Of a stretch of 64,000 nt of DNA, positions 1 through 64,000 are shown piece by piece. The number at the start of each line of letters is the position of its first letter. Positions within the stretch are counted from its first letter, which is position 1. This DNA is from Halogeometricum limi (lineage in GTDB: Archaea; Halobacteriota; Halobacteria; Halobacteriales; Haloferacaceae), in NCBI RefSeq assembly GCF_900115785.1, contig NZ_FOYS01000001.1, forward strand, positions 875,582 to 939,581, read 5' to 3'. Both the position numbers and the translations under genes were made by a program. The notes under the pieces were generated by a model. The model saw only the letters and a list, made by a program, of their open reading frames with translations, made no database searches and had not been told where the DNA came from.

Positions 1-28
1 CGTCGCGCACGGCCTCTCCGCGGACGCG

Positions 29-1306
29 ATGGCGACGCTGGCGGCGGCGCACGACTGCCTCGCCCGCGGCGTCGTTCGCGGCGGCGAACGCGCCGCCGGA
101 CGGGCCGTTCGCCACGTCGCGAGCGAGGACGACCCGGTGGAGACGCTCTCGGCCGTTCTCGACCGCCACACGCGCGGTAACGGCGTCCTCGACGACTTGT
201 TCTCGGACCCGCGGGTGACGGACGTCGTCGCCTCGGCACCGGTCGAATCGAACCCGGTTCGCGTCACGGTCGACGGCGACCGGGTCGAGACGAACGTCCG
301 ACTCACGCCCGACGGGGCCGCCGCCCTCGCCTCGCGCTTCCGGCACGCCAGCGGTCGCGGCTTCTCGCGCGCGTCCCCGGCGCTGGACGCCGCCATCGAC
401 GCTCCCGACGGGTCTCGAATCCGCGTCGCGGGCATCACCGCGCCGGCGAGCGAGGGTATCGGCTTCGCGTTCCGCGCGCACGACGACCGCACGTGGACGC
501 TCCCGGCCCTCGTCGGGGCGGGGACGCTCTCCGCGGAGGCGGCGGCGTTCCTCTCGCTCGCGACCGACCGCGGCGCGACCGGTCTCGTCGCCGGGACGCG
601 CGGCGCGGGGAAGACGACGCTTCTCGGCGCACTGCTGTGGGAACTGCCGCGAGACACCCGACTGGTCTCCATCGAAGACACGCCCGAACTCCCGGTCGAC
701 GCGCTCAGAGACGGCGGCCGCGACGTGCAACCGCTCCACACCGACCTCGGGGCGGACGGCTCGTTCTCGCCGACCGAAGCGCTCAGAACCGCGCTCCGAC
801 TGGGGGACGGCGCACTCGTCGTCGGCGAGGTTCGCGGCGACGAGGCGAGCGCGCTCTACGAGGCGATGCGCGTCGGCGCGCACGGTCACGCCGTCCTCGG
901 GACCATCCACGGCGACTCCCCCGAAGCGGTCCGAGAGCGCGTCGTCTCCGACCTCGGCGTCCCGGAGTCGTCGTTCGCGGCGACCGACCTCGTCGTCACC
1001 TGCGCCCGCGACGGTGCGGACCGGCGCGTCGAGACGGTCGCCGAACTCCGGCGCCGCGGCGGCGAGGTCCACTTCGAGACGCTGTACGACCGAGGTCGAA
1101 ACGGCCTCGAATCGACGGGCGTCGTCTCCCGCGGCGACAGTTCGCTTCTCGCCCGCCTCGCCCGACACGACGAATCGTACGCCGACGTCCTCGCCGAACT
1201 CGACCGGCGCGAATCGACGCTCGCGCACCTCGCCGAAACCGACCAGACGCGGCCCTCCGACCGGCCCGCGTCTCCTCTCGAAGTCGAATCGGAGGGGACC
1301 CGATGA
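29..1306 (+). CDS. TadA/FlaI/VirB11-family secretion NTPase of a type IV pilus-like system. The ORF is open to the window edge, so the N-terminus may lie upstream.
   Basis: Walker A GTRGAGKTTLLGAL followed by the VSIEDTPEL and GEVRGDEA motifs typical of TadA/FlaI ATPases. The stop overlaps the next start (ATGA). Confidence 0.8.
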   Translation: MATLAAAHDCLARGVVRGGERAAGRAVRHVASEDDPVETLSAVLDRHTRGNGVLDDLFSDPRVTDVVASAPVESNPVRVTVDGDRVETNVRLTPDGAAALASRFRHASGRGFSRASPALDAAIDAPDGSRIRVAGITAPASEGIGFAFRAHDDRTWTLPALVGAGTLSAEAAAFLSLATDRGATGLVAGTRGAGKTTLLGALLWELPRDTRLVSIEDTPELPVDALRDGGRDVQPLHTDLGADGSFSPTEALRTALRLGDGALVVGEVRGDEASALYEAMRVGAHGHAVLGTIHGDSPEAVRERVVSDLGVPESSFAATDLVVTCARDGADRRVETVAELRRRGGEVHFETLYDRGRNGLESTGVVSRGDSSLLARLARHDESYADVLAELDRRESTLAHLAETDQTRPSDRPASPLEVESEGTR

Positions 1307-3021
1307 CCGACGCCGCCCGCGTCGCTCGGTCGCTCTCTCGTCTCTACCCGTGGTCGGTCGCCCCGACCGAGGACCTCCGACCCGCGCTCTCGTACCTCGG
1401 CAGCGACGCCGACGCGGAGACGGTCACCCGCGCGGGCTACGCGCTGATTCTCCCCGTCGCGACCCTCGCGTTCATCGCCGCGACACTGGTGCTTCCCGAC
1501 GTCGGGCCTGTCGTCCGACTGTCGTCCGCACTCGCGGTCGGACTCGGCGCGGCGCTCGCCGCGCTCCGACTCCCGGTGGTCGCCGTCCGTCTCCGTCGGA
1601 CGCGCGCGCTGGGAGAGACGGCGGCGCTCGTCGGTCGCGCGACGCTCCGAATGCGACTCCACCCGGCCCCCGAACGCGCGGCGTCGTTCGCCGCACACAC
1701 CGCCGACGGACCGCTGGCCGAGAGTCTGGCGGCCCACGTCAGGCGCGCCCGCGGGACGCCCGACTCGGGGTTCGAATCGTTCGCCCGCGAGTGGCGCGCC
1801 GAGTTCCCGGCGCTCGACCGCGCCGTCTCGCTGCTTCTCGCCAGCGCCGACGACCGCGCCGACGACCGCGACCGGACGCTGGACCGCGCACTCGACGCCG
1901 TCCTCGACGGGACACGCGACGAACTCGCGTCGTTCGCGGCCGACGTCCGCGGACCGACCACCGCCGTCTACGCGTTCGGCGTGCTGCTTCCGCTCGCACT
2001 CGTCGGCGTCCTTCCCGCCGCCCGCGCCGGGGGCGTCGTCGTCCCGACCGCCGCGTTCGTCGCCGTCTACGACGTACTCCTCCCGTGCGGACTCGCGGGT
2101 GCGTGCGTCTGGATTCTGGTCCGCCGACCGGTCGCACTCGCTCCCCCGCGCGTCGACGCGAGTCACCCGGACGTCCCCGACTCGCCGACGACTGCCCTCG
2201 TCGTCGCCGCGTGCGCCGCCGTCGTCGGTTGGGTCGTCGGCGGACTCGTCGCACCGTGGGCGGACGGACTCACCGCCGTCGGGGCCGGCGTCGGGTCGGG
2301 ACTCGTCGCGCGCTACCGTCCGATGGCACGGGTCAGAGCGCGCGTCCGCGGCGTCGAAGCGGGATTGGACGACGTGCTCTCGCTCGTCGGCCGCCGGGTC
2401 GGTTCGGGTGACTCCGTCGAAGTCGCCGTCGACTCCGCCGCAGACGACGTTTCGAGTCCGGCGGGCGAGGTGTTCGTCGAGGCGGCCGGGGTCCGTCGCC
2501 GCCTCCGCGTCGGCGTTCGCGAGGCGTTCCTCGGCCGCTACGGGGCACTCGCAGACGTCCCGAGTCCGCGTGCGCGAGGGGCCGCAGCGCTCCTCTCCGT
2601 CGCGGCCGTCGAAGGCCGACCGGCGGGACGCGCCGTCGTCGCGACGGCGGACCACCTGCGTGACCTCCGTCGCGTGGAGAGCGAGGCGCGCCGCGAACTC
2701 GCGTCGGTGACGGGGACGCTGTCGAACACCGCGGCGCTGTTCGCGCCGTTGGTCGGCGGGGCCACCGTCGCGATGGCCGCCCGGATGGGTGCTGCGGAGT
2801 CGACGCTCGTCGAACGCGGGGCACAGACGCTCGGGCCGGACCTCCTCGGCGTCGCCGTCGGCGCGTACGTCCTCGTCTTGGCCGTCCTCTTGACGACGCT
2901 CTCGACGGGCTTGGAACGCGGCCTCGACCGAACGCTCGTCGGCTACCGCGTCGGATTGGCACTGCTCTCTGCGACGGCGGCCTACCTCGCGGCGTTCCGC
3001 GGGGCGGCGCTCGTGTTCTGA
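1303..3021 (+). CDS. TadC/FlaJ-family polytopic membrane platform protein
   Basis: 572 aa with multiple hydrophobic segments, located immediately downstream of and translationally coupled to the ATPase. This is the canonical archaeal pilus operon architecture. Confidence 0.7.
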   Translation: MTDAARVARSLSRLYPWSVAPTEDLRPALSYLGSDADAETVTRAGYALILPVATLAFIAATLVLPDVGPVVRLSSALAVGLGAALAALRLPVVAVRLRRTRALGETAALVGRATLRMRLHPAPERAASFAAHTADGPLAESLAAHVRRARGTPDSGFESFAREWRAEFPALDRAVSLLLASADDRADDRDRTLDRALDAVLDGTRDELASFAADVRGPTTAVYAFGVLLPLALVGVLPAARAGGVVVPTAAFVAVYDVLLPCGLAGACVWILVRRPVALAPPRVDASHPDVPDSPTTALVVAACAAVVGWVVGGLVAPWADGLTAVGAGVGSGLVARYRPMARVRARVRGVEAGLDDVLSLVGRRVGSGDSVEVAVDSAADDVSSPAGEVFVEAAGVRRRLRVGVREAFLGRYGALADVPSPRARGAAALLSVAAVEGRPAGRAVVATADHLRDLRRVESEARRELASVTGTLSNTAALFAPLVGGATVAMAARMGAAESTLVERGAQTLGPDLLGVAVGAYVLVLAVLLTTLSTGLERGLDRTLVGYRVGLALLSATAAYLAAFRGAALVF

Positions 3022-3075
3022 ACCCGTCGACGGCGACGGCGAGGGTTTATATACTGAACCGCGGCCAGACGGCCC

Positions 3076-3555
3076 ATGCTCGACTTACCGCTGGACTCGT
3101 GGTACGCGTGGTTGGGGCTCTCGCTCGCGGGCGTCGCCCTCGTCGGCGCCGCCTCCGGCCTCCCGACCCTCCCGCCGCCGAACGCCGACGCGGCGGCCGC
3201 CACCGTCGACCGCGTGGCCGCGACGGAGTTCGAATCGACGGCGGAACATCCGCTGGACGCGACTGCGGTCCGCATCGGAACGCGTCGCCTCGCGGTCAGG
3301 AACGACGCCGGAACCGCGCACGCGACGTTCGCCTTCGGCCCGGTCACGCCCGTCCCGGCGAACGACTCGCGTCTCCGCGACGTGATTCACGGCGCGCATC
3401 CCTCGTCTGTCTTCGACTCGCCGACGGCGTTCCAGCAGGCCGTCGTCGACGCGCGGGCCCGCGGGAGCGACGCCCCGTGGCGCGAGGTGGACCGCACGCT
3501 TCTCGTTCGCCGCACGACTTGGGAGGGAGTCGATGTCGTCCTCGTGGACGCGTGA
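3076..3555 (+). CDS. Hypothetical membrane-anchored protein of the pilus-like operon
   Basis: 159 aa with an N-terminal hydrophobic segment (WLGLSLAGVALVGAASG). It overlaps the next gene by 23 nt, indicating a tight operon. Confidence 0.5.
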   Translation: MLDLPLDSWYAWLGLSLAGVALVGAASGLPTLPPPNADAAAATVDRVAATEFESTAEHPLDATAVRIGTRRLAVRNDAGTAHATFAFGPVTPVPANDSRLRDVIHGAHPSSVFDSPTAFQQAVVDARARGSDAPWREVDRTLLVRRTTWEGVDVVLVDA

Positions 3556-3979
3556 GTCGCGCGTCTCGGGTCCGCCCCGACACCGCGGACAGGCGTCGCC
3601 CGTCGCGGCGCTCGTCGCCCTGTTCGCCGTCTGCGCGGGATTGAGTCTCTACGCGACGGTTCTCGGCGGGTCGATTCCCGTCGTCGCGGAGCAGACTGTC
3701 GCCGCGCCGACGCTGGACCGCGCCGTCGACGACGTGAGCGACGGCGGCGTCGTCTCACTCGACCGGCTGGCATCCGCGGACGCGGGACGCTACGCTCCCG
3801 ACGGGCGCTCGGTCAACGTCTCGCTCACCTTCGACACCGCGAGCGGTCACGACTACGACTGGGCCGTCGGTCCGCGTGCCCCCGCACGGGCGACCGACCG
3901 CGCGAGTCGACCCGTGAGCGTCCGTCTCGGACCGGGCCGCGTCGACGCCGGCCGTCTCGCGGTGGTGGTGTGGTCGTGA
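3533..3979 (+). CDS. Putative pilin-like protein with a class III (prepilin-type) signal peptide
   Basis: N-terminal ...PRHRG|QASPVAALVALFAVCAGL matches the archaeal prepilin peptidase motif (K/R)G followed by Q/A then a hydrophobic stretch. Operon context supports this. Confidence 0.5.
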   Translation: MSSSWTRESRVSGPPRHRGQASPVAALVALFAVCAGLSLYATVLGGSIPVVAEQTVAAPTLDRAVDDVSDGGVVSLDRLASADAGRYAPDGRSVNVSLTFDTASGHDYDWAVGPRAPARATDRASRPVSVRLGPGRVDAGRLAVVVWS

Positions 3980-4848
3980 ACGCGACCGTCGACGCCGCGG
4001 TGTTCTTCCTCCTCCTCGGTGCCGCCGTCGTCGGTCTCACCACCGCCGACGTGGGCGCGCAGACGGGCGTCGTCGACGACGGTCGGGCGGACGCCGTCGC
4101 CACCGTTCTCGCGACGAGTACGGCGACGGTGAACTACTCGCTCGCACCCGGCGCGCGCGCGGCGAACCAGCGCGGTGCCGCGTTCGAACGAACGGACGGC
4201 CCGGAGTTCGAGCGGACGGTGCACGGCTCTCTCGCCGGGCATCTCTCTCGTGTGACCCTCGGGACGGCGGCCTTCGACGACAGACCGGTCACGCACGCCC
4301 GCGACGGCTTGCGGAACGCGACTCGTCGGGCGCTCACCGCCGAACTCTCGACCGTCGGCCTCCGAATCGACGCCGTCTGGCGTCCCTACCCCGACGCTTC
4401 CGTCGAATCCCGCGTCTCCGTCGGTGAACGCCCCCCGGCGTCGGCCGCGACCGACGCCGCGACGGTGTCGATTCCGGTCGGCGTCGAACCCCTCTCACCG
4501 AACGAGACGGACGACTTCGAGACGCTCTCGGAGGCCGTCGCCGCGCGAACCGTCGAGGCGCTGGCGCCCGCCGGACGGATGCGAGTCGCCCTCCGCGACG
4601 ACGCGCCCGTCTCGACGCTCGCGGCGTACCGATACGACCGACTCGGCGAGGAACTCGGCGTCTCGGTGTCCGAGTCGGTCGAGGACGCGGACACGACGAC
4701 CGCGAACCGTCGCCTCGCGGCGGCGCTCTCCCCGCGGGTCGAATCCGACCTCAGAACGCAGTACGACTCGTCCGAGGACGCCGCGGCCGCCGTCTCGGTC
4801 GCCGAGGTCAGAATCGTCGTCCGGACGTGGGCGACGGAGGGTCGCTGA
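3970..4848 (+). CDS. Hypothetical membrane-anchored protein of the pilus-like operon
   Basis: GTG start overlapping the upstream stop. N-terminal hydrophobic segment AVFFLLLGAAVVGL. 292 aa. Confidence 0.5.
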   Translation: MVVNATVDAAVFFLLLGAAVVGLTTADVGAQTGVVDDGRADAVATVLATSTATVNYSLAPGARAANQRGAAFERTDGPEFERTVHGSLAGHLSRVTLGTAAFDDRPVTHARDGLRNATRRALTAELSTVGLRIDAVWRPYPDASVESRVSVGERPPASAATDAATVSIPVGVEPLSPNETDDFETLSEAVAARTVEALAPAGRMRVALRDDAPVSTLAAYRYDRLGEELGVSVSESVEDADTTTANRRLAAALSPRVESDLRTQYDSSEDAAAAVSVAEVRIVVRTWATEGR

Positions 4849-7800
4849 TGCGACTGGCAGACGACGACCGCGCGCGCGTCCCGTTCGCTCTCGTCGGCGT
4901 CCTCCTCCTCGTCGGCAGTTCGACGTTCGCCGCCTCTCTCGCCGCGCCCGACGTGGGAACCGTGGACCGGTCGACGGACGTGGCGATGGACCGCGTCGAC
5001 GCCGAGACGACCGCCGCACTCCGCGTGGCCGTCCGCGAAGCGGCCCGCGCGGCCGCGAGAGACCCGGTGACGACGGCCGGAAACACGTCCGCCGGTCGCG
5101 CACTCGGGACGAACCGGACGTTCGAGAACTACCTCCGACTCCGGGTCGCGGTGTCGGCCAGAGACGCGCTCTCGTCGGTCGAGCACCGGCGGAGTACGAC
5201 GACGGCGAACGCGTCGCTCGCACCGCTCTCCGCCGTCGGTGCCGCCGGTGCGATGCGGAACGTCTCGCTGTCTGCCGTCGACGGCGGACGCTCGCTCTCC
5301 GTCACCGTCCGCAACGTCTCGCTCGTCGCCTCCAGAGACGGACGCGTGGTCGCAGAGCGGACCGTCTCGCGCCGCGTCACCGTCGCGGTGCCGGTGCTCG
5401 CACTCCACGCGCGGACGACCGACTACCAGCGACGGCTGAACCGGTCGCCGGTGTACGCTCCCGGACTGGCCCGCCGGACGACGGCCGGCCTCCTCGCGGT
5501 CACCGAAGCGCGGGCACTGGCCCAACACGCGAACGCACCTATCGAGAACGTCCTCGGGAACCGCCACGTCGCACTGTCGACGAACGCGGGCGTCCTCGCC
5601 GCACAGCGCGCTTCCTTCGGCCGAGCGGACCCGGACGCGGCCCGCGGCGTCCGCGCGGCGACGCTCCGAACCGGCGCGGAGGACCTCTTCTCCGCGTCCG
5701 GCGCTAGCGGCCCGGCGACAGAGCGACTCCTCGCGGCGGCACCGACGGCGAACCCGTCGCCGCCGCCCGAGACGATGCCGACGAAGACGCTCACCGTCGG
5801 CGTGAACGAGACGGCCGACGACGCGTTTCTCGCCCTCCTGCGCGAACACCGCGACTCGCCCTCGCTGCGGAGTCTCTTCCGCATCGCGTACACGCCGAAC
5901 GTCACCGTCGCCGCCGACGTGACCGACTCCGCGACGGGGCGCAAACCTGCGCCCGACGCGCCCGGTCCCTCGTGGTCGCTCGTCCGCGAACGCGCCGACC
6001 GCGAGGTGTCCGCGGAAGCGACTTCGGGGGTCGAAAGTTCGCCCGCCGTCGCCGAGGGGTCGCGCGTCTTGGAGACGGCGACGCGACGGGTCGTCGTCGA
6101 ACACACCGTCACGCGGACGTGGCGCGGGGCCAACCGGTCGCAGCGAACGACGACGGCGACGTGGACGGACCGCCACCGCGTCCGCGTCGACGTGGTCGGG
6201 TCGCTTCGCTCGCTCCCCGGGCCGAGTCGCTCCGTGACGCCGTTGTTCGAGCGAGGTGGTGCGCTCTCGGGGCCGAACTTGGCGGGAGTCGACCGCCGCG
6301 CGAGCGACGAACTCGCCGCTCGCGGCGGTGCGGACGCCGTCGCTCGGCGCGCGGTCGAGGGGCGCGTGGACGGACGGCCCGAACGACGCCTCGGCGAGCG
6401 TCCGGACGGACTCTATCCGTGGGTGTACGAGGACGTGAAGACGCTCCGCGAGGAGGTTCGAAACCTCTCCGTCGAGGTGACGGCACGGGACACCGCCACC
6501 GGAAACGCCAACGCCGCGGCGGCACTCGCGGCCGTCGTCCGCGACCGGCGGCGCGACCTGATCGACGCACCCGCGAGGTACGACGGCGTCTCGGACCGCG
6601 TGCGCGTCGCCGCCCGGTCGGCGTACCTCGACGCGGTCCTCGCCCGTCTCGACGAACGCGCCGGGGAGACCGCGGGTCAGAACCGCAGACTCGAAACTGC
6701 GCTGGACTCCCGTGGGGTGAACGCGACGGCGACCAGAGAGCGACTTTCGACACCGCTCGTCCGGGCGGAGACCGGGCGGCGAAACGCGAGCGACGACGCC
6801 GGCTTCGTCCCCGACGGCGACCCGGCGTATCTCTCGCTGTCAAGCGTCGACGGTCGGGCCGTGGACGGCGTCAGCGACGACGCCTCTTACACGCCGCTCG
6901 CGGCGCGAAACACGAACCTGTTCACCCTCCCGTACGGTGACCTCGCTGACTCCGTCGTCGACGGCGTCCTCGGTTCGGGAGGCGTCCCGCTCAGGACCGC
7001 CGGCCGTGCACTCATGGCGGCGAACCGAACGCTCGCCGTCCGGAACGACTCGACGCTCCGCGACCGACGAGATGGTCTGACGCCGGCGGTCGCGAACTCG
7101 TTGCGAACGGTCGAACTGACGGCCGTCGACGTCGTCGAGTCGGAGGCGGGGCGCTCCGACACCGCCGCCGAGGCCGCCGTCGACGCCGGACTCGCCCGCT
7201 GGGACTCGCACGGAGAACGCGCCGTCGCGACGGCGAACGGGTCGCTCGCGGCCGCCGTCGCCGCCGAGGCGGCACCGAACGACGCGACGACGCACGACCG
7301 CCTGGAGACGACGCTCCGGGTCGAACTCCGCGAGGAGGCGGCCACCGACAGCGTTCGGGTCCCGAGAGCGGCCGTGAACGAGACGGCGAGTCGAACGCGG
7401 ACGCTCGCGACCGAACTCGCCGACGAGGCGGCGTCGCGCGGGGCCGACCGGGTCACCGGTCGCGTGTTGAACGGGACGCTCGGGTCGGTCCCCGCGGGTC
7501 TCCCCTTGTCGCCGACGCTGAACCCCTGGGTAGCGACGACGAACCTCTGGGTCGTCGAAGCGCACGGCGCGTACGCCCGATTCGCCGTCTCGACCGGTGA
7601 CGACGCGGTGCCGACGACGTACGTTCGCGACGGGTCCGTCGTCAGACTCGACGTGGACGGCGACGGCGAACGCGAACTCGTCGGGTCGAACGAGCGAGTC
7701 GGATTCGAGTTGCGAACCGTCGTCGTCGCCGTCGTCCCGCCGGGCGGAAACGGCGTCGGCGACGTGGACGGCGACGCCATCGAGACGTCGTCCGCGTGGT

Positions 7801-7859
7801 CGGGTCCCGCGCCGGGGCCGCGGTGCGACACGCCGACGGGGCGGTGTCCGGGCGAGTGA
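4848..7859 (+). CDS. Large (about 1000 aa) uncharacterised secreted or membrane-anchored protein of the pilus-like operon. The alternative start at 4827 is less likely than the TGATG-coupled start at 4848.
   Basis: Long ORF with a strong coding-frame signal and an N-terminal hydrophobic anchor (RVPFALVGVLLLVGSSTFAA). It is Ala/Arg/Asp-rich with no recognisable catalytic motif. Confidence 0.55.
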   Translation: MRLADDDRARVPFALVGVLLLVGSSTFAASLAAPDVGTVDRSTDVAMDRVDAETTAALRVAVREAARAAARDPVTTAGNTSAGRALGTNRTFENYLRLRVAVSARDALSSVEHRRSTTTANASLAPLSAVGAAGAMRNVSLSAVDGGRSLSVTVRNVSLVASRDGRVVAERTVSRRVTVAVPVLALHARTTDYQRRLNRSPVYAPGLARRTTAGLLAVTEARALAQHANAPIENVLGNRHVALSTNAGVLAAQRASFGRADPDAARGVRAATLRTGAEDLFSASGASGPATERLLAAAPTANPSPPPETMPTKTLTVGVNETADDAFLALLREHRDSPSLRSLFRIAYTPNVTVAADVTDSATGRKPAPDAPGPSWSLVRERADREVSAEATSGVESSPAVAEGSRVLETATRRVVVEHTVTRTWRGANRSQRTTTATWTDRHRVRVDVVGSLRSLPGPSRSVTPLFERGGALSGPNLAGVDRRASDELAARGGADAVARRAVEGRVDGRPERRLGERPDGLYPWVYEDVKTLREEVRNLSVEVTARDTATGNANAAAALAAVVRDRRRDLIDAPARYDGVSDRVRVAARSAYLDAVLARLDERAGETAGQNRRLETALDSRGVNATATRERLSTPLVRAETGRRNASDDAGFVPDGDPAYLSLSSVDGRAVDGVSDDASYTPLAARNTNLFTLPYGDLADSVVDGVLGSGGVPLRTAGRALMAANRTLAVRNDSTLRDRRDGLTPAVANSLRTVELTAVDVVESEAGRSDTAAEAAVDAGLARWDSHGERAVATANGSLAAAVAAEAAPNDATTHDRLETTLRVELREEAATDSVRVPRAAVNETASRTRTLATELADEAASRGADRVTGRVLNGTLGSVPAGLPLSPTLNPWVATTNLWVVEAHGAYARFAVSTGDDAVPTTYVRDGSVVRLDVDGDGERELVGSNERVGFELRTVVVAVVPPGGNGVGDVDGDAIETSSAWSGPAPGPRCDTPTGRCPGE

Positions 7860-7909
7860 CCGTCGACGAGACGAGAAACCGTTTTGGCCGCGGCGCGGTG
7901 AGTGGGGGT

Positions 7910-8341
7910 ATGCTCTACGACGCGGCCGACGACCCGGCGACGCTGTCGACGACCGAGTTGCGAACGGCGTACGAGACGCAGATTCGAACCGTCGTCGACG
8001 AGGTGGGCGTCCAGACGGCGGCGGCGGACGCCGGTGTGGACGAAGCCGTCGTCTCCACCGTCGCCGACGGCGACGCACCCGAGATGAACGTCGAGGACGC
8101 CGCCGCCCTCCTCGCACTCTCCGACGACTACCCCGACCGAGAGGCCATCGTCCTCGAACTCCGCGACCACCTGCTGATGGGGATGACCACCGGCGTCTTG
8201 GACGTCGACACCATCGCCTCGAACGTCGAGTTGGACCTCTCCGGGCAGGAGATTCAGCAGGTGCTCGAAGGCCGGTCACCGATGACGCTCGCGCAACTGG
8301 CGGCCATCCACCGCTACATCGCCGAGCGAAACGACCGATAG
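7910..8341 (+). CDS. Conserved acidic hypothetical protein
   Basis: 144-aa ORF in haloarchaeal acidic style (pI clearly low). The ATG lies 50 nt after the preceding stop. Confidence 0.5.
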   Translation: MLYDAADDPATLSTTELRTAYETQIRTVVDEVGVQTAAADAGVDEAVVSTVADGDAPEMNVEDAAALLALSDDYPDREAIVLELRDHLLMGMTTGVLDVDTIASNVELDLSGQEIQQVLEGRSPMTLAQLAAIHRYIAERNDR

Positions 8342-8347
8342 CGACCG

Positions 8348-9250
8348 ATGACGCGCGCTCTCGTCATCGGTTGTGGCTACGTCGGCCTCGAACTCGGGCG
8401 ACAACTGCTCGAAGACGGACACGACGTGACCGGCGTTCGGCGGTCCGACGACGGCCTCTCGGCGGTCGAAGCGGCGGGTCTCACCCCCGCCCGGGCCGAC
8501 GCGACCGACCCAGACTCGCTCTCGTCGCTCCCCGACGCCGACTGGGTCGTCTTCGCGGCGAGTTCGGGCGGCCGCGGGGCCGACGCCGCCCGCCGCGTCT
8601 ACGTCGACGGGTTACGGACCGTCGTCGAGGAGTTCGGCGGACGCGACTCGCCGCCCGAGCGACTCGTCTACACCTCCTCGACGGGCGTCTACGGCGACCA
8701 CGGCGGCGACTGGGTGGACGAGGAGACGCCGCTCGACCCGACGACGGAGAAGACGCGCGTCCTCGCCGAAGCCGAACGCGTCGCCGTCGAGGAGGCCGCC
8801 GACGCGGGCATCGACGGGTCGGTCGCTCGGTTCGCGGGGCTGTACGGTCCGAACCGGTATCGGCTCGACCGCTATCTCTCGGGTCCCGTCACCGAGGGCT
8901 ACCTCAACATGGTCCACCGCGACGACGCCGCGGGGGCGGTTCGGTTCCTCCTCACCGACGACGCCGCGCGCGACGAGGACGTCCTCCTCGCCGTCGACGA
9001 CGAACCCGCCGACAAGTGGGCGTTCGCGGACTGGTTGGCCGCGGAGTGCGGCGTCGACAGTCCACCCAAGCGGACGAAATCGGAACGACTGTCCGACGGC
9101 GACCTGTCGGAAGCGGCGCGACGACGCATCCTGACGAGCAAACGGTGCTCGAACGGCCGACTCCGCGAGTTGGGGTACGAGTTCGCCTACCCGACGTACC
9201 GCGAGGGCTACCGCGCCGCGATAGCGGCGTACCGAGGCGAGAGCGCGTAG
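8348..9250 (+). CDS. NAD-dependent epimerase/dehydratase (SDR family)
   Basis: N-terminal Rossmann motif LVIGCGYVGLEL and length and pattern typical of extended SDRs. Confidence 0.75.
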   Translation: MTRALVIGCGYVGLELGRQLLEDGHDVTGVRRSDDGLSAVEAAGLTPARADATDPDSLSSLPDADWVVFAASSGGRGADAARRVYVDGLRTVVEEFGGRDSPPERLVYTSSTGVYGDHGGDWVDEETPLDPTTEKTRVLAEAERVAVEEAADAGIDGSVARFAGLYGPNRYRLDRYLSGPVTEGYLNMVHRDDAAGAVRFLLTDDAARDEDVLLAVDDEPADKWAFADWLAAECGVDSPPKRTKSERLSDGDLSEAARRRILTSKRCSNGRLRELGYEFAYPTYREGYRAAIAAYRGESA

Positions 9251-9332
9251 AGACGCTCTCGGACGGGAAACTGTCGACCGAGTAGGGTCGAAACGAGGGA
9301 ATCTTCATACGTTTGGCTCTTGAGTTCGTGAT

Positions 9333-10526
9333 ATGGATTCGAGGGGCGCTACCGGCGCGGTCGACGCGGCCGCACAGGTAGTGGGCGGCGCCGAGTCTCT
9401 CTTCGGGTCGCACCCGGAGTTAGTCGCGGCACTCATCGTCGGGATGCTGGCGCTGGTCGGCGGCCTGTACGCGATTCTTCGGTTCAAGCGCCCGATGGGG
9501 ACGCGGTTTCTCGAACGACTCTCCGAGTTGGACGAGGTCGCGGTGCTGATGCATCCGAACCCCGACCCCGACGCGATGGCGACGGCAATCGGCGTCGCCT
9601 GCCTCGCCGAACAGGTCGGAACGACCGCGAAGATACAGTACTCCGGGCAGATACGCCACCAGGAGAACCGCGCGTTCGAGACGGTGTTGGACCTCGATTT
9701 GGAGGCCATCGACCACGTCACCGACCTCGGCGCGGAACACGTCGTCCTCGTCGACCACAACAGACCCCGGGGGTTCGCGGGCGCCGACGGCGTCCTCCCG
9801 TTCGCCGTCGTCGACCACCACCCCGGTGAGGGGACGGGCGAACAGTTCACCGACGTGCGAACGGACTACGGGGCGTGTTCGAGCATCGTCGCCGAGTACT
9901 TCCGGGACATCGGCGCGAAACCGGTCCCCCCGGACCGCCACGCGAGTGAAGTCGGCTCGGAGTACACGATACCGTCGACCGTTGCGACGGGCCTGCTCTA
10001 CGGCATCCTCACCGACACGAAGCGACTGACCGCCGGGTGTTCGGAGGCCGACTTCACGGCCGCCGGCTACCTCTACCCCGGCGTCGACGAGGACATCCTC
10101 GACAGAGTCGCCAACCCGGAGGTGTCCAAGGAGGTGCTGGAACTGAAGGCGCGCGCCATCGCGGGACGCGACGTCCGCGGCCCGTTCGCCGTCAGCGACA
10201 TCGGGACGCTCTCGAACGTGGACGCCATCCCGCAGGCCGCGGACGAACTCATCCAGTTGGAGGGCGTCACCGCCGTCGTCGTCTGCGGCGAACGCGACGG
10301 AACGCTGTTTCTCTCGGGGCGGTCACGCGACGACAGAGTCCACATGGGACGGACGCTCGAACACGCCCTCGACAACGTTCCCGGGGCCTCGGCGGGTGGA
10401 CACGCCCGGATGGGCGGCGGCCAGATTCCCCAACGAGAGGGCCGCATCCTCACCGACGGCGGCGACGCCCTCACCCGGACGACGCTCTGTGAACGACTGT
10501 TCGACGCGATGTCGGGCGACGTCTGA
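9333..10526 (+). CDS. DHH/DHHA1-family phosphoesterase (NrnA-like) with an N-terminal TM helix
   Basis: DHH motifs (LVDHNRP, VVDHHP) and a C-terminal GGGH-type DHHA1 motif (GGHARMGGGQ). Confidence 0.75.
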   Translation: MDSRGATGAVDAAAQVVGGAESLFGSHPELVAALIVGMLALVGGLYAILRFKRPMGTRFLERLSELDEVAVLMHPNPDPDAMATAIGVACLAEQVGTTAKIQYSGQIRHQENRAFETVLDLDLEAIDHVTDLGAEHVVLVDHNRPRGFAGADGVLPFAVVDHHPGEGTGEQFTDVRTDYGACSSIVAEYFRDIGAKPVPPDRHASEVGSEYTIPSTVATGLLYGILTDTKRLTAGCSEADFTAAGYLYPGVDEDILDRVANPEVSKEVLELKARAIAGRDVRGPFAVSDIGTLSNVDAIPQAADELIQLEGVTAVVVCGERDGTLFLSGRSRDDRVHMGRTLEHALDNVPGASAGGHARMGGGQIPQREGRILTDGGDALTRTTLCERLFDAMSGDV

Positions 10527-10604
10527 GTTCCCTCCGCACTCCGTTTTTCCGAACTCTCCTCGCGAGTCGGTGCCCGTTTACCCGCACGCCGCGTAGCCCC
10601 CTCC

Positions 10605-11699
10605 ATGGCGACGACAGCGGGCACGTGGAGCTATCGTGACCGATTCGGCGACGCGTTCGCTCGGACCTTCTTTCGGCGGTTCGGGCCGGGCGTCGTCTCC
10701 AGCATCGGGGTCGGAACGTACCTCGGCGACGCGACGGACGACGCGGACGCCGACTACCGCGAGGCGGTGCGGACGGCGCTCGACTCGGGAATCAACCTCG
10801 TCGACACGGCCGTCAACTACCGCTGCCAGCGGAGCGAACGCGCCGTCGGCGACGCACTCCGCGAGAGCGACGCCGACCGGTCGGAAGTCGTCCTCGCGAC
10901 GAAAGGCGGATTCGTCCCCTTCGACGGGTCGCGCCCCGACGACCCCGGCGCGTACGTCCGCGACGAGTTCGTGCGGACGGGTCTGGTCGGCACCGACGAC
11001 TTGGCGCACGGCAGTCACTCGCTCGCGCCGGGATTCCTCGCCGAACTGTTCGACAGGTCGCTGGAGAACCTCGGCGTCGACGCCGTCGACTGCTACTACG
11101 TCCACAACCCGGAGACGCAGTTGGCCGTCCGGTCCCGCGAGGACGTGTACGACCAGTTGGAGGCGGCGTTCGAACTACTGGAGGAGAAGCGACTCGCCGG
11201 CGAACTGGGCGTCTACGGCGTCGCCACGTGGGAGGCGTTCCGCGTCCCGCGCGGCCACGACTCGTATCTCTCGCTCCCCGAGGTAGTCGCCCGCGCCGAA
11301 CGCGCCGCCGAGTCGGCGGGCGCGGACGACTGCGGTTTCTCGGCCGTCCAACTGCCGTTCAACGTGCAGATGGCGGACGCGTTCACCGTCGAGGCGCACG
11401 CGCACCCGGACGGCGACGGCGACGTGAGCGCCCTCTGGTACGCACAGGAGGCCGGACTCGACGTGTTCGCGAGCGCGAGTCTCGGACAGGGTTCGCTCGC
11501 GGCGTCGATTCCGGAGACGGTGGACGCGCAACTGTCGGGCGACACGGCGGCGCAACGGGCCATCAACTTCGCGCGGAGTGCGCCGGGGGTCACGGGCGCA
11601 CTCGTCGGCACCGGGTCGCCGGAACACGTCGCGGAGAACGTCGCCGCCGGGACGTTCGAACCGCTCGGCGCCCGCGCCTTCGACGCCGTGTTCGAGTAG
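10605..11699 (+). CDS. Aldo/keto reductase
   Basis: AKR signature elements (GINLVDTAVNYR, LATKGG) and length of 364 aa. Confidence 0.75.
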   Translation: MATTAGTWSYRDRFGDAFARTFFRRFGPGVVSSIGVGTYLGDATDDADADYREAVRTALDSGINLVDTAVNYRCQRSERAVGDALRESDADRSEVVLATKGGFVPFDGSRPDDPGAYVRDEFVRTGLVGTDDLAHGSHSLAPGFLAELFDRSLENLGVDAVDCYYVHNPETQLAVRSREDVYDQLEAAFELLEEKRLAGELGVYGVATWEAFRVPRGHDSYLSLPEVVARAERAAESAGADDCGFSAVQLPFNVQMADAFTVEAHAHPDGDGDVSALWYAQEAGLDVFASASLGQGSLAASIPETVDAQLSGDTAAQRAINFARSAPGVTGALVGTGSPEHVAENVAAGTFEPLGARAFDAVFE

Positions 11700-11751
11700 A
11701 CGGTGAGGTCGCCGGACGAGTGTCTGTCCGGTCGGGTCCGCGACGACGCGG

Positions 11752-11922
11752 TCAGCCGAGTTCCTTCCACTCCGTCGCGCACTCCGGACAGGTCCGAAGC
11801 GAGAACACCTCGTCGGGGTCGTTCGTCTTCTTGAGCGCTTCCCCGCAGTCGGTACAGGAGAGTCGACCGTACGTGTCTTTCTCCAACTCGCCGTCGCGAA
11901 GCCCCTTCCTCGTCGTTTTCAT
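11752..11922 (-). CDS. Small zinc-ribbon protein (56 aa)
   Basis: CTDCG...CPEC forms two CxxC pairs. Typical haloarchaeal zinc-finger micro-protein. Confidence 0.55.
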   Translation of the reverse strand: MKTTRKGLRDGELEKDTYGRLSCTDCGEALKKTNDPDEVFSLRTCPECATEWKELG

Positions 11923-12076
11923 CCCGCTTCGCCAATCGGGAGGGGGGCGTAAATAGGCGCGGGGGCGGGGGAGAGAGGCCGCACGCGCCGGACCGAGCGC
12001 GCGGGACGACCCGCGGCAAGACCCGCCGGGACGACGTTCCGCAACGCTTGAAGCCCCGCGGGCGGTAGCGACGTTC

Positions 12077-13309
12077 GTGTCACGAGGCCGGCTGTTCGGA
12101 ACGCTGTGTTCGATGGTGCTACTCGTCAACCTCGCACGGGTCGTGTTCGCACCACTGCTGGAGGAACTCATCACCGTCTTCTCCATCGGCGAGGGGACGG
12201 CCGGTCTCATCGCGACGCTCGTCTGGGTCGGAAGCGCGCTTCCGCGAATCCCGACCGGATGGGTGCTGACGCGCGTCCCGCGCCACCGCGTCGTCCTCGG
12301 GACGGGCGTCGTCCTGACGGGCGCGTCCGTGTTCACCGCCGCCGCCGACTCCGTCGTCATGGTCGGCGCGGGTGCGCTGTTGATGGGGCTCTCTTCCGGC
12401 GTCTACTTCGTCTCGGCGAACCCGCTCGTGAGCGAACTCTACCCCGAACGCGTCGGGCGGGCGATGGGTATCCACGGGACCGCGAGCCAACTGGCCGCCG
12501 TCGTCGCCGCGCCGTTCGCGACGCTCGTCCTCTCCCTGTTCGTCGACTGGCGCGTCGTCTTCGTCTGTATCGGCGTCGCCGCGTTCCTCGCGACCATGGC
12601 GTTCTACCGGACTGCGAAGGCGACGGACCTCCCGGACGCCGGGTCGTCCGACAGAGACCTGTTGGGCGCGGCGCGGACGCAGTGGAAGATAATCCTCCTC
12701 GGCGTCGTCATCCTCGGCTTCACCGGCTTCGTCTGGCAGGGCCTCTTCAACTTCTACGAACTGTACATGGAGACGAAGGGTCTCGCGGACGCGACGGCCA
12801 AGAACATGCTGACGCTCATCTTCGCCGCGGGCGTCCCCGCCTTCTTCTTCTCGGGGAAACTCGTCGACCGCCTGCCCCGCATCCCGTACCTGCTCTCCAT
12901 CGTCGTCGTGTTCGTCGTCAGCGTCCTCGTCCTGACGCGGACGACCGGACTCGTCCCCCTCCTCGTCGTCACCGCGGTCATCGGCTACACCATCCACAGT
13001 CTGTTTCCCGCGCTCGACACCTACCTCCTCGACACGCTCCCCGACGAGAACCGCGCGAGCGCGTACGCCGTCTACTCCGCGGGCATGATGGTCGTGCAAG
13101 CGTCGGGGTCGTCCGCCGTCGGCCTCCTGCGCGAGGGTGGCGACGCCTACGAACTCGTCCGCGGTCTGTTCGAGGCCCTCCCGATGCTCGGGAGTCTTCC
13201 GGCGGGTGGCCTCTCCTACGACGCCATCTTCACCGGCCTCTCTATCGGTCTCGGCGTCGTCGTCGTCGCCCTCGTCACCCTCCAGCGTCGGGGCCGACTC
13301 CCGAACTGA
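12077..13309 (+). CDS. MFS transporter. GTG start at 12077; an ATG at 12113 is an alternative.
   Basis: About 12 hydrophobic segments and an MFS-like loop motif after TM2. Confidence 0.75.
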   Translation: MSRGRLFGTLCSMVLLVNLARVVFAPLLEELITVFSIGEGTAGLIATLVWVGSALPRIPTGWVLTRVPRHRVVLGTGVVLTGASVFTAAADSVVMVGAGALLMGLSSGVYFVSANPLVSELYPERVGRAMGIHGTASQLAAVVAAPFATLVLSLFVDWRVVFVCIGVAAFLATMAFYRTAKATDLPDAGSSDRDLLGAARTQWKIILLGVVILGFTGFVWQGLFNFYELYMETKGLADATAKNMLTLIFAAGVPAFFFSGKLVDRLPRIPYLLSIVVVFVVSVLVLTRTTGLVPLLVVTAVIGYTIHSLFPALDTYLLDTLPDENRASAYAVYSAGMMVVQASGSSAVGLLREGGDAYELVRGLFEALPMLGSLPAGGLSYDAIFTGLSIGLGVVVVALVTLQRRGRLPN

Positions 13310-13365
13310 CGTCTCCCGCGTCGCGACCCGCGCGCTTTTCTTCGGTCAGTCCTCACCTGCGACTG

Positions 13366-14463
13366 ATGGAGTACGTACAGGAGCGGGTGACGACGCTCCA
13401 CGACTTGGCCGACCCGGTTCCGGACGCCCCGACGGACCGGACGGCGGTTGTCGTCCCGATGACCGAACGCGAGTACGCGGGGCTGGCGGCCGACAGCGTC
13501 CTCTCGGAACTGGAGCGAATCGACCCCGCTCGGGTGGTCGTTCCGCTCCGCGCCCCCGCCGAACGGGTCGGCCCGTTTCGCGAGTGGCTCTCGGAGTACG
13601 ACCTCTCGCTCGACGTGCTGTGGTGCGACGGCCCGCGCGTCGCCGACGTGCTCGACGCCGAGGGACTGAACGGTGCGAGCGGGAAGGGCCGCGACGTGTG
13701 GTTGGCGCTCGGGTGCGCCGCGAGAGAGGAGTTCGTCGTCGTCCACGACGCCGACACGAAGACGTACGACCGGTCGTACGTCTCCCGTCTGCTCTTTCCG
13801 CTCGCGAACGGCTACCAGTTCTCGAAGGGCTACTACGCACGCGTCGAGGACAGACGGCTGTACGGCCGCCTGTTCCGCCTGTTCTACACGCCGTTGGTCC
13901 GGGCGCTCGCGGACGAGACGCCCGCCCCGATTCTGCAGTATCTCTCGGCGTTCCGCTACGCGCTGGCGGGCGAGTTCGCCGCGACGAGCGAGTTGGCGCG
14001 GTCGATTCGCGCGCCGCGGTCGTGGGGCCTCGAAGTCGGCGTCCTCGGCGACGCCTTCGACTTCGCGGGATTCGACGGGGCCGCACAGGTCGACCTGGGT
14101 GCGTACGAACACGACCACCGCGCCGTCTCCGGGCCGACCGGACTCTCGGACATGAGCGAGTCGGTCGGCGAGACGCTCTTGCGGACCGTCACCGACCACG
14201 GCGTTGCGCCCGACTTCGAGACGTTACCCGCCCGCTACCGCGACACCGCGCTCCGACTGGTCGACCAGTACGCCGCCGACGCGGCGTTCAACGGCTTCGA
14301 GTTCGACCGGGCGGGCGAACGCGAGCAAGTCGACGCCTATCTCGACGCCGTCGTCGAACCGACGGGCGCGGACGACAGACTCCCGGCGTGGTCCGACGCG
14401 CCCGTCTCGGCCGAGGAAGTCTGCGAGGCGGCCACCGCCGACGCCGAGGAGGTGTCGTCGTGA
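13366..14463 (+). CDS. Glycosyltransferase, glucosyl/mannosyl-3-phosphoglycerate synthase-like (GT2/GT81-like)
   Basis: VVVHDADT DxD-type motif; 365 aa. The reading frame was verified against the ORF track. Confidence 0.6.
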   Translation: MEYVQERVTTLHDLADPVPDAPTDRTAVVVPMTEREYAGLAADSVLSELERIDPARVVVPLRAPAERVGPFREWLSEYDLSLDVLWCDGPRVADVLDAEGLNGASGKGRDVWLALGCAAREEFVVVHDADTKTYDRSYVSRLLFPLANGYQFSKGYYARVEDRRLYGRLFRLFYTPLVRALADETPAPILQYLSAFRYALAGEFAATSELARSIRAPRSWGLEVGVLGDAFDFAGFDGAAQVDLGAYEHDHRAVSGPTGLSDMSESVGETLLRTVTDHGVAPDFETLPARYRDTALRLVDQYAADAAFNGFEFDRAGEREQVDAYLDAVVEPTGADDRLPAWSDAPVSAEEVCEAATADAEEVSS

Positions 14464-14954
14464 CCGCCGACGAAGCGCTGTACGACGACTTGGCGGGCGT
14501 CGTCGACCTGTTCGACGGCCTCTCGACGCGGGAGTTAGAACGCGCGCTCGAGGAACTCGCGTTCAAACAGGGTCGCGACGCCGACGCCGACGCGTTGGCG
14601 GCGGCCGTCGACGGTGCCGTCTCGGACTACTACCTCGCGACGGCGACGCACGAGGACGGCGAAGACGACGTCGAACTGGTCGTCCCGGGCCCCGTCGCGT
14701 TCCCGTCGCTGCCGGAGAACGCCGAGGACCTACCGCACATCTTGGACGTGGACGACCGGACGGTGGACGAGAGCGCGGTCACCGAGGCGACGCTCTCTCG
14801 ACTCCGCGAGGACGCCGACGCGGCCGTCGAGACCGGCGACGAGGGACGTCTCCGGCACCTCCTCGACGTGACGTACGACGTGGAACTGTGGGCGTCCGCC
14901 GACGTGGACGTGAGCAGCGTCCGGTCGCGTCTGGAGAGCGAACTCGACGAGTAG
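14460..14954 (+). CDS. Acidic hypothetical protein, translationally coupled to the glycosyltransferase
   Basis: GTG start overlapping the upstream TGA (GTGA). Sustained acidic coding frame of 164 aa. Confidence 0.45.
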   Translation: MTADEALYDDLAGVVDLFDGLSTRELERALEELAFKQGRDADADALAAAVDGAVSDYYLATATHEDGEDDVELVVPGPVAFPSLPENAEDLPHILDVDDRTVDESAVTEATLSRLREDADAAVETGDEGRLRHLLDVTYDVELWASADVDVSSVRSRLESELDE

Positions 14955-15042
14955 CACCGGTTCGGTTCGAGAGCGACTCTGCGGCACCCTCGGAGTTCGA
15001 CAGACGTGGCGTACTGACCACAGGAAACGCCGTCGGATTCAT

Positions 15043-15078
15043 CCCCGCGCTAAAGCACGGGGCTTTCTCCTTGATTTT
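15043..15078 (+). terminator. Candidate terminator: stem-loop CCCCG...CGGGG followed by a pyrimidine/T-rich tract (CTTTCTCCTTGATTTTCC)
   Basis: Lies about 90 nt downstream of the 14460-14954 gene. Archaeal terminators are oligo-T tracts, often after hairpins. Confidence 0.3.
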
Positions 15079-15310
15079 CCGGTAACCCCCGCTCGTTCGT
15101 TCCGGCTTCGAGTCGCTGAGTAGGTCGATAGACCGATGTGCCTGTGGCTCGCGGGCAGCGCTCGACGCGACGACTGATTCTCTCCTGTACCGCAGTCGGG
15201 GTCACGCTTCTGGATACGGTTCTCAAAGGCGCTTCGTGGCCCACAGTCATCGTCGCCCCCGATAGTGCACACGGAGTGATTTCGACGGGAGAAACGACGA
15301 ACCCGAGTAA

Positions 15311-15374
15311 TTAGACTAGTCTAAACATTATATTTGATAGAAGCTATTATATATTTCATCTAGTCATTGACTAG
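15311..15374 (+). promoter_or_regulatory. AT-rich promoter region. A perfect palindrome TTAGACTAGTCTAA (15311-15324) sits upstream of a TATA-like ATTATATAT, and a second palindrome CTAGTCAtTGACTAG (15360-15374) sits between the TATA and the ATG at 15381.
   Basis: Both palindromes share a GACTAG/CTAGTC core. Their positions correspond to activator (upstream of BRE/TATA) and repressor (TATA-to-TSS) operator locations in archaeal promoters. Confidence 0.45.
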
Positions 15375-15380
15375 CCGACG

Positions 15381-15632
15381 ATGGACGATACGACGCAGTC
15401 GAACTCGGAGCATCGATTCTCACGCAGAAGAGCGACTACTGCCGGTACAGAACTTGCCGTTTCTGGCATCGCCGGATGTACGGACAGCAGCGGCAGCACC
15501 GAAGTCGAACTCACGAGTGGCTCGACCAACGGGCGCACAACTGGAGACGGGCTTGTCGAGCGATTGTTCGGCGTGACGCAGGTCGAGGACCGTGCGCTCG
15601 GTCGCATCGGGGTGGTCGCCCATGGGGAGTGA
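15381..15632 (+). CDS. Small ORF (83 aa) with a Tat-like RRR motif and lipobox-like AGC. Possibly a secreted micro-protein or a remnant.
   Basis: Leaderless ATG about 27 nt after the TATA. It has lower GC3 than neighbouring genes and overlaps the DoxX start in another frame. Confidence 0.3.
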   Translation: MDDTTQSNSEHRFSRRRATTAGTELAVSGIAGCTDSSGSTEVELTSGSTNGRTTGDGLVERLFGVTQVEDRALGRIGVVAHGE

Positions 15633-16143
15633 AAAACCGAGCGTGTCTCGTCTGGTCGACGAGTCGGGAGCCGGACCCGGGAGACTAGCCACCGTTGCGC
15701 TGGTGGTTCTCCGTATTGGCCTCGGGTGGATTTTCTTCTATTCTGGGCTGACGAAAGTGCTCGACCCCGACTGGACCGCCTCGGGCTATCTGACCAACGC
15801 GGTGCCCGACGGAAACCCCTTCGCAGCCCTGTGGCCAGTGCTGGCGAACGTACCGCTCGTCGACGTGTTGGTTCAGTGGGGAATGGTGTTGACGGGTGTC
15901 GGGCTCATCGTCGGTGCGCTGGTTCGCTGGAACGCGTTCTGGGCTTCGTTCATGATGCTCACCTTCTGGGCGAGTAGCCTCCCGTTAGAGAACGGATTAC
16001 TCGTCGACAGCCACGTCATCTACATCATCGCTCTCACTGGTGTGGCGTCACTCGGCGTCGGTCGCGTCGCAGGCTTCGACGGGGTTATCGAATCGACGAG
16101 TCTCGTCAAACGCCACCCGCGACTACGCTATCTCCTCGGCTGA
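15622..16143 (+). CDS. DoxX-family membrane protein
   Basis: Four hydrophobic segments of DoxX-like topology (LRIGLGWIFFYSGLTK). Confidence 0.65.
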   Translation: MGSEKPSVSRLVDESGAGPGRLATVALVVLRIGLGWIFFYSGLTKVLDPDWTASGYLTNAVPDGNPFAALWPVLANVPLVDVLVQWGMVLTGVGLIVGALVRWNAFWASFMMLTFWASSLPLENGLLVDSHVIYIIALTGVASLGVGRVAGFDGVIESTSLVKRHPRLRYLLG

Positions 16144-16437
16144 CGTCTCTGAAAGCGAAACGCCGAACTTCACGAGAGAACCGCGCACCGTCTCGGTCCG
16201 AGTCGCCCCCAATACCGACCGGCCAGTGGCCGATACGCGACCTGTATTCGGCGCAGTCCGGACGAGCGATGGCGCACTGTGGACTCTCGAAAGAGCTGTT
16301 CGGTTCGGGTTACGTACTAGTCTCGACGGGGAATCGCGTCTGACTGGACCGGAGCCACCTGGGTCCCGTCCGCGGGCGGCGAGGTTCGCGGACGCCGCGA
16401 GAGCTAAGCCTAAGCCCCTCCGACAGTTCGAACCAGT

Positions 16438-17037
16438 ATGGACCTCTCGCGGGTGTCGTCGCACGACGCCGAGACGCTGACGGGTGCGGACCGGCAGGCG
16501 GCCGTCGTCGCCCCCATCCTCGTCCGCGACGGCGAGGACCACGTCCTGTTCACGAAGCGCGCGGACCACCTCGGCGAACACCCCGGGCAGATGAGTTTCC
16601 CCGGGGGGACGCGCGAACCGAGCGACGCGGACCTGCAAGCGACCGCACTCCGCGAGGCCGACGAAGAGATCGGACTGAAAGCGGACGAGGTCGAGTTCTA
16701 CGGCCGACTGGACGACATCGGCACGGTGACCGACTACTCGGTGACCCCGTTCGTCGCCCGCGTGCCCGACCGGACGTACGACCCCGACGAACGCGAAGTC
16801 GCCGAAATCGCCGTTCTCGCGGAGTCGGACCTCACGGACCTCTCGAACTACGAGTCCGAAGAGCGGATGCACCCGAAGTACGGCCAACACCGCCTGCACT
16901 TCTTCCACGTCGACGGCTACACCGTCTGGGGGGCGACCGGACGGATGCTCGTGCAACTCCTCGAACTCACGACCGACTGGGAGGCCCCGCCCGAACCCGA
17001 CAGGGTGGTCGACCCCGACGCGGACCTGCCTCTGTAG
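16438..17037 (+). CDS. NUDIX hydrolase (CoA pyrophosphatase-like)
   Basis: Nudix box GGTREPSDADLQATALREADEEIGL (Gx5Ex7REuxEExGu). Confidence 0.8.
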   Translation: MDLSRVSSHDAETLTGADRQAAVVAPILVRDGEDHVLFTKRADHLGEHPGQMSFPGGTREPSDADLQATALREADEEIGLKADEVEFYGRLDDIGTVTDYSVTPFVARVPDRTYDPDEREVAEIAVLAESDLTDLSNYESEERMHPKYGQHRLHFFHVDGYTVWGATGRMLVQLLELTTDWEAPPEPDRVVDPDADLPL

Positions 17038-17251
17038 CGCCGCCGTCGACGCGCCGTCCCGACCGCACGCCGCCCGGCCGGACGCCACCCCGAGCGCATG
17101 CCCACCGACCGCACGCTACCCGAGCGCAATACCTGCCGCCCCCCGACGAGTTTATCCCGCCCGCTGGGCAACAGGAGGCTACATGGTCGCACAGACGATT
17201 GATCGCGTTCCGCGACGACGATAGCCTCCCTCTCGTGAGTAGTGATATCCG

Positions 17252-18034
17252 ATGTTGACCGGTGAGCGCAGCGTCTCGCAGACGGGCCTCGACGCGGTGG
17301 CCCTGAAGCCGAAAGAGTGCGACGTGCGGGCGGCCCTCGACACGCCGTTCGGCACCGTCGCCATCGACTACGAGGGCCGAGAACACCTCCCCGACGCCGA
17401 CGTCCTCCGCGAACTGAGCGAGGCGAAGGAGGTCCGTCTCACGACGCCCGTCCGCGCCGACGGCTTCGACCCGACGGGCGACGACGAGTTGTGGGAGTGG
17501 GTGCCCGAGGGCGTCCGTCGCGTCCTCGTCGCCGGCCACGCCGCCTACCTCACCGAGACCGAGCGTCGCCGCGCCGTCTCGCCGCGTCTCGCCGCCGCCA
17601 TCGAACGCGCGCCGGACGCGTGGGTCGGCACCGAGGGTATCGAACGCGTCGCCCTCGCCGTCGGCGGGACGCAGTACGAACTGCTCTCGCGTTCGACGGC
17701 GCGTGACCTCCGCGCCCTCCGGGCGACGGGGTACGACGGCGAGATAGCGATATACGCGCCGACGGTGCTCTCCGACGACGAGGACGAGATTCTGGACGGC
17801 GTCGGCGCGTACGCCGCCCGTCGGCGTCCCGTCGCCAAGGCGCTCCCCGAGGACGCCGCCACCGACGCCCGCGCGACGGGTCGCGCCCGCGAGGTGCTGG
17901 GGAAAGCCGTCCGCGACTACGCTCTCGTCGGCAGCGTCGCGGACGTGCGCGAACAGGTCGCGTCGCTGAAAGAGGCGGGCGCCGACGTGGTCGTCGGCTA
18001 CCCCGCTCGCGGCGTCGACGAGTTCGCGGAGTAG
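17252..18034 (+). CDS. Conserved hypothetical protein (possible TIM-barrel, LLM-like)
   Basis: 260-aa coding frame. The C-terminal SLKEAGADVVVGYPARG resembles the tail of LLM-class oxidoreductases. The assignment is weak. Confidence 0.45.
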   Translation: MLTGERSVSQTGLDAVALKPKECDVRAALDTPFGTVAIDYEGREHLPDADVLRELSEAKEVRLTTPVRADGFDPTGDDELWEWVPEGVRRVLVAGHAAYLTETERRRAVSPRLAAAIERAPDAWVGTEGIERVALAVGGTQYELLSRSTARDLRALRATGYDGEIAIYAPTVLSDDEDEILDGVGAYAARRRPVAKALPEDAATDARATGRAREVLGKAVRDYALVGSVADVREQVASLKEAGADVVVGYPARGVDEFAE

Positions 18035-18131
18035 CCGCTTCTCGTCCTGTTCGCCGCTCGCTCTCGCCGCTCTCACCTCTCCCCCTTTCCGCGGCACCGA
18101 CTGCTAAGTACCGCCCCGACGACCGACGGGT

Positions 18132-18911
18132 ATGCCGACACGCGACACACCTCACCTACACGAACACACGACGACGACGGCGAGAGACCGACTGGAAGAC
18201 GCGTCGGTCGCGCTCCTCCCGACCGGCGCGATAGAACAGCACGGCCCCGCGCTCCCCCTCGGAACGGACTACCTCGCCGCGCGCGCCGTCGCCGACGCCG
18301 TCGACCGACCCGACGTGGTGACGCTTCCGCCGGTTCCGGTCGGCGTCAGCGCGCACCACCGGCAGTTCCACGGGACGCTCTCCGTATCGCCGGAGACGTT
18401 CACGGCGTACGTCGAGGAGACGGTGGAGAGCCTCGCCGCCCACGGCGTCCGGAAGGTGGTGTTCGTCAACGGTCACGGCGGGAACGGCGACGCTCTGACC
18501 CGTACCGCCAGACGCCTCCGCGCGAAGGAAGTCGCTTTCGCCGTCCCGTGGAACTGGTGGTCGAACCTCGCGGAGACGACCGAGGACCTGTTCGGAATCG
18601 ACGGTATCGGACACGCCGACGAGGTGGAGTCGAGTCTGGTGTACGCCGTCGCCGCGGAACTGGTCCGAGAGGACGCGCTCGAACGAGCGGAGGACGAGGG
18701 TGCTGATTCGTGGGGCGTCGACGTGGCGGGCGCGTCGCTCCCGTACGACACCGCCGACTTCACCGACAGCGGTGCCGTGGGTCACCCGACGCGGGCGTCG
18801 AAGGAGGCCGGACAGCGCCTGTTCGCGGAGGCGACGGCGGACCTCGAAACGCTCGTCGACTGGCTCGCGGAGCGGTCGTTCGCGTCGCTCTTCCCGCCGG
18901 AGCACCGATGA
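18132..18911 (+). CDS. Creatininase-family amidohydrolase (ArfB-like)
   Basis: Motifs LPTGAIEQHGPALPLGTD and VNGHGGN are characteristic of the creatininase/ArfB family. Confidence 0.8.
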   Translation: MPTRDTPHLHEHTTTTARDRLEDASVALLPTGAIEQHGPALPLGTDYLAARAVADAVDRPDVVTLPPVPVGVSAHHRQFHGTLSVSPETFTAYVEETVESLAAHGVRKVVFVNGHGGNGDALTRTARRLRAKEVAFAVPWNWWSNLAETTEDLFGIDGIGHADEVESSLVYAVAAELVREDALERAEDEGADSWGVDVAGASLPYDTADFTDSGAVGHPTRASKEAGQRLFAEATADLETLVDWLAERSFASLFPPEHR

Positions 18912-20104
18912 CGGGGAAGCGCGACGGCGCGGGTGAGAGCGGCGAGACGGACGACTTCGCTCGGCCGTTCGAGATTCCCGACGGGGCGGGCACCCGAGTC
19001 GCCGTCGTCGGCGCGGGCGCGGTGGGTCTCACGGCCGCGTACGACCTCGCGACGGCGGACGCGTCGGTGACCGTGTACGAACGCGGCGACGTCGGTGCTG
19101 GCTCGTCGGGCCGCGCGGCGGGCATCCTCTACGACGCCTACGCCGAGGACGTCGACGCGCGGATGGCCGCGCGCGCACTCGCCCGATTTCGGGCGTTCGA
19201 CGGCGCGCGCGAGTTCTCGGTGACGTCTTGTCCGTACGTCTTCCTCGCGCACGAGTCCGACGACAGGACGGGCGAGGCAATCGCCGAGACGGCCGCACGG
19301 ATGCGCGTCCACGGCCGCGACGTGACGACGACGGACGGAAGCGGCCTCCGAGAGCGGTTCTGCGACTCGCTCCGAACCGACGACGTGGGCACGGCCGCCG
19401 TCGCCGCCGGGGCACTGTGGACCGACCCCGCCTCCTACGTCGACGCGTTGGCGGGACTCGCGCGCGACGCGGGCGCGGAGATACGCACCGGAGACGCAGT
19501 CGGCGTCCGGACTGACCCGCCGGGCGTCGTCCGCGACGAGGTGGTGACGGAACGCTACGACGCCGTCCTCGTCGCCGCGGGCGCGCACACGAAGCAGATT
19601 CTGGCCGGCGCGGGCGTCCCGATAGCGATGAAGCCGTATCGAGTGCAGGCGCTCGTCAGCGACCGACCGTACGACGGTCCTATCTGTTACGACGCCACGG
19701 AGGGCGCGTACTTCCGGCCGCACCCCGAGGGGTTGCTGGCGGGCGACGGCACCGAACCGGTGGAGGCCGACCCCGACGACTGGCGACGCGAGGGCGACGA
19801 GTGGTTCGTGGACGACGTGACGGACGTCCTCTCGCGGCGGGCGAACTACGACGCCGACGTGTCGCGTGCGTGGGCGGGCCTCTGTACGGCGACGCCGGAC
19901 AGAAATCCGCTCCTCGGACCGGTCGCAGACGGCGTCTACGCGGCGACGGGGTGGCACGGTCACGGCTTCATGTGGTCGCCCGCGTCGGGAGAAGCGGTCG
20001 CGGCCGCGATGCTCGGCGGTGACGTGAATCTGGACCCGTACGACCCCCGACGGTTCGACGGGTCCGAGGAGTTCGAGGTGGTCGAGGGGATGGCCGTCGA
20101 GTGA
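18908..20104 (+). CDS. FAD-dependent oxidoreductase (DAO family)
   Basis: Dinucleotide-binding motif VAVVGAGAVGLTAAYDL. ATGA-coupled to the creatininase-family gene. Confidence 0.75.
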   Translation: MTGKRDGAGESGETDDFARPFEIPDGAGTRVAVVGAGAVGLTAAYDLATADASVTVYERGDVGAGSSGRAAGILYDAYAEDVDARMAARALARFRAFDGAREFSVTSCPYVFLAHESDDRTGEAIAETAARMRVHGRDVTTTDGSGLRERFCDSLRTDDVGTAAVAAGALWTDPASYVDALAGLARDAGAEIRTGDAVGVRTDPPGVVRDEVVTERYDAVLVAAGAHTKQILAGAGVPIAMKPYRVQALVSDRPYDGPICYDATEGAYFRPHPEGLLAGDGTEPVEADPDDWRREGDEWFVDDVTDVLSRRANYDADVSRAWAGLCTATPDRNPLLGPVADGVYAATGWHGHGFMWSPASGEAVAAAMLGGDVNLDPYDPRRFDGSEEFEVVEGMAVE

Positions 20105-20105
20105 C

Positions 20106-20693
20106 CTACTGTCGTTCTTCGGGGTCGTCCGGCGGGGACTCGCCGTCGTCGAGGCCGGCGGAGTGGTCGGCGTCGGCCCCGTCTTCGTCGGCGTCGTTCC
20201 CGTCGCCGGAGTCCGCGTCGACGTCTCCCGCGTCCATCGCGTCTATCTCCGTCGCGGAACTCGTCGCCTCGACGCCGTCGTCTTCCTCGTCGGTGACGGC
20301 GACGTTCTGGGCGCGTTCGTCTTTCGGAATCTCGACGCGGAGCGTCCCGTTCGCGGCGAGCGTCGCCGACGCCTCGGTGGCGTCGACGGCGGCGTCGTCG
20401 GGGAGTTTCGCGCTCCCGTCGAGCGAGAGTCCGCGCCCGGGGAAGCGCATCTCGAACCCCTCGTGGAAGTCGCGGAAGCGGTCGATTCGGACCTGTACTT
20501 CGCCGTCCAAGAAGCGAACCTGCACGTCGCTTCGCTGGACGCCGGGTGCGTCGAAGACGACGAGATAGGCGTCGTCGCTCTCTAAGAGGTCGGACGGGAG
20601 GGGCTTTCGCTCTTGGACGCGACTCACGCCGCGGCCGATGCGTTCGAGGACGTTTCGGGCGGCGGATTCGCCGAACTCTTTGAGTCCGCTCAT
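20106..20693 (-). CDS. Hsp20/alpha-crystallin small heat-shock protein with an acidic C-terminal tail
   Basis: ACD-domain pattern (LVVFDAPGV...VQVRFLDGEVQVRI...GTLRVEIPK). Confidence 0.8.
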   Translation of the reverse strand: MSGLKEFGESAARNVLERIGRGVSRVQERKPLPSDLLESDDAYLVVFDAPGVQRSDVQVRFLDGEVQVRIDRFRDFHEGFEMRFPGRGLSLDGSAKLPDDAAVDATEASATLAANGTLRVEIPKDERAQNVAVTDEEDDGVEATSSATEIDAMDAGDVDADSGDGNDADEDGADADHSAGLDDGESPPDDPEERQ

Positions 20694-20848
20694 AGTTCGA
20701 TGGCTTCGAGGCAGTCGGTCCCTCGGCAGTACGGACAGACGAAGTCCGCCACGCCCACGTCGTCGGGCATGTCGTACGTGTAGTGCATCTCGAACATGTC
20801 CATCTCGCAGTCCGAATCAGTACACTTGACTTCGAGGGTCGCAGGCAT
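20690..20848 (-). CDS. Small CxxC zinc-finger protein (52 aa), co-transcribed with the hsp20 gene
   Basis: CTDSDC...CPYC. ATG at 20848 with a TATA-like GATAAA about 27 nt upstream, suggesting a leaderless transcript. The ORF track extends to a GTG at 20881. Confidence 0.5.
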   Translation of the reverse strand: MPATLEVKCTDSDCEMDMFEMHYTYDMPDDVGVADFVCPYCRGTDCLEAIEL

Positions 20849-20929
20849 GCATAGACGTTGATTCGCCACGCTGATAAACACGCGGGCTTCGGCCCACCTC
20901 GCCGCGGTCGCACGGTCCGGACGGCCGGT

Positions 20930-21520
20930 TCACTCCCGAGCAGACGCCGACGCGAACGCGGCGTCGGCGGCCGAGACGGGCCGCGGTGACTCGGGGGCGT
21001 TCGGCGGGTCGCGGAGTCGCTTTCGGTACCACTCGATGTCGTGCCACGCGCCGAGTTTGAACCCCGCGTCGGGGAACGTGCCGACGTGTTCGAAGCCCAT
21101 CGCCTCGTGGAACGTCGCGCTGTCGGGATTCGGCATCGCGAGGGCGGCGTAGGCGGCGACGTAGCCCTGTTCACGGAGCGTGTCGAACAGACGGTCGTAC
21201 AGTGTGCCGCCGATACCGCCGCGTTGCGCCGACGGGTCGACGTAGACGGAGACCTCGACGGCCCACTGGTAGGCGTCGCGTTCGCGGAGCGTCCCGGCGT
21301 AGGCGTAGCCGACGACCCGACCCTCCGACTCCGCGACGTACCACGGGTACCGGTCCGACGCCAGTTTGCGTCGAACCTTCTCTCGCATCTTCTCGGCCGA
21401 TGGCACTTCCGTGCTGAACGTGACGGGCGTCTCGCGGACGAACGGCGCGTAGATGTCGCGGACGGGGTCTGCGTCGCCCGGTTCGATGGGGCGAACGTCG
21501 ACGGAGTCGTCGTCGCTCAT
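20930..21520 (-). CDS. GNAT-family N-acetyltransferase
   Basis: Acetyl-CoA-binding motif region QRGGIGGTLYDRL. Confidence 0.75.
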   Translation of the reverse strand: MSDDDSVDVRPIEPGDADPVRDIYAPFVRETPVTFSTEVPSAEKMREKVRRKLASDRYPWYVAESEGRVVGYAYAGTLRERDAYQWAVEVSVYVDPSAQRGGIGGTLYDRLFDTLREQGYVAAYAALAMPNPDSATFHEAMGFEHVGTFPDAGFKLGAWHDIEWYRKRLRDPPNAPESPRPVSAADAAFASASARE

Positions 21521-21686
21521 ACGTTCGAGAGGCGGGTGCGCCTACAAACCTCCCTCGGTGACGGCGGTATTGGCTGTGGCGGGGCAGTCGGGGCGAGAGG
21601 TTGAGCGGTCAAGAGACCGAGAGGCTGGGAGACTGTGAGACTGAGAGACCGGGAGGCCTATCTCGCTCGCATCCCGACCCACGACG

Positions 21687-22535
21687 ATGACCGAGTTCGT
21701 CGCTCCCGAGACGGTGTACGGCGTCGACTTCAGCGGCGCGCGCCGCGCCGGCGACTCGATATACGTCGCAGAGGGAGTCGCCGGCGGCCGCCTCTCGATA
21801 CGGTCGTGCGTCGCCGCGCCGGACCTCCTGAACGCGTCCGCCGCCCGCGACGACGTTCTCCCGACGCTCGCTTCGTTCGTCGCGGACGCGGGTCCGCGAA
21901 CGGCGTTCGGCTTCGACTTCTCCTTCGGTCTCCCCTCGTTTCTCCTCGACGCGGCGGGCGTCGAAGCGTGGGAGGCGTTCGTGCGGTGGTTTTCGGACGC
22001 GTTCGACGGGCCGAGCGAGTTCTCCGACTGGGCGCGGGCGGTGGCCGACGGGGAGAACGGAGACCGGACGTACTACGCGAGGGAGACGGACGCCGCCGTC
22101 GGCGCGACGTCGCCCTACCACTTCTTCGTGAAAGCGCAGACGTTCTACGGTATTCGAGACGTCCTCCGCCCCCTCGTCGCCGCCGACGCGACGCGCGTCC
22201 TCCCGATGCAGTCTGCGACGCCCGAGAAACCGTGGGCGCTCGAAGCCTACCCCGCGGCGACGCTGGACCGACTGGGCGCGCACCGAGAGCGGTACAAGAC
22301 GGACGACGAGACGGGGCGGAGACGACGCCGAGCGAACCTCGACGCACTGGCGTCGCTGGACGGCGTCTCGCTCGACTCCGCCGTCCGCGAGACGGCGCTG
22401 GCAGACGCCGACGGCGACGCACTCGACGCCGTCGTCGCCGCGGTGGCGACGTGGCGACACACGAGAGACGGGGCGGGACTGCGACCGGACACCGGCGGGT
22501 CGACGTGGCGGCGCGAGGGACACATCTACGCGTAG
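21687..22535 (+). CDS. Conserved hypothetical protein (DUF429-like)
   Basis: 282-aa ORF. The N-terminal VYGVDFSGA resembles the DUF429 start. The assignment is weak. Confidence 0.5.
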   Translation: MTEFVAPETVYGVDFSGARRAGDSIYVAEGVAGGRLSIRSCVAAPDLLNASAARDDVLPTLASFVADAGPRTAFGFDFSFGLPSFLLDAAGVEAWEAFVRWFSDAFDGPSEFSDWARAVADGENGDRTYYARETDAAVGATSPYHFFVKAQTFYGIRDVLRPLVAADATRVLPMQSATPEKPWALEAYPAATLDRLGAHRERYKTDDETGRRRRRANLDALASLDGVSLDSAVRETALADADGDALDAVVAAVATWRHTRDGAGLRPDTGGSTWRREGHIYA

Positions 22536-22608
22536 GCGGCGGAGTGTCGACGCCGCGGCGCGGTCCGAGGTAGTCACCGTTTTACCCGTCCGTCGTCTCG
22601 TCTCTGCC

Positions 22609-24336
22609 ATGACCGACCCGGCCGACCTCACCGTGACGCTCGTGGACGGCTACGTCGACGAACCGGCGCACTTCGGCGTGCCGCCGTACATCTCGACGTA
22701 CCCGCGCTTTACGGCCGGTGCCATCGTCGACGCCGGCGTCCCCGAGGAGAACGTCACCTACCACACCATCGACGAACTCCGCGACGACAGACAGAAGTGG
22801 GCCGACGTGGCCGACGCGGACCTGATGGTGTACATCGGCGGGATGACCGTCCCCGGCAAGTACGTCGGCGGGACGCCCGCCGAACCCGACGAGGTGCGCG
22901 AACTCGCGTGGACCGCCGACGGCGTCTCCGTCATGGGCGGTCCCATCCGCTTCGGCGTCGGCGAGGAGAACGCCGGCGCACAGGAGATGAAGCGGCAGAA
23001 CCTCGACTACGACTTCCTCGCGATGGCCGACGTAGAGGCGGCCGCGTACGACCTCGTACAGAACGGACTGGAAGGGTTCGACAACCGCTACCGCGACAAC
23101 GACGAGTTGGACCGCTGGGCCGCCAAGGGGGCGTTCGTCGTCGAACAGCACCCCAACCACCCCGACTACCTCATCTGCGAGATGGAGACGTCTCGCGGGT
23201 GTGCGTACCGATGCTCGTTCTGCACCGAACCGATGTACGGCAACCCGGCGTTCCGGACGCCCGAATCCGTCGTCCGCGAAGTCGGCAACCTCGCCGACAG
23301 AGGTGCCAAGCACTTCCGTCTCGGCCGACAGGCGGACATCCTCGCGTTCGGCGGCGACGGCGAGGCGCCGAACCCCGACGCCCTCCGGAAACTCTACGGC
23401 GGCATCCGCGAGGTGGCTCCGGAGTTGGAAACGCTTCACCTCGACAACATGAACCCCATCACGGTGGTGAACTGGCCGGAGAAATCCCGCGAGTGCATCC
23501 GCATCATCGCCGAACACAACACGCCGGGCGACACCGCCGCGTTCGGCCTCGAATCCGCCGACCCCGTCGTACAGGAGGCGAACACGCTCAACGTTACCGC
23601 GGACGAGTGTTTCGAGGCGGTCAAGATAGTGAACGAGGAGGCCGGATGGCGTCCCGGCGAGTCGCCCGCCGACGCGCCGACGCACGGCCCCGACGCGGCG
23701 AATCGGCTCCCGAAACTCCTGCCCGGAATCAACCTCCTACACGGCCTGAAAGGGGAACGCGAGGAGACGTTCGCGCACAACAAGCGCTTCCTCCAACGCG
23801 TCTACGACGCCGGTCTGATGGTCCGCCGAATCAACATCCGGCAGGTGATGGCGTTCGAGGGGACGGAGATGGCCGACGAGGGCGCGAACATCGCGAAGGA
23901 CCACAAGAAACTGTTCCAGCAGTACAAGAAGGAAGTCAGAGAGGAGATAGACCGGCCGATGCTCCGCCGCGTCGCCCCCGCCGGAACCGTCCTCCCGAAC
24001 GTCCATCTGGAGTACCACCAGGACGGCAGGACGTTCGGACGGCAGTTGGGGACGTATCCGCTCCTCGTCGGTATCCCCGGCGAACGCGAACTCGGCCGGA
24101 CCATCGACGTGGCAATCGTCGACCACGGCTATCGCTCCGTCACCGGCGTCCCGCACCCACTCGACCCGAACGAGGCGAGTATGGACGAACTCACTTCGAT
24201 TCCGGGCATCGGCAAGCGCACCGCGGGCGACATCGTCGTCAACCGCCCGTACGCCTCCGCCGACGAGGTGTCCGTCGCGGACGTGGACCTCTCGAAGTTC
24301 ACCGGAAGCTACCCCGTGGAACCGCGGGCGGAGTGA
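22609..24336 (+). CDS. Radical SAM protein with an N-terminal Rossmann-like domain and a C-terminal helix-hairpin-helix
   Basis: CAYRCSFC (CxxxCxxC) radical SAM motif and an HhH motif LTSIPGIGKRTAGDIV. Confidence 0.8.
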   Translation: MTDPADLTVTLVDGYVDEPAHFGVPPYISTYPRFTAGAIVDAGVPEENVTYHTIDELRDDRQKWADVADADLMVYIGGMTVPGKYVGGTPAEPDEVRELAWTADGVSVMGGPIRFGVGEENAGAQEMKRQNLDYDFLAMADVEAAAYDLVQNGLEGFDNRYRDNDELDRWAAKGAFVVEQHPNHPDYLICEMETSRGCAYRCSFCTEPMYGNPAFRTPESVVREVGNLADRGAKHFRLGRQADILAFGGDGEAPNPDALRKLYGGIREVAPELETLHLDNMNPITVVNWPEKSRECIRIIAEHNTPGDTAAFGLESADPVVQEANTLNVTADECFEAVKIVNEEAGWRPGESPADAPTHGPDAANRLPKLLPGINLLHGLKGEREETFAHNKRFLQRVYDAGLMVRRINIRQVMAFEGTEMADEGANIAKDHKKLFQQYKKEVREEIDRPMLRRVAPAGTVLPNVHLEYHQDGRTFGRQLGTYPLLVGIPGERELGRTIDVAIVDHGYRSVTGVPHPLDPNEASMDELTSIPGIGKRTAGDIVVNRPYASADEVSVADVDLSKFTGSYPVEPRAE

Positions 24337-24351
24337 ACAGGTCGCGCGAAC

Positions 24352-24654
24352 TCAGCGACGGGCCGACTCGTCCGAGCGGTGGTCGCCTCCCTCCGCGTCA
24401 GTCTTTCCCGATTCGGGGGCGAGGAGGACGGCGACGCCGACGGTCGGGACGAGAAGCGCGAGCACGGCGAGAAGCAGTATCACCGCCGTCGCCGTCGGTC
24501 CCGAGGCCACGCTGGAGACGACTGCGAGAACCGCGTACAGCGCCACCGGCGCGCCGACAACCGCGAGTGCGACGACGCGCAGTCGCCAGCGGCGACTCTT
24601 CGGGGCGTATCTGCCGAGAAGCGTCGTATCGGGTGCGTCGTGAGACCAGCTCAT
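24352..24654 (-). CDS. Small membrane protein (100 aa, two TM helices)
   Basis: ATG at 24654 and two hydrophobic segments. The ORF track extends further upstream in the same frame. Confidence 0.5.
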   Translation of the reverse strand: MSWSHDAPDTTLLGRYAPKSRRWRLRVVALAVVGAPVALYAVLAVVSSVASGPTATAVILLLAVLALLVPTVGVAVLLAPESGKTDAEGGDHRSDESARR

Positions 24655-24784
24655 TCCATCACAATTAGTAACGAGTGGCAAACAGTTTTCGGTGGTGCGC
24701 GCGGTCGGACCGTTCGGACGGCAGTGATTCCGAGTCGTACCGTGCCGAGCGAACACAGTGAGCGAGGCACGGCCTCTTTTTGGT

Positions 24785-24897
24785 CGAGCTTTTTGCAACG
24801 TTCGCGTGACGCAACGCGTCACGTGAGCCAGCGAGAACGCACTGCGTTCTCGCGAGAGAGGTGCGCCGAAGGCGCACCCGAGTCCGCAAAAAGCTCG
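24785..24897 (-). ncRNA. Candidate structured RNA or DNA element. A 12-bp closing stem (24785-24796 with 24886-24897) encloses three perfect hairpins (24803-24825, 24831-24853, 24859-24879), each with a 3-nt loop.
   Basis: All pairings are read directly from the sequence. The element starts immediately after the TRAM gene stop codon (TAA at 24898-24900 on the minus strand). Confidence 0.4.
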
Positions 24898-25326
24898 TTA
24901 GAAGTCCTCTTCGATGACTTCGCCGACGGCGAAGTTCGACTTGACTTCCGTGACCTCTATCTTCACCCGGTCGCCGACTTCCGCGCCGGGGACGATGATG
25001 ACGTAACCGCGTTCGACGCGGGCGATACCGTCTCCTTGCTTTCCGATGTCTTCTATCTCCACGTACCGGAGTTCACCCACTTCGACGGGGGGTTGCGGTT
25101 CTGACGACGGCGTCGTCTGGGTAGTCGTCTCGCCGGACGACGACTCGTCGATTGCTTCACGAGAGATGAGAGCGACGCGGTACGTCTCGCCGGGTTCGAC
25201 GGTGCCGGCCTCGACTTCGCGCTTCGGAACTTCGACCACGTAGCGGTCGTCCTCCGCGCGCACGTCGGTGTTGAACAGACACAGGAGTTTATCTGAGATT
25301 TCCACCGTATAGACCTCCAGACGCAC
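24898..25326 (-). CDS. TRAM-domain protein (RNA-binding, cold-shock-like)
   Basis: C-terminal GELRYVEIEDIGKQGDGIARVERGYVIIVPGAEVGDRVKIEVTEV matches the TRAM domain. GTG start. Confidence 0.7.
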   Translation of the reverse strand: MRLEVYTVEISDKLLCLFNTDVRAEDDRYVVEVPKREVEAGTVEPGETYRVALISREAIDESSSGETTTQTTPSSEPQPPVEVGELRYVEIEDIGKQGDGIARVERGYVIIVPGAEVGDRVKIEVTEVKSNFAVGEVIEEDF

Positions 25327-25444
25327 GTCTCACGGGAGTGTTAAATGTGTACCGCCGATGTCGGGCGGTTCTGTGACGGGTTCGGGTGGTTCTGCGGTCG
25401 GTCCGCCGGTTCGGCCGTCGCCGCGTCGCGCACCTCGACCGGAC

Positions 25445-26131
25445 TCAGTCCTCGACGGGAGTTCCGTCGGGCCGTTTCGCGCCCTCGGAGTCGTGAACGA
25501 CCACTTCGCCCGGTCCGGTCTCGACCGGAGCGAACTCGTCTCTGACGCCGATGGCCTCCTCTAGTTCCCGGACTGCGCGTTCTTTCAGCGCCGCCGCCAG
25601 TTCCTCGGCGTCCTCGCGCGAGATGTCGCGGCCGAGGCCCTCGCACTCGTGCGCGCGGACCATCCCTTCTTCGTCCACCGCCTCGCCCATCGGCTGACTC
25701 GTCCCGCCGAGAGCGACGCTGAACGGGTACGTCTCGCAGATGAGCGGTCGGTCGGGGTGGACCGAACAGGCCCCCTGCCCGTCGGACTCCTCGTAGAAGA
25801 CGCAGTCGCCGCAGGCGTCGGTCTGAAGCGCCCACTCGAACGTCTCGCCTTCTGGGCCGTCGTCGCCCTCGACGAGGCCGAACGGCATCGGTCGGGCCAC
25901 GTCGCGCCAGTCGAGCGGCGTCTCGGCGGCGTCCTGCACCTCGCGTACCTCGTCGGGAAACACCGTCGCGGTGTGGGGCTCCGTCTCGTCGCCGGCGTCG
26001 TGGCCCGTACAGCAGGCCCCGCAGCGAGTGCACTCGAAGCCGAGAGATTCGATGGCGTCTGCGAGGTCCGAGACCGAGAGGTCGCGGGCGCGTTCGAGTT
26101 CGTCTTCCAACGTGGGACCGGCGTGGCTCAC
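25445..26131 (-). CDS. YkgJ-family cysteine-cluster protein (UPF0153)
   Basis: CTRCGACC signature (CxxCGxCC). Confidence 0.7.
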   Translation of the reverse strand: MSHAGPTLEDELERARDLSVSDLADAIESLGFECTRCGACCTGHDAGDETEPHTATVFPDEVREVQDAAETPLDWRDVARPMPFGLVEGDDGPEGETFEWALQTDACGDCVFYEESDGQGACSVHPDRPLICETYPFSVALGGTSQPMGEAVDEEGMVRAHECEGLGRDISREDAEELAAALKERAVRELEEAIGVRDEFAPVETGPGEVVVHDSEGAKRPDGTPVED

Positions 26132-26168
26132 ACCGGCAGTCGGTGCGTGACCGGCAAAACCCCCTCGA

Positions 26169-26981
26169 TTACGCGAGTTCGACGCGGTGGGTGTTCGACT
26201 GGTATCGGAGGCGTCCCTCGGCGGCGAGTTTCTGAACGTGCGCGATGACCGTCGCGCGGGCCAGGTCGCGGACGCCCGAGAGGTCCTTCTCGTAGGCGAC
26301 GTCCAGTATCTCCTCGACGTCGCGCGCGCCGGCGGTCACGGCGTCGAAGACACGTTTCTCGCGGTCGATTCGGTGCCGAATCAGCCGTTCGCAGGTCGCT
26401 TTCGAGTCGTGGACGACGGGGCCGTGGCCCGGATACAGCGCCGGGGGGTCTCTGGCGAACAGGCGGCGGAGGGCGACGAGGTACGCGCGGACGTTCCCCT
26501 CGGGTGCGCCGACGACGACGCTCCCGTCGGCGACGACGACGTCGCCGCAGAGGACGCCGAAGTCGCCCTCGAACGCGACGTGGTCGGGCGCGTGGCCCGG
26601 CACGTCGAGGACGGTGACGCTCGTCTCGCCGAGCGGAATCGTCTCGCCTTCGGCGAACGTGCGGTCCGGTTCGACGCCCGTGACGTCGGAAAAGCGGAGT
26701 TCGCGGCCGCGACGGCACCACACCGCCGCGCCCGTCTCCTCGGCGTACGCCTTGACGGCCCCGGTGTGGTCGGGGTGCGTGTGCGTCACTGCGATGTGCT
26801 CGACGGTCGTCTCGGAGACGAGTTCGTCGAGTTCGTCGGTTCGGCCCGCCGGGTCGACGAGGAGTGCCTCGTCGGACCCGACGAGATACGCGTTCGTCGC
26901 TCCCGCGGGCGCACGGGTGACGATCGGAACCGATGCGCGGATGAGTGGAGTCACGACTCGCGGTATGGGGGGGTGTCGCAA
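26169..26981 (-). CDS. MBL-fold metallo-hydrolase
   Basis: HTHPDH (HxHxDH) motif. Confidence 0.8.
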   Translation of the reverse strand: MRHPPIPRVVTPLIRASVPIVTRAPAGATNAYLVGSDEALLVDPAGRTDELDELVSETTVEHIAVTHTHPDHTGAVKAYAEETGAAVWCRRGRELRFSDVTGVEPDRTFAEGETIPLGETSVTVLDVPGHAPDHVAFEGDFGVLCGDVVVADGSVVVGAPEGNVRAYLVALRRLFARDPPALYPGHGPVVHDSKATCERLIRHRIDREKRVFDAVTAGARDVEEILDVAYEKDLSGVRDLARATVIAHVQKLAAEGRLRYQSNTHRVELA

Positions 26982-27060
26982 AACGATACTGATGTGAGCG
27001 AACGCGGGATGGCTTGGTCAGTCGCGTCTTCGGCCGCCGTCGCTCACACCGTCTCGCTGT

Positions 27061-27357
27061 CTACGTGTTGAGGAAGTAGACTTGCTTCCGAGCGTCTTTG
27101 AAACTGTAGCGCGACCCGACGAGGTCCGCCTCTTCGAGTCGGTTGAGCGCGTAGCGTACGGTCCGGTCGGGAAGCAGCGAGTCCTCGGCGAGTTGTCCCT
27201 GTGACAACGGTGCGTCGCCCTCTAACACTTTGGCGACGAGTTTCGCACTGGGAGGGAGTTCGCGGAGTCGCTCGCGGAACTCGGTCTCCGAGAGGGGGTC
27301 CTCACGGTTCATCTCTGCGGTAGTGGTGCTCATACTCCACGAGAACGCGTAGTCCAT
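27061..27357 (-). CDS. Winged helix-turn-helix transcriptional regulator
   Basis: wHTH pattern SQGQLAEDSLLPDRTVRYALNRLEEADLV. The start may be the internal ATG at 27333. Confidence 0.6.
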   Translation of the reverse strand: MDYAFSWSMSTTTAEMNREDPLSETEFRERLRELPPSAKLVAKVLEGDAPLSQGQLAEDSLLPDRTVRYALNRLEEADLVGSRYSFKDARKQVYFLNT

Positions 27358-27422
27358 GGTAAAGCTTGGCTACAAGTGTGTCAAAACAATCCAGACACAT
27401 AATACACAAATAAGGCCGTATA

Positions 27423-27863
27423 ATGTCTTCGCGGCGAACGGTTTTGTCGTCGCCGCGCGAGAGGGCGGTCGTGATTCCCGAATCGCACCGCGACATCTTC
27501 GAGAAGCAGTCGTTCGCACACCTGGCGACGGTCATGCCGGACGGGACGCCGCAGGTCACGCCCGTGTGGGTCGACCACGACGACGGCGAGTACGTCCTCC
27601 TCAACAGCGCACGCGGCCGACGAAAGGTGACGAACATCGAGCACGACCCGAAAGTGGGCGTCTCCGTCCTCGACCCCGACGACCCGTATCGCTACGTCTC
27701 CGTCCGAGGGGAGGCGGAGTTGGTCGACGACGGAGCGGTGGAGCACATCGACGCACTCGCAAAGCGGTACATGGGCGTCGACGAGTACCCCCACCACGGC
27801 GAGGAGTCCGGCGCGCGGGTCATCATCCGCGTTCCCACGGAGCACATCGTCACCAGCGGGTAG
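27423..27863 (+). CDS. PPOX-class (pyridoxamine 5'-phosphate oxidase-like) F420/FMN-binding protein
   Basis: Split-barrel family pattern (FAHLATVMPDGTPQVTPVW...VSVRGEAELV). Confidence 0.7.
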   Translation: MSSRRTVLSSPRERAVVIPESHRDIFEKQSFAHLATVMPDGTPQVTPVWVDHDDGEYVLLNSARGRRKVTNIEHDPKVGVSVLDPDDPYRYVSVRGEAELVDDGAVEHIDALAKRYMGVDEYPHHGEESGARVIIRVPTEHIVTSG

Positions 27864-28067
27864 TCCGGGCTACTGACGAGTCGTCCGAGTCACCGACGGG
27901 TCGGCCGGTCGGTTACCGGGCGCGCCGTCGGGGAAAAGACCCGTTCCGCCCCTCTCGCACGCGTTCCACCCGTGCGTACGCTGTCGAGCGATTACTTCCC
28001 GCGTGTCGGCGACGACTAAACGGTATCCAGTACGGTTTTAGTCCGTCGGTGTGCAGTACGACGTAGT

Positions 28068-28784
28068 GTGAAAGGAAAGGAGTGGTACCAGGCGGACGAC
28101 GTCGCCGACGAGTACGACTCGAAGCGATTCTCTCGCGGCGGGCGACACATCGACCACCGAGAGAAACAGGCCGTCCTCGACGCCGTCGGACCCGTCGAAG
28201 ACAAGAACATCCTGGAGATAGCCTGCGGTACGGGTCGCTTCACGGTCATGCTCGCCGAACGCGGCGCGAACATCGTCGGCCTCGACATCTCGCGGGCCAT
28301 GATGACGAAGGGTCGCGAGAAGGCACGACGCGCGGACGTCGCGGACCGAATCGAGTTCCTCCGCGGCGACGCGGCGCGACTGCCGTTCCCGGACGACCAC
28401 TTCGACGCGGTGTTCGCGATGCGGTTTTTCCACCTCGCGGACACGCCGGCGAAGTTCCTCGCGGAGATGGCCCGCGTCTCGAAGGACGTCGTGTTCTTCG
28501 ACACGTTCAACGACACCAGCGCTCGCGTCGCGTACAACTGGCTCTTGCCGATGGGGTCGCGCCTCTACGCCGAGGACGAAGTCGACGGGTTGCTCCACGA
28601 CGCCGGACTTCGACTCACGCAGGCCACCCACGACTTCGTCGTCCCGTACGGACTGTATCGAAAGCTCCCGAACGGCATCGCGGGCGAACTCCGCGGACTC
28701 GACACCTCGCTCGGCGGCACGTCGCTCGGCGAACGACTCGCCTCCGTCTCCTACTGGACGGCGTCCGTCGAATCGAGCGACTGA
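28068..28784 (+). CDS. Class I SAM-dependent methyltransferase
   Basis: Motif I LEIACGTGRFT and motif post-I VGLDIS. Confidence 0.8.
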   Translation: MKGKEWYQADDVADEYDSKRFSRGGRHIDHREKQAVLDAVGPVEDKNILEIACGTGRFTVMLAERGANIVGLDISRAMMTKGREKARRADVADRIEFLRGDAARLPFPDDHFDAVFAMRFFHLADTPAKFLAEMARVSKDVVFFDTFNDTSARVAYNWLLPMGSRLYAEDEVDGLLHDAGLRLTQATHDFVVPYGLYRKLPNGIAGELRGLDTSLGGTSLGERLASVSYWTASVESSD

Positions 28785-28849
28785 CCCCGCGAACGCTTCC
28801 GTCGGTGTCGAGCGGCGACATTTAAGTTTCTCCGTAGATACGAACGCGT

Positions 28850-29752
28850 ATGGACCTCTCGGTCGTGGTTCCGACGCTCAACGGTCGGGACCGCCTCGCC
28901 GCCAGCCTCGACGCGTTAGCCGAGGCCGCACCCGACGCCGAAGTCGTCGTCGTCAACGGCCCGTCGGCGGACGGAACGACCGGAATGGTGCGGGACCGAG
29001 ACGACGTCGACGTTCTCGTCGAGATATCGGACCGGACGCTGAACGTCGCACGAAACGCCGGAATTCGCGCCTCGTCCGGCGACGCCGTCGCCTTCGTCCG
29101 GTACGACGTCGCCGTCGAAGACCAGTGGCTCGACGGCGTCACCGACGGCTTAGCGGAGGCCCCGGTCGTCACCGGGCCGTCCCACCGGACGCTCCGCGCG
29201 GGCATGACCACCGAGACGCTGGAACGCCGGACCATCTGCGGGCGAGACGTGGTGTACTTCAACGGCGGGAACGTCGCCTTCCGCCGGGCCGCCCTCGACA
29301 AACTGGACGGCTTCGACGAGTACCTCCACACGGGCGGCGCGCGCGACGCGGCGCACCGACTCGCGGCGACCGGATTCGGCGTGACGTGGCGACCCGAGAT
29401 GAGCGTCCGAACCGAGTACGAGGCGGACGGCGGCGTGAAGGAACGCGACTGGGGGTGGAAGTACCGCGCGTTGGGCTATCGACTCGCGAAGAACTACGGG
29501 TTCCGACCGACCGTCGCCCGACGGACGCTCAAGCACGCCCGGACGGACGCCGTCTCCGCCGCACGCGACGTGATTCGCGGTGACGCCACGCCGACGGGAT
29601 GGTTCGGGACGGGTCGAGACGTCGTCTCCGGGATGGCGACGGGGCTCTCGGACGGACTCGTCGCCCGCGCCCGCGACCGGTCGACGACGCGGAACCCGCA
29701 CGGCTGTTCGAAGCGGGCCGACCGCGCCGTGGCGACGTACGACTGGCGCTGA
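28850..29752 (+). CDS. Glycosyltransferase family 2
   Basis: N-terminal LSVVVPTLNG and DxD region. Confidence 0.75.
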   Translation: MDLSVVVPTLNGRDRLAASLDALAEAAPDAEVVVVNGPSADGTTGMVRDRDDVDVLVEISDRTLNVARNAGIRASSGDAVAFVRYDVAVEDQWLDGVTDGLAEAPVVTGPSHRTLRAGMTTETLERRTICGRDVVYFNGGNVAFRRAALDKLDGFDEYLHTGGARDAAHRLAATGFGVTWRPEMSVRTEYEADGGVKERDWGWKYRALGYRLAKNYGFRPTVARRTLKHARTDAVSAARDVIRGDATPTGWFGTGRDVVSGMATGLSDGLVARARDRSTTRNPHGCSKRADRAVATYDWR

Positions 29753-29770
29753 GAGACCGCGACTCGTGCG

Positions 29771-30673
29771 CTACGACTGCTCGCCCGGTGCGAGTTGCGG
29801 AATCACGCGGGCGGCGTTCTTCGAGAACGCCCGCCGCATCGCGTCCTCGGAGACGTCGAGCGTCAGTATCTCCATCACGCCGACGTTCGGGTGTGCCTCG
29901 GGGACGCCGCTTCCGAACATGACTCTGTCCGGATGCTCCAACAGCGCACGCTCTACGACGCCGCGGAAGCGAACGAAACTCGTCTCCAAGTAGAGGTCGT
30001 CGTAGCGGTCCAACAGGTCGATACTCCGGTTCATCAGGTCGCGGTCGAGCGGATAGCCGCCGAACGCCGCGAAGACGACGGGAAATCCGCGGTCGAGAAG
30101 CGTCTCGGCGGCGTCCTCGGGGGTGAACTCGCGGCCGACGTGGACCAGGGCCGGAAGCCCGACGTCCGCCAGTTGGTCCAACGTCTCCTCGTCCGGGAGG
30201 CCGTCGACGGCCGGTGCCAACGTGAACCCGTGGAACCGGTCGTCGTAGGCGTACTGTTCGATGTCCTCGGGGTCTGCGTGACTCTCGTCGCGCGAGGCGG
30301 TGAGGTTGCGGAGGCGGGCGGTCGCACGCCCACTCGGGTCGCGCGGACCGTTCACCCGGGCGAACGCGAGGAACGGTCGGTCGACGCTCATCCGCGCGAC
30401 GGCGTTGTTCGCGCGCAGGTAGCCCTCCCCCTCGGCGCGTCGTCCGGGCGAGACGACGGCGCGGACGACGCCCGCTTGGTGGAGTTCTCGCTCCAACCGT
30501 TCGGGGCTTATCTCGCGTCCCCGCGTGGCCACCGACTCCTCGCTGTCGGGGTCCAACCGAGCGTGGACGTCGACCACCCGAAACCCGTGGTTCAGTTCCA
30601 GCATCGTTCGACGCTTCGCCCACGGGTTCAAATAGTTTGTAGAAGTGACTGCTCCGAGAACCGAGTCGACCAT
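29771..30673 (-). CDS. Amidohydrolase-family (TIM-barrel metal-dependent hydrolase)
   Basis: An N-terminal HxH-type motif (VVDVHARL) and C-terminal Asp motifs of amidohydrolase_2. The likely start is the internal ATG (MLELNHG). Confidence 0.6.
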   Translation of the reverse strand: MVDSVLGAVTSTNYLNPWAKRRTMLELNHGFRVVDVHARLDPDSEESVATRGREISPERLERELHQAGVVRAVVSPGRRAEGEGYLRANNAVARMSVDRPFLAFARVNGPRDPSGRATARLRNLTASRDESHADPEDIEQYAYDDRFHGFTLAPAVDGLPDEETLDQLADVGLPALVHVGREFTPEDAAETLLDRGFPVVFAAFGGYPLDRDLMNRSIDLLDRYDDLYLETSFVRFRGVVERALLEHPDRVMFGSGVPEAHPNVGVMEILTLDVSEDAMRRAFSKNAARVIPQLAPGEQS

Positions 30674-30789
30674 TCGGCCAGTGGATTTTTATATTAATAG
30701 ACGTTCGACCATCGTCGACAGAGAGACACGATAGCACGGTAATTCGGTTGCTGTCGTGCGATTTCACAGCACAGACTCAGCGATACATA

Positions 30790-30795
30790 TTTATA
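30790..30795 (+). promoter_or_regulatory. TATA box (TTTATA) about 38 nt upstream of the thermosome ATG
   Basis: AT-rich hexamer in an otherwise GC-rich context at the appropriate distance for an archaeal promoter. Confidence 0.35.
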
Positions 30796-30832
30796 GAACC
30801 GCAAGCGTCTACTGCGGTGAGGTTTCACAATC

Positions 30833-32407
30833 ATGTCGTCACGAATGCAGCAGCCCCTGTACATCCTCGCCGGTGGAAGTTCCCGAACGCACGGCCAGGC
30901 CGCCCAAGACTCGAACATCCGCGCCGGAAAGGCCGTCGCGAGTGCGGTCCGCACGACGCTCGGACCCCGCGGCATGGACAAGATGCTCGTCGACTCCTCG
31001 GGCGAAGTCGTCATCACGAACGACGGCGCGACCATCCTCCAGAAGATGGACATCGAACACCCCGCCGCGCAGATGATCGTCGAAGTCGCGGAGACCCAAG
31101 AGGAGGAAGTCGGCGACGGCACCACCACCGCCGCCGTCCTCACGGGTGAACTCCTCGCGCACGCCGAGGACCTCCTCGAACAGGACCTCCACCCGACGGT
31201 CATCGTCGAGGGCTACACCGAAGCGGCGAAACTCGCACAGGAGGCCATCGACGCGCAGGTACTCGACCTCGACCTCGACGACAGACTCTTAGAGAAGGTC
31301 GCCGAGTCGAGCATGACCGGCAAGGGAACCGGCGACGTGACCGCCGACATCCTCGCGAAACACGTCGTGAAGGCCGTCCGCATGGTCCACGCCGAAAACG
31401 ACGGCCGCTTCGACCGCGACGACGTCCGCGTGATGACCCGCACGGGCGCGTCCTCCTCGGCGACCGAACTCGTCGAAGGCGTCGTCATCGACAAGGACCG
31501 CGCCAACGAGAACATGCCCAAGACGGTCGAAGACGCCACCGTCGCCGTCCTCGACGTGAAACTCGACGTGCGAAAGGGTGAGGTCGACACCGAGTACAAC
31601 ATCACCTCGGTCGACCAGTTGGACGCCGCCCTCAAGGCCGAAGACGACGAACTTCGGGGCTACGCGAAGGTGTTCACAGACGCCGGCGTGGACGTCGTGT
31701 TCTGCACGAAGTCCATCTCGGACCGCGTCGCGGGCTACCTCGCCGACGCCGGTATCCTCGCGTTCAAGAGCGTGAAGAAGTCCGACGCGCGCGCCATCGC
31801 CCACGCGACGGGCGCGAAGCGTCTCGGCACCACGAAGGACCTCGACGCGTCCGACTTCGGACACGCCGACAGCGTCTCGCTGAAGAAGTACGCCGACGAC
31901 GAACTCACGTTCGTCGAGGGCGGGTCGGCCGCGAAGGCGGTCACCCTGTTCCTCCGCGGCGGCACCGAACACGTCGTCGACGAACTCGAACGCGCCATCG
32001 AAGACGCCATCGACGTGGTCGCCGCCGCCATCGACAAGGGCGGCGTCGTCCCCGGCGCGGGCGCGACGGAAGTCGCCATCGCCGACCACATCCGCGCCGA
32101 GGCGGCCGGTATCGAGGGCCGCAAGCAGCTCGCCGTCGAGGCGTTCGCGGACGCCGTCGAGGCGCTCCCGCGCACCCTCGCGGAGAACACCGGCATGGAC
32201 CCCATCGACGCGCTCGTCGACCTGCGCGCGCGCTACGAGAGCGACGGCGTGGCGGGCATCATCTCGTCCGGTCGCTCCGGTGAGATCGGTGACCCCGTCG
32301 ACGCCGGCATCCTCGACCCCGCCGCGGTCAAGCGCGAAGCGGTCGAGTCCGCCACCGAGGCCGCGACGATGATCGTCCGCATCGACGACGTCATCGCCGC
32401 CGAGTAA
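30833..32407 (+). CDS. cct3: Thermosome (group II chaperonin) subunit, short 524-aa paralog
   Basis: GDGTTTA motif and overall group II chaperonin signature. The 524-aa length matches the short third thermosome paralog of Haloferax. The symbol is tentative. Confidence 0.85.
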
Positions 32408-32493
32408 TCCGACCCGGCTCGCTGCCACGAGCCGTCTCCTTTCTATCGACGTCGTCCCACCGAGCGACGGCGCCGTCTCTCCGCCCGTCGGCG

Positions 32494-33141
32494 TCACTCA
32501 CTCGCCCGACCGTCGATGCGTATCCTCGGCAGGTGCCAGTCGTAGCGAAGCGCCAACAGGCGCGTCGAGAAGACGAGGACGGCGCAGACGGCCGAGGGGA
32601 CGCCGGACGGCGCGCCGAGAGCGGCGACGACCCAGAAGGCCGCGCCGCCGAGAACCGCGGGCGTCGCGTAGAAGTCCTCGCGCAAGACGACGGGCACCCG
32701 CCCGATGAGGAGGTCGGCGAGAGAGCCACCGCCGACGGCGGTGACCGTCGCGAGAACGACGACGCCGTACGGCGTCAGTCCGGTCTCGGTCGCCACGAGT
32801 GCGCCCGTCGCGGCGAAGGCGGCGAGGCCGACGGCGTCGCTGGCGAGAAACGCGGGCGTGTCGCGGATGCGGACGTGTTCGGGGGTTCTGCGGACGAGTA
32901 CGATGGCGAGGCCGACGCCGAGGAGGGCGGCGGAGGCGTCCCACGTCGTCGCCAGCGAGGCGGGGAGGCGGTTCACGAGAACGTCGCGCGTCGTCCCGCC
33001 GCCGAGGGCGGTGACCACGCCGAGAACGGCCACGCCGAACGCGTCGAGTCCGGCGTCAGCGGCCTTCAGCGACCCCGCGACGGCGAACGCGAGGAGGCCG
33101 ACGACGTTCATCAGGGCGAACGGGTCGAGGCTGTCGAACAC
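32494..33141 (-). CDS. TRIC-like / UPF0126 glycine-rich membrane protein
   Basis: Two internal repeats containing a GGG(T/S) motif; seven TM helices. Confidence 0.65.
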   Translation of the reverse strand: MFDSLDPFALMNVVGLLAFAVAGSLKAADAGLDAFGVAVLGVVTALGGGTTRDVLVNRLPASLATTWDASAALLGVGLAIVLVRRTPEHVRIRDTPAFLASDAVGLAAFAATGALVATETGLTPYGVVVLATVTAVGGGSLADLLIGRVPVVLREDFYATPAVLGGAAFWVVAALGAPSGVPSAVCAVLVFSTRLLALRYDWHLPRIRIDGRASE

Positions 33142-33144
33142 GCG

Positions 33145-33684
33145 TCAGGAGGGGACGGGGTCGTCGTCGATGCCGCCGTTCGAGTCGGTATCGCTGACGC
33201 GTTGGATGCGTTCGATGCCGTCTATCTCGTCGACGACGCCCTCGACCGGGTCCGGGACGAGGTCACGCCAGTTCTCGTCGTGGACCATCCGGTCGCGGAG
33301 TTCGGTGCCCTCCAACACGTCGCGGTTGAACATCGGCGACTGGCGGACTTCGACGCCCGCCTCCGAGAACAGTTGGATGACGAGGGGGTTGTTCGAGTAG
33401 GCCACGTCGAACGCCGGCGACATGCTCTGGACGTGACTCACCCAAACGGAGTTTCGGTCCAAGTCCTCGATGGGGACGGCGTACGTGGTGATGTCGAAGT
33501 CGACGACCGACTTCGTCACCATCATGATTCGCTCGCCCGCGGTGAACGGGTTCCGCGGCGAGTGCGAGTCGCCGGCGGACCCGATTCCGAGGACGAGTTC
33601 GTCGACCTCGTCGGCTATCTCTTCGACCATCCGGTGGTGGCCGTTGTGGTAGGGCTGAAAACGACCGATGTAGAACCCCCGCAT
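33145..33684 (-). CDS. nadM: Nicotinamide-nucleotide adenylyltransferase (archaeal NadM)
   Basis: MRGFYIGRFQPYHNGH, the (H/T)xGH nucleotidyltransferase motif. Only the last 179 codons of the long ORF-track frame are used. Confidence 0.8.
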   Translation of the reverse strand: MRGFYIGRFQPYHNGHHRMVEEIADEVDELVLGIGSAGDSHSPRNPFTAGERIMMVTKSVVDFDITTYAVPIEDLDRNSVWVSHVQSMSPAFDVAYSNNPLVIQLFSEAGVEVRQSPMFNRDVLEGTELRDRMVHDENWRDLVPDPVEGVVDEIDGIERIQRVSDTDSNGGIDDDPVPS

Positions 33685-33852
33685 GCACCTCGTTTCTCGT
33701 GGCTGGTTTATAAAGGCGACGAGTTGGGTGAACGTACGATATCGTCGTGTATGGCGGCTGAATCTGCCGAATGTCGCCGTGGCGATGGGTGTGCATTTGG
33801 GGAGAAAGTATATCAGTCGTGCAGCCTTCATTTGAAGTAGCGAAACAGTTCT

Positions 33853-35952
33853 ATGAGTAACGACATGGATACCGACGACAACACCTCCGAAGAGGGGGTC
33901 GACGTCCCCGAGGAGACTCCTCGCCCCCCGTCCGATGTGGACGACGAGGCCTTCTCGGAGTCCGGCCCCGACGACGGGGAGGACGAAGTCGATAAGCGGA
34001 CCATCGACGACCTCGGTAGCGACGTCGAAGTCGAAGCCGACGTTGCCGACGACGTAGACGAAGACGACCTCCTCGGTGGGCTTCAGATCGACTCGACGAG
34101 CGAGATATCGGTTCCCGACCGACTCGTCGACCAAGTTATCGGGCAGGAACACGCCCGAGACGTGGTGATGAAGGCGGCAAAGCAGCGTCGCCACGTGATG
34201 ATGATCGGGTCGCCCGGGACGGGCAAGTCGATGCTCGCGAAGGCGATGGCCGAACTCCTGCCGAAAGAGGAACTGCAGGACGTCCTCGTCTATCACAACC
34301 CCGACGACGGGAACAACCCGAAGGTCCGAACGGTCCCCGCGGGCAAGGGCGAGCAGATAGTCGAGGCCCACAAAGAGGAGGCTCGCAAGCGCAACCAGAT
34401 GCGCTCGTTCCTCATGTGGATCATCATCGCCATCGTCCTCGGCTACTCGCTCATCATCGCCGGGCAGATTCTGCTCGGCATCCTCGCGGCGGGTGTCATC
34501 TACCTCGCGTTCCGCTACGGGTCTCGCGGCAGCGACGCGATGATTCCGAACCTCATCGTGAACAACGCCGATCAGACGGCCGCGCCGTTCCAGGACGCGA
34601 CCGGCGCGCACGCCGGTGCACTGCTCGGCGACGTTCGGCACGACCCGTTCCAGTCCGGCGGGATGGAGACGCCGAGTCACGACCGGGTCGAACCCGGAGC
34701 CATCCACAAAGCGAACAAGGGCGTGCTGTTCATCGACGAGATAAACACGCTCGACATCCGCTCCCAGCAGCACCTGATGACGGCCATCCAGGAGGGCGAG
34801 TTCTCCATCACGGGCCAGTCCGAGCGTTCCTCGGGCGCGATGGTCCAGACCGAACCCGTCCCGACGGACTTCATCATGATCGCCGCGGGGAACCTCGACG
34901 CGATGGAGAACATGCACCCCGCGCTTCGTTCGCGTATCAAGGGGTACGGGTACGAGGTGTACATGGACGACACCATCGAGGACACCCCCGAGATGCGGCG
35001 CAAGTACGCGCGCTTCGTCGCTCAGGAGGTCAGCAAGGACGGCCGCCTGCCCGAGTTCAGCGCCGAGGCCATCGAGGAAGTCATCCTCGAAGCCCGTCGC
35101 CGCGCGGGTCGGAAAGGTCACCTCACGCTCGAACTGCGTAACCTCGGCGGTCTGGTCCGCGTCTCCGGCGACATCGCTCGCGCGGAGAGCGCGGACGCGG
35201 TCACCCGCGACCACGTGTTGCAGGCGAAGGGGCGCAGTCGCTCCATCGAACAGCAACTCGCGGACGACTACATCGAACGCCGCAAGGACTACGAACTGCA
35301 GGTGGCCGACGGCTACCAGGTCGGCCGCGTGAACGGTCTCGCGGTCATGGGCGAGGACTCCGGTATCATGCTCCCCGTCATGGCCGAGGTGACGCCGTCG
35401 CAGGGGCCGGGCGAGGTCATCGCCACCGGTCAACTGAAGGAGATGGCACAGGAGGCAGTCGACAACGTCTCCGCCATCATCAAGAAGTTCTCCGACGAGA
35501 ACATCTCGGAGAAGGACATCCACATCCAGTTCGTCCAGGCCGGACAGGGCGGCGTCGACGGCGACTCCGCCTCCATCACCGTCGCGGCGGCGGTCATCTC
35601 CGCCCTCGAAGAGGTCGGCGTCGACCAGTCGCTCGCGATGACCGGCAGTCTCTCCGTCCGCGGTGACGTCCTCCCCGTCGGCGGCGTCACGCACAAGATA
35701 GAGGCCGCCGCGAAGTCCGGGTGCACGAAGGTCATCATCCCGCAGGCGAACATGCAGGACGTGATGATCGAAGACGAGTACAAGGACATGGTCGAGATCA
35801 TCCCGGTCTCGCACATCAGCGAAGTTCTCGACATCGCCCTCGAAGGCGAACCCGAGAAGGACTCGCTCGTGGACCGCCTCAAGAGCATCACCGGCTCTGC
35901 GTTCACCGAAGGCAGCAACGTCACCGGGCCGTCCAGCCCGAGTCCGCAGTAA
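33853..35952 (+). CDS. lonB: Archaeal membrane-bound Lon protease (LonB)
   Basis: Walker A GSPGTGKSM, an inserted TM region within the AAA+ domain, and a C-terminal Ser-Lys protease domain. Confidence 0.9.
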   Translation: MSNDMDTDDNTSEEGVDVPEETPRPPSDVDDEAFSESGPDDGEDEVDKRTIDDLGSDVEVEADVADDVDEDDLLGGLQIDSTSEISVPDRLVDQVIGQEHARDVVMKAAKQRRHVMMIGSPGTGKSMLAKAMAELLPKEELQDVLVYHNPDDGNNPKVRTVPAGKGEQIVEAHKEEARKRNQMRSFLMWIIIAIVLGYSLIIAGQILLGILAAGVIYLAFRYGSRGSDAMIPNLIVNNADQTAAPFQDATGAHAGALLGDVRHDPFQSGGMETPSHDRVEPGAIHKANKGVLFIDEINTLDIRSQQHLMTAIQEGEFSITGQSERSSGAMVQTEPVPTDFIMIAAGNLDAMENMHPALRSRIKGYGYEVYMDDTIEDTPEMRRKYARFVAQEVSKDGRLPEFSAEAIEEVILEARRRAGRKGHLTLELRNLGGLVRVSGDIARAESADAVTRDHVLQAKGRSRSIEQQLADDYIERRKDYELQVADGYQVGRVNGLAVMGEDSGIMLPVMAEVTPSQGPGEVIATGQLKEMAQEAVDNVSAIIKKFSDENISEKDIHIQFVQAGQGGVDGDSASITVAAAVISALEEVGVDQSLAMTGSLSVRGDVLPVGGVTHKIEAAAKSGCTKVIIPQANMQDVMIEDEYKDMVEIIPVSHISEVLDIALEGEPEKDSLVDRLKSITGSAFTEGSNVTGPSSPSPQ

Positions 35953-35958
35953 CGTCGG

Positions 35959-36993
35959 ATGCCCGACTGGGCGACGTTCGCCGCGTTCGCGGCCGTCGTC
36001 ACGACGGGCCTCTTGGCGCTCTCCTACGCCTCTCGAGGCGTGATTTCTCACGACGACGAGCCACCGCAACGGACGGGGACTCGGCTCCGTTCGCTCTCGG
36101 AGGACGAGTCGGCCTCCGAAGCGGAGGCGGACGGGACGGACGCGGCCGACGAGACGGCGACCGCAGAATCGGACGCGCCGACCGACTTCGCCGGACCGAC
36201 CGGAACGGGCGAGAGGCCTGCGGACACGACCGCCGAACCTACAGAGACGACCGCCGAACCCGCGGACACGGCCGCCGAACCCACACCCACGCGTGCGGAG
36301 GACGTGAGTCGCGAGTTCGTCCTCCCCAAGTCCGGCGTTCGGTATCGCTCGGCACCGTCGGAGGAGACAGCAGAGCTATCGACGGCGGCCCTCCTCGCGA
36401 ACGTCGCCTTCTCGCAGGGAGTCTTCGCCGTCGCACTCCTCGCCGGCGCGTGGTACGCACAGATACCGGCGTCGGCGTTCGGCGCGCACGTCGAGACGCT
36501 CTCGCTCTCGGGACTCCTCCTCGGCGTCGGCCTCGGCGTCGCGCTCTACGCCGCGAACGAAGTCGGCGCGGCCGTCGGCGCGGCGTACGGTCTCGGGAGT
36601 TCCGAAGAACTGCGAGGCGCGCTCGCACCGGACTCGAAGGGCGGATGGGCCGTCCTCCTCTTGGTCGTCCTCCCCCTCATCGCGGGGTTCGAAGAACTCC
36701 TCTTCCGAGGCGCACTCGTCGGCGTCTTCGCGGCGGGATTTTCGGTCTCGCCGTGGCTCCTCGCACTCCTCTCCTCGGTCGCGTTCGCCCTCGGCCACGG
36801 CGCGCAGGGCCGACTCGGCGTTCTCGTCACGGGGACGCTCGGCTTCGTCCTCGCCGCCGCGTTCGTCGTCACCGGGAGTCTGTTCGTCGTCGTCGTCGCG
36901 CACTATCTGGTGAACGCGCTGGAGTTCGTCGTCCACGAGGGCCTCGGATTCGAGTGGACGAACCGGCCCGGATTCGGAGACGACGCCGACTGA
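35959..36993 (+). CDS. CPBP-family (CAAX) intramembrane metalloprotease
   Basis: EELLFRG and FALGH motifs. An acidic low-complexity linker follows the N-terminal TM segment. Confidence 0.75.
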   Translation: MPDWATFAAFAAVVTTGLLALSYASRGVISHDDEPPQRTGTRLRSLSEDESASEAEADGTDAADETATAESDAPTDFAGPTGTGERPADTTAEPTETTAEPADTAAEPTPTRAEDVSREFVLPKSGVRYRSAPSEETAELSTAALLANVAFSQGVFAVALLAGAWYAQIPASAFGAHVETLSLSGLLLGVGLGVALYAANEVGAAVGAAYGLGSSEELRGALAPDSKGGWAVLLLVVLPLIAGFEELLFRGALVGVFAAGFSVSPWLLALLSSVAFALGHGAQGRLGVLVTGTLGFVLAAAFVVTGSLFVVVVAHYLVNALEFVVHEGLGFEWTNRPGFGDDAD

Positions 36994-37037
36994 CGGCGGT
37001 CCCGAACGACTTTATCCGTCCCCGCTCTCGTTCGGGT

Positions 37038-37370
37038 ATGTCGTCTTCGATGTCGAATCAACGGCTGGGACAGGTGCTCCTCGCCGGATTTCTCGTACTC
37101 GTCGTCGCCTCGATACTGACCGGAAACGCCGCTATCGACACGCTCGTCGAAGTCGGGTTCGGGTTCGTCGCTCTCTACTTCGGCTACACGACGTACGCGA
37201 ACCCCCGCTACCCCGACGGCACGGCGAAGACGGCGACGACGGCGGCGTTCGTCCTCGCCGGTCTCGGACAGTTCGTCGTCGTCGTCACCGGCCTCACGGT
37301 CGTCGACCTCGTGACGACGGTGTTGTTCGTCGGCGGGTTCGTCGGCTACGTTCTGTTGAACCGCCAGTGA
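37038..37370 (+). CDS. Small membrane protein (three TM helices)
   Basis: 110-aa hydrophobic ORF. Confidence 0.5.
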   Translation: MSSSMSNQRLGQVLLAGFLVLVVASILTGNAAIDTLVEVGFGFVALYFGYTTYANPRYPDGTAKTATTAAFVLAGLGQFVVVVTGLTVVDLVTTVLFVGGFVGYVLLNRQ

Positions 37371-37449
37371 GTGCTCGCGGCCGGTCGTCGGCCGAGGCGC
37401 GGGTCGTCGCCTGTGCGTCGCTGACACCAGACCGACGCGTGACTATGCC

Positions 37450-37962
37450 GTGAGGCGACGACGGAAGCGTATGCAACGGCGCACGTTCCTCGGTGGTATC
37501 GTCGGTGTCGCCGCCGCGGGCGTCGGTGCCGTCGCGGTGGCGGAGTTGTTCCTCCCGGAGCAGTCGACCATGGTCGGCGAAGCGGACGCGTCGACGGGGA
37601 CGGTACTCCGGCGCGGGACGTTCGAGGGGCAGACGGGCCACGACGTCGCCGGAACGGTCGAACTCCGCCGGGACGACGACAGCCACGCCCTCAGGTTCGT
37701 CGACTACGAACAGACGCAGGGGCCGGACGTGTTCGTCTACCTGACGCCGTCACCGACGCCGGAGACGGCCGCGGACGTGGCCGCCGGGACGAAAGTCCTC
37801 GTCGACGGCGGGGCCGACGGCGGCGAGAGCACGAAAGAGGGGACGTTCACCCAGCGACTCCCGGCGGCCCTCGACGTGAGCGAGTTCCGCGGGGTGAGCA
37901 TCTGGTGCGACCGGTTCTCGACGCCGTTCGGGCGGGCGGCGCTCGAAGCGGTCGAGTCGTGA
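37450..37962 (+). CDS. DM13-domain protein with a Tat signal
   Basis: RRTFLGG twin-arginine motif. The DM13-like portion is GTVELRRD...VFVYL...VSIWC. Confidence 0.6.
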   Translation: MRRRRKRMQRRTFLGGIVGVAAAGVGAVAVAELFLPEQSTMVGEADASTGTVLRRGTFEGQTGHDVAGTVELRRDDDSHALRFVDYEQTQGPDVFVYLTPSPTPETAADVAAGTKVLVDGGADGGESTKEGTFTQRLPAALDVSEFRGVSIWCDRFSTPFGRAALEAVES

Positions 37963-37985
37963 GCGAACGCGACTCGGACGCGCCG

Positions 37986-38438
37986 CTACGCCGACTCCAG
38001 TCGCCGTAACTGCCGAGCGACCGCGTCGGGCGTCGCCCCCGACGCGTCCGAGACGCGGTGGTCGGGGACGAACAGCGGAACCGGGTTCTCGCGGAGTGCC
38101 GCCCGCGCCGTCGCCACGTCGTCCTCGTCGTCGGGGTCCAGGTCAGCCATCCGCATCACGCGGCGGAGTTCGAGCGTCTCGCCGTAGGGGAGTTTCCGCA
38201 CGGCGTCCAGCACTCGGCGGTGGTCCGTCGGGACGGTCAACGCCACGGGCACGTCGTCGAAGTGGTCCTCCGAACCGGCGAGGTAGTCGTCGACGCGGTC
38301 CAAGAGCGGATGGTCGGGTTCGGCGTCGGACGGGAGCGACGCGGGAAAGGAGACGCTGATGACGCTCCCACTCGCGACACCGAGTTGCACCGCCCGGTCG
38401 AGTCCGTCGAACTCGCGGGCAAACACGCCAGCGTTCAT
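37986..38438 (-). CDS. MGMT-family (alkyltransferase-like) protein with active-site Cys replaced by Asp
   Basis: LPYGETLEL...ENPVPLFVPDHRV matches the Ogt DNA-binding domain, except that PCHRV is PDHRV here. Confidence 0.55.
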   Translation of the reverse strand: MNAGVFAREFDGLDRAVQLGVASGSVISVSFPASLPSDAEPDHPLLDRVDDYLAGSEDHFDDVPVALTVPTDHRRVLDAVRKLPYGETLELRRVMRMADLDPDDEDDVATARAALRENPVPLFVPDHRVSDASGATPDAVARQLRRLESA

Positions 38439-38519
38439 GAACGTCGGTTGGCCGCGACCACCCTTGAACCTTGACGACGACGCGCAAGCCTTATGTGCAG
38501 ATGAGTGCGTTATTGTACA

Positions 38520-39305
38520 ATGATGAACGCTAGTGAGGATTCACTCGCGCCCGAGGTCCGGTCTATCCTCGACGCCGCGAGAGACCGACCCGGCGGCGAC
38601 GAACGGGTCTCGGTGACGGCGCGGTCGTTCCCCGACGCCGTCGCCGCGACGGAGGCGGCGGGTCGCGTGCCCGTCGTCGCGGAGGTCAAACCCACCAGTC
38701 CGACAACCGACGGCGAACGCACCGATGACCCCGTCGAACTCGCCCGCGAGATGGTCGCGGGCGGCGCGACTGCGCTGTCGGTGCTGACCGAACCGGACCA
38801 CTTCGGCGGGTCCGTGGAGAACCTCCGACGCATCCGCGAGGCCGTCGACGTCCCCGTCCTCCGCAAGGACTTCGTCGTGAAGGAGTCGCAACTGGACGCC
38901 GTCGAGTCCGACCTGGTCCTCCTCATCGCGCGGTTCGTTCCGGACGACCTCTCTGACCTCGTCGCTGCCGCGCGCGAACGCGGGTTCCAACCCCTCGTCG
39001 AGGTTCACAGTCGCGCGGAACTCGAACGCGCACTCGACGCGGGTGCGGACATCGTCGGCGTCAACAACCGGGACCTGGGGAAGTTGGACGTCGACCTCGA
39101 AACGTTCGAGTCCGTCGCGCCCCACGTTCCGGACGACGTGACGCTCCTCGCGGAGAGCGGTATCCTGACGGCCGAGGACGCTCGCCGCATGCGGGCGGCG
39201 GGCGCGGACGCCCTCCTCATCGGCACCGCCATCATGGACGGCGACGTCCGAGAGAACACAGAACGGTTCGCGACTGCGACACCGGAGACGGAGAAATTAG
39301 AATGA
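38520..39305 (+). CDS. trpC: Indole-3-glycerol-phosphate synthase
   Basis: Motifs [20 protein letters not shown] and the [11 protein letters not shown] barrel. Confidence 0.9.
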
Positions 39306-40549
39306 GCAAGACACGCTTCGACGGGAAGTTCGGCGACTACGGAGGACAGTACGTTCCCGAGGCACTCATGCCGGCCATCGAGGAACTCGAAGACGCGTAC
39401 GAGCGGTACGTGTTGGCGAACGAGGACGGCTTCATGGACGAGTTCCGCGAACGCCTCGCGGACTTCGGCGGGCGACCGACGCCCACGCAGTACGCCGAAC
39501 GCCTCTCGGAACGGTACGACCGCGACGTGTACCTGAAGCGCGAGGACCTCCTCCACGGGGGCGCGCACAAACTCAACAACGCGCTGGGACAGGTACTCCT
39601 CGCGAAGTACATGGGCAAAGAGCGCATCGTCGCCGAGACGGGCGCGGGACAGCACGGGACGGCGACGGCGATGGCCGCCGCGCACCTCGACATGCCCTGT
39701 GAGGTGTACATGGGCGAACGCGACATCAACCGCCAGCGACCCAACGTGTTCCGGATGAAACTCAACGGGTCGGAGGTCAACCCGGTGACCGTCGGTCGCG
39801 GGACGCTGAAGGAGGCCATCTCCGAGACGATGCGCGACTGGGCGACGAACGTCGAAGACACCCACTACGTCATCGGCAGCGTCGTCGGTCCGCACCCGTT
39901 CCCGGCGATGGTTCGGGACTTCCAGTCGGTCATCTCCGAGGAGGCGCGCGAACAGATGCGCGAGAAGGCCGGAACGCTCCCCGACTCGGTCCTCGCCTGC
40001 GCGGGCGGCGGGTCGAACACGATGGGCGCGTTCGCCGAGTTCGTCGACGACGACGGGGTCGAACTGTACGCCGTCGAAGCCGGTGGTTCGACGCTCGACG
40101 TGGACGAGGAGGCGGGCGTCGCGCCCAACTCCGCGTCGCTCTCCACCGGTTCCGAGGGCGTCCTCCACGGCGCGCGAACGAAACTCTTGCAGGACCGAGA
40201 CGGCCAGATAATGGAGAGTCACAGCGTCTCGTCCGGCCTCGACTACGCCGGTGTCGGCCCCGAACTCGCCTACCTCGTCGACGAGGGGCGCGTGCGGGCC
40301 GTCAACGTCGACGACGACGCCGCACTCACCGCGTTCCACCGCCTCTCGCAGTTGGAGGGGGTGATTCCCGCACTGGAGACGGCGCACGCCTTCGCTTACC
40401 TCGAAGCGAACGACGAGGAACTCGGCGACACCGTGCTGGTGAACGTCTCCGGTCGCGGCGACAAGGACCTCGAATCCGTCATCGAGGAGACGGCACAGCG
40501 AGACATCGACATCGCACCCGACATGGACGCGTTCGCGGGGGGGTTCTGA
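39302..40549 (+). CDS. trpB: Tryptophan synthase beta subunit
   Basis: PLP-enzyme motifs ([16 protein letters not shown]). ATGA-coupled to trpC. Confidence 0.9.
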
Positions 40550-40550
40550 G

Positions 40551-41393
40551 ATGAGCAACCCCGAACTGGACGCCGCTTTCGCCGACGGCGCGGCGTTCGT
40601 CCCCTACCTCGCGGCGGGCGACCCGGACTTCGAGTCGTCAATCGAGTACGTCGAAGCGCTCGAACGCGGCGGAGCCGACGTCATCGAACTCGGCCTGCCG
40701 TTCTCCGAACCCATCGCGGAGGGGCCGACGATTCAAGAGGCCGTCGTGCGGTCGCTCGAAGGCGGGATGACGCCCGCGCGGTTCTTCGAGTTCGTGGAGG
40801 CACTCGACGTGGACGTGCCACTCGTCTGCATGACGTACTACAACCTCATCTACCAGTACGGGGATGAATCCGGCCCCCGACCGTTCGTCGAGAAGGCCGC
40901 CGAACTCGGCCTCTCCGGGTTCGTGGTTCCGGACCTCCCCGCCGAGGAGGCGGACCCCCTCCGCGAGGCGTGCGACGAGTTCGGTCTCGACCTCGTGTTC
41001 ATCGTCGCGCCGACGACGCGCGGGGACCGACTCGAACGCATCATGGAACAGGTCTCGGGGTACGTCTACGTGCAGGCGCGTCTCGGCGTGACGGGCGCAC
41101 AGGACGACGTCTCCGGGCAGACGGCCGCGAGTCTCGACCGCCTCTCGGCGTACGACGTACCCAAAGCGGTCGGGTTCGGAATCAAGACCGGCGACCACGC
41201 CGAACGCATCGTCGAAGGCGGTGCGGACGGCATCATCGTCGGGAGCGCCCTCGTCGACATCGTGGCGGAGGGCCACGAGAACGGTGACGACGCGGCGACG
41301 GTGGCGGCGCGACTCGAAGAGAAAGCGCGCGAACTGAAAGACGGCGCAGAGCGCGGATTGGCGCAACGTGCGCCCCAAGCAGAACGCACATAA
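40551..41393 (+). CDS. trpA: Tryptophan synthase alpha subunit
   Basis: Motifs ELGLPFSEP and GFGI. Confidence 0.9.
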
Positions 41394-41434
41394 CGACGCA
41401 TTTGCTACACACTCCCATACCTAACTCACATACC

Positions 41435-42229
41435 ATGGACGTAGGAATCTCAGCACGACTCGAACGTATCTCGACAGGCGGACGATATCTCGTCGTCCCG
41501 ATGGACCACGGAATCACACTCGGCCCGGTGAAGGGCCTCGTCGATTTGGAGACGACCGTCGACGCCATCACGCGCGGCGGCGCGGACGCCGTCCTCACGC
41601 AGAAGGGTGTCGCCCGGCGCGTCCACCCGAAGAAGAACGGCAAAGGCTACATCGTCCACCTCAACGGGTCGACGGTCATCGGCCCGGACTCGAACGACAA
41701 ACGACTCACCGGGTCGGTCGAAGAAGCCCTCCGCGCCGGCGCGGACGCCGTCTCGTTCCACATGAACGTCGGGAGCGAACACGAACCCGAACAGATGACG
41801 CAACTCGGCGAACTCACCGAGAAAGCCCACCGATACGGCGTTCCGGTCCTCGCGATGAACTACGCTCGCGGAGACGACATCGACCCCCACGACCCGGAGA
41901 ACCTCGCGCACGCCGTCCGCCTCGCGGAGGAACTCGGAGCCGACGTGGTGAAGACGGCGTACAGCGGCGACCCCGACTCCTTCGAACGCGTCTGCGAGGC
42001 GACGCGTCTCCCCGTCGTCATCGCCGGCGGCAGTCGCGGGACGGACCGACAGACTATCGAGATGGTTCGCGGCGCGATGGACGGTGGTGCCGCGGGCGTG
42101 TCGATGGGGCGGTCCATCTTCCAACACGACGACCCTGAATCCATCACCCGCGCGGTCAGTGCGGTCATTCACGACGACGCCGACGCCGAAACCGCCCTCC
42201 GCGAGGCCGGACTGGGTATCGAGGCCTAA
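41435..42229 (+). CDS. aroA': 2-amino-3,7-dideoxy-D-threo-hept-6-ulosonate synthase (archaeal aroA', DhnA-type class I aldolase)
   Basis: DhnA-family motifs including the Schiff-base Lys (DVVKTAY) and LVVPMDHG. Confidence 0.8.
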
Positions 42230-42297
42230 CCTAACCCGCCCCGCGTCCCCAACTCTTCTCGCGCCCGTCCTCGACGCGCCCCGATAGCGGCGCGCCC

Positions 42298-43131
42298 CTA
42301 CGGCGCTTCGTCAGCCGGGTTCGACCCGTACACCGCCGGAATCCAGTTCTGCTCGTCGATGGGTGGTCGTTCGTAGTCCGACTCGGACTGCCGAGGCGGC
42401 AGGTCGATGGGGTCCGGCGTCAGGTCCCCGTAGTCGATGAGACTCAGGAGGTGCGTGATGCAGTTCAGTCGGGCGTGTCGCTTCACGTCGGCGTGGACGA
42501 CGTGCCACGGCGCTTCTTCGATGTCGGTGTGCTCGAACATCGCGTCTTTCGCCTCGGAGTACTCCGCCCACCGCGAACGCGCCGTCAGGTCCATCGGGCT
42601 GAGTTTCCACCGGCGCTTCGGGTCCTCGATTCGCTTTCGGAACCGACGCTCCTGTTCCTCGTGGCTGATGGAGAACCAGTACTTCACGAGGACGATACCC
42701 GACCGGACCAGCATCCGCTCGAACTCGGGACACGACCGGAGAAACTCCTCGTACTCCTCGTCGGTGCAAAAGCCCATCACTCGTTCGACGCCCGCGCGGT
42801 TGTACCAACTGCGGTCGAACAAGACCATCTCGCCCGCCGTCGGGAGATGTTCGACGTACCGTTGGAAGTACCACTGCCCGCGTTCTCGGTCCGTGGGGGT
42901 TCCGAGAGCGACGACGCGGGCGACGCGAGGATTGAGTCGTCGCGTGATTCGCTTGATGACGCCGCCTTTCCCGGCGGCGTCGCGCCCCTCGAAGACGACG
43001 CAGACGCGTAGTCCCTCCTCTTTCACCCAGTACTGGAGTTTGACCAACTCCTCTTGGAGACGGGCCAACTCGCGCTCGTAATGCTTCTTCTTCAGTACGC
43101 CCCGCTTGTTGTACCGCTCCTCTGTCGACAC
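42298..43131 (-). CDS. Polyphosphate kinase 2 (PPK2)
   Basis: Walker A FEGRDAAGKGG and PPK2 lid motifs (LFDRSWYNR). Confidence 0.85.
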   Translation of the reverse strand: MSTEERYNKRGVLKKKHYERELARLQEELVKLQYWVKEEGLRVCVVFEGRDAAGKGGVIKRITRRLNPRVARVVALGTPTDRERGQWYFQRYVEHLPTAGEMVLFDRSWYNRAGVERVMGFCTDEEYEEFLRSCPEFERMLVRSGIVLVKYWFSISHEEQERRFRKRIEDPKRRWKLSPMDLTARSRWAEYSEAKDAMFEHTDIEEAPWHVVHADVKRHARLNCITHLLSLIDYGDLTPDPIDLPPRQSESDYERPPIDEQNWIPAVYGSNPADEAP

Positions 43132-43341
43132 ACTCGCTCACGTTCTCTCGACAGCCAGCGGACATATAGTGTATTGCTCGCCGCTGTGACTGTCACGGAG
43201 GGTGACTCGGCTCTCCCGGAGTCCGCAGAGACGCCTCGAACGGACAGCATCGGTGGATATCTCGGTTTGATATCGCGGCATTCGATACATCAACTGCAGA
43301 ACGGCGCGACAGTTCGGCCGTGGAGCGGTGGTCGGTTCGAC

Positions 43342-44454
43342 TCACGCCCCGACGACGAGTTCCGGTTCGATGTCGAGAAATCGCCCGACATCTCGGACTT
43401 CCGATTCGAGCGCGGTCTCGTCGGGAAGGACCTCGAACGGGTTGACGCGAACGGTCGGGGTCTTCGCCGACCGGTCGAGCCGCCACGTTCCGACGACGGC
43501 ACCGTCCGCGACGATGGTCGGCCGGACGACACCGGCACCGGGCCAGACCTGCGACCGGAACTCGGGTGGGACGGGTCGGTTCTCCGTCGCGTAGCCGAGG
43601 AGAGACGTGTCGTACGCGGGCAGCAGCCTCAGTACTGGTTCGCGCTCCTCTACCCCGTCGAGAGCGTCGGCGTCGAGCAGTCGTGCCGGCGAGCCTTCGA
43701 CGTCGACCCCCGTCGTCGTCTCGCGGAGAGACTCCCAGGCGGGCTTCGCGTCGCGCGTGAGGAGACCGGACCACGCGACGAAGTCGTGGAGCGTCGCGGG
43801 TTGAAACGCCGCGAGGTACCGTCTCGCCAGTCGTTCGCACGCGGCCTCTCTAGTGCGGTCCTCGGCCGGACGTTCCGACACCTCCAAGAGGGCGTACGCG
43901 TTCGCGCCGTCCTTCGGTGCGGTCTCACGGAGGACGCCACGGAGCGCGGCCTGCCGGACGAGGAAGTTCGGCGCCTGACTCCGAGGGTCGACGTCGATAC
44001 CGTCCGCTCGCAGTCGGTCTGCCAGTTCGACGAGCGTCAGCGGTCCGTCGTCGCCGAGAGACGTTCGGATGCGAGCGACCGCCCGTTCTACCGTCGGTTC
44101 GTCGAGTCCCATCTCCGCGAGTCGTTTCGATTCCGGACCGCGCGCGGTGAACCGTGGGCCGAGAAGCGAGAGTAGCCACGGCACGTCCTCGGCCGCGAAC
44201 AGGTGAAGCGTCCCCCGCATGCACCACGTTCGGACGACGTTCTCGTCCTCGTACAGCGCTCGGTCGACGTCGGCGGCGACCGAACCGGGGAGTCGGGGAC
44301 GGACGGAGAGCGCCATCGCGGTTTTGTCCTGCGCTTGGAGACCACAGACGCGGCGTGCGACGGACGCCACCGTCTCACCGGCCGGCGGTGACGACAGCCC
44401 TTGCGACGCGAACCGGACGCGGTCCGCGACCGCACGGGAGAGTGACCGAGTCAT
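43342..44454 (-). CDS. Winged-helix DNA glycosylase-like protein (AlkZ/YcaQ, DUF1006 family)
   Basis: Family-typical QxQD motif region (CGLQAQD) and length of 371 aa. The start was chosen at the ATG at 44454. Confidence 0.65.
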   Translation of the reverse strand: MTRSLSRAVADRVRFASQGLSSPPAGETVASVARRVCGLQAQDKTAMALSVRPRLPGSVAADVDRALYEDENVVRTWCMRGTLHLFAAEDVPWLLSLLGPRFTARGPESKRLAEMGLDEPTVERAVARIRTSLGDDGPLTLVELADRLRADGIDVDPRSQAPNFLVRQAALRGVLRETAPKDGANAYALLEVSERPAEDRTREAACERLARRYLAAFQPATLHDFVAWSGLLTRDAKPAWESLRETTTGVDVEGSPARLLDADALDGVEEREPVLRLLPAYDTSLLGYATENRPVPPEFRSQVWPGAGVVRPTIVADGAVVGTWRLDRSAKTPTVRVNPFEVLPDETALESEVRDVGRFLDIEPELVVGA

Positions 44455-44478
44455 ACGACTGAGAGACGACCCGGATTC

Positions 44479-44490
44479 GTATATAAATAG
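44479..44490 (-). promoter_or_regulatory. TATA box (GTATATAAATAG) 25-36 nt upstream of the AlkZ-like gene start; likely a leaderless transcript
   Basis: AT-rich element at the archaeal promoter distance from the ATG at 44454. Confidence 0.35.
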
Positions 44491-44633
44491 GGCCACGATA
44501 CACCGCGTGTTGCGATACGGAATCGGCTCTCGCGGTCGAACGGCGACCCGGTTCCGCGGCGACGGACGGCCGCCGTCCGGCAAACCTCCGGAGAGTCGCC
44601 ACGCTTTAGCCCCGTCACCGAGTCTCTCCGACG

Positions 44634-45818
44634 ATGACACGGAGCGTCTGGCTGAAGGCCGACGACAGCGTCGGCGACTGGGAGACCCGGAAACGACGGA
44701 TAACCGCGGGTCTCGAAGCGGGAGTCGACTGGGTGCTGGTAGACGAATCCGACGTCGAACGCGTTCGGTCGTTAGGCGACGTGAACGTCGCCGCCTTCCG
44801 CACGGACGCGGACGCGAGCCTCATCGACAACGTCGAAGAGGCCGAAGAACCGGACGACGCCGCTCTCGCCGACACCTACGTCGTCGGCAAGGACGGCGAG
44901 GGTGACGGCACCGTCGACTTACCCGGTGACCTCTCCGGTTCCGCGGACCTGACCACGCTCCGCCGCGGCGACAACCGCGCGAACGCCGCCTACGTCCGCA
45001 TCCTCGCGAAAGAGTACGAGACGTTCGCGGAGACGGCCGCCCAAGACGCCGACTACACCATCGTCGTCGGCGAGGACTGGACCATCATCCCGCTCGAGAA
45101 CCTCATCGCCCGAATCGGCGAGGAGACGGACCTCATCGCGGGCGTCACCTCCGCCGACGAAGCGCGCGCCGCGTTCGAGACGCTCGAAATCGGTGCCGAC
45201 GGCGTCCTGTTGGACAGCGACGACCCCGACGAGATTCGTCGGACCGTCGAGGTCCGCGAGGCCGCAGAACGCGAGTCGCTCGACCTGAAGTGGGCCGAGG
45301 TGACGAGCGTCGAACGGACGGGGATGGCAGACCGCGTCTGCGTCGACACGGGTAGCCTGATGGAACACGACGAGGGGATGCTCGTCGGGAGCATGGGCCG
45401 CGGTCTGTTCTTCGTCCACGCGGAGACGGCCGAGTCGCCGTACGTCGCGTCCCGACCGTTCCGCGTCAACGCCGGTGCGGTCCACGCCTACGTGCGGACG
45501 CCCGGGGGCGGGACGAAGTATCTCTCCGAACTGAAGAGCGGCGACGAGGTCCAAGTCGTCGACACCGAGGGCCGGACGCGCGAGGCCATCGTCGGGCGCG
45601 TCAAGATAGAGAAGCGACCGATGTTCCGCGTCGAGGCGACGGTCGAAGACGACCGCATCGAGACGCTCTTGCAGAACGCCGAGACCATCAAAGTCCAGAC
45701 GCGCGAGGGTCGCAAGGCGGTCACGGACCTCGAACCGGGCGACGAAGTCCTCCTCTACTACGAGGACACCGCCCGACACTTCGGCGAAGCGGTCGAAGAG
45801 AGCATCATCGAGAAGTAA
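44634..45818 (+). CDS. aroB': 3-dehydroquinate synthase II (archaeal aroB')
   Basis: Archaeal DHQS-II family pattern of about 390 aa, adjacent to aroA' and aroD. Confidence 0.8.
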   Translation: MTRSVWLKADDSVGDWETRKRRITAGLEAGVDWVLVDESDVERVRSLGDVNVAAFRTDADASLIDNVEEAEEPDDAALADTYVVGKDGEGDGTVDLPGDLSGSADLTTLRRGDNRANAAYVRILAKEYETFAETAAQDADYTIVVGEDWTIIPLENLIARIGEETDLIAGVTSADEARAAFETLEIGADGVLLDSDDPDEIRRTVEVREAAERESLDLKWAEVTSVERTGMADRVCVDTGSLMEHDEGMLVGSMGRGLFFVHAETAESPYVASRPFRVNAGAVHAYVRTPGGGTKYLSELKSGDEVQVVDTEGRTREAIVGRVKIEKRPMFRVEATVEDDRIETLLQNAETIKVQTREGRKAVTDLEPGDEVLLYYEDTARHFGEAVEESIIEK

Positions 45819-45861
45819 CGGCCTGTCGCCTCCGTTCTCACGTCGTCCTCTCGCGCGACGC

Positions 45862-46299
45862 TCACTCCGTCTCCGAGCGCACGCTCTCGGCGTCGAACGT
45901 TTCGGGGCCGCGCGGTGGGGTCTCGAACTCGGTGGCGCACCACGGACAGAACGTCACCTCGGGGTCGAGTTCGCCGCGACAGACGGGACACTGGAGGCCG
46001 TCGGACCGAGGGTGGCCCCGCGCGGCGAGGTAGTACGCGTCGAACGCACTCAAGAACAGGAGGACGAAAATCGGTGCCGTCACCTCGGACGGGAGGTCGG
46101 TGAGAGACGCCATCGTCAGCGTCGTCGGGTCCACGGACACCGACACGAGGACGAGACCGACGCCGAGGACGAACGTGAACCACGCGAACCCGCGACGCCA
46201 CTCGCGGAGGTAGACGTGACCGGCACCGGCGACGCCGACGCTCGCACCCAGTACGCCGACGAGGGCGGCTATCAGTGCGCGACGACGTGTGTCCGTCAT
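45862..46299 (-). CDS. Membrane protein with a C-terminal zinc ribbon
   Basis: Three TM segments, then CPVCRGE...CPWC. Confidence 0.55.
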   Translation of the reverse strand: MTDTRRRALIAALVGVLGASVGVAGAGHVYLREWRRGFAWFTFVLGVGLVLVSVSVDPTTLTMASLTDLPSEVTAPIFVLLFLSAFDAYYLAARGHPRSDGLQCPVCRGELDPEVTFCPWCATEFETPPRGPETFDAESVRSETE

Positions 46300-46327
46300 C
46301 GTGCGTCTCCCGATGATTCCCCCGTGC

Positions 46328-47023
46328 TTAAGTTTCGGGTTTCTTTTTGAGACTGTCAGTTAGACGTGAAAGTGACGCGAGGTCGTACTGGCCGGGAGCC
46401 GTCGCCTCGGCGGCGCGAACGGGGGCGTAGCCGATTTTCGACCCGTAGACGGGTGCGACCGCCCGGGTGTGCCGTCCCGCCTCGCCCATCCCCATCGTCG
46501 CCACGGTGTCGCCCCAGGTCGTCGCGGCGTGCGTCGCCGACAGGAGTCTGAGCGCGTCGTCGCGACTGGTCGCGGTGACGGCCACTTTCCCGACGTCGCC
46601 GACTCGCGCGGCCTCGTGCAGCAGTCGACGGAGTTCCGAGGTGGCGGGCGTCCCCTCGAAGTCGTGGACCGAGGCGACGACGGCGGCGTCCGCGTCGCGG
46701 ACGCGTCCGGCGGTCGACGCCCCGCGCTTGGTCCGAAGCGCGTCGAGTTCGACGTCGACGGCGGCGACGGCGTCGTACCGCGCGGCGCGTTCGAGCGAGG
46801 CGAGTCGTCCGTCTTCGTCCGCCTCCGACGCGCCGCCCTCCCAGGACGCTCGGTTCGTCACCAACAGCGGAAGTTCGCCGTCGTACCCGTCGAGTTCGGT
46901 CAGGGGGTCCTCGGCGAGGTCCATCCGGAACTCGACCGCGTCGGCGTGTTCGCGCGCCGCGGGTTCGTCTTCGAGCGTCGCGGTACTCGCCGCCAAGACG
47001 AACGAGTCGAACGAGAGGTGCAT
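46328..47023 (-). CDS. aroD: Type I 3-dehydroquinate dehydratase
   Basis: AroD-family pattern (AVEFRMDL, catalytic region VASVHDFEGTP). Confidence 0.8.
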   Translation of the reverse strand: MHLSFDSFVLAASTATLEDEPAAREHADAVEFRMDLAEDPLTELDGYDGELPLLVTNRASWEGGASEADEDGRLASLERAARYDAVAAVDVELDALRTKRGASTAGRVRDADAAVVASVHDFEGTPATSELRRLLHEAARVGDVGKVAVTATSRDDALRLLSATHAATTWGDTVATMGMGEAGRHTRAVAPVYGSKIGYAPVRAAEATAPGQYDLASLSRLTDSLKKKPET

Positions 47024-47173
47024 ACGGTCACCTCGCGTGCGCCGTGACTAAATCCTTTCTCGGGCGGCGACGCTCGCGGTGCGGTCGCTCGGCGGTGTGA
47101 TAAACGGAGACAGCGGACGGTCGTGAACGTGCAGAACGCGCAGAACGCGAGTCGTCGCGGTTCGGCCGCGGAC

Positions 47174-48217
47174 TCAGGCGAGGCCGAGACTCTCCTCGGC
47201 TTCGAGGAGTTCGTGGTAGCGGTTGCGGATGGTGACTTCCGAGATGTCAGCGACTTCGCTGACGGCGGCCTGCGTCGTCTTCTCGTTCGTGAGGAGGGCG
47301 GCGGCGTAGACGGCGGCGGCCGCGAGGCCGACCGGCGACTTGCCCGAGTGGACGCCCTTCTCCTTCGCGTTCTTCAGCAGTTGACGCGCGCGCATCTTCG
47401 ACTCGTCGGAGAGACCGAGTTCCGAGCCGAACCGCGGGACGTACTGTTCGGGGTCGGCGGGCTTGACCTCCAAGGAGAGTTCGCGAGCGATGTAGCGGTA
47501 GGTGCGGGCGACTTCGCTCTTCTCGACGCGGGAGACCTCCGAAATCTCGTCGAGCGACCGCGGCACGCCGGCCATGCGGGCGGCGGCGTAGACGCACGAC
47601 GTGGCGACGCCCTCGATGGAGCGTCCGGGGAGCAGGTCGTCTTCGAGCGCACGACGGTAGATGACGGAGGCCGTCTCGCGGACGTTCTCGGGGAGGCCGA
47701 GGGCGGAGGCCATCCGGTCTATCTCGCCGAGCGCCTGCTTCAGGTTGCGCTCTTTGGAGTCGCGCGTGCGGAACCGCTCGTTCCACTTGCGCAGACGCTG
47801 CATCTTCTGTCGCTGGTTCGACGACAGCGAGTTCCCGTACGCGTCTCGGTCGCGCCAGTCGATGTTCGTCGACAGACCCTTGTCGTGCATCGTGTTCGTC
47901 GTCGGCGCGCCGACGCGGGACTTCTGGTCCTTCTCGGCGGCGTCGAACGCGCGCCACTCGGGGCCGCGGTCGACGGAGTCCTCGGTGACGACGAGGCCGC
48001 AGTCGTCACACACCGTCTCTCCGTGTTCGTCGTCGACGACGACGTTACCGCCGCACTCCGGGCAGACGAGGTCCTCGGAGGTACTCTCCGATTCGGTCTC
48101 CTCTTCGTCCGACTGTCGGCCCCACTTCTGGCCCATGGACCGCCGCTGGGTGTTGGTCTCGCTTTCTTCCTCTTTCGTTCTCGCGTTCCGGCGAGTGAAG
48201 GTGCTCTTCTCGCTCAT
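47174..48217 (-). CDS. tfb: Transcription initiation factor IIB (TFB) paralog
   Basis: N-terminal Zn ribbon CPECGG...CDDCG, B-linker and two cyclin-fold repeats. The ATG at 48217 was chosen. Confidence 0.85.
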   Translation of the reverse strand: MSEKSTFTRRNARTKEEESETNTQRRSMGQKWGRQSDEEETESESTSEDLVCPECGGNVVVDDEHGETVCDDCGLVVTEDSVDRGPEWRAFDAAEKDQKSRVGAPTTNTMHDKGLSTNIDWRDRDAYGNSLSSNQRQKMQRLRKWNERFRTRDSKERNLKQALGEIDRMASALGLPENVRETASVIYRRALEDDLLPGRSIEGVATSCVYAAARMAGVPRSLDEISEVSRVEKSEVARTYRYIARELSLEVKPADPEQYVPRFGSELGLSDESKMRARQLLKNAKEKGVHSGKSPVGLAAAAVYAAALLTNEKTTQAAVSEVADISEVTIRNRYHELLEAEESLGLA

Positions 48218-48439
48218 GGATGTAGGCGACGAATGCTCCAGAGCACAGATACGACTGGGAAAACGGCCCGGAGCGTTCCGTACGACATAGAGCGATGATT
48301 CATACATAAGACGTTCGGAATCGCTCTCGCAGACGGGGCGCACAGGCCTTCGTATAGCTGTTTGTGAACGTGTATCGTGCACCTTATATACTATCGCCGA
48401 GTCGGAGTCTACATCCCGCGGGCGCTCCGAGGGCCGGGT

Positions 48440-49228
48440 ATGCGAGAGACGACTTCCGACTCCGGTCCCGGTTCGCCTCGCGTCGTCTCACTCGCGCCGA
48501 GTACGACGGCGACGCTCGACGCGATGGGTGCGGGCGACTGTCTCGTCGGCGTGACCGCTCACAGCGGGTTCGACGCGCCCACCGTCGGCGGGTGGTTGAA
48601 CCCGAACTACGACCGCATCGCCGAGTTGGACCCCGACCTCGTCTGCACGAGCGACGGCCTCCAGTCGGACGTGCGCGACGAACTCCTCGACAGGGGGTAC
48701 GACGTGTGCCACGTCGAACCCGGGCGACTCGCGGACGTCGTCGCGTCGTTCGAGACGGTGGGCGAAGCCGTCGGCCGTCCCGAGGCGGGCCACAGACTCG
48801 CCGAGGAGAGTCGGGCGCGACTCGCCGCCGTCGACGCGCGGACGCCCGAGGACGCCGCCCCCGTCGTCTACTGCGAGGAGTGGTCGGACCCGCCGATGGC
48901 CGCCGGGAACTGGGTCCCCGACGCCATCGAGGCGGCCGGCGGACGCTGCCCGTTCGTCCCCGCCGGCGAACGCTCCCGAGAGGTCGCTCGCGAAACGGTC
49001 GAAGCGGCCGCCCCCGACCACGTCGTCCTCCACCTGTGCGGTCACGGTGACCGGGTCTCAGCCGAGTCGTTTCGAGAACGCGGGTGGGATGTCGACGCCG
49101 CGGTACACGTCCTCGACGACTCGCTTTTGAACCAGCCGAGTCCGCACCTCCTCACGGGTATCGAGACGCTCGCGGACCTGATTCACGGCACGGACGACGC
49201 GAACGACGCGGCGTCGGCGGACGAATAA
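48440..49228 (+). CDS. Periplasmic-binding-protein (BtuF/FecB-like) ABC substrate-binding protein
   Basis: Class III PBP pattern (VVSLAPSTTATLDAMGAGDCLVGVT; LDPDLVC). 263 aa. Confidence 0.65.
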   Translation: MRETTSDSGPGSPRVVSLAPSTTATLDAMGAGDCLVGVTAHSGFDAPTVGGWLNPNYDRIAELDPDLVCTSDGLQSDVRDELLDRGYDVCHVEPGRLADVVASFETVGEAVGRPEAGHRLAEESRARLAAVDARTPEDAAPVVYCEEWSDPPMAAGNWVPDAIEAAGGRCPFVPAGERSREVARETVEAAAPDHVVLHLCGHGDRVSAESFRERGWDVDAAVHVLDDSLLNQPSPHLLTGIETLADLIHGTDDANDAASADE

Positions 49229-49264
49229 CGACACGCCCAAACCGGTTCCCGGTGAGGTCGACCC

Positions 49265-49774
49265 ATGCGAATCGCAGTCGGTAGCGGAAATCCGGTCAAA
49301 CGGGACGCGACGGAACGGGTGTTCGACTCGGCGGCCGTCGTCGCCGAACCCGTCTCCTCTGGCGTCTCGGAACAGCCGACCGGTCACGACGAGACGCGGA
49401 CCGGCGCGGAGAACCGAGCGCTCGCCTGTCTCGACGCGGATGCCTACGACCTCGGCGTCGGCATCGAGGGCGGCGTCGCACGGTTCGCGGGCCGAGACGA
49501 CCTGTTTCTCGTCATGTGGGCGGCGGTCACCGACGGTACTCGCTGGGGGCGCGGGACGGGTCCGAGCCTCCGTCTCCCCGAGACCATCGCCGACAGAGTC
49601 GACGCCGGGGAGGAACTCGGCCCCGTGATGGACGACGTGCTCGGAACGAACGACGTCGCGAAGAAGCAGGGCGCGGCGGGCGCGTTCACGGCGGGGCGAC
49701 TCTCGCGAACCGACGCGCTCGAATCGGCCGTCGTCTCCGCCGCCGCGCCGTTTCTCTGCGACCTGTACGACTGA
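49265..49774 (+). CDS. Non-canonical purine NTP phosphatase (YjjX/DUF84 family)
   Basis: N-terminal MRIAVGSGNPVK and family length of about 170 aa. Confidence 0.7.
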   Translation: MRIAVGSGNPVKRDATERVFDSAAVVAEPVSSGVSEQPTGHDETRTGAENRALACLDADAYDLGVGIEGGVARFAGRDDLFLVMWAAVTDGTRWGRGTGPSLRLPETIADRVDAGEELGPVMDDVLGTNDVAKKQGAAGAFTAGRLSRTDALESAVVSAAAPFLCDLYD

Positions 49775-49783
49775 CCGATACGA

Positions 49784-51619
49784 CTAGTCCAGTTCGGCGG
49801 TCTCACCGTCTCTGGACTCTCTCACGTCCCTGCTCTCTTCGACGGCCGTCGTGAGCGAGACGTTCAGGCCGAGCATCGAGGCGTACCCGCCGACGACGGT
49901 GATGACGTTCTTTACCGCGTGGTCCAACACGGCCGCGCCGATGGCGACGGGGTAGCCGACGGGCGTGAGGCCGATGACGAGAAGCGTGAACGCGCCCTCG
50001 TAGAGTCCGACGCCGCCGGGCGAGAGGGGGAGCACCTTCGCGAGGTTGCCGACGCTGACGGCGAAGAAACTCACCGAGACGAGTTCCACCGTCGCGAGGC
50101 CGGGGTCGAACGCCTGCAGGACGAGCATCGCCGTCACCACGTCGAGCGTCCAGATGACGAGGCTGGAGAGGCCGACGCGTGCGAACCCGCGTCTCGTCCC
50201 GGCGACGGACTGCAGGTCGTCGACGAAGCGTTCGACGATGCCCGCGACGAACTCGGCGTAGGAGTCGGAACTCGCCCGGCGAACGAGCGACCCCGCGAGG
50301 TTGCGGTCGGACTGCGCGGAGGCGACGATGGCCGTCACGGCGACGAGGGCGGCGACGGCGACGAAGACGGCGACGCCGACGGCGACCTGTCCGGCGCCCT
50401 CCGCGCCGACGACCGTCTCCGCCAACTCGGCGGTCTGACCCGTCACCGTGTACCCCACGAGGACGATTCCCGCCAGTAAGGTGATGGTCAGGAGGTCGAA
50501 CACGCGTTCGGCCGCGAGCGACGCGAACCCGGAGGGGTACGGGATTCCGCGTCTGGCTTTCACCACGTACGCGCGGATGAAGTCACCCATCCGCGCGGGG
50601 AACACGAGGTTCCCGGTCTGACTGATGAACACCGCGCCGGTGAGGAACGTCCACCGCTCTTCGAACCCCAACTCTTCGAGGATGTCGCGGTAGCGGACGC
50701 CCCTGAGAGGCCACGAGAGCACGTAGACGAGGGCGGCGACGCCGACGAGGACGGGGTCGGCTTGCTGCATCTCCGTCAGGACGGCACCGAAGTCGAGATA
50801 CTGCGTCATCAGGAGGACGGCGAGGACGGTGAGCACCGCGCCGGCGACGAGTGCGACGCGTTGGGTGATGCGCGGGCGAACGGCGAGTTGCCACCACGTC
50901 CTGACGATTTGGCTCCCCATCCCGAACACGTCGCGGACGAGGTCCACTTTCGTGTCGCCCTTCGGCGTCCACGACACGGGGAACTCGTCGATGCGGTAGC
51001 CCGCACGCTGTGCGCGGACGAGCATCTCCGTGTCCCAGAACCAGTGTTCGTCCTCGACGTCGTCGCGTAACTCCTCGAACACCTCGCGACTGAACGCCTT
51101 GAACCCGCACTGGTGGTCGCGGATGCTCGACCCCAAGAGCAGGCGGACGAACAGGTTGAATCCGCGACTCGGGACGCCGCGCTTCGTCGGCCGGTCGGCG
51201 ATTCGGCCGGGCATCCACCGCGACCCGGTGGCGACGTCGTACCGGCCCGAGCGGACCCGTTCGACCAACTCTTCGAGGTGCTTCATGTCCGTCGCGAGGT
51301 CGGTGTCGAAGTAGACGAGAACGTCACCCTCGGCGGCCGCGAAGGCGTGTTCGAGTGCGCCGCCGCGACCCAGTCGTCGGTCGCTGTGGAAGTGTCGAAC
51401 TCTGTCGTCCGCGGCGGCCATCGCCTCGGCCAACTCCGGCGTTCGGTCGTCACAGCCGTCTTCGGCGACGATGACTTCGTACGTGCCCGACGGCAGGAAC
51501 CGAGAGAGCGTCCGGAGCGTCGTCTCCACCGTCGACTCGATGGTCTCCGCCTCGTTGTACGCGGGGAGGACGACGCTCACTTCGACCCCTGCGGACTGGT
51601 CGGTGGTCGGGCGACCCAT
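49784..51619 (-). CDS. GT2 glycosyltransferase fused to a flippase-like (LPG-synthase-TM-like) domain
   Basis: N-terminal VSVVLPAYNE...DGCDD...DTD GT-A motifs, followed by about 8 TM helices. Confidence 0.75.
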   Translation of the reverse strand: MGRPTTDQSAGVEVSVVLPAYNEAETIESTVETTLRTLSRFLPSGTYEVIVAEDGCDDRTPELAEAMAAADDRVRHFHSDRRLGRGGALEHAFAAAEGDVLVYFDTDLATDMKHLEELVERVRSGRYDVATGSRWMPGRIADRPTKRGVPSRGFNLFVRLLLGSSIRDHQCGFKAFSREVFEELRDDVEDEHWFWDTEMLVRAQRAGYRIDEFPVSWTPKGDTKVDLVRDVFGMGSQIVRTWWQLAVRPRITQRVALVAGAVLTVLAVLLMTQYLDFGAVLTEMQQADPVLVGVAALVYVLSWPLRGVRYRDILEELGFEERWTFLTGAVFISQTGNLVFPARMGDFIRAYVVKARRGIPYPSGFASLAAERVFDLLTITLLAGIVLVGYTVTGQTAELAETVVGAEGAGQVAVGVAVFVAVAALVAVTAIVASAQSDRNLAGSLVRRASSDSYAEFVAGIVERFVDDLQSVAGTRRGFARVGLSSLVIWTLDVVTAMLVLQAFDPGLATVELVSVSFFAVSVGNLAKVLPLSPGGVGLYEGAFTLLVIGLTPVGYPVAIGAAVLDHAVKNVITVVGGYASMLGLNVSLTTAVEESRDVRESRDGETAELD

Positions 51620-51732
51620 TTACCGTCTATCGCCAGCCACCGCGTATGAATTTTCTGCCTTCCGCCGCTCTTCGGGTGTGACACTGTACCGAGACGGCCG
51701 TATTCTCCGGAAGACACTCTGGATTAGCTGAC

Positions 51733-51752
51733 TGTTAGCCGACTGTACCGTG
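51733..51752 (+). repeat. Direct repeat copy A (TGTTAGCCGACTGTACCGTG), preceded by a tandem TTAGCTGACTG/TTAGCCGACTG
   Basis: Matches copy B at 52120-52139 at 18 of 20 positions. Confidence 0.6.
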
Positions 51753-51865
51753 AGAACGACACCCGAGGAGCGAACGACGGACCAGAGCCGAACGAATCGG
51801 TAGACAGCGGCGTGTTAACCACTCGTACCAAACCCCTCATACCCGTTCCTTTCCTCCGAACTGGT

Positions 51866-52114
51866 ATGAGCGCCACCGCACCCACCGCCCACCCGACCGC
51901 AGACCTCTCCGAGAAACAACGGCGTATCCTCCAGCACCTCCGCTCGCGCGCCGCAGAGCAGACGTACTTCAAGTCCCGCCTCATCGCCGAGGAACTCGGC
52001 CTCTCGGCCAAGGAAGTCGGCGCGAACATGCGAGCCATCATCGACGGCGACTTCGACGTGACCGTCGAGAAGTGGGGGTACTCGTCGGGAACGACGTGGA
52101 AGGTCACCGTCTGA
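51866..52114 (+). CDS. Small wHTH-like protein (83 aa)
   Basis: LSEKQRRILQHLRSRAAEQTYFKSRLIAEELGLSAKEV is HTH-like. It is flanked by the direct repeats. Confidence 0.5.
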   Translation: MSATAPTAHPTADLSEKQRRILQHLRSRAAEQTYFKSRLIAEELGLSAKEVGANMRAIIDGDFDVTVEKWGYSSGTTWKVTV

Positions 52115-52119
52115 GTCGG

Positions 52120-52139
52120 TGTTAGCCGACCGTACCACG
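52120..52139 (+). repeat. Direct repeat copy B (TGTTAGCCGACCGTACCACG)
   Basis: See copy A. Located 5 nt after the stop of the small gene. Confidence 0.6.
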
Positions 52140-52185
52140 GCGCTCTCCTCTTTCGACGTCCGTTCTCCGTCTTCGACGTTCCGTC

Positions 52186-52842
52186 TCAGGGGTCGTAGCG
52201 AATGAGGCTCGCGGCGTCGTCCGCGAGAGCGACGGCGTCCGGGCCGAACGAGTCGGCGTAGCGCACGAGGAGGGTGATGACCGTCTCGGGTCGCGTGATG
52301 GCGTAGCCGTCTTCGCGCGAGAGGAGGCCCGCGTCGTCGAGTTCCCGCGCGTAGTTGCTCACCGTCGCCCGAGAGACGTCCAACTGCGCGGCGACGTCGG
52401 TGCCGGTGGCGTCGGGGTCACGGAGGAGGGCGACGAGCATCCCGCGCGGCGTCCCTCGACGGAGATAGCCCAGCGTCGTCTGCTCGAAGGAGGTGAACCG
52501 CTTCGCCGGGAAGAAGCGCTTGTAGTCGCCGTCGCGGCGGAACTCGACGACGCCGTCGTCGACGAGGCGGCGCAGGTGGTACTGCGTCTCGCCGGTTCCG
52601 AGTCGTAAGTCGTCGCGCACCTTCGAGAAATGTGCGCCCGGCGTCGAGGCGACGTAGCCGACGATGGCGTCTCGTGCGTCGCTTCCGGACGTCTCCTCCG
52701 CGTCGGCCTCGGACGACCCGAGTCCGACGAGGGGCGTCGCCGCCCCGAGGGCCGCGAATCGCCGGAGCGTCGCACGCTTCTCTTCGTCCACGCCTCGGTC
52801 GGTCATCTGTGCTCGTCCCGGAGTAGGCTCGTTCTGCGACAA
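52186..52842 (-). CDS. Winged-helix transcriptional regulator with an N-terminal Tat-like or disordered region
   Basis: RRFAALGAA motif and a C-terminal HTH (VSRATVSNYARELDDAGLL). Confidence 0.6.
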   Translation of the reverse strand: MSQNEPTPGRAQMTDRGVDEEKRATLRRFAALGAATPLVGLGSSEADAEETSGSDARDAIVGYVASTPGAHFSKVRDDLRLGTGETQYHLRRLVDDGVVEFRRDGDYKRFFPAKRFTSFEQTTLGYLRRGTPRGMLVALLRDPDATGTDVAAQLDVSRATVSNYARELDDAGLLSREDGYAITRPETVITLLVRYADSFGPDAVALADDAASLIRYDP

Positions 52843-52894
52843 AAGCTCTTCGCTCCGACGGACGCGGGCCGCGAACCGTCGGCTATCGTGAGCG

Positions 52895-54118
52895 TCACTC
52901 GACTTCTTTCTCTGTCTCGCGCTGACCGTTCGTCTCGCCGCCCGCCCCGGACTCCGTCTGTCCGTCGGATTCGGCGACGACTTCGTCCGGGCTCTTGATG
53001 TCGGATTTGTCCTGCGCGTCCGCCTCGGCGACGACTTCGTCCGGGCTCTTGATGTCGGGGTCTGCTCCCTCTTTGATGGCTTGTGCCTCCTGTTCGAGTT
53101 CTTCGACGTCCATCTCGGCGGCCTGGTCTATCTGGCCGAGAATCTCTTCGATGTCGTCCAGTCCGATGAGTTCGCGCGTCTCCGCGTCGAAGTCGAGGCT
53201 GTCGAGTCCGGCCTGTTCCTGCACGTCGGAGTTCGAGAGCTGCCGGCCGTACCGACCGAGGAGGCTCGTGAGTTCCTGCGGGAGGACGAACGTCGTCGAC
53301 TCGCCCTGTCCGATGTGTTCGAGCGTCTCCATCCCCTTCTCGATGATTGCGCGTTCGCCCATCGACTCGGCGGACTTCGCGCGGAGGACGGTGGAGATGG
53401 CGTCACCCTGCGCTTCGAGGATCTGACTCTGCTTTTCACCTTGCGCGCGGATGATGTTCGACTGTTTTTCACCTTCCGCCGTCTCGACCGCAGAGCGCCG
53501 CTCACCCTGCGCCTCCAGAATCATCGCACGGCGGCGACGTTCCGCGGACGTCTGCTGTTCCATCGCCTGCTGGACGTCCTGGGAGGGGTTCACTTCGCGG
53601 ACTTCGACGGACTCCACGCGGACACCCCACTCGTCGGTCGGTTCGTCCAGTTCCTTGCGGATTCGCGCGTTTATCTCCTGTCGCTTGTTCAGCGTGTCGT
53701 CCAGTTCCATGTCGCCGAGGACGGCCCGGAGCGTCGTCTGCGCGAGGTTCGAGACGGCCTTCTTGTAGTCGTCGACCTCCAAGAACGCCTTTCGCGCGTC
53801 CATCACCTTGATGTAGACGACGGCGTCGGCGGTCACCGGCGAGTTGTCGCGGGTGATGGCTTCCTGTCTCGGGACGTCCAACGTCTGCGTCCGCATGTCG
53901 AACGCGTACGTCCGCGAGACGAACGGCGGGATGAAGTTGATACCCGGTTCCAGTAGTTTGCGGTACTCACCGAAGACGGTGAGCGCCTTCTTCTCGTACG
54001 CGTCGACGATTTCGACCATCTGGTAGACGGTCACGACGGCGAGGAGGAGAACTAACAACCCGACGAGGTACGCGCCGAGCGTGAGTCCCACCTGTAACAG
54101 CACGGGGTCCAGTACCAT
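52895..54118 (-). CDS. SPFH/band-7 (stomatin/prohibitin-like) protein
   Basis: N-terminal TM helix, SPFH domain and coiled-coil AQGE repeats. The C-terminal tail contains an in-frame duplication. Confidence 0.85.
   Translation of the reverse strand: MVLDPVLLQVGLTLGAYLVGLLVLLLAVVTVYQMVEIVDAYEKKALTVFGEYRKLLEPGINFIPPFVSRTYAFDMRTQTLDVPRQEAITRDNSPVTADAVVYIKVMDARKAFLEVDDYKKAVSNLAQTTLRAVLGDMELDDTLNKRQEINARIRKELDEPTDEWGVRVESVEVREVNPSQDVQQAMEQQTSAERRRRAMILEAQGERRSAVETAEGEKQSNIIRAQGEKQSQILEAQGDAISTVLRAKSAESMGERAIIEKGMETLEHIGQGESTTFVLPQELTSLLGRYGRQLSNSDVQEQAGLDSLDFDAETRELIGLDDIEEILGQIDQAAEMDVEELEQEAQAIKEGADPDIKSPDEVVAEADAQDKSDIKSPDEVVAESDGQTESGAGGETNGQRETEKEVE
52971..53058 (-). repeat. 34-nt perfect tandem direct repeat (period 54 nt) within the SPFH gene tail, encoding DIKSPDEVVAE twice
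   Basis: TCGGCGACGACTTCGTCCGGGCTCTTGATGTCGG at 52971-53004 and again at 53025-53058. Confidence 0.8.
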
Positions 54119-54208
54119 GTCCTGAGCTTAGCGTGTTAGTTAAATAAGAGTTCGCCCGTGACAACCGCGGACGGCGCTCTCGACGCGTCTCGCCCGCCTC
54201 GGGTCCGG

Positions 54209-54844
54209 TCAGGCCCGTTCGCTTTCGGTCTCCGTCTCGGTCGCACCGCTCTCTGCGCCGTTGTCGCTCTCTCCCCCGTCGCCGTCGTCGCCGTCGCCGC
54301 GCTCACGACGCCCGCGAGCGAGTTCCCTGTCGATGTCGTCCAGCGCAGAGTCGACCGATTCGACGGTGACGACGTTGCCGCCGCCGGGGTCGACGACGAT
54401 GACTTCGCTCCCCTCGGCTATCTCGCCGCCGACGGACCGGGCCGCGTAGTAGGGGTTGAAGCCGCCGCCCTCGTCCAGTTTCACCTCACCCTGCGTCGGC
54501 GTGACGCGTTCCGTGACCCGTGCGCTCCGCCCGCGGAGGGCTTTCGAGTCGCTGGTCTGACCGGTACCCTTCCCGCCGTACAGGTCGAACTCGCGGTAGC
54601 CGTACAGCGCGAGTGCGCCGAACAGGAAGACGAGCACGCCGAGGACGAGGGGGCTGGCGAGTGGTCCGAGGACGAGTCCGACCAGTCCCGCGGCTAAGAG
54701 CGCGATACCGAGGACGATGAAGTGCGCACCCGGTGCCAACGCCTCCGCGACCGAGAGGCCGAGTCCCGAGACGACGAGGAGGTACGGAAGCATCTCGGGG
54801 GGCAGAGACAGTTGGAGGAACGCCGGTGGCGGCGACCTGAGCAT
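54209..54844 (-). CDS. NfeD-family membrane protein (stomatin operon partner)
   Basis: N-terminal TM helices plus a C-terminal OB-fold-like domain and an acidic tail. Located upstream of the SPFH gene. Confidence 0.75.
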   Translation of the reverse strand: MLRSPPPAFLQLSLPPEMLPYLLVVSGLGLSVAEALAPGAHFIVLGIALLAAGLVGLVLGPLASPLVLGVLVFLFGALALYGYREFDLYGGKGTGQTSDSKALRGRSARVTERVTPTQGEVKLDEGGGFNPYYAARSVGGEIAEGSEVIVVDPGGGNVVTVESVDSALDDIDRELARGRRERGDGDDGDGGESDNGAESGATETETESERA

Positions 54845-54891
54845 AGCGAGACTTAGCGTGCGTGTCGATTAAGCGTTGTCACGTGAACGGG

Positions 54892-56073
54892 TCACGTCTC
54901 GGGTTCGGTCGCTTCCGGGACGATTCCCTCGTCGCGGACGAACCGAACCGTCAGTTCGTCGTCGCGGACGACGAGCGTCCCACTCGTCGCGTCTTCCGGG
55001 ACGCTGAACGCCACCCACACCTCACGCGGGTCGTTCGGGGCGAACAGTCCGGCCTGCGCGAATCCCGTCGTCCCGTTCAGGGGTTGGTGTCCGTACCGGT
55101 CACCGGCGACTTCCAGCGCCAGCGAGTCCTGGTCGAGCGACAGGTGCGAGGAGTCCTCGTTGCTCACGTTCATCCTGACGAGGACGAACGTCTCGTTCGC
55201 CGGCGCGGCGTACGTCGTCCCGTTCACCGTCAGCGTGTCCGTCGCCCGCGCGTTCCAGCGGACTTCGGCCGTCGCGTTCGCCCCGGCAGTCGAGAGCGCC
55301 GAGACGGACACGTCGCCGGAACCGCCCGACGCCGCACCGATGGCCGGCAGCCCGAGCGCGGGTCCGACGGCCGACCCGACCAGGAACACCACGAGGACGA
55401 GAAGCGCCACCGGCAGGACGACGTCCGGTCTCGGGAGACTCGTCAGCGGTCCCGGGAGCGTCGGTCCGTCTCCCTTTCCGTCCGCGTTCGACGTCTCCGC
55501 GCTCGCCGACCGACCGCCGTCGCCTCCCTCGCCGCCGACGGCACCCCCACCGTCGCCTCCCTCGCCCGACTCGCTCCCGCCGACCGGCAGTCGGTCGAGG
55601 AGCGCCTGAAAGTCGAACGGGAGCGCTTCGGGGACGGGCACGCCGTACGACCGAAGCGTCGCGAGCAACCGGTCGAGCGGACTGCCGCCGCCGGTGTACT
55701 CGCGGAGGACGTGTTCGAAGCCGCCCTCGTCGACCGTCTTCGCCAGCGTCTCGCGGTCCAAGAGGTGGATTCCCTTCGACTTCGCTATCTTCCGCACCGG
55801 GTCGGCGTACGCGCCCTGCGTCGCGACGACGCCCACGTCGATGCCCTTCTTGCGGCAGAACCCGACGAACTTCTTCAGGTGTTGCTTTTTCACGTGCGAG
55901 TCGACCGTCGGGAAGACGTACAGCGCACCGCGCTTGCCGTCGCCGCGTTTGCCGACGATGAAGTACGTCTCGTCGGGTCGCTGTTTCACGGACGTCTCCC
56001 ACCCGCGTTCGTTCCAGAGGTCTTCGAGGAACGAGACGAACGACTCGGGTTCGAGTTCGGGCAGTTTCTCCAT
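54892..56073 (-). CDS. Fusion protein: an N-terminal Mrr-type restriction-endonuclease-fold domain, a single TM helix, and an extracellular domain with N-glycosylation sequons
   Basis: FLEDLWNERGW...IVGKRGDGKRGALYV...KKGIDVGVVATQG...IHLLDRE resembles Mrr_cat. TM segment VVLPVALLVLVVFLV. Sequons NATA, NGTT, NETF, NVSN, NGTT. Confidence 0.6.
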   Translation of the reverse strand: MEKLPELEPESFVSFLEDLWNERGWETSVKQRPDETYFIVGKRGDGKRGALYVFPTVDSHVKKQHLKKFVGFCRKKGIDVGVVATQGAYADPVRKIAKSKGIHLLDRETLAKTVDEGGFEHVLREYTGGGSPLDRLLATLRSYGVPVPEALPFDFQALLDRLPVGGSESGEGGDGGGAVGGEGGDGGRSASAETSNADGKGDGPTLPGPLTSLPRPDVVLPVALLVLVVFLVGSAVGPALGLPAIGAASGGSGDVSVSALSTAGANATAEVRWNARATDTLTVNGTTYAAPANETFVLVRMNVSNEDSSHLSLDQDSLALEVAGDRYGHQPLNGTTGFAQAGLFAPNDPREVWVAFSVPEDATSGTLVVRDDELTVRFVRDEGIVPEATEPET

Positions 56074-56107
56074 CAGTGCGTCACCTCTCTCGGGTCGGTG
56101 TGGTCTC

Positions 56108-57901
56108 TCACGTGTCTCCCCCCTGTCTGCGAGCGACGAGTCCCGCGGCCGCGAGTATCGCGACGACCGCGACGGCGGGCGACAGCGAGACGCCCGTGCT
56201 CGTCGCGTCGGACGGGTCTAGCGGCGTCTCCGAGCGAACGGGGTACGGCGTCGTCGTCGCCGTCGGCGTGGCGGTGGGCGTCGCCGTCGCCGTGGGTGTC
56301 GGCGTCGGCGTCGCCGTCTCCGTCGGCGGCGCGCCGAACGAGACGCGCGCCGTGTCGTTGACGACCCACCCCGAGCGCTCGTAGGCGGTGTCGTTCCGCG
56401 AGTACGCCTCGTCACCGTCGTCGGTAACCAGTTCCGCGCGCAACGTCTGCTCGTCGTACAACGGAAGCGACAACTCCGCGCTCACGTTTCGGTGTCTCCC
56501 CGGCGCGAGGTAGTCGGACCGTCCCACGCCGTCGCCGTTTGCGTCGTGGATGCGGACGAACCCGCCTTCGGGAACCTCGACGCGAGAGAGCGTCACCGTC
56601 GCGCCGTCGGGCGACTGGTCGTCGAACCGGACGCTCGCGTTCGGCGCGACGAGGGTCACCTGCTGTGCGGTCTGCAAGAAGAACTCGTCGCCCGAGTTGA
56701 CGTCGTCGGTCCACAGCGTCGCGTTCACGCCGCGCGTCACGTCGCCCACGTCGAACGTCGTTCGGTACCGTCGCTGACTGTCCACCGTCGCCTCGCTGAT
56801 GAGGAGGAACGCGTTCGGTTTCGGCGACCGGAGGCGGACTTCGAGCGTCGTGTTCGGCGCGTACGTCGTCGTTCCCTCGACGGCGAACGACTCGTTCTCC
56901 CACGGGTAGTGGACGGAGTCGTTCGACGGCGACAGGGTCGCCACGGGGTCGACGAGGGTGAACGACCGTGTCGCCGCCGTCGTCTCCGACTCGACGAGGC
57001 CGTTCTCCTCGGTGAGGGTCAGGCGCATCTCGTACTCGTTCCGGGCGGCCTGTTTCCGAACGTCGAGGGCCGACGTGTCCAGTACGAAGTAAATCGTATC
57101 CGCCTCGAACGACGGGTAGACGGAGACGTTCGCCTCCGGGTCCGCCGTCGCCACGTACTCGTCGGGCTGGCGGTTCGGACCGGGCGCGGTCTGTGAGACG
57201 TTCAGTTTGATGCCGTTCGCGGCGGCGTCGCCCGCCAGTCGGTCGGGTTCGAGCGCCGTTTCGAGACCCGTCTCGTGAACTTTCATCACGACGTAGTCGC
57301 CGCGGGCGACGGTGGTTCCCGGCGACATCGTCCCGACGAGTTCGCCCGTGTCGGCGTTCCCGTCCGCGTCGGTGTTCGTCGACGCGCCGAACGACCCGGG
57401 CGTGACGAACGACTCCGCGCTCATCTCGCCGCGCGGTTCGACGGTGAGCGTCGACAGGTCGCGTTCGTCGCCCTCGACGGTGACGTTCATCAGGTAGTCC
57501 GCGGGCTCTATCGGCGCGTCCGGTGCGGGCGACAGGAGCGTCGCGTCGCCCCCGTCGACGTACTCGTCGGGGTCCGCGGCCGTCGTCGCGTACGTGTCGA
57601 TGACTATCTCGTCGGTTCCGCTCCCGCCGAGCGCGATGCGGAGGTGGTAGCCGTAGTCGGGGCCGCCGATAGTGACGTTCGCCGGACCGGAGTGGCTCAC
57701 GGTGAAACGCACCTCGTCGCCTCGGGTGACGTTCACGTTGTCGCTTCCGAACGAGCCGCTCGCTTCCGTCTGGAGGGTGCGTGCGGACTCGTAGCCGCTG
57801 GGTGCCCCGTGCTCGTTGGCGAGGGCGAGCGCGGGGGTGGGGCCGGCGGCGACGAGCAGTAACACCGCGGCCAGCACCGTGAGGGTGTGTGTCGATTGCA
57901 T
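56108..57901 (-). CDS. Secreted cell-surface glycoprotein with a Thr/Pro-rich linker and a C-terminal TM anchor (PGF-CTERM-like but lacking PGF)
   Basis: Signal peptide LTVLAAVLLLVAAG. Many N-x-S/T sequons. TPTPTPTATATPTATPTATTT linker followed by a C-terminal hydrophobic segment plus RRQ. Confidence 0.75.
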   Translation of the reverse strand: MQSTHTLTVLAAVLLLVAAGPTPALALANEHGAPSGYESARTLQTEASGSFGSDNVNVTRGDEVRFTVSHSGPANVTIGGPDYGYHLRIALGGSGTDEIVIDTYATTAADPDEYVDGGDATLLSPAPDAPIEPADYLMNVTVEGDERDLSTLTVEPRGEMSAESFVTPGSFGASTNTDADGNADTGELVGTMSPGTTVARGDYVVMKVHETGLETALEPDRLAGDAAANGIKLNVSQTAPGPNRQPDEYVATADPEANVSVYPSFEADTIYFVLDTSALDVRKQAARNEYEMRLTLTEENGLVESETTAATRSFTLVDPVATLSPSNDSVHYPWENESFAVEGTTTYAPNTTLEVRLRSPKPNAFLLISEATVDSQRRYRTTFDVGDVTRGVNATLWTDDVNSGDEFFLQTAQQVTLVAPNASVRFDDQSPDGATVTLSRVEVPEGGFVRIHDANGDGVGRSDYLAPGRHRNVSAELSLPLYDEQTLRAELVTDDGDEAYSRNDTAYERSGWVVNDTARVSFGAPPTETATPTPTPTATATPTATPTATTTPYPVRSETPLDPSDATSTGVSLSPAVAVVAILAAAGLVARRQGGDT

Positions 57902-58031
57902 CGGGGAGACGGCAGTTACTGCTCACTAACCGGTATCCCACATAAAACACTGCGGTCGAGTATTCAGAACTGATAATCTCGTCCGCGAGAACGCCCGATT
58001 TCGCGGGGGAGACGGAGTGTGCGGCGGTGAC

Positions 58032-58259
58032 TCACAGCGCGGTGACGAACAGGAGGACGGTGCCGACGGCACCGATGACGACGAACAGCGCGTTCTCGGC
58101 CGTCGGTCGACCGGGTTCGAGCGGTTCGAGCGTCCGCGGGTCCTCGAAGACGTCGTCCGTCTCCTCCTCCTCGTCCGCGTCGGCGGACGTGGGTGTCGTC
58201 TCCGGCGCAACAGTCGGGTCCGCTTCGGTGTCGTCGACGCCGTCGTCGCGTCTATCCAT
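58032..58259 (-). CDS. Small acidic protein with a C-terminal TM helix
   Basis: 75-aa ORF with a hydrophobic C-terminus LFVVIGAVGTVLLFVTAL. Confidence 0.4.
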   Translation of the reverse strand: MDRRDDGVDDTEADPTVAPETTPTSADADEEEETDDVFEDPRTLEPLEPGRPTAENALFVVIGAVGTVLLFVTAL

Positions 58260-58327
58260 TACCGGCGGTACGAGACGAGTCGCAAAAGGGCTACCGCCAC
58301 GCCGTCGGCGCGCGCCGGGCGGTCGGA

Positions 58328-60088
58328 CTACCGGTCTCTATCGGACTCGTGTCGGATGACGTTCCCCTCGTAGACGACGCCGCGTTCGGCGTGGAGGGTG
58401 ACCTCCGTCCCGGACTCGACGCTCTCGGGGAGCGGTGCGCCCGATATCATCGGGATGTCGAGTTCGCGGGCGACGAGCGCCGGATAGCCGGTCATCCCGG
58501 CGCGGGCGTCGATGATGCCGCCGAGTTTCTTCGCGTCGCCGTCGAACTCGCCGTCGAAGTCCGCGGGCAGCGCGAGCAGTGCGCCCTCGGGGACGTCGGT
58601 CAGGTCGCCGTCGGCGGAGATAGCCAGCGGACCGGCGACGCGGCCGCCGACGACTTTCCGCCCGGTGGCGACGGCTTCGGCGGCGACGTGGACTTTGAGC
58701 ATGTTCGTCGTGTTCGTGCCCTCCAACTCGGTCATCATCCCCGAGAGGACGACCAGCGTGTCGCCGGACTCGGCCGCCTCGGCGTCGAGGGCGGCCTCGA
58801 CGGCGTCGTCCATCATCTCGTCGACGCCCTCGCGGTAGTCGGCGTACTTCGGGATGACGCCCCACGAGAGCGTGAGTTGTCGGCGGACGCGGTCGTTCGG
58901 CGTCGTCGCGACGACGGGCACCGCGGGGCGGAACTTCGCCGTCTTCCGCGCGGTGTACCCGGATTCGGAGGCGGCGACGATGGCGCTCGCGCTCACGTCC
59001 CGAGCGAGGTATCGGGCCGACCGGGCCAGCGCTTCGGTCCGCGAGTCGTCCTCGGCGACGGGGACGTGCTGTTCTTGGTTCTCGTCGTACTCGTCGCAGG
59101 ATTCGACCTGTTGGACGATGCGGTCCATCGTCTCGACGACGCGGACGGGGTTGTCGCCGATGGCCGTCTCACCCGACAGCATCACGGCGTCGGTGCCGTC
59201 CAGGACGGCGTTCGCCACGTCGGACGCCTCCGCGCGCGTCGGCCGTCGCGAGTGAATCATCGAGTCGAGCATCTCCGTCGCCGTGATGACGGGCGTCCCC
59301 GTCGCGTGACACCGGCGGATGATGCGTTTCTGGATGATGGGTACCTCTTCGAGGGGCATCTCCACGCCGAGGTCACCGCGGGCGACCATCACGCCGTAAG
59401 AGGCTTCGACTATCTCTTCGAGGTTCTCGACGGCGCCCGCGCGCTCTATCTTCGCGACGACGGGGATGTCCGCGCCGAGGTTCTCCAGCGCATCGCTGAT
59501 GGTGTAGACGTCCTCCGCGGACCGGACGAACGAGGCGGCGACGAAGTCGGCGTTCTTCTCGGCGGCGACTTCGAGTTCGCGCTGGTCGCCCTCCGTGATG
59601 AGGTCGATGTCGAGTTTGACGCCCGGGAGGTTCACTCCCTTCCGACTGCCGAGTTCGCCGCCGGAGTCGACGTGAGCGACGACGACCCCGTCCTCGACGC
59701 GGGTGACGGTGGCTTCGATGCGGCCGTCGTCTAAGAGGACCGTGTCGCCCCGTTCGGCGGCGTCGATGGGGTACGAGAGACCGATTTCCTCCGGCGTCGC
59801 GTCGTCTCCCTCGACGAAGCGAACCTCGCTATCCGTCTCGAGTCGGATGGGGTCGTCGATGGGTGCGGTGCGCACCTCGGGGCCCTGCAGGTCAACCATC
59901 GCCGCGAGGGGTTCTTCGGTGCCCTCGTCGACGGTTCGGATTCGCTCGATGACCTCCGCTCTGTGCTCCGGCGTGCCGTGACTGGCGTTCAGTCGGGCCA
60001 CACTCATCCCGGCGTCGGAGAGTGCCCGAATCGTCGCCTGGTCGTCGGACGCGGGTCCGAGCGTACAGACGATTTTCGCGTTTCTCAT
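58328..60088 (-). CDS. pyk: Pyruvate kinase with a C-terminal PEP-utilising (mobile) domain
   Basis: N-terminal KIVCTLGPA and the MVARGDLG motif. 586 aa including the C-terminal swivel domain. Confidence 0.9.
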   Translation of the reverse strand: MRNAKIVCTLGPASDDQATIRALSDAGMSVARLNASHGTPEHRAEVIERIRTVDEGTEEPLAAMVDLQGPEVRTAPIDDPIRLETDSEVRFVEGDDATPEEIGLSYPIDAAERGDTVLLDDGRIEATVTRVEDGVVVAHVDSGGELGSRKGVNLPGVKLDIDLITEGDQRELEVAAEKNADFVAASFVRSAEDVYTISDALENLGADIPVVAKIERAGAVENLEEIVEASYGVMVARGDLGVEMPLEEVPIIQKRIIRRCHATGTPVITATEMLDSMIHSRRPTRAEASDVANAVLDGTDAVMLSGETAIGDNPVRVVETMDRIVQQVESCDEYDENQEQHVPVAEDDSRTEALARSARYLARDVSASAIVAASESGYTARKTAKFRPAVPVVATTPNDRVRRQLTLSWGVIPKYADYREGVDEMMDDAVEAALDAEAAESGDTLVVLSGMMTELEGTNTTNMLKVHVAAEAVATGRKVVGGRVAGPLAISADGDLTDVPEGALLALPADFDGEFDGDAKKLGGIIDARAGMTGYPALVARELDIPMISGAPLPESVESGTEVTLHAERGVVYEGNVIRHESDRDR

Positions 60089-60231
60089 AGCACGGAATAG
60101 CAGTCACCTCCTAAAAAAGCCCGACGATAGCACTACTCTCGTGGTAAAAATTCATGTACTACTAACGTGTCGATACGAAACAATTTGCGTCGGAGGACGA
60201 CCGTTATCTCCGCTCGGGACCAGATGGACGT

Positions 60232-61059
60232 ATGGACACAGGAGAGCGGCGTCGCCGTCCCGACGGGGGTGAGACGGGGAGCGACGACCGGCGGACGACG
60301 ACTGTCGGCGAATCGACGAACGCGTCCGCGATTCGCGGCGACGGCGGTATCGTCCCGGCGGACCGGACGCCGACGTGGCGCGACCGGAAGGCGCGGACGA
60401 CGGGCCTCGCGCGACTCACCTACGAGTACTTCGAGCGCTCGCGGTACGAAGACCAAGTACTCAGAGCGCAGTCGGCGTACGTCGAACGCGACGTGCTCGC
60501 GTTTCCGACGTGGCCCCACGAGACGGTCAGAAACATGTCTATCGCGAGTTTCTTCGTCGGGATGATTCTGTTTCTCTCGGCGATGCTCCCTCCGCATATC
60601 GGCGCGCCCGCGAACCCGAGTTCCACCCCGGCCATCATTTTGCCCGACTGGTATCTCTACTGGTCGTTCGGCCTGCTCAAACTCGACCCCATCAACCCCG
60701 AGTTGGCCGTCCTCGGCGGGCAGAAACTGATGGCCGACCGGACGTTCGGCGTCCTCGCGAACGTCGTCGTCGTGGGCTTTCTCGCGATGGTGCCGTTCCT
60801 CAACAAGGGGTCGGCGCGCAGACCGGTCGAGCAGCCGTTCTGGGCCGCTCTCGGCGTCGGCGGCGTCGTCTTCGCGTTCACCATCAGCGTGCTGTCGGTG
60901 AAGAACCTCGTCCCCATGGACCCGAACGTCCTGTTCGACCTGACGTTCCTCGCGCCCGTCGTCGCCGGCATCGTCACCTACGCGGTGCTGAAGACGATGC
61001 GCGAGGGGTACATGTACGACCTGAACCGGCGGTACTACAGACTCCGGCCGCCTCGGTGA
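60232..61059 (+). CDS. Cytochrome b C-terminal domain protein (PetD/subunit IV-like) of a cytochrome bc complex
   Basis: TPAIILPDWYLYWSFGLLKL corresponds to the PEWY-type motif of cytochrome b/PetD. Three TM helices. The N-terminal 80 aa are basic and disordered, so the start is uncertain. Confidence 0.6.
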   Translation: MDTGERRRRPDGGETGSDDRRTTTVGESTNASAIRGDGGIVPADRTPTWRDRKARTTGLARLTYEYFERSRYEDQVLRAQSAYVERDVLAFPTWPHETVRNMSIASFFVGMILFLSAMLPPHIGAPANPSSTPAIILPDWYLYWSFGLLKLDPINPELAVLGGQKLMADRTFGVLANVVVVGFLAMVPFLNKGSARRPVEQPFWAALGVGGVVFAFTISVLSVKNLVPMDPNVLFDLTFLAPVVAGIVTYAVLKTMREGYMYDLNRRYYRLRPPR

Positions 61060-61394
61060 GTCTCCTGTCTCGGCATCTCGTCGGGCACCCACTCGGGGCG
61101 CGCCCCGCCGTACTCGACGCGCCACTCGCCGTACTCTTTCTCGTCGGCCAGCGACCACACGATGTCTTCGAGGACGGGTGCGTCCACGACGTACGCGCCG
61201 TCGGTACGGCCGGTGAAGCGCACGTCGAACGACCCGTCGCCCTGGTCGTGGACGGCGACGCGGTGGACGCCGTCGCGAATCTCCTTCGGGACCGACGCGA
61301 CGAATCGGAAACTCGCCGCGGCGAGGCCGGGAGAGAGGCGGATGGGAGGGCCGCGTTCGAGGGATACGTCGACACTCGTGAGACCGAAGTACAT
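61035..61394 (-). CDS. Hypothetical acidic protein
   Basis: 119-aa ORF. It overlaps the convergent upstream gene by 25 nt. Confidence 0.4.
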   Translation of the reverse strand: MYFGLTSVDVSLERGPPIRLSPGLAAASFRFVASVPKEIRDGVHRVAVHDQGDGSFDVRFTGRTDGAYVVDAPVLEDIVWSLADEKEYGEWRVEYGGARPEWVPDEMPRQETHRGGRSL

Positions 61395-61501
61395 GGATAC
61401 TCACTATCTATTCACGAATGAAAACTGTTCGGGGTCGGACGGGGGTTCCCGAACGGAAGACTGCCATCACGTTTTAGCACGAGACGCTTCACCTCCGACC
61501 T

Positions 61502-61738
61502 ATGCAACACGTCACAGACGACGTCGTCGGCAAGCACGTAGTCGGCCCGAACGGCGAACGAATCGGCAAAGTCACCGGCGTTCAGGACGGCAAGGCGATG
61601 CTGAAGGGCGAGACGGGCGTCTCCGCCGACATGGAGGACGCCTTCCGAAACGACGACGACGAAGCGCTCTCGGTCACCGCCGACCAGATCGTCGAAGTGA
61701 CCGACGACGAGGTTCGCGTCGACGTCGACTCGCGGTAG
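61502..61738 (+). CDS. PRC-barrel domain protein
   Basis: VVGKHVVGPNGERIGKVTGV is typical of the PRC barrel. 78 aa. Confidence 0.65.
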   Translation: MQHVTDDVVGKHVVGPNGERIGKVTGVQDGKAMLKGETGVSADMEDAFRNDDDEALSVTADQIVEVTDDEVRVDVDSR

Positions 61739-61794
61739 TCGGACGCGACCGAAGCGGAGAGAAGAGACGGAAGAGACGAGACGGGCGGCGTCGG

Positions 61795-63867
61795 TTACCG
61801 GACGCGCGTCCCGGGTTCGGCGTCGCCGTGCGTCGTCAACAGGTCGGCCTGTTCGCCGGCGGCCAGCACCATGCCGTTGGACTCGACGCCGAACAGTTCG
61901 GCCTTCTCCAGGTTGGCGACGACGACCACCTTCTTACCGGGCAGTTCGTCGAGGTCGTGGAGTTGCTTGATGCCCGCGACGATCTGTCGTTCTTCGACGC
62001 CGATGTCGACGGTCAGTTTCGCGAGTTTGTCCGCGCCGTCGATACCCTCGGCGTCGAGAATCTCGGCGACGCGCAGGTCGAGTTCTTGGAACTCCTCGAA
62101 GCCGATTCGGCCTTCGAGCAGGGGTTCGTGTTCGTCGCTCACGTCTTCACTCGAACCGTCGGCGGCCTCGTCAGTTTCGGTTTCGTCCGCGGCCGTCGCC
62201 GCCGCGACGCGCGATTCGAGTTTCTCGTTCAGTTCCTCGACGCGTTCTTCTTCTATCTTCTCGAACAGTTCGGACGGTTCGCCGAACGATGCGGCGGGCG
62301 CGTCGAGTGCCGCCTCCACGCCGGCGGCGTGCACGTCGTCGTCCTCGTTCAGGTCGTTCCAGAGTTGCTCGGCCTTGCCGGGCGCGAGGGGTTCGAGGAG
62401 GACGGCGACGGCTTTCGCCACCTGCACGCAGTCGCGGATGACCTGTGCTTTCTCCGCGCCGTCGTCGAGTTTCCACGGTTCGTTCCGCTGGATGTACTCG
62501 TTGCCGAACTGGGCGAGTCGGACCACGCTGTTTCCGACTTCGCGGACGGAGTAGTCGTTCACGCCCGCTTCGAACTCCTCGATGGCCGTTTCGATTCGCT
62601 CGCGAACCTCGTCGGAGAGGTCAGCCTCGGGGGTGCCCTCGTACTCGCGGTAGGCGAACAGCATCGACCGGTAGAGGAAGTTGCCGACGGTGCCGACGAG
62701 TTCGTTGTTCACTCTGTCGCGGAACTTCTCCCACGAGAAGTCCACGTCCTGCTGGAACCCGCCGTTCGTGGCGAGGTAGTAGCGGATGAGCGCGGGGTCG
62801 AAGCCCTCCTCCAGATACTCGTCGGCCCAGACGGCGCGGTTGCGAGAGGTGGAGAAGCCCTTCCCGTTGAGCGTGATGAACCCGGAGGCCATGACGGCGC
62901 GCGGTTCGACGTGGCCCGTCGCGTGCAGCATCGCCGGCCAGAAGACGGTGTGGTGCTGGATGATGTCGCGGCCGATGATGTGGACGATGTCGCCCGACTC
63001 CTTCCACGCCTCCTCCCAGTCGAAGACGTCGGCACCGACGCGGTCCGTGTACTGCTTCGTCGAGGCGATGTACTCGATGGGGGCGTCCACCCAGACGTAG
63101 AGGACGAGGTCCGATTCGGACTCTCCGGGGTAGTCGATACCCCAGTCCATGTCGCGGGTGATACACCAGTCCTGCAGTTCGCCTTCTATCCACTCGCGGG
63201 GTTGGTTCTGCGCGTTCGACGTTCCTTCGAGACGGTCGATGAACTCGCCGAGGTAGTCCTGCAGTTCGGACACCTCGAAGAAGCGGTGGCTCCGTTCGCG
63301 GTACTCGGCGGCGTTGCCCGTGAGCGTCGAGACGGGGTCTTCTATCTCGCCGGGTTCGAGGTGACGACCACAGCCCTCGTCGCACTCGTCGCCGCGGGCG
63401 TGTTCGCCGCAGTACGGACAGGTTCCCTCGACGTAGCGGTCCGGAAGCCACTGGTCGGCCTCGGGGTCGTACGCGACGGGAATCTCCTTCTCGTAGACGT
63501 AGCCCGCCTCCTCGAGGTCACGGACCAACTGCTTCGTCAGTTCCGTGTTCGTCTCGTCGTGGGTGTGGCCGTAGTTGTCGAACTCGACTTCGAACTTCGG
63601 GAACGTCTCCTCGTACTTCTCGTGGTGTCGCAGGGCGAACTCCTCGGGGGTGACGCCCTCCTTCGCGGCGTTGACGGCGACGGGCGTGCCGTGCATGTCC
63701 GACCCGCTGACGAACGCCGTCTCTTGGCCGAGTCGTTTCAGCGCGCGACTGTAGATGTCGCCGCCGACGTACGTCCGGAGGTGGCCGATGTGCAGGTCAC
63801 CGTTCGCGTACGGCAACCCGCAGGTCACCACCGCCGGATTCTCCGTGGGGAAGTCTTCGTGGCTCAT
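61795..63867 (-). CDS. metG: Methionine--tRNA ligase with a C-terminal tRNA-binding (EMAP-like) domain
   Basis: HIGH motif (ANGDLHIGH), KMSKS-equivalent region and Zn knuckles (CPYCGEH...CDEGCG). The ATG at 63867 was chosen. Confidence 0.9.
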   Translation of the reverse strand: MSHEDFPTENPAVVTCGLPYANGDLHIGHLRTYVGGDIYSRALKRLGQETAFVSGSDMHGTPVAVNAAKEGVTPEEFALRHHEKYEETFPKFEVEFDNYGHTHDETNTELTKQLVRDLEEAGYVYEKEIPVAYDPEADQWLPDRYVEGTCPYCGEHARGDECDEGCGRHLEPGEIEDPVSTLTGNAAEYRERSHRFFEVSELQDYLGEFIDRLEGTSNAQNQPREWIEGELQDWCITRDMDWGIDYPGESESDLVLYVWVDAPIEYIASTKQYTDRVGADVFDWEEAWKESGDIVHIIGRDIIQHHTVFWPAMLHATGHVEPRAVMASGFITLNGKGFSTSRNRAVWADEYLEEGFDPALIRYYLATNGGFQQDVDFSWEKFRDRVNNELVGTVGNFLYRSMLFAYREYEGTPEADLSDEVRERIETAIEEFEAGVNDYSVREVGNSVVRLAQFGNEYIQRNEPWKLDDGAEKAQVIRDCVQVAKAVAVLLEPLAPGKAEQLWNDLNEDDDVHAAGVEAALDAPAASFGEPSELFEKIEEERVEELNEKLESRVAAATAADETETDEAADGSSEDVSDEHEPLLEGRIGFEEFQELDLRVAEILDAEGIDGADKLAKLTVDIGVEERQIVAGIKQLHDLDELPGKKVVVVANLEKAELFGVESNGMVLAAGEQADLLTTHGDAEPGTRVR

Positions 63868-63905
63868 GGTGGTTCGTGTCTGGTGATTCGTGGTGGCGGG
63901 ACCAA

Positions 63906-64000
63906 AACGCCGTCGGGTTCGCTCGGACTCGCTACGCTCGTCCTCGCTCCCCGACGAGTTCTCGCTCACTTCGCTCGCGAGAACGCCGTCGGGTTCGCTC
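63906..64000. repeat. 19-nt perfect direct repeat AACGCCGTCGGGTTCGCTC (63906-63924 and 63982-64000) upstream of metG, truncated by the window edge
   Basis: Read directly from the sequence; period 76 nt. The intervening sequence is rich in CTCGCT. Confidence 0.6.

Follow-up and report, generated by a model that had tools for sequence, protein, structure and literature searches.

What does a haloarchaeon assemble with a type IV filament motor whose gene neighbours encode a string of single-helix proteins and one protein of about 1,000 residues? The first 7,859 nucleotides of the Halogeometricum limi DNA analysed here (a 64,000-nucleotide stretch, hereafter the window) raise this question. Judged by its gene families and their order, the cluster is the orthologue of the halobacterial subclade (or subsystem) 4F type IV filament locus, that is, the pilB2/pilC2 regulon of Haloferax volcanii, and we think that its PilB2/PilC2 motor probably assembles a surface filament or pseudopilus that is short and rare and carries the giant glycoprotein DUF7286.

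Organization of the gene cluster

Six open reading frames run head to tail on the + strand, as a preliminary description of this DNA had it, all with coding-type composition (GC3 0.85–0.89). The window start cuts the first, a pilB2-type secretion ATPase gene (1–1306; the 3′ two-thirds, 434 codons), whose frame is open up to base 2; locus sequence reaching upstream of the window (L001) contains the full gene of 651 codons, starting about 650 nucleotides before the window. A PilC2/TadC-like platform protein of 572 residues follows (1303–3021, ATGA overlap with the ATPase gene), then DUF7283 (3076–3555, 159 residues, Pfam 8.5e-56), DUF7285 (3533–3979, 148 residues, Pfam 1.2e-33), DUF7284 (3976–4848, 290 residues) and DUF7286 (4848–7859, 1,003 residues); the anticipated matches to Pfam DUF72xx families are thereby found for all four accessory proteins. 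The largest of them had been described as lacking recognizable domains, and that does not hold: it matches Pfam DUF7286 over its full length with 1,123 bits. In sequence it is 100% identical to the protein known from H. limi.

The ATGA, 23-nucleotide and TGATG junctions are all present as described. The 10-nucleotide overlap reported alongside them requires DUF7284 to start at a GTG at 3970 (292 residues, 3970–4848); the GTG at 3976, where NCBI and Logan gene calls begin the 290-residue protein, gives a 4-nucleotide GTGA overlap and is the more likely start. The picture of a tightly overlapping operon stands for these overlaps but fails between TadC and DUF7283, which are separated by a 54-nucleotide spacer. 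The cluster also has eight genes and not six, with those for DUF7310, a coiled-coil protein, and DUF7311 lying upstream of the window (L001).

Downstream, still on the + strand, lie genes for a DUF5791 protein (arCOG04674, HTH-like; 7910–8341, Pfam 6.8e-50) and an NAD-dependent epimerase (8348–9250, Pfam Epimerase 8.6e-14), an arrangement seen in about 65 of 82 loci. Brown and Duggin (2023; PMC9856176) found this pair linked to cetZ2 even without pilus genes, and the two proteins are probably not components of the machine. A CetZ gene (CetZ_C 1.2e-65) is divergent, 76 nucleotides upstream of DUF7310 in L001; cetZ adjoins the cluster in roughly 65 of 82 loci, an adjacency conserved across families. 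A place beside cetZ2 is a feature of subclade 4F loci in Haloferacales and Halobacteriales.

A catalogued subclade 4F locus

The locus is not new. Makarova, Koonin and Albers (2016) defined this type IV filament system of halobacteria as subclade 4F, laid out as an Asp-rich coiled-coil protein, a small N-terminal-helix protein, the ATPase and TadC, three small single-helix proteins and a surface protein of about 1,000 residues. Brown and Duggin (2023; PMC9856176) described the H. volcanii pilB2/pilC2 regulon (HVO_0746–HVO_0753) as adjoining the tubulin-like gene cetZ2 (HVO_0745), which runs divergently, and a 2026 TFF preprint (10.64898/2026.04.22.720090) likewise describes the divergent cetZ and terms the large protein ‘adhesin-like’. 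The H. limi genes agree in order and size with rows 1759–1768 of Makarova Table S4, the Haloarcula hispanica 4F locus, which read arCOG07564, 10216, 01818, 01814, 04673, 05166, 06291, 02945, 04674 and 03095, a correspondence drawn from gene order, size and the H. volcanii orthologues. Gene lengths also agree with HVO_0746–0755. The Pfam signature set stands in 4F order (DUF7310, DUF7311, ATPase, TadC, DUF7283, DUF7285, DUF7284, DUF7286), and comparison with the Haloferax pilB/pilC paralogues, suggested in the preliminary description, leads to the pilB2/pilC2 set. Relatives of DUF7286 occur in 260 species genomes and the complete gene order is retained in about 65 of 80 fetched loci; the cluster is conserved in order across many haloarchaeal genera. 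For the pilB2/pilC2 locus the literature reports no filament, PibD cleavage or phenotype in any species.

The motor

Assignment to a Tad/type IV pilus-like locus is upheld by the ATPase, which matches Pfam T2SSE (2e-18) and the NCBIfam models for the TadA family (127 bits) and for FlaI (98 bits), both NCBIfam scores falling under the equivalog cut-offs (373 for TadA-family). Its nearest solved structure is Archaeoglobus fulgidus GspE (2oap, 4.6e-27), followed by CpaF and FlaI. The Walker A motif GAGKTT, Asp box, Walker B motif and His box are kept in 66 orthologues, and in the N-terminal domain, read upstream of the window in L001, all 66 aligned orthologues share the four cysteines C32, C34, C58 and C70 without exception. 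Makarova et al. (2016) gave an extra Cys-rich N-terminal domain on the ATPase as a hallmark of 4F. The H. limi protein is a hexameric-family ATPase of the FlaI/TadA type that carries a Cys4 domain at its N-terminus. The platform protein has several hydrophobic segments and a weak T2SSF match (E = 0.0011; 19.4 bits, under the 25.2 cut-off); its gene directly follows the ATPase gene in all 74 related loci, and it matches arCOG01814, ‘TadC, subclade 4F’, in position and size.

Promoters and transcription units

The spacer between TadC and DUF7283 holds a putative internal promoter (3046–3075, + strand), formed by a TATA box, TTTATATA, at 3046–3053 and a GC-rich dyad, GGCC-AGAC-GGCC, at 3063–3074. 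The dyad ends at the DUF7283 ATG, and this abutment predicts a leaderless transcript from 3076. In 76 of 77 loci the residue at −30 from DUF7283 is T, and AT content is 78% at −32 to −24 versus 29% elsewhere. This spacer holds the only AT-rich, promoter-like site within 1–9500. With a position weight matrix (PWM) trained on the DUF7283 promoters, that site scores 28.6 bits, and nowhere else in the 64-kb window does a site reach 5 bits. The same matrix finds matches before pilB2 in 55 of 71 loci (at least 14 bits) and before DUF7310 in 37 of 69, with none upstream of six other genes tested. The pattern identifies one predicted system-specific leaderless promoter in three copies, before DUF7310, pilB2 and DUF7283, and the cluster probably comprises three transcription units and not a single operon. 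This three-promoter arrangement is a point that the present analysis adds to the catalogued locus, along with the expression levels, signal motifs and structural models described below.

The H. volcanii orthologues are nearly silent in culture, HVO_0746–0752 having normalised counts of 0.3–3 versus 50–300 for typical genes. In a cirA deletion strain, HVO_0748–0752 rise 5–8 fold together.

Accessory proteins and class III-like signals

None of the four accessory proteins matches Pilin_N, archaellin or Fla models in Pfam or NCBIfam at E ≤ 0.01, which bears out the earlier view that sets them apart from the PilA1–6 adhesion pilins and from the accessory proteins of the archaellum. DUF7283, at the position of arCOG04673, has an acidic N-terminus (MLDLPLDSWY) that passes directly into a single hydrophobic helix; in a comparison of N-termini from 80 loci, it has neither a leader nor a [KR][GA] site. 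DUF7285 has a 19-residue leader with RG at its end; QASP follows, and after it a hydrophobic helix. The prepilin-like RG↓Q signal noticed earlier is indeed found in this 148-residue protein, as PRHRG↓QASPVAALVALFAV, and the class III-like motif is conserved: R[GA]↓Q..P with a hydrophobic 18-mer occurs in 77 of 79 DUF7285 loci and in no other open reading frame of the window. As a pilin-like subunit processed by PibD, DUF7285 is the foremost candidate. Pro at +4, as here, and Arg at +1, as in DUF7286, are both atypical at class III sites under the FlaFind pattern; in the Makarova table arCOG05166 carries no FlaFind-positive flag. The DUF7285 transcript in H. volcanii is about equal per unit length to those of the other accessory genes, whereas a major pilin would be expected to stand far above them.

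In the predicted model of DUF7284, a short helix at the N-terminus is joined through a disordered linker to a compact α/β domain; this confident model returned no solved structural relative and no pilin or adhesin domain. A pilin fold was considered for it and rejected, given the short helix and disordered linker in place of a long α1 ‘lollipop’ and the lack of a pilin match. In Haloferacaceae, H. limi included, DUF7284 has lost an R[GA] leader that other families retain. The [KR][GA] leader is also missing from DUF7283 and DUF7311, so that three of the five ‘pilin-like’ proteins of H. limi lack a cleavable leader; conserved class III-like motifs occur only in DUF7285 (R[GA]↓Q) and DUF7286 (R[GA]RVPFAL).

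The giant protein DUF7286

DUF7286 begins MRLADDxR[GA]RVPFALxG and continues through one hydrophobic helix into a large, glycoprotein-like ectodomain. The motif R[GA]R[VI]PFAL is present in 79 of 82 loci, with Arg as the +1 residue, and the opening 21 residues are nearly invariant, the most conserved stretch of a protein that is about 40% identical overall to its H. volcanii orthologue. A plain Sec signal would not usually be conserved to this degree. The sequence holds 17 N-x-S/T sequons versus 5.3 expected, several kept in position, an excess from which we infer that DUF7286 lies outside the cell. Its AF2 model (pLDDT 84) is made of long helices and long β-hairpins, not adhesin modules; fold searches with this confident model found no solved relative and no adhesin-type or pilin domain. 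To call DUF7286 an adhesin, a cap or a substrate is a guess.

Proposed mechanism and alternatives

In the filament or pseudopilus that we favour, PilB2 would power PilC2, which would extract pilin-like N-terminal-helix subunits from the membrane, and these would stack into a short, low-copy structure. The class III signal peptidase PibD would cleave DUF7285 at R[GA]↓Q, whereas DUF7283, DUF7284 and DUF7311 may act as minor or priming subunits, unprocessed or processed variably between lineages. Heavily N-glycosylated DUF7286 would join through its invariant N-terminal helix and be exposed distally or at the cell surface, with assembly occurring only under conditions absent from standard culture. 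Against this mechanism counts the proposal by Makarova et al. that the major pilin is encoded elsewhere (arCOG02981).

The genes might instead specify an envelope or shape device coupled to CetZ2 and not an adhesive filament, which we regard as unlikely. Here a membrane-embedded pseudopilus or stator-like complex would position or insert DUF7286 in or under the S-layer, with CetZ2 and the coiled-coil DUF7310 forming a cytoplasmic scaffold. The presence of DUF7310 as a cytoplasmic partner, the near-stoichiometric transcript levels in H. volcanii and the helix-and-hairpin model of DUF7286 are consistent with such a device, as is the lack of cleavable leaders in most accessory proteins, a feature of archaellum ArlF and ArlG, which are unprocessed. 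The divergent cetZ2 adjacency across families (PMC9856176) and the function of CetZ2 in stationary-phase shape control (PMC13556191) also speak for it. However, there is no system promoter before cetZ2 (nor before DUF5791 or the epimerase), cetZ2 expression in H. volcanii is 20–100 fold above that of the pil genes, Natrialbales have cetZ2 without pil genes, and 13 species have pil genes away from cetZ2 (PMC9856176).

T2SS-like action, which we hold to be improbable, would make DUF7285 and its partners a piston and DUF7286 a Sec-exported substrate, released or pushed through the S-layer. Archaea lack an outer membrane that would have to be crossed, we know of no archaeal T2SS-like secretion, which counts against this reading, and the near-invariance of the first 21 residues, R[GA]RVPFAL included, is not what cleaved Sec signal peptides normally display. 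Its attraction lies in the n-h-c type N-terminus of DUF7286, where small residues at −1/−3 past the helix (TFAASLA↓AP) make ordinary Sec/signal peptidase I export possible, in the absence of a C-terminal anchor, in HVO_0753 transcripts several-fold over those of neighbouring genes, and in the ‘SIGNAL’ mark on arCOG02945 in the Makarova table. Very improbable, in our judgement, is a specialised filament for cell–cell contact or DNA exchange, like the Sulfolobus Ups pili, induced only by stress. The ATPase does belong to the mostly crenarchaeal clade 4, as does the Ups ATPase; a locus almost silent in culture must answer to some other signal; and Legerme and Pohlschroder raised such a role for acquired pilB/C paralogues. 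But H. volcanii mating is reportedly unaffected by pibD deletion (PMC7749143), the accessory proteins lack similarity to Ups or Ced components in Pfam and NCBIfam, and DNA-binding and nuclease domains are absent from the cluster.

Comparison with known systems

The H. limi cluster shares with the H. volcanii pilB2/pilC2 regulon the eight families in the same order and with the same sizes, cetZ in divergent orientation, the downstream DUF5791 and epimerase genes and the Cys-rich N-terminus of the ATPase; nothing essential sets the two apart. The H. volcanii PilB3/PilC3–PilA1–6 pili and Halobacterium salinarum pil-1 likewise pair a FlaI-family ATPase with a TadC-like platform and presumably use the same prepilin peptidase, PibD. 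Their ATPases belong to clade 2, whereas that of H. limi belongs to clade 4; the PilA1–6 pilins are encoded in trans and have a conserved PilA H-domain, in contrast to accessory proteins that match neither Pilin_N nor PilA; and those systems are expressed, with visible pili and adhesion phenotypes, whereas the 4F locus is nearly silent. Subclade 4C (H. volcanii pilB1/pilC1; Hbt. salinarum pil-2) is closer in being a hybrid, with a clade 4 ATPase and TadC and small pilin-like genes in cis. Its TadC is arCOG01810 and not 01814, its pilin set (arCOG06296, 03933, 04679, 04680 and 02911) differs from that of 4F, and its loci lack the 1,000-residue protein, DUF7310/7311 and the cetZ2 link.

The H. 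limi ATPase is about as near to CpaF (1e-19) as to FlaI, and the helix proteins of the cluster may be functional analogues of the TadE/F-like minor subunits of the bacterial Tad/Flp pilus, which also have N-terminal helices. Unlike that system, the cluster has no Flp-type pilin, secretin, TadZ or TadV and is phylogenetically archaeal clade 4. A Tad/Flp pilus proper was rejected, all NCBIfam scores, that for the TadA family included, being far below the cut-offs and no other Tad component being detected. Minor-pilin and tip complexes of T2SS and type IV pili (GspH–K; FimU–PilVWXE with PilY1) pair several low-abundance helix subunits with a single very large protein at the surface. Neither in sequence nor in fold was a similarity to these detected in the H. 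limi accessory proteins; the likeness would be an analogy for how the machine may work, with diverse N-terminal-helix subunits and a giant protein encoded together behind the motor genes.

Gene organization of the cluster

Six successive open reading frames occupy the + strand over the window's first 7.9 kb, all of coding-type composition (GC3 0.85–0.89, in a region of ~73% GC), and the preliminary description of a six-gene pilus-like cluster was correct in this respect. The secretion ATPase (pilB2; ..1306, +) is cut by the window edge, with 434 codons inside the window; the complete gene, of 651 codons, is seen in L001, the locus on the same contig that reaches further upstream. There follow a TadC-like protein (1303–3021, +, 572 aa), DUF7283 (3076–3555, +, 159 aa; Pfam 8.5e-56), DUF7285 (3533–3979, +, 148 aa; Pfam 1.2e-33), DUF7284 (3976–4848 or 3970–4848, +, 290 or 292 aa; Pfam 7.6e-82) and DUF7286 (4848–7859, +, 1003 aa; Pfam 1123 bits, full length), the last matching a Halogeometricum limi protein at 100% identity. 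Upstream of the ATPase in L001 lie DUF7310 (a coiled coil) and DUF7311, then a divergent CetZ tubulin gene. NCBIfam is without a model for DUF7283, DUF7285, DUF7284, DUF7286, DUF7310 or DUF7311.

Of the overlaps listed earlier, the ATGA, 23-nt and TGATG junctions are present in window coordinates. The 10-nt overlap arises only if DUF7284 starts at GTG 3970; GTG 3976, the start of public gene calls, gives a GTGA overlap instead. Databases carry the 290-aa form of DUF7284, and the 292-aa form has zero exact-sequence matches in them. TadC and DUF7283 do not overlap, being separated by a 54-nt spacer. Downstream, the longest DUF5791 frame opens at GTG 7796 (7796–8341), which would place its first 64 nt inside the end of DUF7286; residue 55 is where its Pfam match begins, and the start in public gene calls is ATG 7910 (143 aa, without overlap). 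The remaining window resembles ordinary chromosomal housekeeping genes in a GC3-based ORF screen and has no further class III signal-like ORF; the 64-kb window has no tRNA genes.

The ATPase matches T2SSE, and also the TadA, FlaI, TrbB and VirB11 models below their family cut-offs (Pfam, NCBIfam); among solved structures, A. fulgidus GspE, CpaF and FlaI are closest to it. Residues 32–70 (L001 4597–4713, upstream of the window) carry a CxC...C...C arrangement whose four cysteines are invariant in 66/66 orthologues, and this N-terminal region is probably a metal-binding domain.

Conservation of the locus

A pattern scan with one genome per species found a DUF7286 relative in 260 genomes, all haloarchaea among those listed. 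The family is compact, with 568 representatives at 50% identity, essentially all of ~1000 aa and matching end to end. Some 65 of the 80 fetched loci keep the full order, cetZ (− strand), DUF7310, DUF7311, ATPase, TadC, DUF7283, DUF7285, DUF7284, DUF7286, DUF5791, epimerase and DHH, across Halogeometricum, Halobellus, Haloquadratum, Haloferax, Haloplanus, Halorubrum, Haladaptatus, Halorussus, Halosimplex and Natronomonas. An inversion has displaced cetZ and DUF7310 in two Halorussus species. In four loci (L049, L078, L061 and L080; about 8200–13100) the DUF7283–DUF7286 block and its promoter stand without an adjacent ATPase or TadC; the accessory module is therefore separable from the motor genes.

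A promoter shared by three gene starts

The TadC–DUF7283 spacer contains TTTATATA (window 3046–3053). Aligning 77 loci on the DUF7283 ATG places T at −30 in 76/77 and at −29 in 69/77, with A at −27 in 59/77; AT content reaches 78% at −32 to −24, against 29% around it. Haloarchaeal promoters follow a leaderless spacing rule in which the TATA box lies ~27 nt before the start, and the alignment predicts a leaderless DUF7283 mRNA, the centre of its TATA box lying ~27 nt upstream of the first ATG base. On the 3′ side of the box is a GC-rich dyad with ‘CCA’ (−12 to −10) at its centre (for example, CGGGACCAcCCCG and GCGGCCAGCCGC; the TATA-to-ATG dyad stretch reads, for example, GACGGGACCACCCCGG). Its arms co-vary between lineages, and the dyad is a likely site for a dedicated regulator.

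A weight matrix derived solely from the DUF7283 promoter sites also finds sites at the ATPase (pilB2) start (at least 14 bits in 55/71 loci, at least 8 bits in 66/71) and at the DUF7310 start (37/69 and 60/69, respectively), and none reaching 14 bits ahead of cetZ2, TadC, DUF7286, DUF5791, the epimerase or DHH. Over the 3.8 Mb scanned, 171 of 178 matrix sites fall at the DUF7283, ATPase and DUF7310 starts; with the H. limi genome left out of the matrix, the sole site of at least 5 bits in the 64-kb window is that at 3076 (28.6 bits). In H. limi the copies occupy window positions 3046–3075 (DUF7283) and, upstream of the window, L001 3451–3486 and 4468–4503 (DUF7310 and ATPase). The 36-nt architecture, a TATA box at −30 to −23 plus the dyad, stands at all three starts in most of the 80 loci. 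Because the promoter is shared by these starts and absent from those of neighbouring genes, the cluster appears better described as three co-controlled units, [DUF7310–DUF7311], [pilB2–pilC2] and [DUF7283–DUF7285–DUF7284–DUF7286]. The single tight operon of the preliminary description would give way to three units on the promoter evidence. The triplet is a new detail of an already catalogued locus.

Two candidate readers of this promoter were considered. CsmR is not established in this role: its motif, TATCA-N4-TGATA, is loosely matched only by the DUF7310 promoter of some species (TTTATCAGTGATGA), and the genes are little altered in a csmR deletion strain except HVO_0752. The HTH-like DUF5791 is unlikely to have the required specificity, remaining with cetZ2 in species without the pilus genes (PMC9856176).

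Expression in Haloferax volcanii

The orthologues HVO_0746–0752 have normalised counts of ~0.3–3 and HVO_0753 of ~10, where typical genes in the same table have 50–300 and cetZ2 has 56–85 in wild type. The system is near silent in standard culture, which probably explains the absence of a known phenotype. Scaled to gene length, DUF7285 transcripts show no large excess over those of its neighbours. In a strain deleted for cirA, a KaiC-like regulator gene (PMC13286277), HVO_0748–0752 (motor and small accessory genes) rise together 5–8 fold when cell density is low, a change not shared by HVO_0746, HVO_0747 or cetZ2 (supplement S9, PMC13286277; values as tabulated). The joint rise is consistent with the three-unit model. 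A mating transcriptome paper (PMC7749143) has no information on the pilB2/pilC2 locus.

Accessory proteins as candidate pilins

Whether the accessory proteins are pilins receives a mixed answer. The RG|Q site noted earlier is indeed found in the 148-aa DUF7285 (PRHRG|QASPVAALVALFAV), and 77/79 loci share its plan: a charged leader closes with R[GA] and is followed by Q-x-x-P and a hydrophobic helix. For DUF7284 a leader of the form R[GA]|(I/V/S)STV occurs in some families only (19/70); in Haloferacaceae, including H. limi, the protein begins 1–3 residues ahead of the hydrophobic helix (window 3976–4020). The leader is present in Haladaptatus, Halorussus, Halosimplex and Salinigranum (L025, L028, L029, L031, L058 and L079; about 9100–9250), such that a class III-like leader has apparently been lost or gained inside one orthologous family. 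DUF7283 and DUF7311 have a hydrophobic segment right at the start, without a leader.

DUF7286 opens with M-R-L-A-D-D-x-R-[GA]-R-V-P-F-A-L-x-G in 79/82 loci, the most conserved stretch of the protein, and such conservation favours specific recognition within the membrane over a plain signal peptide. No accessory protein matches the Pfam Pilin_N, archaellin or Fla models. Comparing the five family alignments with hhalign gave probabilities of at most 3.2% and no detectable relationship; pilins diverge fast. The pilin duplication proposed by Makarova and co-workers (PMC4858521) is thus without support from hhalign.

DUF7286 is a probable surface glycoprotein without a solved relative

The DUF7286 model (pLDDT 84.2) predicts a single N-terminal helix followed by long helical bundles (helices 580–621, 735–767 and 840–873), with two long β-hairpins (351–391 and 405–452) and a C-terminal β-domain. 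A profile search of PDB sequences gave 0 matches to solved relatives, and Foldseek 0 matches at E ≤ 1e-3; TolC, perforin and gasdermin appeared only as weak fold relatives (probability ≤0.15) and were set aside. The H. limi protein carries 17 N-x-S/T sequons where 5.3 would be expected, and members of the family average 11.4, with conserved positions such as N797 (84%) and N156 (74%). The enrichment and positional conservation would fit an extracellular N-glycoprotein. The only two cysteines lie near the C terminus (...PRCDTPTGRCPGE; window 7800–7859), within a ‘GW..PGC.......C’ tail conserved across the family, possibly forming a terminal disulfide or metal site.

Possible mechanisms and relation to known systems

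The analysis establishes the components and their conservation, together with the promoter triplet and N-terminal motifs, and an outside location fits DUF7286. Most probably, PilB2 and PilC2 would build DUF7285, presumably cleaved by the prepilin peptidase PibD, into a rare, short filament or pseudopilus; DUF7283, DUF7284 and DUF7311 may serve as minor or priming subunits, and DUF7286 could be kept by its invariant N-terminal helix as an exposed component. Other assignments were weighed against this filament. The 4F locus (the halobacterial subclade to which the cluster belongs) is the only pilB/pilC locus linked to a cytoskeletal gene, and an envelope machine coupled to CetZ2 would draw on that link; we consider it unlikely, cetZ2 itself being among the genes without a promoter site of at least 14 bits. 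Less probable again is a piston resembling a T2SS, for which DUF7286 would be the substrate: the DUF7286 N terminus speaks rather for recognition in the membrane. A filament induced by stress and serving cell contact or DNA exchange seems very improbable.

A joint reading can be formulated in which the 4F/pilB2C2 locus is not an adhesion pilus. Its three co-controlled leaderless units would form the regulon of a CetZ2-associated envelope machine, in which mostly unprocessed, helix-anchored proteins stack like a pseudopilus and deploy the giant glycoprotein DUF7286, of a fold not seen before, remodelling the S-layer or cell shape; a dedicated factor would read the conserved dyad between TATA box and start codon and switch the machine on. 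Taken whole, this reading is unlikely.

Haloarchaea have about five pilB/pilC loci, with function demonstrated for two, pilB3C3 and pilB1C1, to which H. volcanii experiments have been restricted. A role for 4F would bear on the coupling of archaeal tubulin-like proteins to surface machines. Three promoter copies with a common dyad offer a handle on the regulator and on activating a silent system, DUF7285 stands out as the candidate for the subunit that is processed, and the 1000-aa DUF7286 without known fold relative is a further handle. The interest lies in the function and these handles rather than in novelty, and the catalogue itself is unchanged.

Both the literature and Pfam already cover the H. 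limi system, an orthologue of a locus that is known but functionally uncharacterised. Makarova, Koonin and Albers (2016; PMC4858521) defined halobacterial subclade 4F as a type IV pilus-like system of hybrid origin (crenarchaeal-type ATPase/TadC module, euryarchaeal pilins), whose ATPase bears an N-terminal Cys-rich domain, with an accessory set of Asp-rich coiled-coil arCOG07564, predicted pilin arCOG10216 and an ‘S-layer-like’ surface protein, and an FtsZ-like gene nearby. Brown and Duggin (2023; PMC9856176) named it the pilB2/pilC2 regulon, adjoining cetZ2 in Haloferacales and Halobacteriales, and assign it no biological role; a 2026 preprint (10.64898/2026.04.22.720090) keeps the classification and terms arCOG02945 ‘adhesin-like’. 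A full-text literature search on DUF7283–7286 and HVO_0747–0753 found no paper, the HVO identifiers occurring only in supplementary tables. The pil-2 locus of Hbt. salinarum was rejected as an orthologue, its TadC being arCOG01810, of subclade 4C. Lengths of HVO_0745–HVO_0755 (2026 RNA-seq supplement) agree gene for gene with L002, the Haloferax locus. For Haloarcula hispanica, Table S4 of the 2016 study gives the 4F order arCOG07564, arCOG10216, arCOG01818 (ATPase), arCOG01814 (TadC), arCOG04673, arCOG05166 and arCOG06291 (‘predicted pilins’), arCOG02945 (~1000-aa surface protein), arCOG04674 (HTH) and arCOG03095 (epimerase) (PMC4858521). With arCOG correspondence based on synteny, gene sizes and Haloferax orthologues, the Haloarcula hispanica and H. 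limi loci are identical in gene order and sizes.

What the first reader, a model, noticed from the sequence alone, without database searches (positions are those of the whole stretch)
14955..16440. Lower-GC island of about 1.5 kb around a DoxX gene, with about 640 bp and 290 bp of non-coding DNA
Intergenic spacers in this window are mostly under 100 bp. Here a DoxX gene with atypically low GC3 is flanked by long non-coding stretches containing AT-rich palindromes and a short ORF with unusual codon usage. This looks like an acquired or decaying accessory segment, or it hosts unannotated small RNAs.
Basis: seen in the sequence. Interest (0 to 1): 0.55.

Follow-up and report, generated by a model that had tools for sequence, protein, structure and literature searches.

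The report
Species-specific mosaic insertion carrying DoxX
The low-GC stretch is a 1.4-kb piece of plasmid-like foreign DNA found only in Halogeometricum limi, made of an insertion-sequence end, the promoter and first 57 codons of a metal-transporter gene, and one intact DoxX membrane-protein gene; this is an ordinary kind of genomic scar, with a possible case of promoter capture.

Summary
Window 14955-16440 is the lowest-GC 1.5-kb stretch of the window (0.603 against a mean of 0.680). The DoxX gene has the lowest GC3 of 57 genes (0.74; z = -3.3). The palindromes and the short ORF are real.

The organism is Halogeometricum limi, not Haloferax. In five other Halogeometricum genomes and five other genera the DUF7109 and Nudix genes are adjacent, so about 1.44 kb (14955 to about 16392) is a lineage-specific insertion.

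It is a mosaic of three recognisable pieces:
- **15032-15088 (minus strand):** a solo left end of an IS1341-type IS200/IS605 element.
- **15263-15558:** the promoter, a SirR-type box (TTAGACTAGTCTAA) and the first 57 codons of a ZnuA-family metal ABC transporter lipoprotein gene. The "short ORF" is its truncated relic.
- **15605-16144:** an intact DoxX gene. Its orthologues elsewhere sit next to a FilR1/HalX/kinase module that is missing here.

CTAG is about 30-fold depleted in the rest of the window but not in the island.

I infer, without a test, that DoxX is now transcribed from the captured metal-responsive promoter. I found no evidence for small-RNA genes. This is a new example of a known kind, of low to moderate interest.

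The parts
14955..16392 (.). The inserted segment as a whole (about 1.44 kb), lying between the stop codon of the DUF7109 gene and the native upstream region of the Nudix gene.
   Evidence: DUF7109 and Nudix are adjacent, 43-400 bp apart, in L001-L006 and L024-L027. DNA homology to the relatives resumes at 16393. GC is 0.60. It holds 5 of the window's 11 CTAG sites.
14955..15031 (.). 78 nt of unassigned DNA between the DUF7109 stop and the IS end. It lies on the interior side of the IS end, so it could be residual IS interior.
   Evidence: No significant match to any fetched locus. In alignment A7 it shows no clear similarity to the tnpB 5' regions of L016 and L017.
15032..15088 (-). Solo left end (LE) of an IS1341-type IS200/IS605 element. 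On the minus strand it reads TTAC|CGGAAAATCAAGGAGAAAGCCCCGTGCTTTAGCGCGGGGATGAATCCGAC, with an 8-bp hairpin. On the plus strand the hairpin is followed by a T-rich tract.
   Evidence: 76 haloarchaeal plasmid records carry it at 126 places, with identity up to 100%. In L017 and L016 it lies about 95 nt upstream of tnpB, with the sot0042 RNA at the other end of the element. In L011, L012 and L015 an RE-like sot0042/HgcC match lies 300-600 nt away on the same side. The hairpin pairs 8/8 on the minus strand but only 6-7/8 on the plus strand. TTAC flanks it.
15089..15262 (.). 174 nt of unassigned non-coding DNA between the IS end and the transporter promoter fragment.
   Evidence: No match in plasmids, phages or fetched loci. 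No codon periodicity.
15263..15380 (+). Captured promoter region of a metal ABC transporter operon. It holds a SirR-type box ATTAGACTAGTCTAAA (15310-15325; core 15311-15324), a TATA-like TATTATATATTT (15345-15356, at -36 to -25 from the ATG) and a second palindrome CTAGTCATTGACTAG (15360-15374).
   Evidence: blastn identity is 67-78% to the promoters of SBP genes on six haloarchaeal megaplasmids. In alignment A5 ATTAG.....TCTAA, the TATA region and CTAGCCGACGATGG are conserved. The pattern TTWGANNNNTCWAA occurs once in 64 kb (0 expected) and once at the same place in 5 of the 6 SBP loci. It matches 11 of the 12 specified positions of the Haloferax volcanii SirR motif TTTwGAnnnnTCwAAA (PMC10783522).
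15381..15632 (+). An 83-codon relic ORF. Codons 1-57 are the Tat signal, lipobox (IAGC) and linker of a ZnuA-family substrate-binding lipoprotein. The rest is read-through across the junction. Its stop overlaps the DoxX start (ATGGGGAGTGA).
   Evidence: tblastn of the SBPs matches residues 1-57 to 15381-15551 at 51-54% identity, E = 5e-16 to 6e-15. Protein alignment A6 confirms it. The full proteins are 349-367 aa with a ZnuA domain. No Pfam hit. GC3 is 0.67 with weak periodicity. The only database match is itself.
15622..16143 (+). An intact DoxX-family membrane protein gene of 173 aa.
   Evidence: Pfam DoxX, 5e-8. 99% identical to H. limi DoxX, and 59-69% identical to full-length orthologues of 170-174 aa. 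It keeps all 52 invariant alignment columns. DNA homology to orthologue L009 begins at 15605, only 17 nt upstream of the ATG.
16144..16392 (.). 249 nt of unassigned non-coding DNA downstream of DoxX. It contains one more ACTAGTC (16316-16322) and no oligo-T terminator.
   Evidence: No matches. No terminator-like site. GC is flat across codon phases.

Best explanation
**What it is (shown).** Window 14955 to about 16392 is a 1.44-kb insertion specific to the Halogeometricum limi lineage. It sits in the otherwise short spacer between the DUF7109 and Nudix genes. Its composition resembles haloarchaeal megaplasmid DNA, and it is a patchwork of unrelated fragments:
- a solo left end of an IS1341-type IS200/IS605 element;
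- the promoter, operator and first 57 codons of a ZnuA-family metal ABC transporter lipoprotein gene;
- an intact DoxX gene that has been cut away from its usual neighbours and from its own upstream region.

**How it probably works (inferred).** Homology of DoxX to its orthologues starts only 17 nt before its ATG, and there is no AT-rich promoter-like sequence in the 240 nt before it. DoxX is therefore most likely transcribed from the captured transporter promoter.
- The transcript would be leaderless, starting at about ATG 15381, with the TATA-like box at -36 to -25.
- It would run through the 83-codon relic ORF, whose stop overlaps the DoxX start codon, which would allow translational coupling.
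- The promoter carries a conserved SirR-type (DtxR-family) box at -71 to -56. DoxX expression is therefore predicted to respond to metal availability, probably manganese, through a chromosomal SirR acting in trans.
- The T-rich tract after the IS hairpin may now terminate the upstream operon.

The segment was probably acquired by illegitimate recombination with plasmid-like DNA and then trimmed by deletions. No integrase, tRNA or target duplication marks the event.
For: **Insertion**
- DUF7109 and Nudix are adjacent in H. pallidum, H. luteum, Halogeometricum sp. S1BR25-6 and two H. borinquense genomes.
- They are also adjacent in Halobellus, Halegenticoccus, Haladaptatus and two MAGs.

**Foreign composition**
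- The island has the lowest GC in the window.
- DoxX GC3 is 0.74, z = -3.3, whereas DoxX orthologues take the GC3 of their hosts (0.91-0.93, or 0.70 on a low-GC contig).
- The plasmid SBP genes have GC 0.57-0.63.
- CTAG counts are 5 observed against 5.1 expected in the island, and 6 against 184 in the rest of the window. Binomial P = 2e-6.
- Published work reports CTAG depletion in haloarchaeal chromosomes, weaker on plasmids (PMC6471742).

**IS left end:**

**Transporter fragment:**

**SirR-type box:**

**DoxX intact and separated from its usual partners:**

**No terminator between 15381 and 15622**
- The scan found no terminator-like site.
- The sequence has no T-run longer than 3.
Against: - There are no expression data, so the transcription start, co-transcription with DoxX and metal regulation are all inferred.
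- The SirR-type box lies upstream of the TATA-like box, which is not the classical position for an archaeal repressor.
- No DtxR-family regulator gene lies in this window. I could not check the rest of the genome.
- About 500 bp of the island (14955-15031, 15089-15262, 16144-16392) matches nothing, so the history is incomplete.
- No donor with the same arrangement was found in plasmids, phages, viral contigs or metagenomes.
- The IS end is a single 57-nt remnant. Its identification rests on homology to copies elsewhere, not on a transposase here.
Confidence: 0.75

Rival explanations
1. The segment is ancestral and was deleted in the relatives. On this view it is a conserved accessory locus that has been lost repeatedly.
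For: A second, unrelated DoxX-family gene (31% identity) sits in the neighbouring Nudix-DUF7388 spacer of H. luteum. DoxX genes therefore do come and go around this locus.
Against: The segment is absent from all ten compared genomes, including five in the same genus. This would need many independent precise deletions. GC, GC3 and CTAG content are all foreign to the host. Orthologues of this DoxX lie in an entirely different context.
Confidence: 0.03
2. The long spacers host functional small RNAs. Candidates are a PATE-like RNA from the IS hairpin, or a regulatory 5' leader or riboswitch in front of DoxX.
For: RNAs derived from IS1341 ends and PATEs are expressed in Halobacterium, and overexpressing them affects growth (PMC4615843). 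The hairpin region gives a weak HgcC match on the minus strand (14.3 bits, E = 2.8).
Against: No Rfam family reaches threshold in the region or in the window. The left end lacks the RE/omega-RNA partner found in copies elsewhere. The folds are no more stable than shuffled sequence (z = -0.5 to +0.7). The DoxX 'leader' is explained by homology to a coding sequence. The upstream regions of DoxX orthologues share no structure or sequence with it.
Confidence: 0.08
3. The 83-codon ORF is a genuine gene for a small secreted lipoprotein or peptide co-expressed with DoxX, not a relic.
For: The ORF is open, keeps its ATG, the twin-arginine motif (SRRR) and the lipobox (IAGC). It overlaps the DoxX start in a coupling-like arrangement. 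An automatic gene caller called it.
Against: It lacks the entire ZnuA domain. Codon periodicity is weak, with GC3 0.67. The hydrophobic core of the signal has acquired a glutamate (TELAV where the homologues have AGLLA). The last 26 codons match nothing. No protein of this form exists elsewhere among 5.8 billion sequences.
Confidence: 0.12
4. The whole island, DoxX included, is transcriptionally silent junk on its way to deletion.
For: DoxX has lost its native upstream region and its usual regulatory neighbours. The fragments around it are clearly decayed.
Against: DoxX is full length and keeps all 52 positions invariant among orthologues. An apparently intact promoter lies 240 nt upstream with no terminator in between.
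Confidence: 0.15

Closest known systems
IS200/IS605-family elements of the IS1341 type and their deletion derivatives (PATEs) in haloarchaea; the RE-side RNAs are Rfam sot0042 (RF02656) and HgcC (RF00062)
   Same: The 57-nt element at 15032-15088 is 87-100% identical to the tnpB-proximal end of such elements in Haloferax gibbonsii and Halorubrum ezzemoulense. It has the strand-specific subterminal hairpin and is flanked by TTAC.
   Different: Only the left end is present. There is no tnpB, no tnpA and no right end or omega-RNA in the window. It is a dead remnant, not a mobile element or an RNA gene.
Haloarchaeal megaplasmid operon: ZnuA-family substrate-binding lipoprotein, ATPase, permease and DtxR-family regulator, with a SirR-type operator
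   Same: The promoter, the TTAGA-N4-TCTAA box, the start codon and the first 57 codons are homologous (67-78% DNA identity, 51-54% protein identity). The regulator of those operons carries the Fe_dep_repress, Fe_dep_repr_C and FeoA domains. The box fits the published H. volcanii SirR motif.
   Different: Everything after codon 57 is missing: the ZnuA domain, ATPase, permease and regulator. A DoxX gene follows instead.
DoxX family (PF07681) membrane proteins, including the orthologue group next to FilR1-like/HalX/HisKA_4TM modules in Halomarina, Halegenticoccus and MAGs
   Same: Full-length, 59-69% identical to the four orthologues whose gene context was read, with the conserved core and C-terminal PRLRYLLG retained.
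   Different: In four of four other contexts the gene is divergently paired with a three-gene regulatory module across a 320-450 bp spacer. Here that module and spacer are absent, and a foreign promoter fragment sits upstream. The biochemical function of this group is unknown.
Classical genomic islands (integrase plus tRNA attachment site plus direct repeats)
   Same: Atypical composition and presence in one lineage only.
   Different: No tRNA in the window, no integrase, and no convincing flanking repeats. It is also far smaller than typical islands.

Membership tests
DoxX (Pfam PF07681) | Match to the family profile above the curated threshold | tested here: met
   33.9 bits against a cut-off of 23.6, E = 5e-8.
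DoxX (Pfam PF07681) | Full-length protein with conserved positions intact relative to orthologues | tested here: met
   173 aa against 170-179 aa for the aligned orthologues. All 52 invariant columns are retained.
IS200/IS605 (IS1341-type) element | Subterminal imperfect hairpin on the top strand at the left end, next to a short target (TTAC-like) | tested here: met
   An 8-bp hairpin with a G-T pair on the minus strand only, in 8 copies. TTAC lies immediately outside in 6 of 8 copies, including the window.
IS200/IS605 (IS1341-type) element | tnpB gene, with or without tnpA, inside the element | tested here: not met
   tblastn of two TnpB proteins and one TnpA against the window gave no hit at E <= 0.01. 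Intact copies elsewhere do have tnpB.
IS200/IS605 (IS1341-type) element | Right end with the sot0042/HgcC-type (omega RNA) structure | tested here: not met
   No Rfam match at gathering score in the window. No RE-like sequence by blastn. The only match is a sub-threshold HgcC hit on the left-end hairpin itself.
ZnuA/TroA-family substrate-binding protein | ZnuA domain (PF01297) | tested here: not met
   No Pfam hit for the 83-aa ORF. Homology is limited to residues 1-57, the signal and linker. Full-length homologues carry the domain.
SirR-type (DtxR-family) operator | Palindrome fitting TTTwGAnnnnTCwAAA in a metal-transporter promoter | tested here: met
   ATTAGACTAGTCTAAA matches 11 of the 12 specified positions. 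It is unique in the window (0 expected) and conserved at the same place in 5 of 6 homologous promoters.
SirR-type (DtxR-family) operator | Binding by a DtxR-family regulator and metal-dependent regulation | not testable with these tools
   This needs ChIP, EMSA or expression data. No regulator gene lies in the window.
tRNA-linked integrative genomic island | Integrase, tRNA attachment site and flanking direct repeats | tested here: not met
   No tRNA. No ORF in the island matches an integrase family. The only boundary-near repeat, GTTCGGTTCG, is at chance level and lies 85 nt inside the right junction.
Known small-RNA or riboswitch families (Rfam 15) | Covariance-model match at or near the gathering score | tested here: not met
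   The best hits score 14-17 bits against gathering scores of 50-106. No match anywhere in the window at gathering score.

The most novel reading that the evidence does not exclude
An intact DoxX gene has been rewired by fragment capture. It now sits behind the promoter, SirR-type operator and signal-peptide leader of a lost metal-uptake operon. A quinone- or thiol-related membrane protein would then be expressed under manganese/metal limitation and translationally coupled to an 83-residue Tat-lipobox peptide. This would be a natural example of regulatory innovation by illegitimate recombination in an archaeon.
Probability: 0.3. Interest if true: 0.4.

Novelty: new member of a known kind. Interest (0 to 1): 0.22.

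Why it matters
- **Annotation.** It explains three oddities in the H. limi genome:
  - The 83-aa "gene" is a transporter relic.
  - The conserved 55-nt hairpin is an IS200/IS605 left end, not an sRNA or a terminator of native origin.
  - The DoxX start is probably ATG 15622, giving 173 aa rather than the deposited 146 aa.
- **Foreign-DNA marker.** In haloarchaea, local absence of CTAG depletion flags recently acquired DNA as sharply as GC does.
- **Testable hypothesis.** It predicts metal-responsive expression of a DoxX protein from a captured SirR-type promoter. This is cheap to test and would illustrate regulatory rewiring in archaea.
- **Beyond that,** it is an ordinary strain-specific insertion.

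Tried and rejected
- **Rfam scans** of the region at E <= 10 and of the whole window at gathering score gave only chance-level hits.
- **tRNA scan** found none.
- **Flanking repeats.** The 10-nt direct repeat GTTCGGTTCG (14960 and 16298) and the short inverted repeats are at chance level. They do not coincide with the right junction or with the relatives' spacers.
- **Relic of the usual DoxX neighbours.** I tested whether 14955-15300 is a relic of the FilR1/HalX/kinase module. tblastn was negative, and the upstream regions do not align beyond AT-rich similarity.
- **Transporter homology past codon 57.** MAFFT suggested it might extend to the DoxX start (HG...), but tblastn does not support it, so I dropped the idea.
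- **Homologues of the 83-aa ORF.** The 5.8-billion-protein search found only the ORF itself.
- **A donor with the same arrangement.** I found none in plasmids, phages, viral contigs or metagenome contigs.
- **The H. luteum DoxX next to Nudix** is a 31%-identical paralogue, not the same gene.
- **Sigma-70-type promoter and terminator scan.** The two promoter-like hits only reflect the AT-rich archaeal promoter, and no terminator was found.
- **H. limi DoxX by exact look-up** is not on record under its 146-aa annotation.
Full report
**1. The observation**

The stretch 14955-16440 has GC 0.603. Only 0.1% of equally long windows in the 64 kb are as low; the mean is 0.680 and the minimum 0.600, at 14863. 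The most AT-rich 80 bp of the whole window (GC 0.30) is at 15291-15370.

The coding gene is a DoxX-family protein at 15622-16143 (Pfam 33.9 bits against a cut-off of 23.6). Its GC3 is 0.736, against 0.856 +/- 0.036 for 56 other genes. That is the lowest in the window, z = -3.3.

The flanks 14955-15621 and 16144-16437 show no codon periodicity. The palindromes TTAGACTAGTCTAA (15311-15324) and CTAGTCATTGACTAG (15360-15374) and the 83-codon ORF (15381-15632) are all present.

**2. The organism**

The Nudix protein next door is 100% identical to that of Halogeometricum limi. A Logan assembly contig from run SRR4159465 is identical to the window over 6.6 kb. The genus is Halogeometricum, not Haloferax.

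**3. It is an insertion**

The order MFS, glycosyltransferase-like gene, DUF7109, Nudix, DUF7388 is conserved. DUF7109 is followed directly by Nudix, 43-400 bp away, in all of these:
- H. pallidum, Halobellus rufus, Halegenticoccus soli, Haladaptatus and two MAGs;
- H. luteum, Halogeometricum sp. S1BR25-6 and two H. borinquense genomes.

DNA homology to these relatives resumes at 16393 (CGCCGCGAGAGCTAAG...). So about 1.44 kb (14955-16392) is present only in H. limi. A single gain is far more parsimonious than ten losses.

**4. The composition is foreign**

- **GC3.** Orthologues of this DoxX take the GC3 of their hosts: 0.91-0.93 in high-GC genomes and 0.70 on a low-GC Halegenticoccus contig. 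Low GC3 is therefore not a property of the family.
- **CTAG.** This tetramer is known to be depleted in all haloarchaeal chromosomes, and less so on plasmids (PMC6471742). Outside the island the window has 6 CTAG against 184 expected from base composition. Inside the island it has 5 against 5.1 expected (binomial P = 2e-6).
- **Plasmid-like GC.** Megaplasmid genes homologous to part of the island have GC 0.57-0.63, like the island itself.

**5. What the pieces are**

A blastn search of the island against PLSDB plasmids gave two unrelated sets of hits.

*(a) Window 15032-15088: an IS left end.*
- The element matches 76 haloarchaeal plasmid records at 126 places, with identity up to 100%. It also matches Halorubrum tailed virus DL1 and one Deinococcus plasmid, always in unannotated DNA.
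- Conservation is confined to about 55 nt.
- In Haloferax gibbonsii pHGLR1 the element lies about 95 nt upstream of an intact tnpB gene (OrfB_IS605 plus Cas12f1-like TNB). That gene's far end carries the sot0042 RNA at 144 bits.
- In Halorubrum ezzemoulense it precedes a frameshifted copy of the same tnpB, again with sot0042 (161 bits).
- In Halomontanus, pNRC200 and Haladaptatus DYSN1, an RE-like sot0042/HgcC match lies 300-600 nt away on the same side. These are PATE-like deletion derivatives, of the kind described for Halobacterium and Haloquadratum (PMC4615843).
- On the minus strand the element reads TTAC|CGGAAAATCAAGGAGAAAGCCCCGTGCTTTAGCGCGGGGATGAATCCGAC. The 8-bp hairpin pairs fully on that strand in 7 of 8 copies, using G-T pairs, and less well on the other strand.
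- These are the features of an IS200/IS605 left end. In the window it stands alone, with no tnpB, tnpA or right end.
- The interior of the lost element would have pointed towards DUF7109, and only 78 nt remain there.

*(b) Window 15263-15558: a metal-transporter promoter and 5' coding fragment.*
- The fragment is 67-78% identical to the promoter and 5' coding region of 'metal ABC transporter substrate-binding protein' genes. These are on megaplasmids of Haladaptatus, Halocatena, Halomicrobium, Natrinema, Halorubrum and H. borinquense.
- There the gene heads an operon of SBP (ZnuA domain), ATPase and permease. In five of the six loci a DtxR-family regulator follows; the Haladaptatus one carries Fe_dep_repress, Fe_dep_repr_C and FeoA domains.
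- The alignment keeps the box ATTAG.....TCTAA, an AT-rich TATA-like block and CTAGCCGACGATGG with the start codon.
- The 83-codon ORF begins at that start codon. Residues 1-57 are the twin-arginine signal, lipobox and Ser/Thr/Gly linker of the SBP (51-54% identity, E about 1e-15). Nothing beyond is significantly similar. The 'short ORF with unusual codon usage' is thus a truncated gene relic that reads on across a junction.

*(c) Window 15605-16144: the DoxX gene.*
- Homology to DoxX orthologues starts 17 nt before the ATG at 15622.
- The protein is full length and retains all 52 columns invariant among eight orthologues.
- In four of four other genomes the orthologue is divergently paired with a FilR1-like regulator, a HalX response regulator and a HisKA_4TM kinase, across a 320-450 bp spacer.
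- No trace of that module or spacer is in the window.

*Unassigned.* About 500 bp (14955-15031, 15089-15262, 16144-16392) matches nothing.

**6. How it most likely works**

*Shown:* the anatomy described above.

*Inferred:*
- DoxX has lost its own upstream region, and there is no AT-rich promoter-like sequence between 15400 and 15621.
- The captured promoter looks intact. TATTATATATTT lies at -36 to -25 from ATG 15381, which fits a leaderless transcript as is usual in haloarchaea (general knowledge).
- There is no oligo-T terminator before DoxX.
- The relic ORF stops inside ATGGGGAGTGA, overlapping the DoxX start.
- DoxX is therefore probably the second cistron of a chimeric transcript.
- The box ATTAGACTAGTCTAAA (15310-15325) matches 11 of the 12 specified positions of TTTwGAnnnnTCwAAA. 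That motif was found at SirR ChIP-seq peaks upstream of Mn-uptake genes in Haloferax volcanii (PMC10783522).
- The core pattern occurs once in the window (0 in 100 shuffles) and once at the same position in 5 of the 6 homologous promoters.
- I therefore predict metal-responsive, probably Mn-responsive, control of DoxX by a SirR-type regulator encoded elsewhere in the genome.
- The second palindrome lies between the TATA-like box and the ATG. Only its right half is conserved, so I give it no specific role.
- The T-rich tract after the IS hairpin on the plus strand, 90-130 nt past the DUF7109 stop, may act as terminator of the upstream operon.

**7. Rivals**

- Ancestral segment lost elsewhere: very unlikely.
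- Hidden small RNAs: no support from Rfam, folding or comparison.
- The 83-aa ORF as a real small lipoprotein gene: possible but unlikely.
- A silent island: possible.

Details and refutation tests are given in the Rival explanations section.

**8. Comparison and novelty**

Each part belongs to a known kind: an IS200/IS605 end, a ZnuA-type operon promoter with a DtxR-family box, and a DoxX gene. Small lineage-specific insertions built from such debris are common in haloarchaea.

Membership tests come out as follows:
- DoxX: met.
- IS element: hairpin and target met, transposase and right end not met, so it is a remnant and not an element.
- ZnuA protein: not met, so it is a relic.
- SirR-type operator: sequence criterion met, binding untestable here.
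- Integrative island and Rfam RNA: not met.

The specific chimera of promoter, relic leader and DoxX has not been described as far as the searched collections show. I rate it a new member of a known kind, with interest about 0.2. The promoter-capture reading would raise that modestly if confirmed.

Noticed in passing
L024 3647-4171 (Halogeometricum luteum), equivalent to the window spacer 17038-17251: H. luteum carries a different DoxX-family gene (31% identical, host-like high GC) on the opposite strand in the next spacer, between Nudix and DUF7388. No other Halogeometricum genome examined has one there. Two unrelated DoxX genes have therefore landed within 1 kb of the same Nudix gene in sister species.
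   Followed up: partly
L007 975-4522, L008 867-4522, L009 2016-5522, L010 2002-5513: Orthologues of the window's DoxX are always divergently paired with a FilR1-like (HVO_A0261_N) regulator, a HalX response regulator and a HisKA_4TM histidine kinase, across a 320-450 bp spacer that contains GC-rich palindromes (GGACGCGTCC, GTCCGA..TCGGAC). This looks like a conserved four-gene sensory unit of unknown function.
   Followed up: partly
window 15622 versus 15703: The deposited H. limi DoxX is 146 aa (it starts at Val28, GTG 15703). Orthologues are 170-174 aa, and DNA homology begins 17 nt upstream of ATG 15622, so the 173-aa start is more likely.
   Followed up: partly
window 49782-49789: The only other GACTAGTC in the window lies at the junction of two convergent genes (49265-49774 on + and 49784-51619 on -) and contains the TAG stop of the minus-strand gene. 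It accounts for one of the six CTAG sites outside the island.
   Followed up: no
one search hit H73 (Deinococcus wulumuqiensis plasmid NZ_CP031163.1, 63890-63930) and L013 2501-2543 (Halorubrum tailed virus DL1): The haloarchaeal IS1341-type end hairpin also matches a bacterial Deinococcus plasmid (86% over 44 nt). It also matches an intergenic site near an integrase fragment in a haloarchaeal tailed virus, and the virus copy has an RE-like tail (GGGGAGGATGTCAAT).
   Followed up: no
window 24898-25326 (minus strand) and 27350-27429: A second gene has GC3 as low as DoxX (0.74), next to a 561-bp gap in my crude gene call. The second most AT-rich 80-bp stretch of the window (GC 0.375) is at 27350-27429. 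These may mark other atypical or acquired spots.
   Followed up: no
L018 2501-2554 (Halobaculum limi plasmid) and window 15032-15088: Solo copies of the IS left end tend to sit just past gene 3' ends. In L018 the copy lies between two convergent genes; in the window it is 78 nt after the DUF7109 stop. On the opposite strand the copies present a hairpin plus a T-rich tract, so they might be co-opted as terminators.
   Followed up: no

Follow-up and report, generated by a model that had tools for sequence, protein, structure and literature searches.

A probable metal-transporter promoter with a predicted SirR-type operator, upstream of a truncated gene and a DoxX gene in Halogeometricum limi

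Introduction

Within the 64-kb stretch of Halogeometricum limi DNA analyzed here, referred to below as the window, an AT-rich island shows two palindromes on either side of a TATA-like sequence and upstream of an ATG at position 15381. This arrangement raises the question of which regulator, if any, recognizes the palindromes and which gene would be under its control. The original prediction, made from the letters of the window, was that both palindromes share a core and act as the activator site and the repressor site of a single dimeric regulator, possibly a wHTH protein encoded at 27061. Here, the island was compared with homologous haloarchaeal promoters, and the genes that surround it were analyzed.

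Results

The palindromes and the AT-rich island

Both palindromes were found exactly as predicted: they are perfect, lie about 50 bp apart and stand on either side of the TATA-like TATTATATAT (15345-15354), with the ATG downstream. Palindrome 1, TTAGACTAGTCTAA, is a perfect palindrome of 14 bp at positions 15311-15324, and palindrome 2 is a perfect 7-1-7 palindrome (Table 1). The shared GACTAGTC core was not borne out: this octamer is present only in palindrome 1, and palindrome 2 has CTAGTC and GACTAG as separate arms, so that its half-sites face the opposite way about the dyad axis in relation to palindrome 1. The GC content is 36% in the 100 bp around the palindromes versus 68% in the whole window; the original prediction gave 70% for the genome. 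The tetranucleotide CTAG was seen 11 times in the window versus 69 expected, and three of these 11 sites are inside the 59 bp of the palindrome pair. Across the window, the observed/expected ratios were 0.22 for CTAG, 0.08 for GATC and 0.25 for AGCT, a strong depletion that would fit an avoidance of restriction or methylation in H. limi.

Two or more palindromes with arms of 7 or longer arose with P = 5e-5 in 20,000 shuffles of the 81 bp between 15300 and 15380, a test picked post hoc with the data already seen. Across the window, such palindromes show no excess (40 versus about 33 expected), and all the others are GC-rich. The window also shows a perfect 12+12 palindrome at 13760-13783 (AGACGTACGACCGGTCGTACGTCT), apparently within coding sequence, and a perfect 11-1-11 palindrome at 24831-24853 (GCGAGAACGCAcTGCGTTCTCGC).

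Table 1. Features of the island and of the surrounding insert, with their positions in the window.
Feature	Position	Strand	Sequence or length	Description and evidence
Lineage-specific insert	14955..16437		1.48 kb	Flanked by the genes of DUF7109 (stop 14954) and NUDIX (start 16438)
Sharply bounded element	15032..15087	minus	TTAC-CGGAAAATCAAGGAGAAAGCCCCGTGCTTTAGCGCGGGGATGAATCCGAC; about 53 nt	Full sequence GTCGGATTCATCCCCGCGCTAAAGCACGGGGCTTTCTCCTTGATTTTCCGGTAA
Promoter region	15279..15380	+		Homologous to promoters of ZnuA/MtsA-type metal ABC-transporter operons; blastn and alignments A1 and A2
Candidate SirR/MntR-type DtxR-family operator	15310..15325		ATTAGA-CTAG-TCTAAA	Contains palindrome 1; motif match and alignment
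TTTGA (TTnGA)	15333..15337	+	TTTGA	Half-site-like; 22 bp past the first TTAGA; abuts BRE
BRE/TATA block	15338..15354	+	TAGAAGC-TATTATATAT	Consensus TAGAAAC-TACTATAT; highly conserved in A1 and A2
Palindrome 2	15360..15374		CTAGTCAtTGACTAG	Dyad specific to this genome; alignment and scan of fetched loci
Start region	15371..15383	+	CTAGCCGACG-ATG	CTAGCCGACG-ATGGACGA invariant in the eight close homologues (A1)
ZnuA/MtsA-type binding-lipoprotein 5' fragment	15381..15551	+	57 codons	Tat signal SRRR, lipobox AGC, Ser/Gly/Thr linker
orf83	15381..15632	+	83 codons	Frame of the 5' fragment, open to the stop at 15632
DoxX-family membrane protein gene	15622..16143	+	173 aa	Intact; Pfam DoxX

Homologous promoters and operons

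By blastn, positions 15279-15558 showed 74-78% DNA identity to the promoter and 5' end of metal ABC-transporter binding-protein genes, located on megaplasmids of Haladaptatus, Halocatena, Halomicrobium, Natribaculum, Natrinema and Halorubrum. The plasmid operons contain genes for a binding protein (ZnuA family), an ATPase and a permease, in this order, and most of them then carry a regulator gene. The regulator is assigned to the DtxR family because of its domains, Fe_dep_repress, Fe_dep_repr_C and FeoA; in NCBIfam it comes closest to a Mn-dependent MntR, with a score under the family cut-off. Three promoter sets were compared: alignment A1, with the window and seven close promoters; alignment A2, with the window and 12 close and distant promoters (13 sequences); and a set of 15 promoters, which adds to A2 the intact operon of H. 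limi (L065) and the chromosomal operon of Haloferax volcanii (L066).

Across 13-15 homologous promoters, both the BRE/TATA block and the ATG (15381) are kept, which supports the earlier claim of a genuine archaeal promoter. In the TTnGA motif adjacent to BRE, no change was seen across the 13 sequences of A2 at T53, T54 and G56, and A57 is nearly invariant; the motif is also present in L065 and L066. The L066 locus is that of HVO_2397, with a glutaredoxin gene (grx4) upstream and gcvP downstream, matching the published locus (PMC8155600), and its promoter shows TTTTAGACACATCAAAA, followed by TTAGAG, TCTATAT and the ATG. The operon HVO_2397-99 (mtsABC / znuA1C1B1) is described as a zinc transporter in one paper and as a Mn/Fe transporter in another. 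A single transcription start was mapped for HVO_2397, 4 nt upstream of its initiation codon (PMC8155600), and the box-to-ATG spacing is 54 nt in HVO_2397 versus 55 nt in the window. By analogy with this matching spacing and with a start 4 nt before the ATG, transcription in the window is predicted to start at about 15377, with a 5' UTR of about 4 nt. The conserved TATA (15345-15352) is located about 28 nt before this predicted start, the only mapped start being that of the H. volcanii orthologue. Of the leaderless ATG at 15381 with a start near 15378, as first proposed, what stands is a probably near-leaderless transcript; the predicted position, close to 15378, follows from the HVO_2397 analogy.

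Upstream of the SirR-type box, the close homologues show an imperfect dyad, GAGATCTCsACrCGAGATAC, at the positions equivalent to 15283-15305, which is clearest in L053, L055 and L056. It is degenerate in the window (GATTTCGACGGGAGAAAC) and missing from distant homologues, and may serve as another regulatory site or as a terminator for an upstream gene.

Palindrome 1 as a predicted SirR-type operator

The motif of SirR, an MntR-like regulator of the DtxR family, is TTTwGAnnnnTCwAAA in H. volcanii, in agreement with Leyn and Rodionov (2015) (Martinez-Pastor et al., PMC10783522), and SirR ChIP-seq peaks were reported at sirR, mntH and HVO_2397-99 (PMC10783522). Positions 15310-15325 of the window fit 11 of the 12 specified positions of this motif. 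The motif of the iron regulator TroR is TTTAGGC-NNN-CCTAAA, so that TTTAGG stands versus the TTTAGA of SirR at the discriminating base (PMC10783522). In A2, the inner arm base is of the SirR type (A/T) and not of the TroR type (G/C), with A15315 in 12 of the 13 sequences and T15320 in all 13.

Both arms of palindrome 1, TTAGA (15311-15315) and TCTAA (15320-15324), are invariant or nearly so in 13 promoters, and its outer 5+5 dyad is perfect in 11 of the 13 sequences of A2. Positions 15316-15319, at the centre, vary among CTAG, CGAA, TGAG, CGGT, TGTG, TTAA, TCAG, TACA and CAGG. Since these four central nucleotides are variable, the conserved feature is not the GACTAGTC core and corresponds to TTAGA-N4-TCTAA; judged from the alignment, the central CTAG, to which palindrome 1 owes its perfect 14-bp symmetry, is incidental. 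The most frequent centre is CTAG (five of 13 promoters, and two extra identical boxes), so the centre of the box may be under some constraint.

The exact pattern TTWGA-N4-TCWAA was found in 14 of the 15 promoters, which come from more than 10 genera, centred between -58.5 and -63.5 from the ATG. It matched 16 times in 195 kb, with 0.18 matches expected from block shuffles, and palindrome 1 is its only match in the 64-kb window, even with one mismatch permitted. The conservation of the arms at a fixed distance from the ATG makes it very likely that palindrome 1 is the site of a dimeric regulator, and this part of the original prediction is upheld. The traits of an operator seen here are a 16-bp dyad, an A/T inner arm base, a location in metal-uptake promoters and a DtxR-family gene in the same genome.

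A second TTAGACTAGTCTAA box was observed at 7818-7831 of L060 (Halogeometricum borinquense pHBOR01) and at 8920-8933 of L052 (Halocatena marina plasmid), 135-176 nt downstream of the DtxR-family regulator gene. Past the box lie a TATA-like stretch and about 90 nt of non-coding sequence that is conserved (ATTGCGTTCCGA…AGTTCCTGCAACAC), shows no Rfam match and no convincing ORF, and may be a SirR-controlled small transcript.

Palindrome 2 in homologous promoters

Palindrome 2 is located at about -17 to -3 from the predicted start. In the 12 homologous promoters of A2, between 0 and 5 of the seven pairs of its dyad are kept, with a median of 1. Its right arm (GACTAG) is common to the close homologues, as part of the conserved start region; the left arm CTAGTCA corresponds elsewhere to CCTATCA, CTAATCA, TCTATCT or CCCACCA. 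Among the 66 fetched loci, the CTAGTCNNNGACTAG pattern was found at the palindrome 2 locus alone. As far as sequence comparison goes, palindrome 2 is a lineage-specific sequence with no conserved role.

A second SirR-type box was also searched for by eye in palindrome 2 and in the interval between TATA and start, which gave no acceptable match.

The truncated gene and the DoxX gene

The reading frame that starts at the ATG, orf83, was aligned by tblastn with five full-length binding proteins, and the alignments covered only residues 1-38 to 1-57, with 51-56% identity and E values of 7e-8 to 7e-12. No Pfam or NCBIfam match was found for orf83, where the full ZnuA domain (PF01297) is missing; the 64-kb window lacks the mature domain, as well as the genes for ATPase, permease and DtxR-family regulator. 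Because the homology is limited to residues 1-57 and the rest of the operon is missing, orf83 is considered a gene stub, and this same limit, together with the lack of a Pfam match, makes it a fragment and not a member of the family. A word-indexed protein search with orf83 matched orf83 itself alone; given the tblastn homology over 57 residues, this negative reflects the sensitivity limit of the search for a short, low-complexity signal-peptide stub.

The ATG of the DoxX gene overlaps the end of orf83 by 11 nt, and the stub-DoxX arrangement was seen in no other genome. The DoxX protein aligns over its full length with homologues of 170-174 aa (56-66% identity). Its closest orthologues (56-66%; L045, L046, L047 and L048), found in Halomarina, Halegenticoccus and metagenome assemblies, each stand divergently to a module of three genes, which encode a FilR1-type wHTH regulator (HVO_A0261_N and FilR1_middle domains), a response regulator of the HalX type and a histidine kinase with HisKA_4TM. 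The intergenic regions of these four loci show palindromes of the GGAC-N2/3-GTCC type, such as CGGACgtGTCCG and GTCCGACTaAGTCGGAC, and the DoxX/FilR1/HalX module with these palindromes is a possible uncharacterised regulon. The window was searched for a FilR1-type regulator or a HalX remnant beside DoxX, and none was found; its region upstream of the gene shows no homology to the intergenic regions of the DoxX orthologues, where the palindromes are different.

The insert between the DUF7109 and NUDIX genes

The island and the DoxX gene are part of a mosaic insert, which contains an element of about 53 nt, the AT-rich island, the 83-codon ORF and the intact DoxX gene. In about 30 haloarchaeal genomes, the gap between the DUF7109 and NUDIX genes is 30-330 bp, and in all but one about 30-110 bp. 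The insert has a GC content of 0.55-0.65 and holds five of the 11 CTAG sites of the window. The usual short gap, the lower GC content and these five CTAG sites indicate that the insert is lineage-specific.

Copies of the 15032-15087 element, with 85-100% identity and intergenic location, were found in 46 haloarchaeal plasmid records of more than 20 genera. In Haloferax gibbonsii pHGLR1, a copy is followed, about 92 nt downstream, by a TnpB gene. From this TnpB gene just downstream, the element is probably an IS200/IS605 (TnpB-type) left end with a subterminal hairpin, here as a solo remnant. The hairpin and TTAC are present, and an adjoining TnpB gene was seen in H. gibbonsii only; the 64-kb window contains no tnpB, and the element has no Rfam match.

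Other origins and contents of the region were also considered. Between 14800 and 15700, no tRNA was found, and no non-coding RNA by Rfam at E <= 1. The repeats at the ends of the insert, whether inverted or direct, were at noise level, a 13-nt inverted repeat (14989/15398) being no better than others, and a phage origin of the insert obtained no blastn match.

Candidate regulators and the resident operon

The DoxX protein of the window is 99% identical to the H. limi protein at NCBI, and the source run, SRR4159465, encodes an exact match to a protein that NCBI assigns to H. limi, which places the window in H. limi or a nearly identical strain. The genome of H. limi also contains the intact operon L065 (SRR4159465 contig 129), with a DtxR-family gene (L065:4581-5306). 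This gene encodes a protein of 241 aa with the Fe_dep_repress, Fe_dep_repr_C and FeoA domains, which is a candidate trans regulator of the window promoter. The wHTH protein at 27061, put forward as a candidate regulator by the original prediction, is a generic protein of 98 aa encoded 11.7 kb away and was set aside, as the protein that accompanies this promoter elsewhere is of the DtxR family.

A recent copy of the resident operon was considered as the source of the window fragment and rejected, because the fragment shows no blastn similarity to L065 and is 74-78% identical to plasmid copies in other genera. Being closer to these plasmid copies, the fragment was probably acquired horizontally, in line with the IS-end remnant nearby.

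Discussion

The AT-rich island is probably a metal-operon promoter, in which palindrome 1 is the predicted SirR-type operator, the gene behind it is a stub and palindrome 2 has no conserved role. In such a promoter, a DtxR-family dimer loaded with metal (Mn, Zn or Fe) would bind 15310-15325, about 60 nt upstream of the start, and may also contact the conserved TTTGA, two helical turns downstream and abutting BRE. When metal is plentiful, recruitment of TBP, TFB and RNA polymerase would be reduced, and the repression would lift when metal is scarce. The promoter, if still firing, would drive a stub-DoxX transcript by means of the 11-nt overlap, under the control in trans of a DtxR-family regulator encoded elsewhere in the genome. 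Repression is the mode that we infer, and it is not suggested by the position of the box, which lies upstream of the BRE/TATA block, where archaeal activator sites are more typical; published genetic work on regulators of this class indicates repression (PMC3600143).

A single dimeric regulator that activates from palindrome 1, upstream of TATA, and represses from palindrome 2, between TATA and start, would account for two perfect palindromes about 50 bp apart which flank TATA, both loosely fit TAGWC-N2/3-GWCTA and include one in the classic archaeal repressor position. This pairing is very improbable, however, as the dyad of palindrome 2 is missing in 12 of 12 homologous promoters and unique among 66 loci, the conserved TTAGA-N4-TCTAA is unmatched by palindrome 2, and half-site orientation and spacing are unlike between the two palindromes; with an unconserved dyad and genetics that points to repression (PMC3600143), the joint activator and repressor sites are unsupported. 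Palindrome 2 could instead be a newly evolved operator of a different regulator, imposing a second, lineage-specific control on DoxX, since it is a perfect 7-1-7 dyad in repressor position, locally unlikely by chance, and derives from a non-palindromic ancestral sequence. We regard this as improbable: neither the window nor any fetched locus shows a second copy of the motif, no candidate regulator is found nearby, and about three substitutions from the ancestral CCCATCA-type arm suffice to produce the palindrome. That both palindromes are chance features of AT-rich DNA has almost no probability; the lack of a window-wide excess of such palindromes (40 versus about 33) agrees with it, but the positional conservation of palindrome 1 across more than 10 genera (14 of 15 promoters) refutes it for palindrome 1, and two such palindromes had P = 5e-5 in the local shuffles. 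Palindrome 2, considered by itself, could be of chance origin.

The metal-operon reading of the island leaves two views of its present state. The promoter may be an inert relic in an insert that is a junkyard of fragments, with DoxX silent or expressed from elsewhere. The transporter gene is cut off after 57 codons, its stub has no protein homologues in the word-indexed search, the insert is lineage-specific and mosaic, the usual partners of DoxX (the FilR1-type regulator and the HalX/histidine-kinase pair) are missing here, and no other genome has the stub-DoxX arrangement. Such decay is a real possibility but, in our view, rather unlikely, because the box, TTTGA, the BRE/TATA block, the start region and the ATG all depart little from the consensus, the stub is an open frame of 83 codons that overlaps the DoxX ATG by 11 nt, a typical coupled arrangement, and DoxX is complete, with conservation along the whole protein. 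The other view, which we offer tentatively, is a promoter capture, in which a horizontally acquired SirR-controlled promoter with a Tat-lipoprotein stub drives a DoxX gene parted from its usual partners, perhaps with the newly formed palindrome 2 as an additional, lineage-specific operator. If this were true, DoxX expression in H. limi would respond to the Mn/Zn supply, and a real stub-DoxX transcript would be a small natural case of regulatory rewiring in archaea.

The operator class, the target gene family and the promoter type were already published; the orphaned promoter fused to DoxX is an unusual fate for them. The comparison gives support to the SirR motif, which previously rested on three ChIP-seq sites and one bioinformatic study, with a footprint over 15 promoters where the box keeps a constant distance to the ATG and its four central nucleotides vary. 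It also indicates that a regulated promoter with a signal-peptide stub can travel between genomes and end upstream of an unrelated gene. For the reading of motifs it carries a caution, since what is unconserved is the palindromy that catches the eye, namely all of palindrome 2 and the CTAG centre of palindrome 1.

Among known systems, the SirR boxes of H. volcanii show the same 6-4-6 dyad and the same TTAGA discriminating base as the window, and HVO_2397 shares with it the gene family, the near-leaderless start and a TTwGA before the BRE/TATA block; the HVO_2397 protein shows 72% identity to the query, the binding protein of Halogeometricum borinquense. In contrast to H. volcanii, the window has a 57-codon stub upstream of DoxX, a CTAG centre and an extra, unconserved palindrome between TATA and start. 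The plasmid operons show 74-78% DNA identity to the window over the promoter and the first 170-280 nt, with identical BRE/TATA and CTAGCCGACG-ATGGACGA start region; TTAGACTAGTCTAA is identical in Haladaptatus and H. mukohataei, and also in Halobellus limi, which is more distant and outside the plasmid set. These operons are complete and have their own regulator, whereas both the transporter genes and the regulator are missing from the window. In bacterial and archaeal DtxR/MntR/TroR/MDR1 systems (e.g., the troABCDR operon), a cluster A-I ABC transporter is under the control of a metal-dependent repressor. The haloarchaeal system resembles them in its dimeric DtxR-family repressor, its AT-rich TTAG...CTAA dyad and its autoregulated operon of transporter and regulator; however, it differs in its archaeal BRE/TATA, in a box located upstream of BRE and not over the start, and in the half-site characteristic of haloarchaeal SirR.
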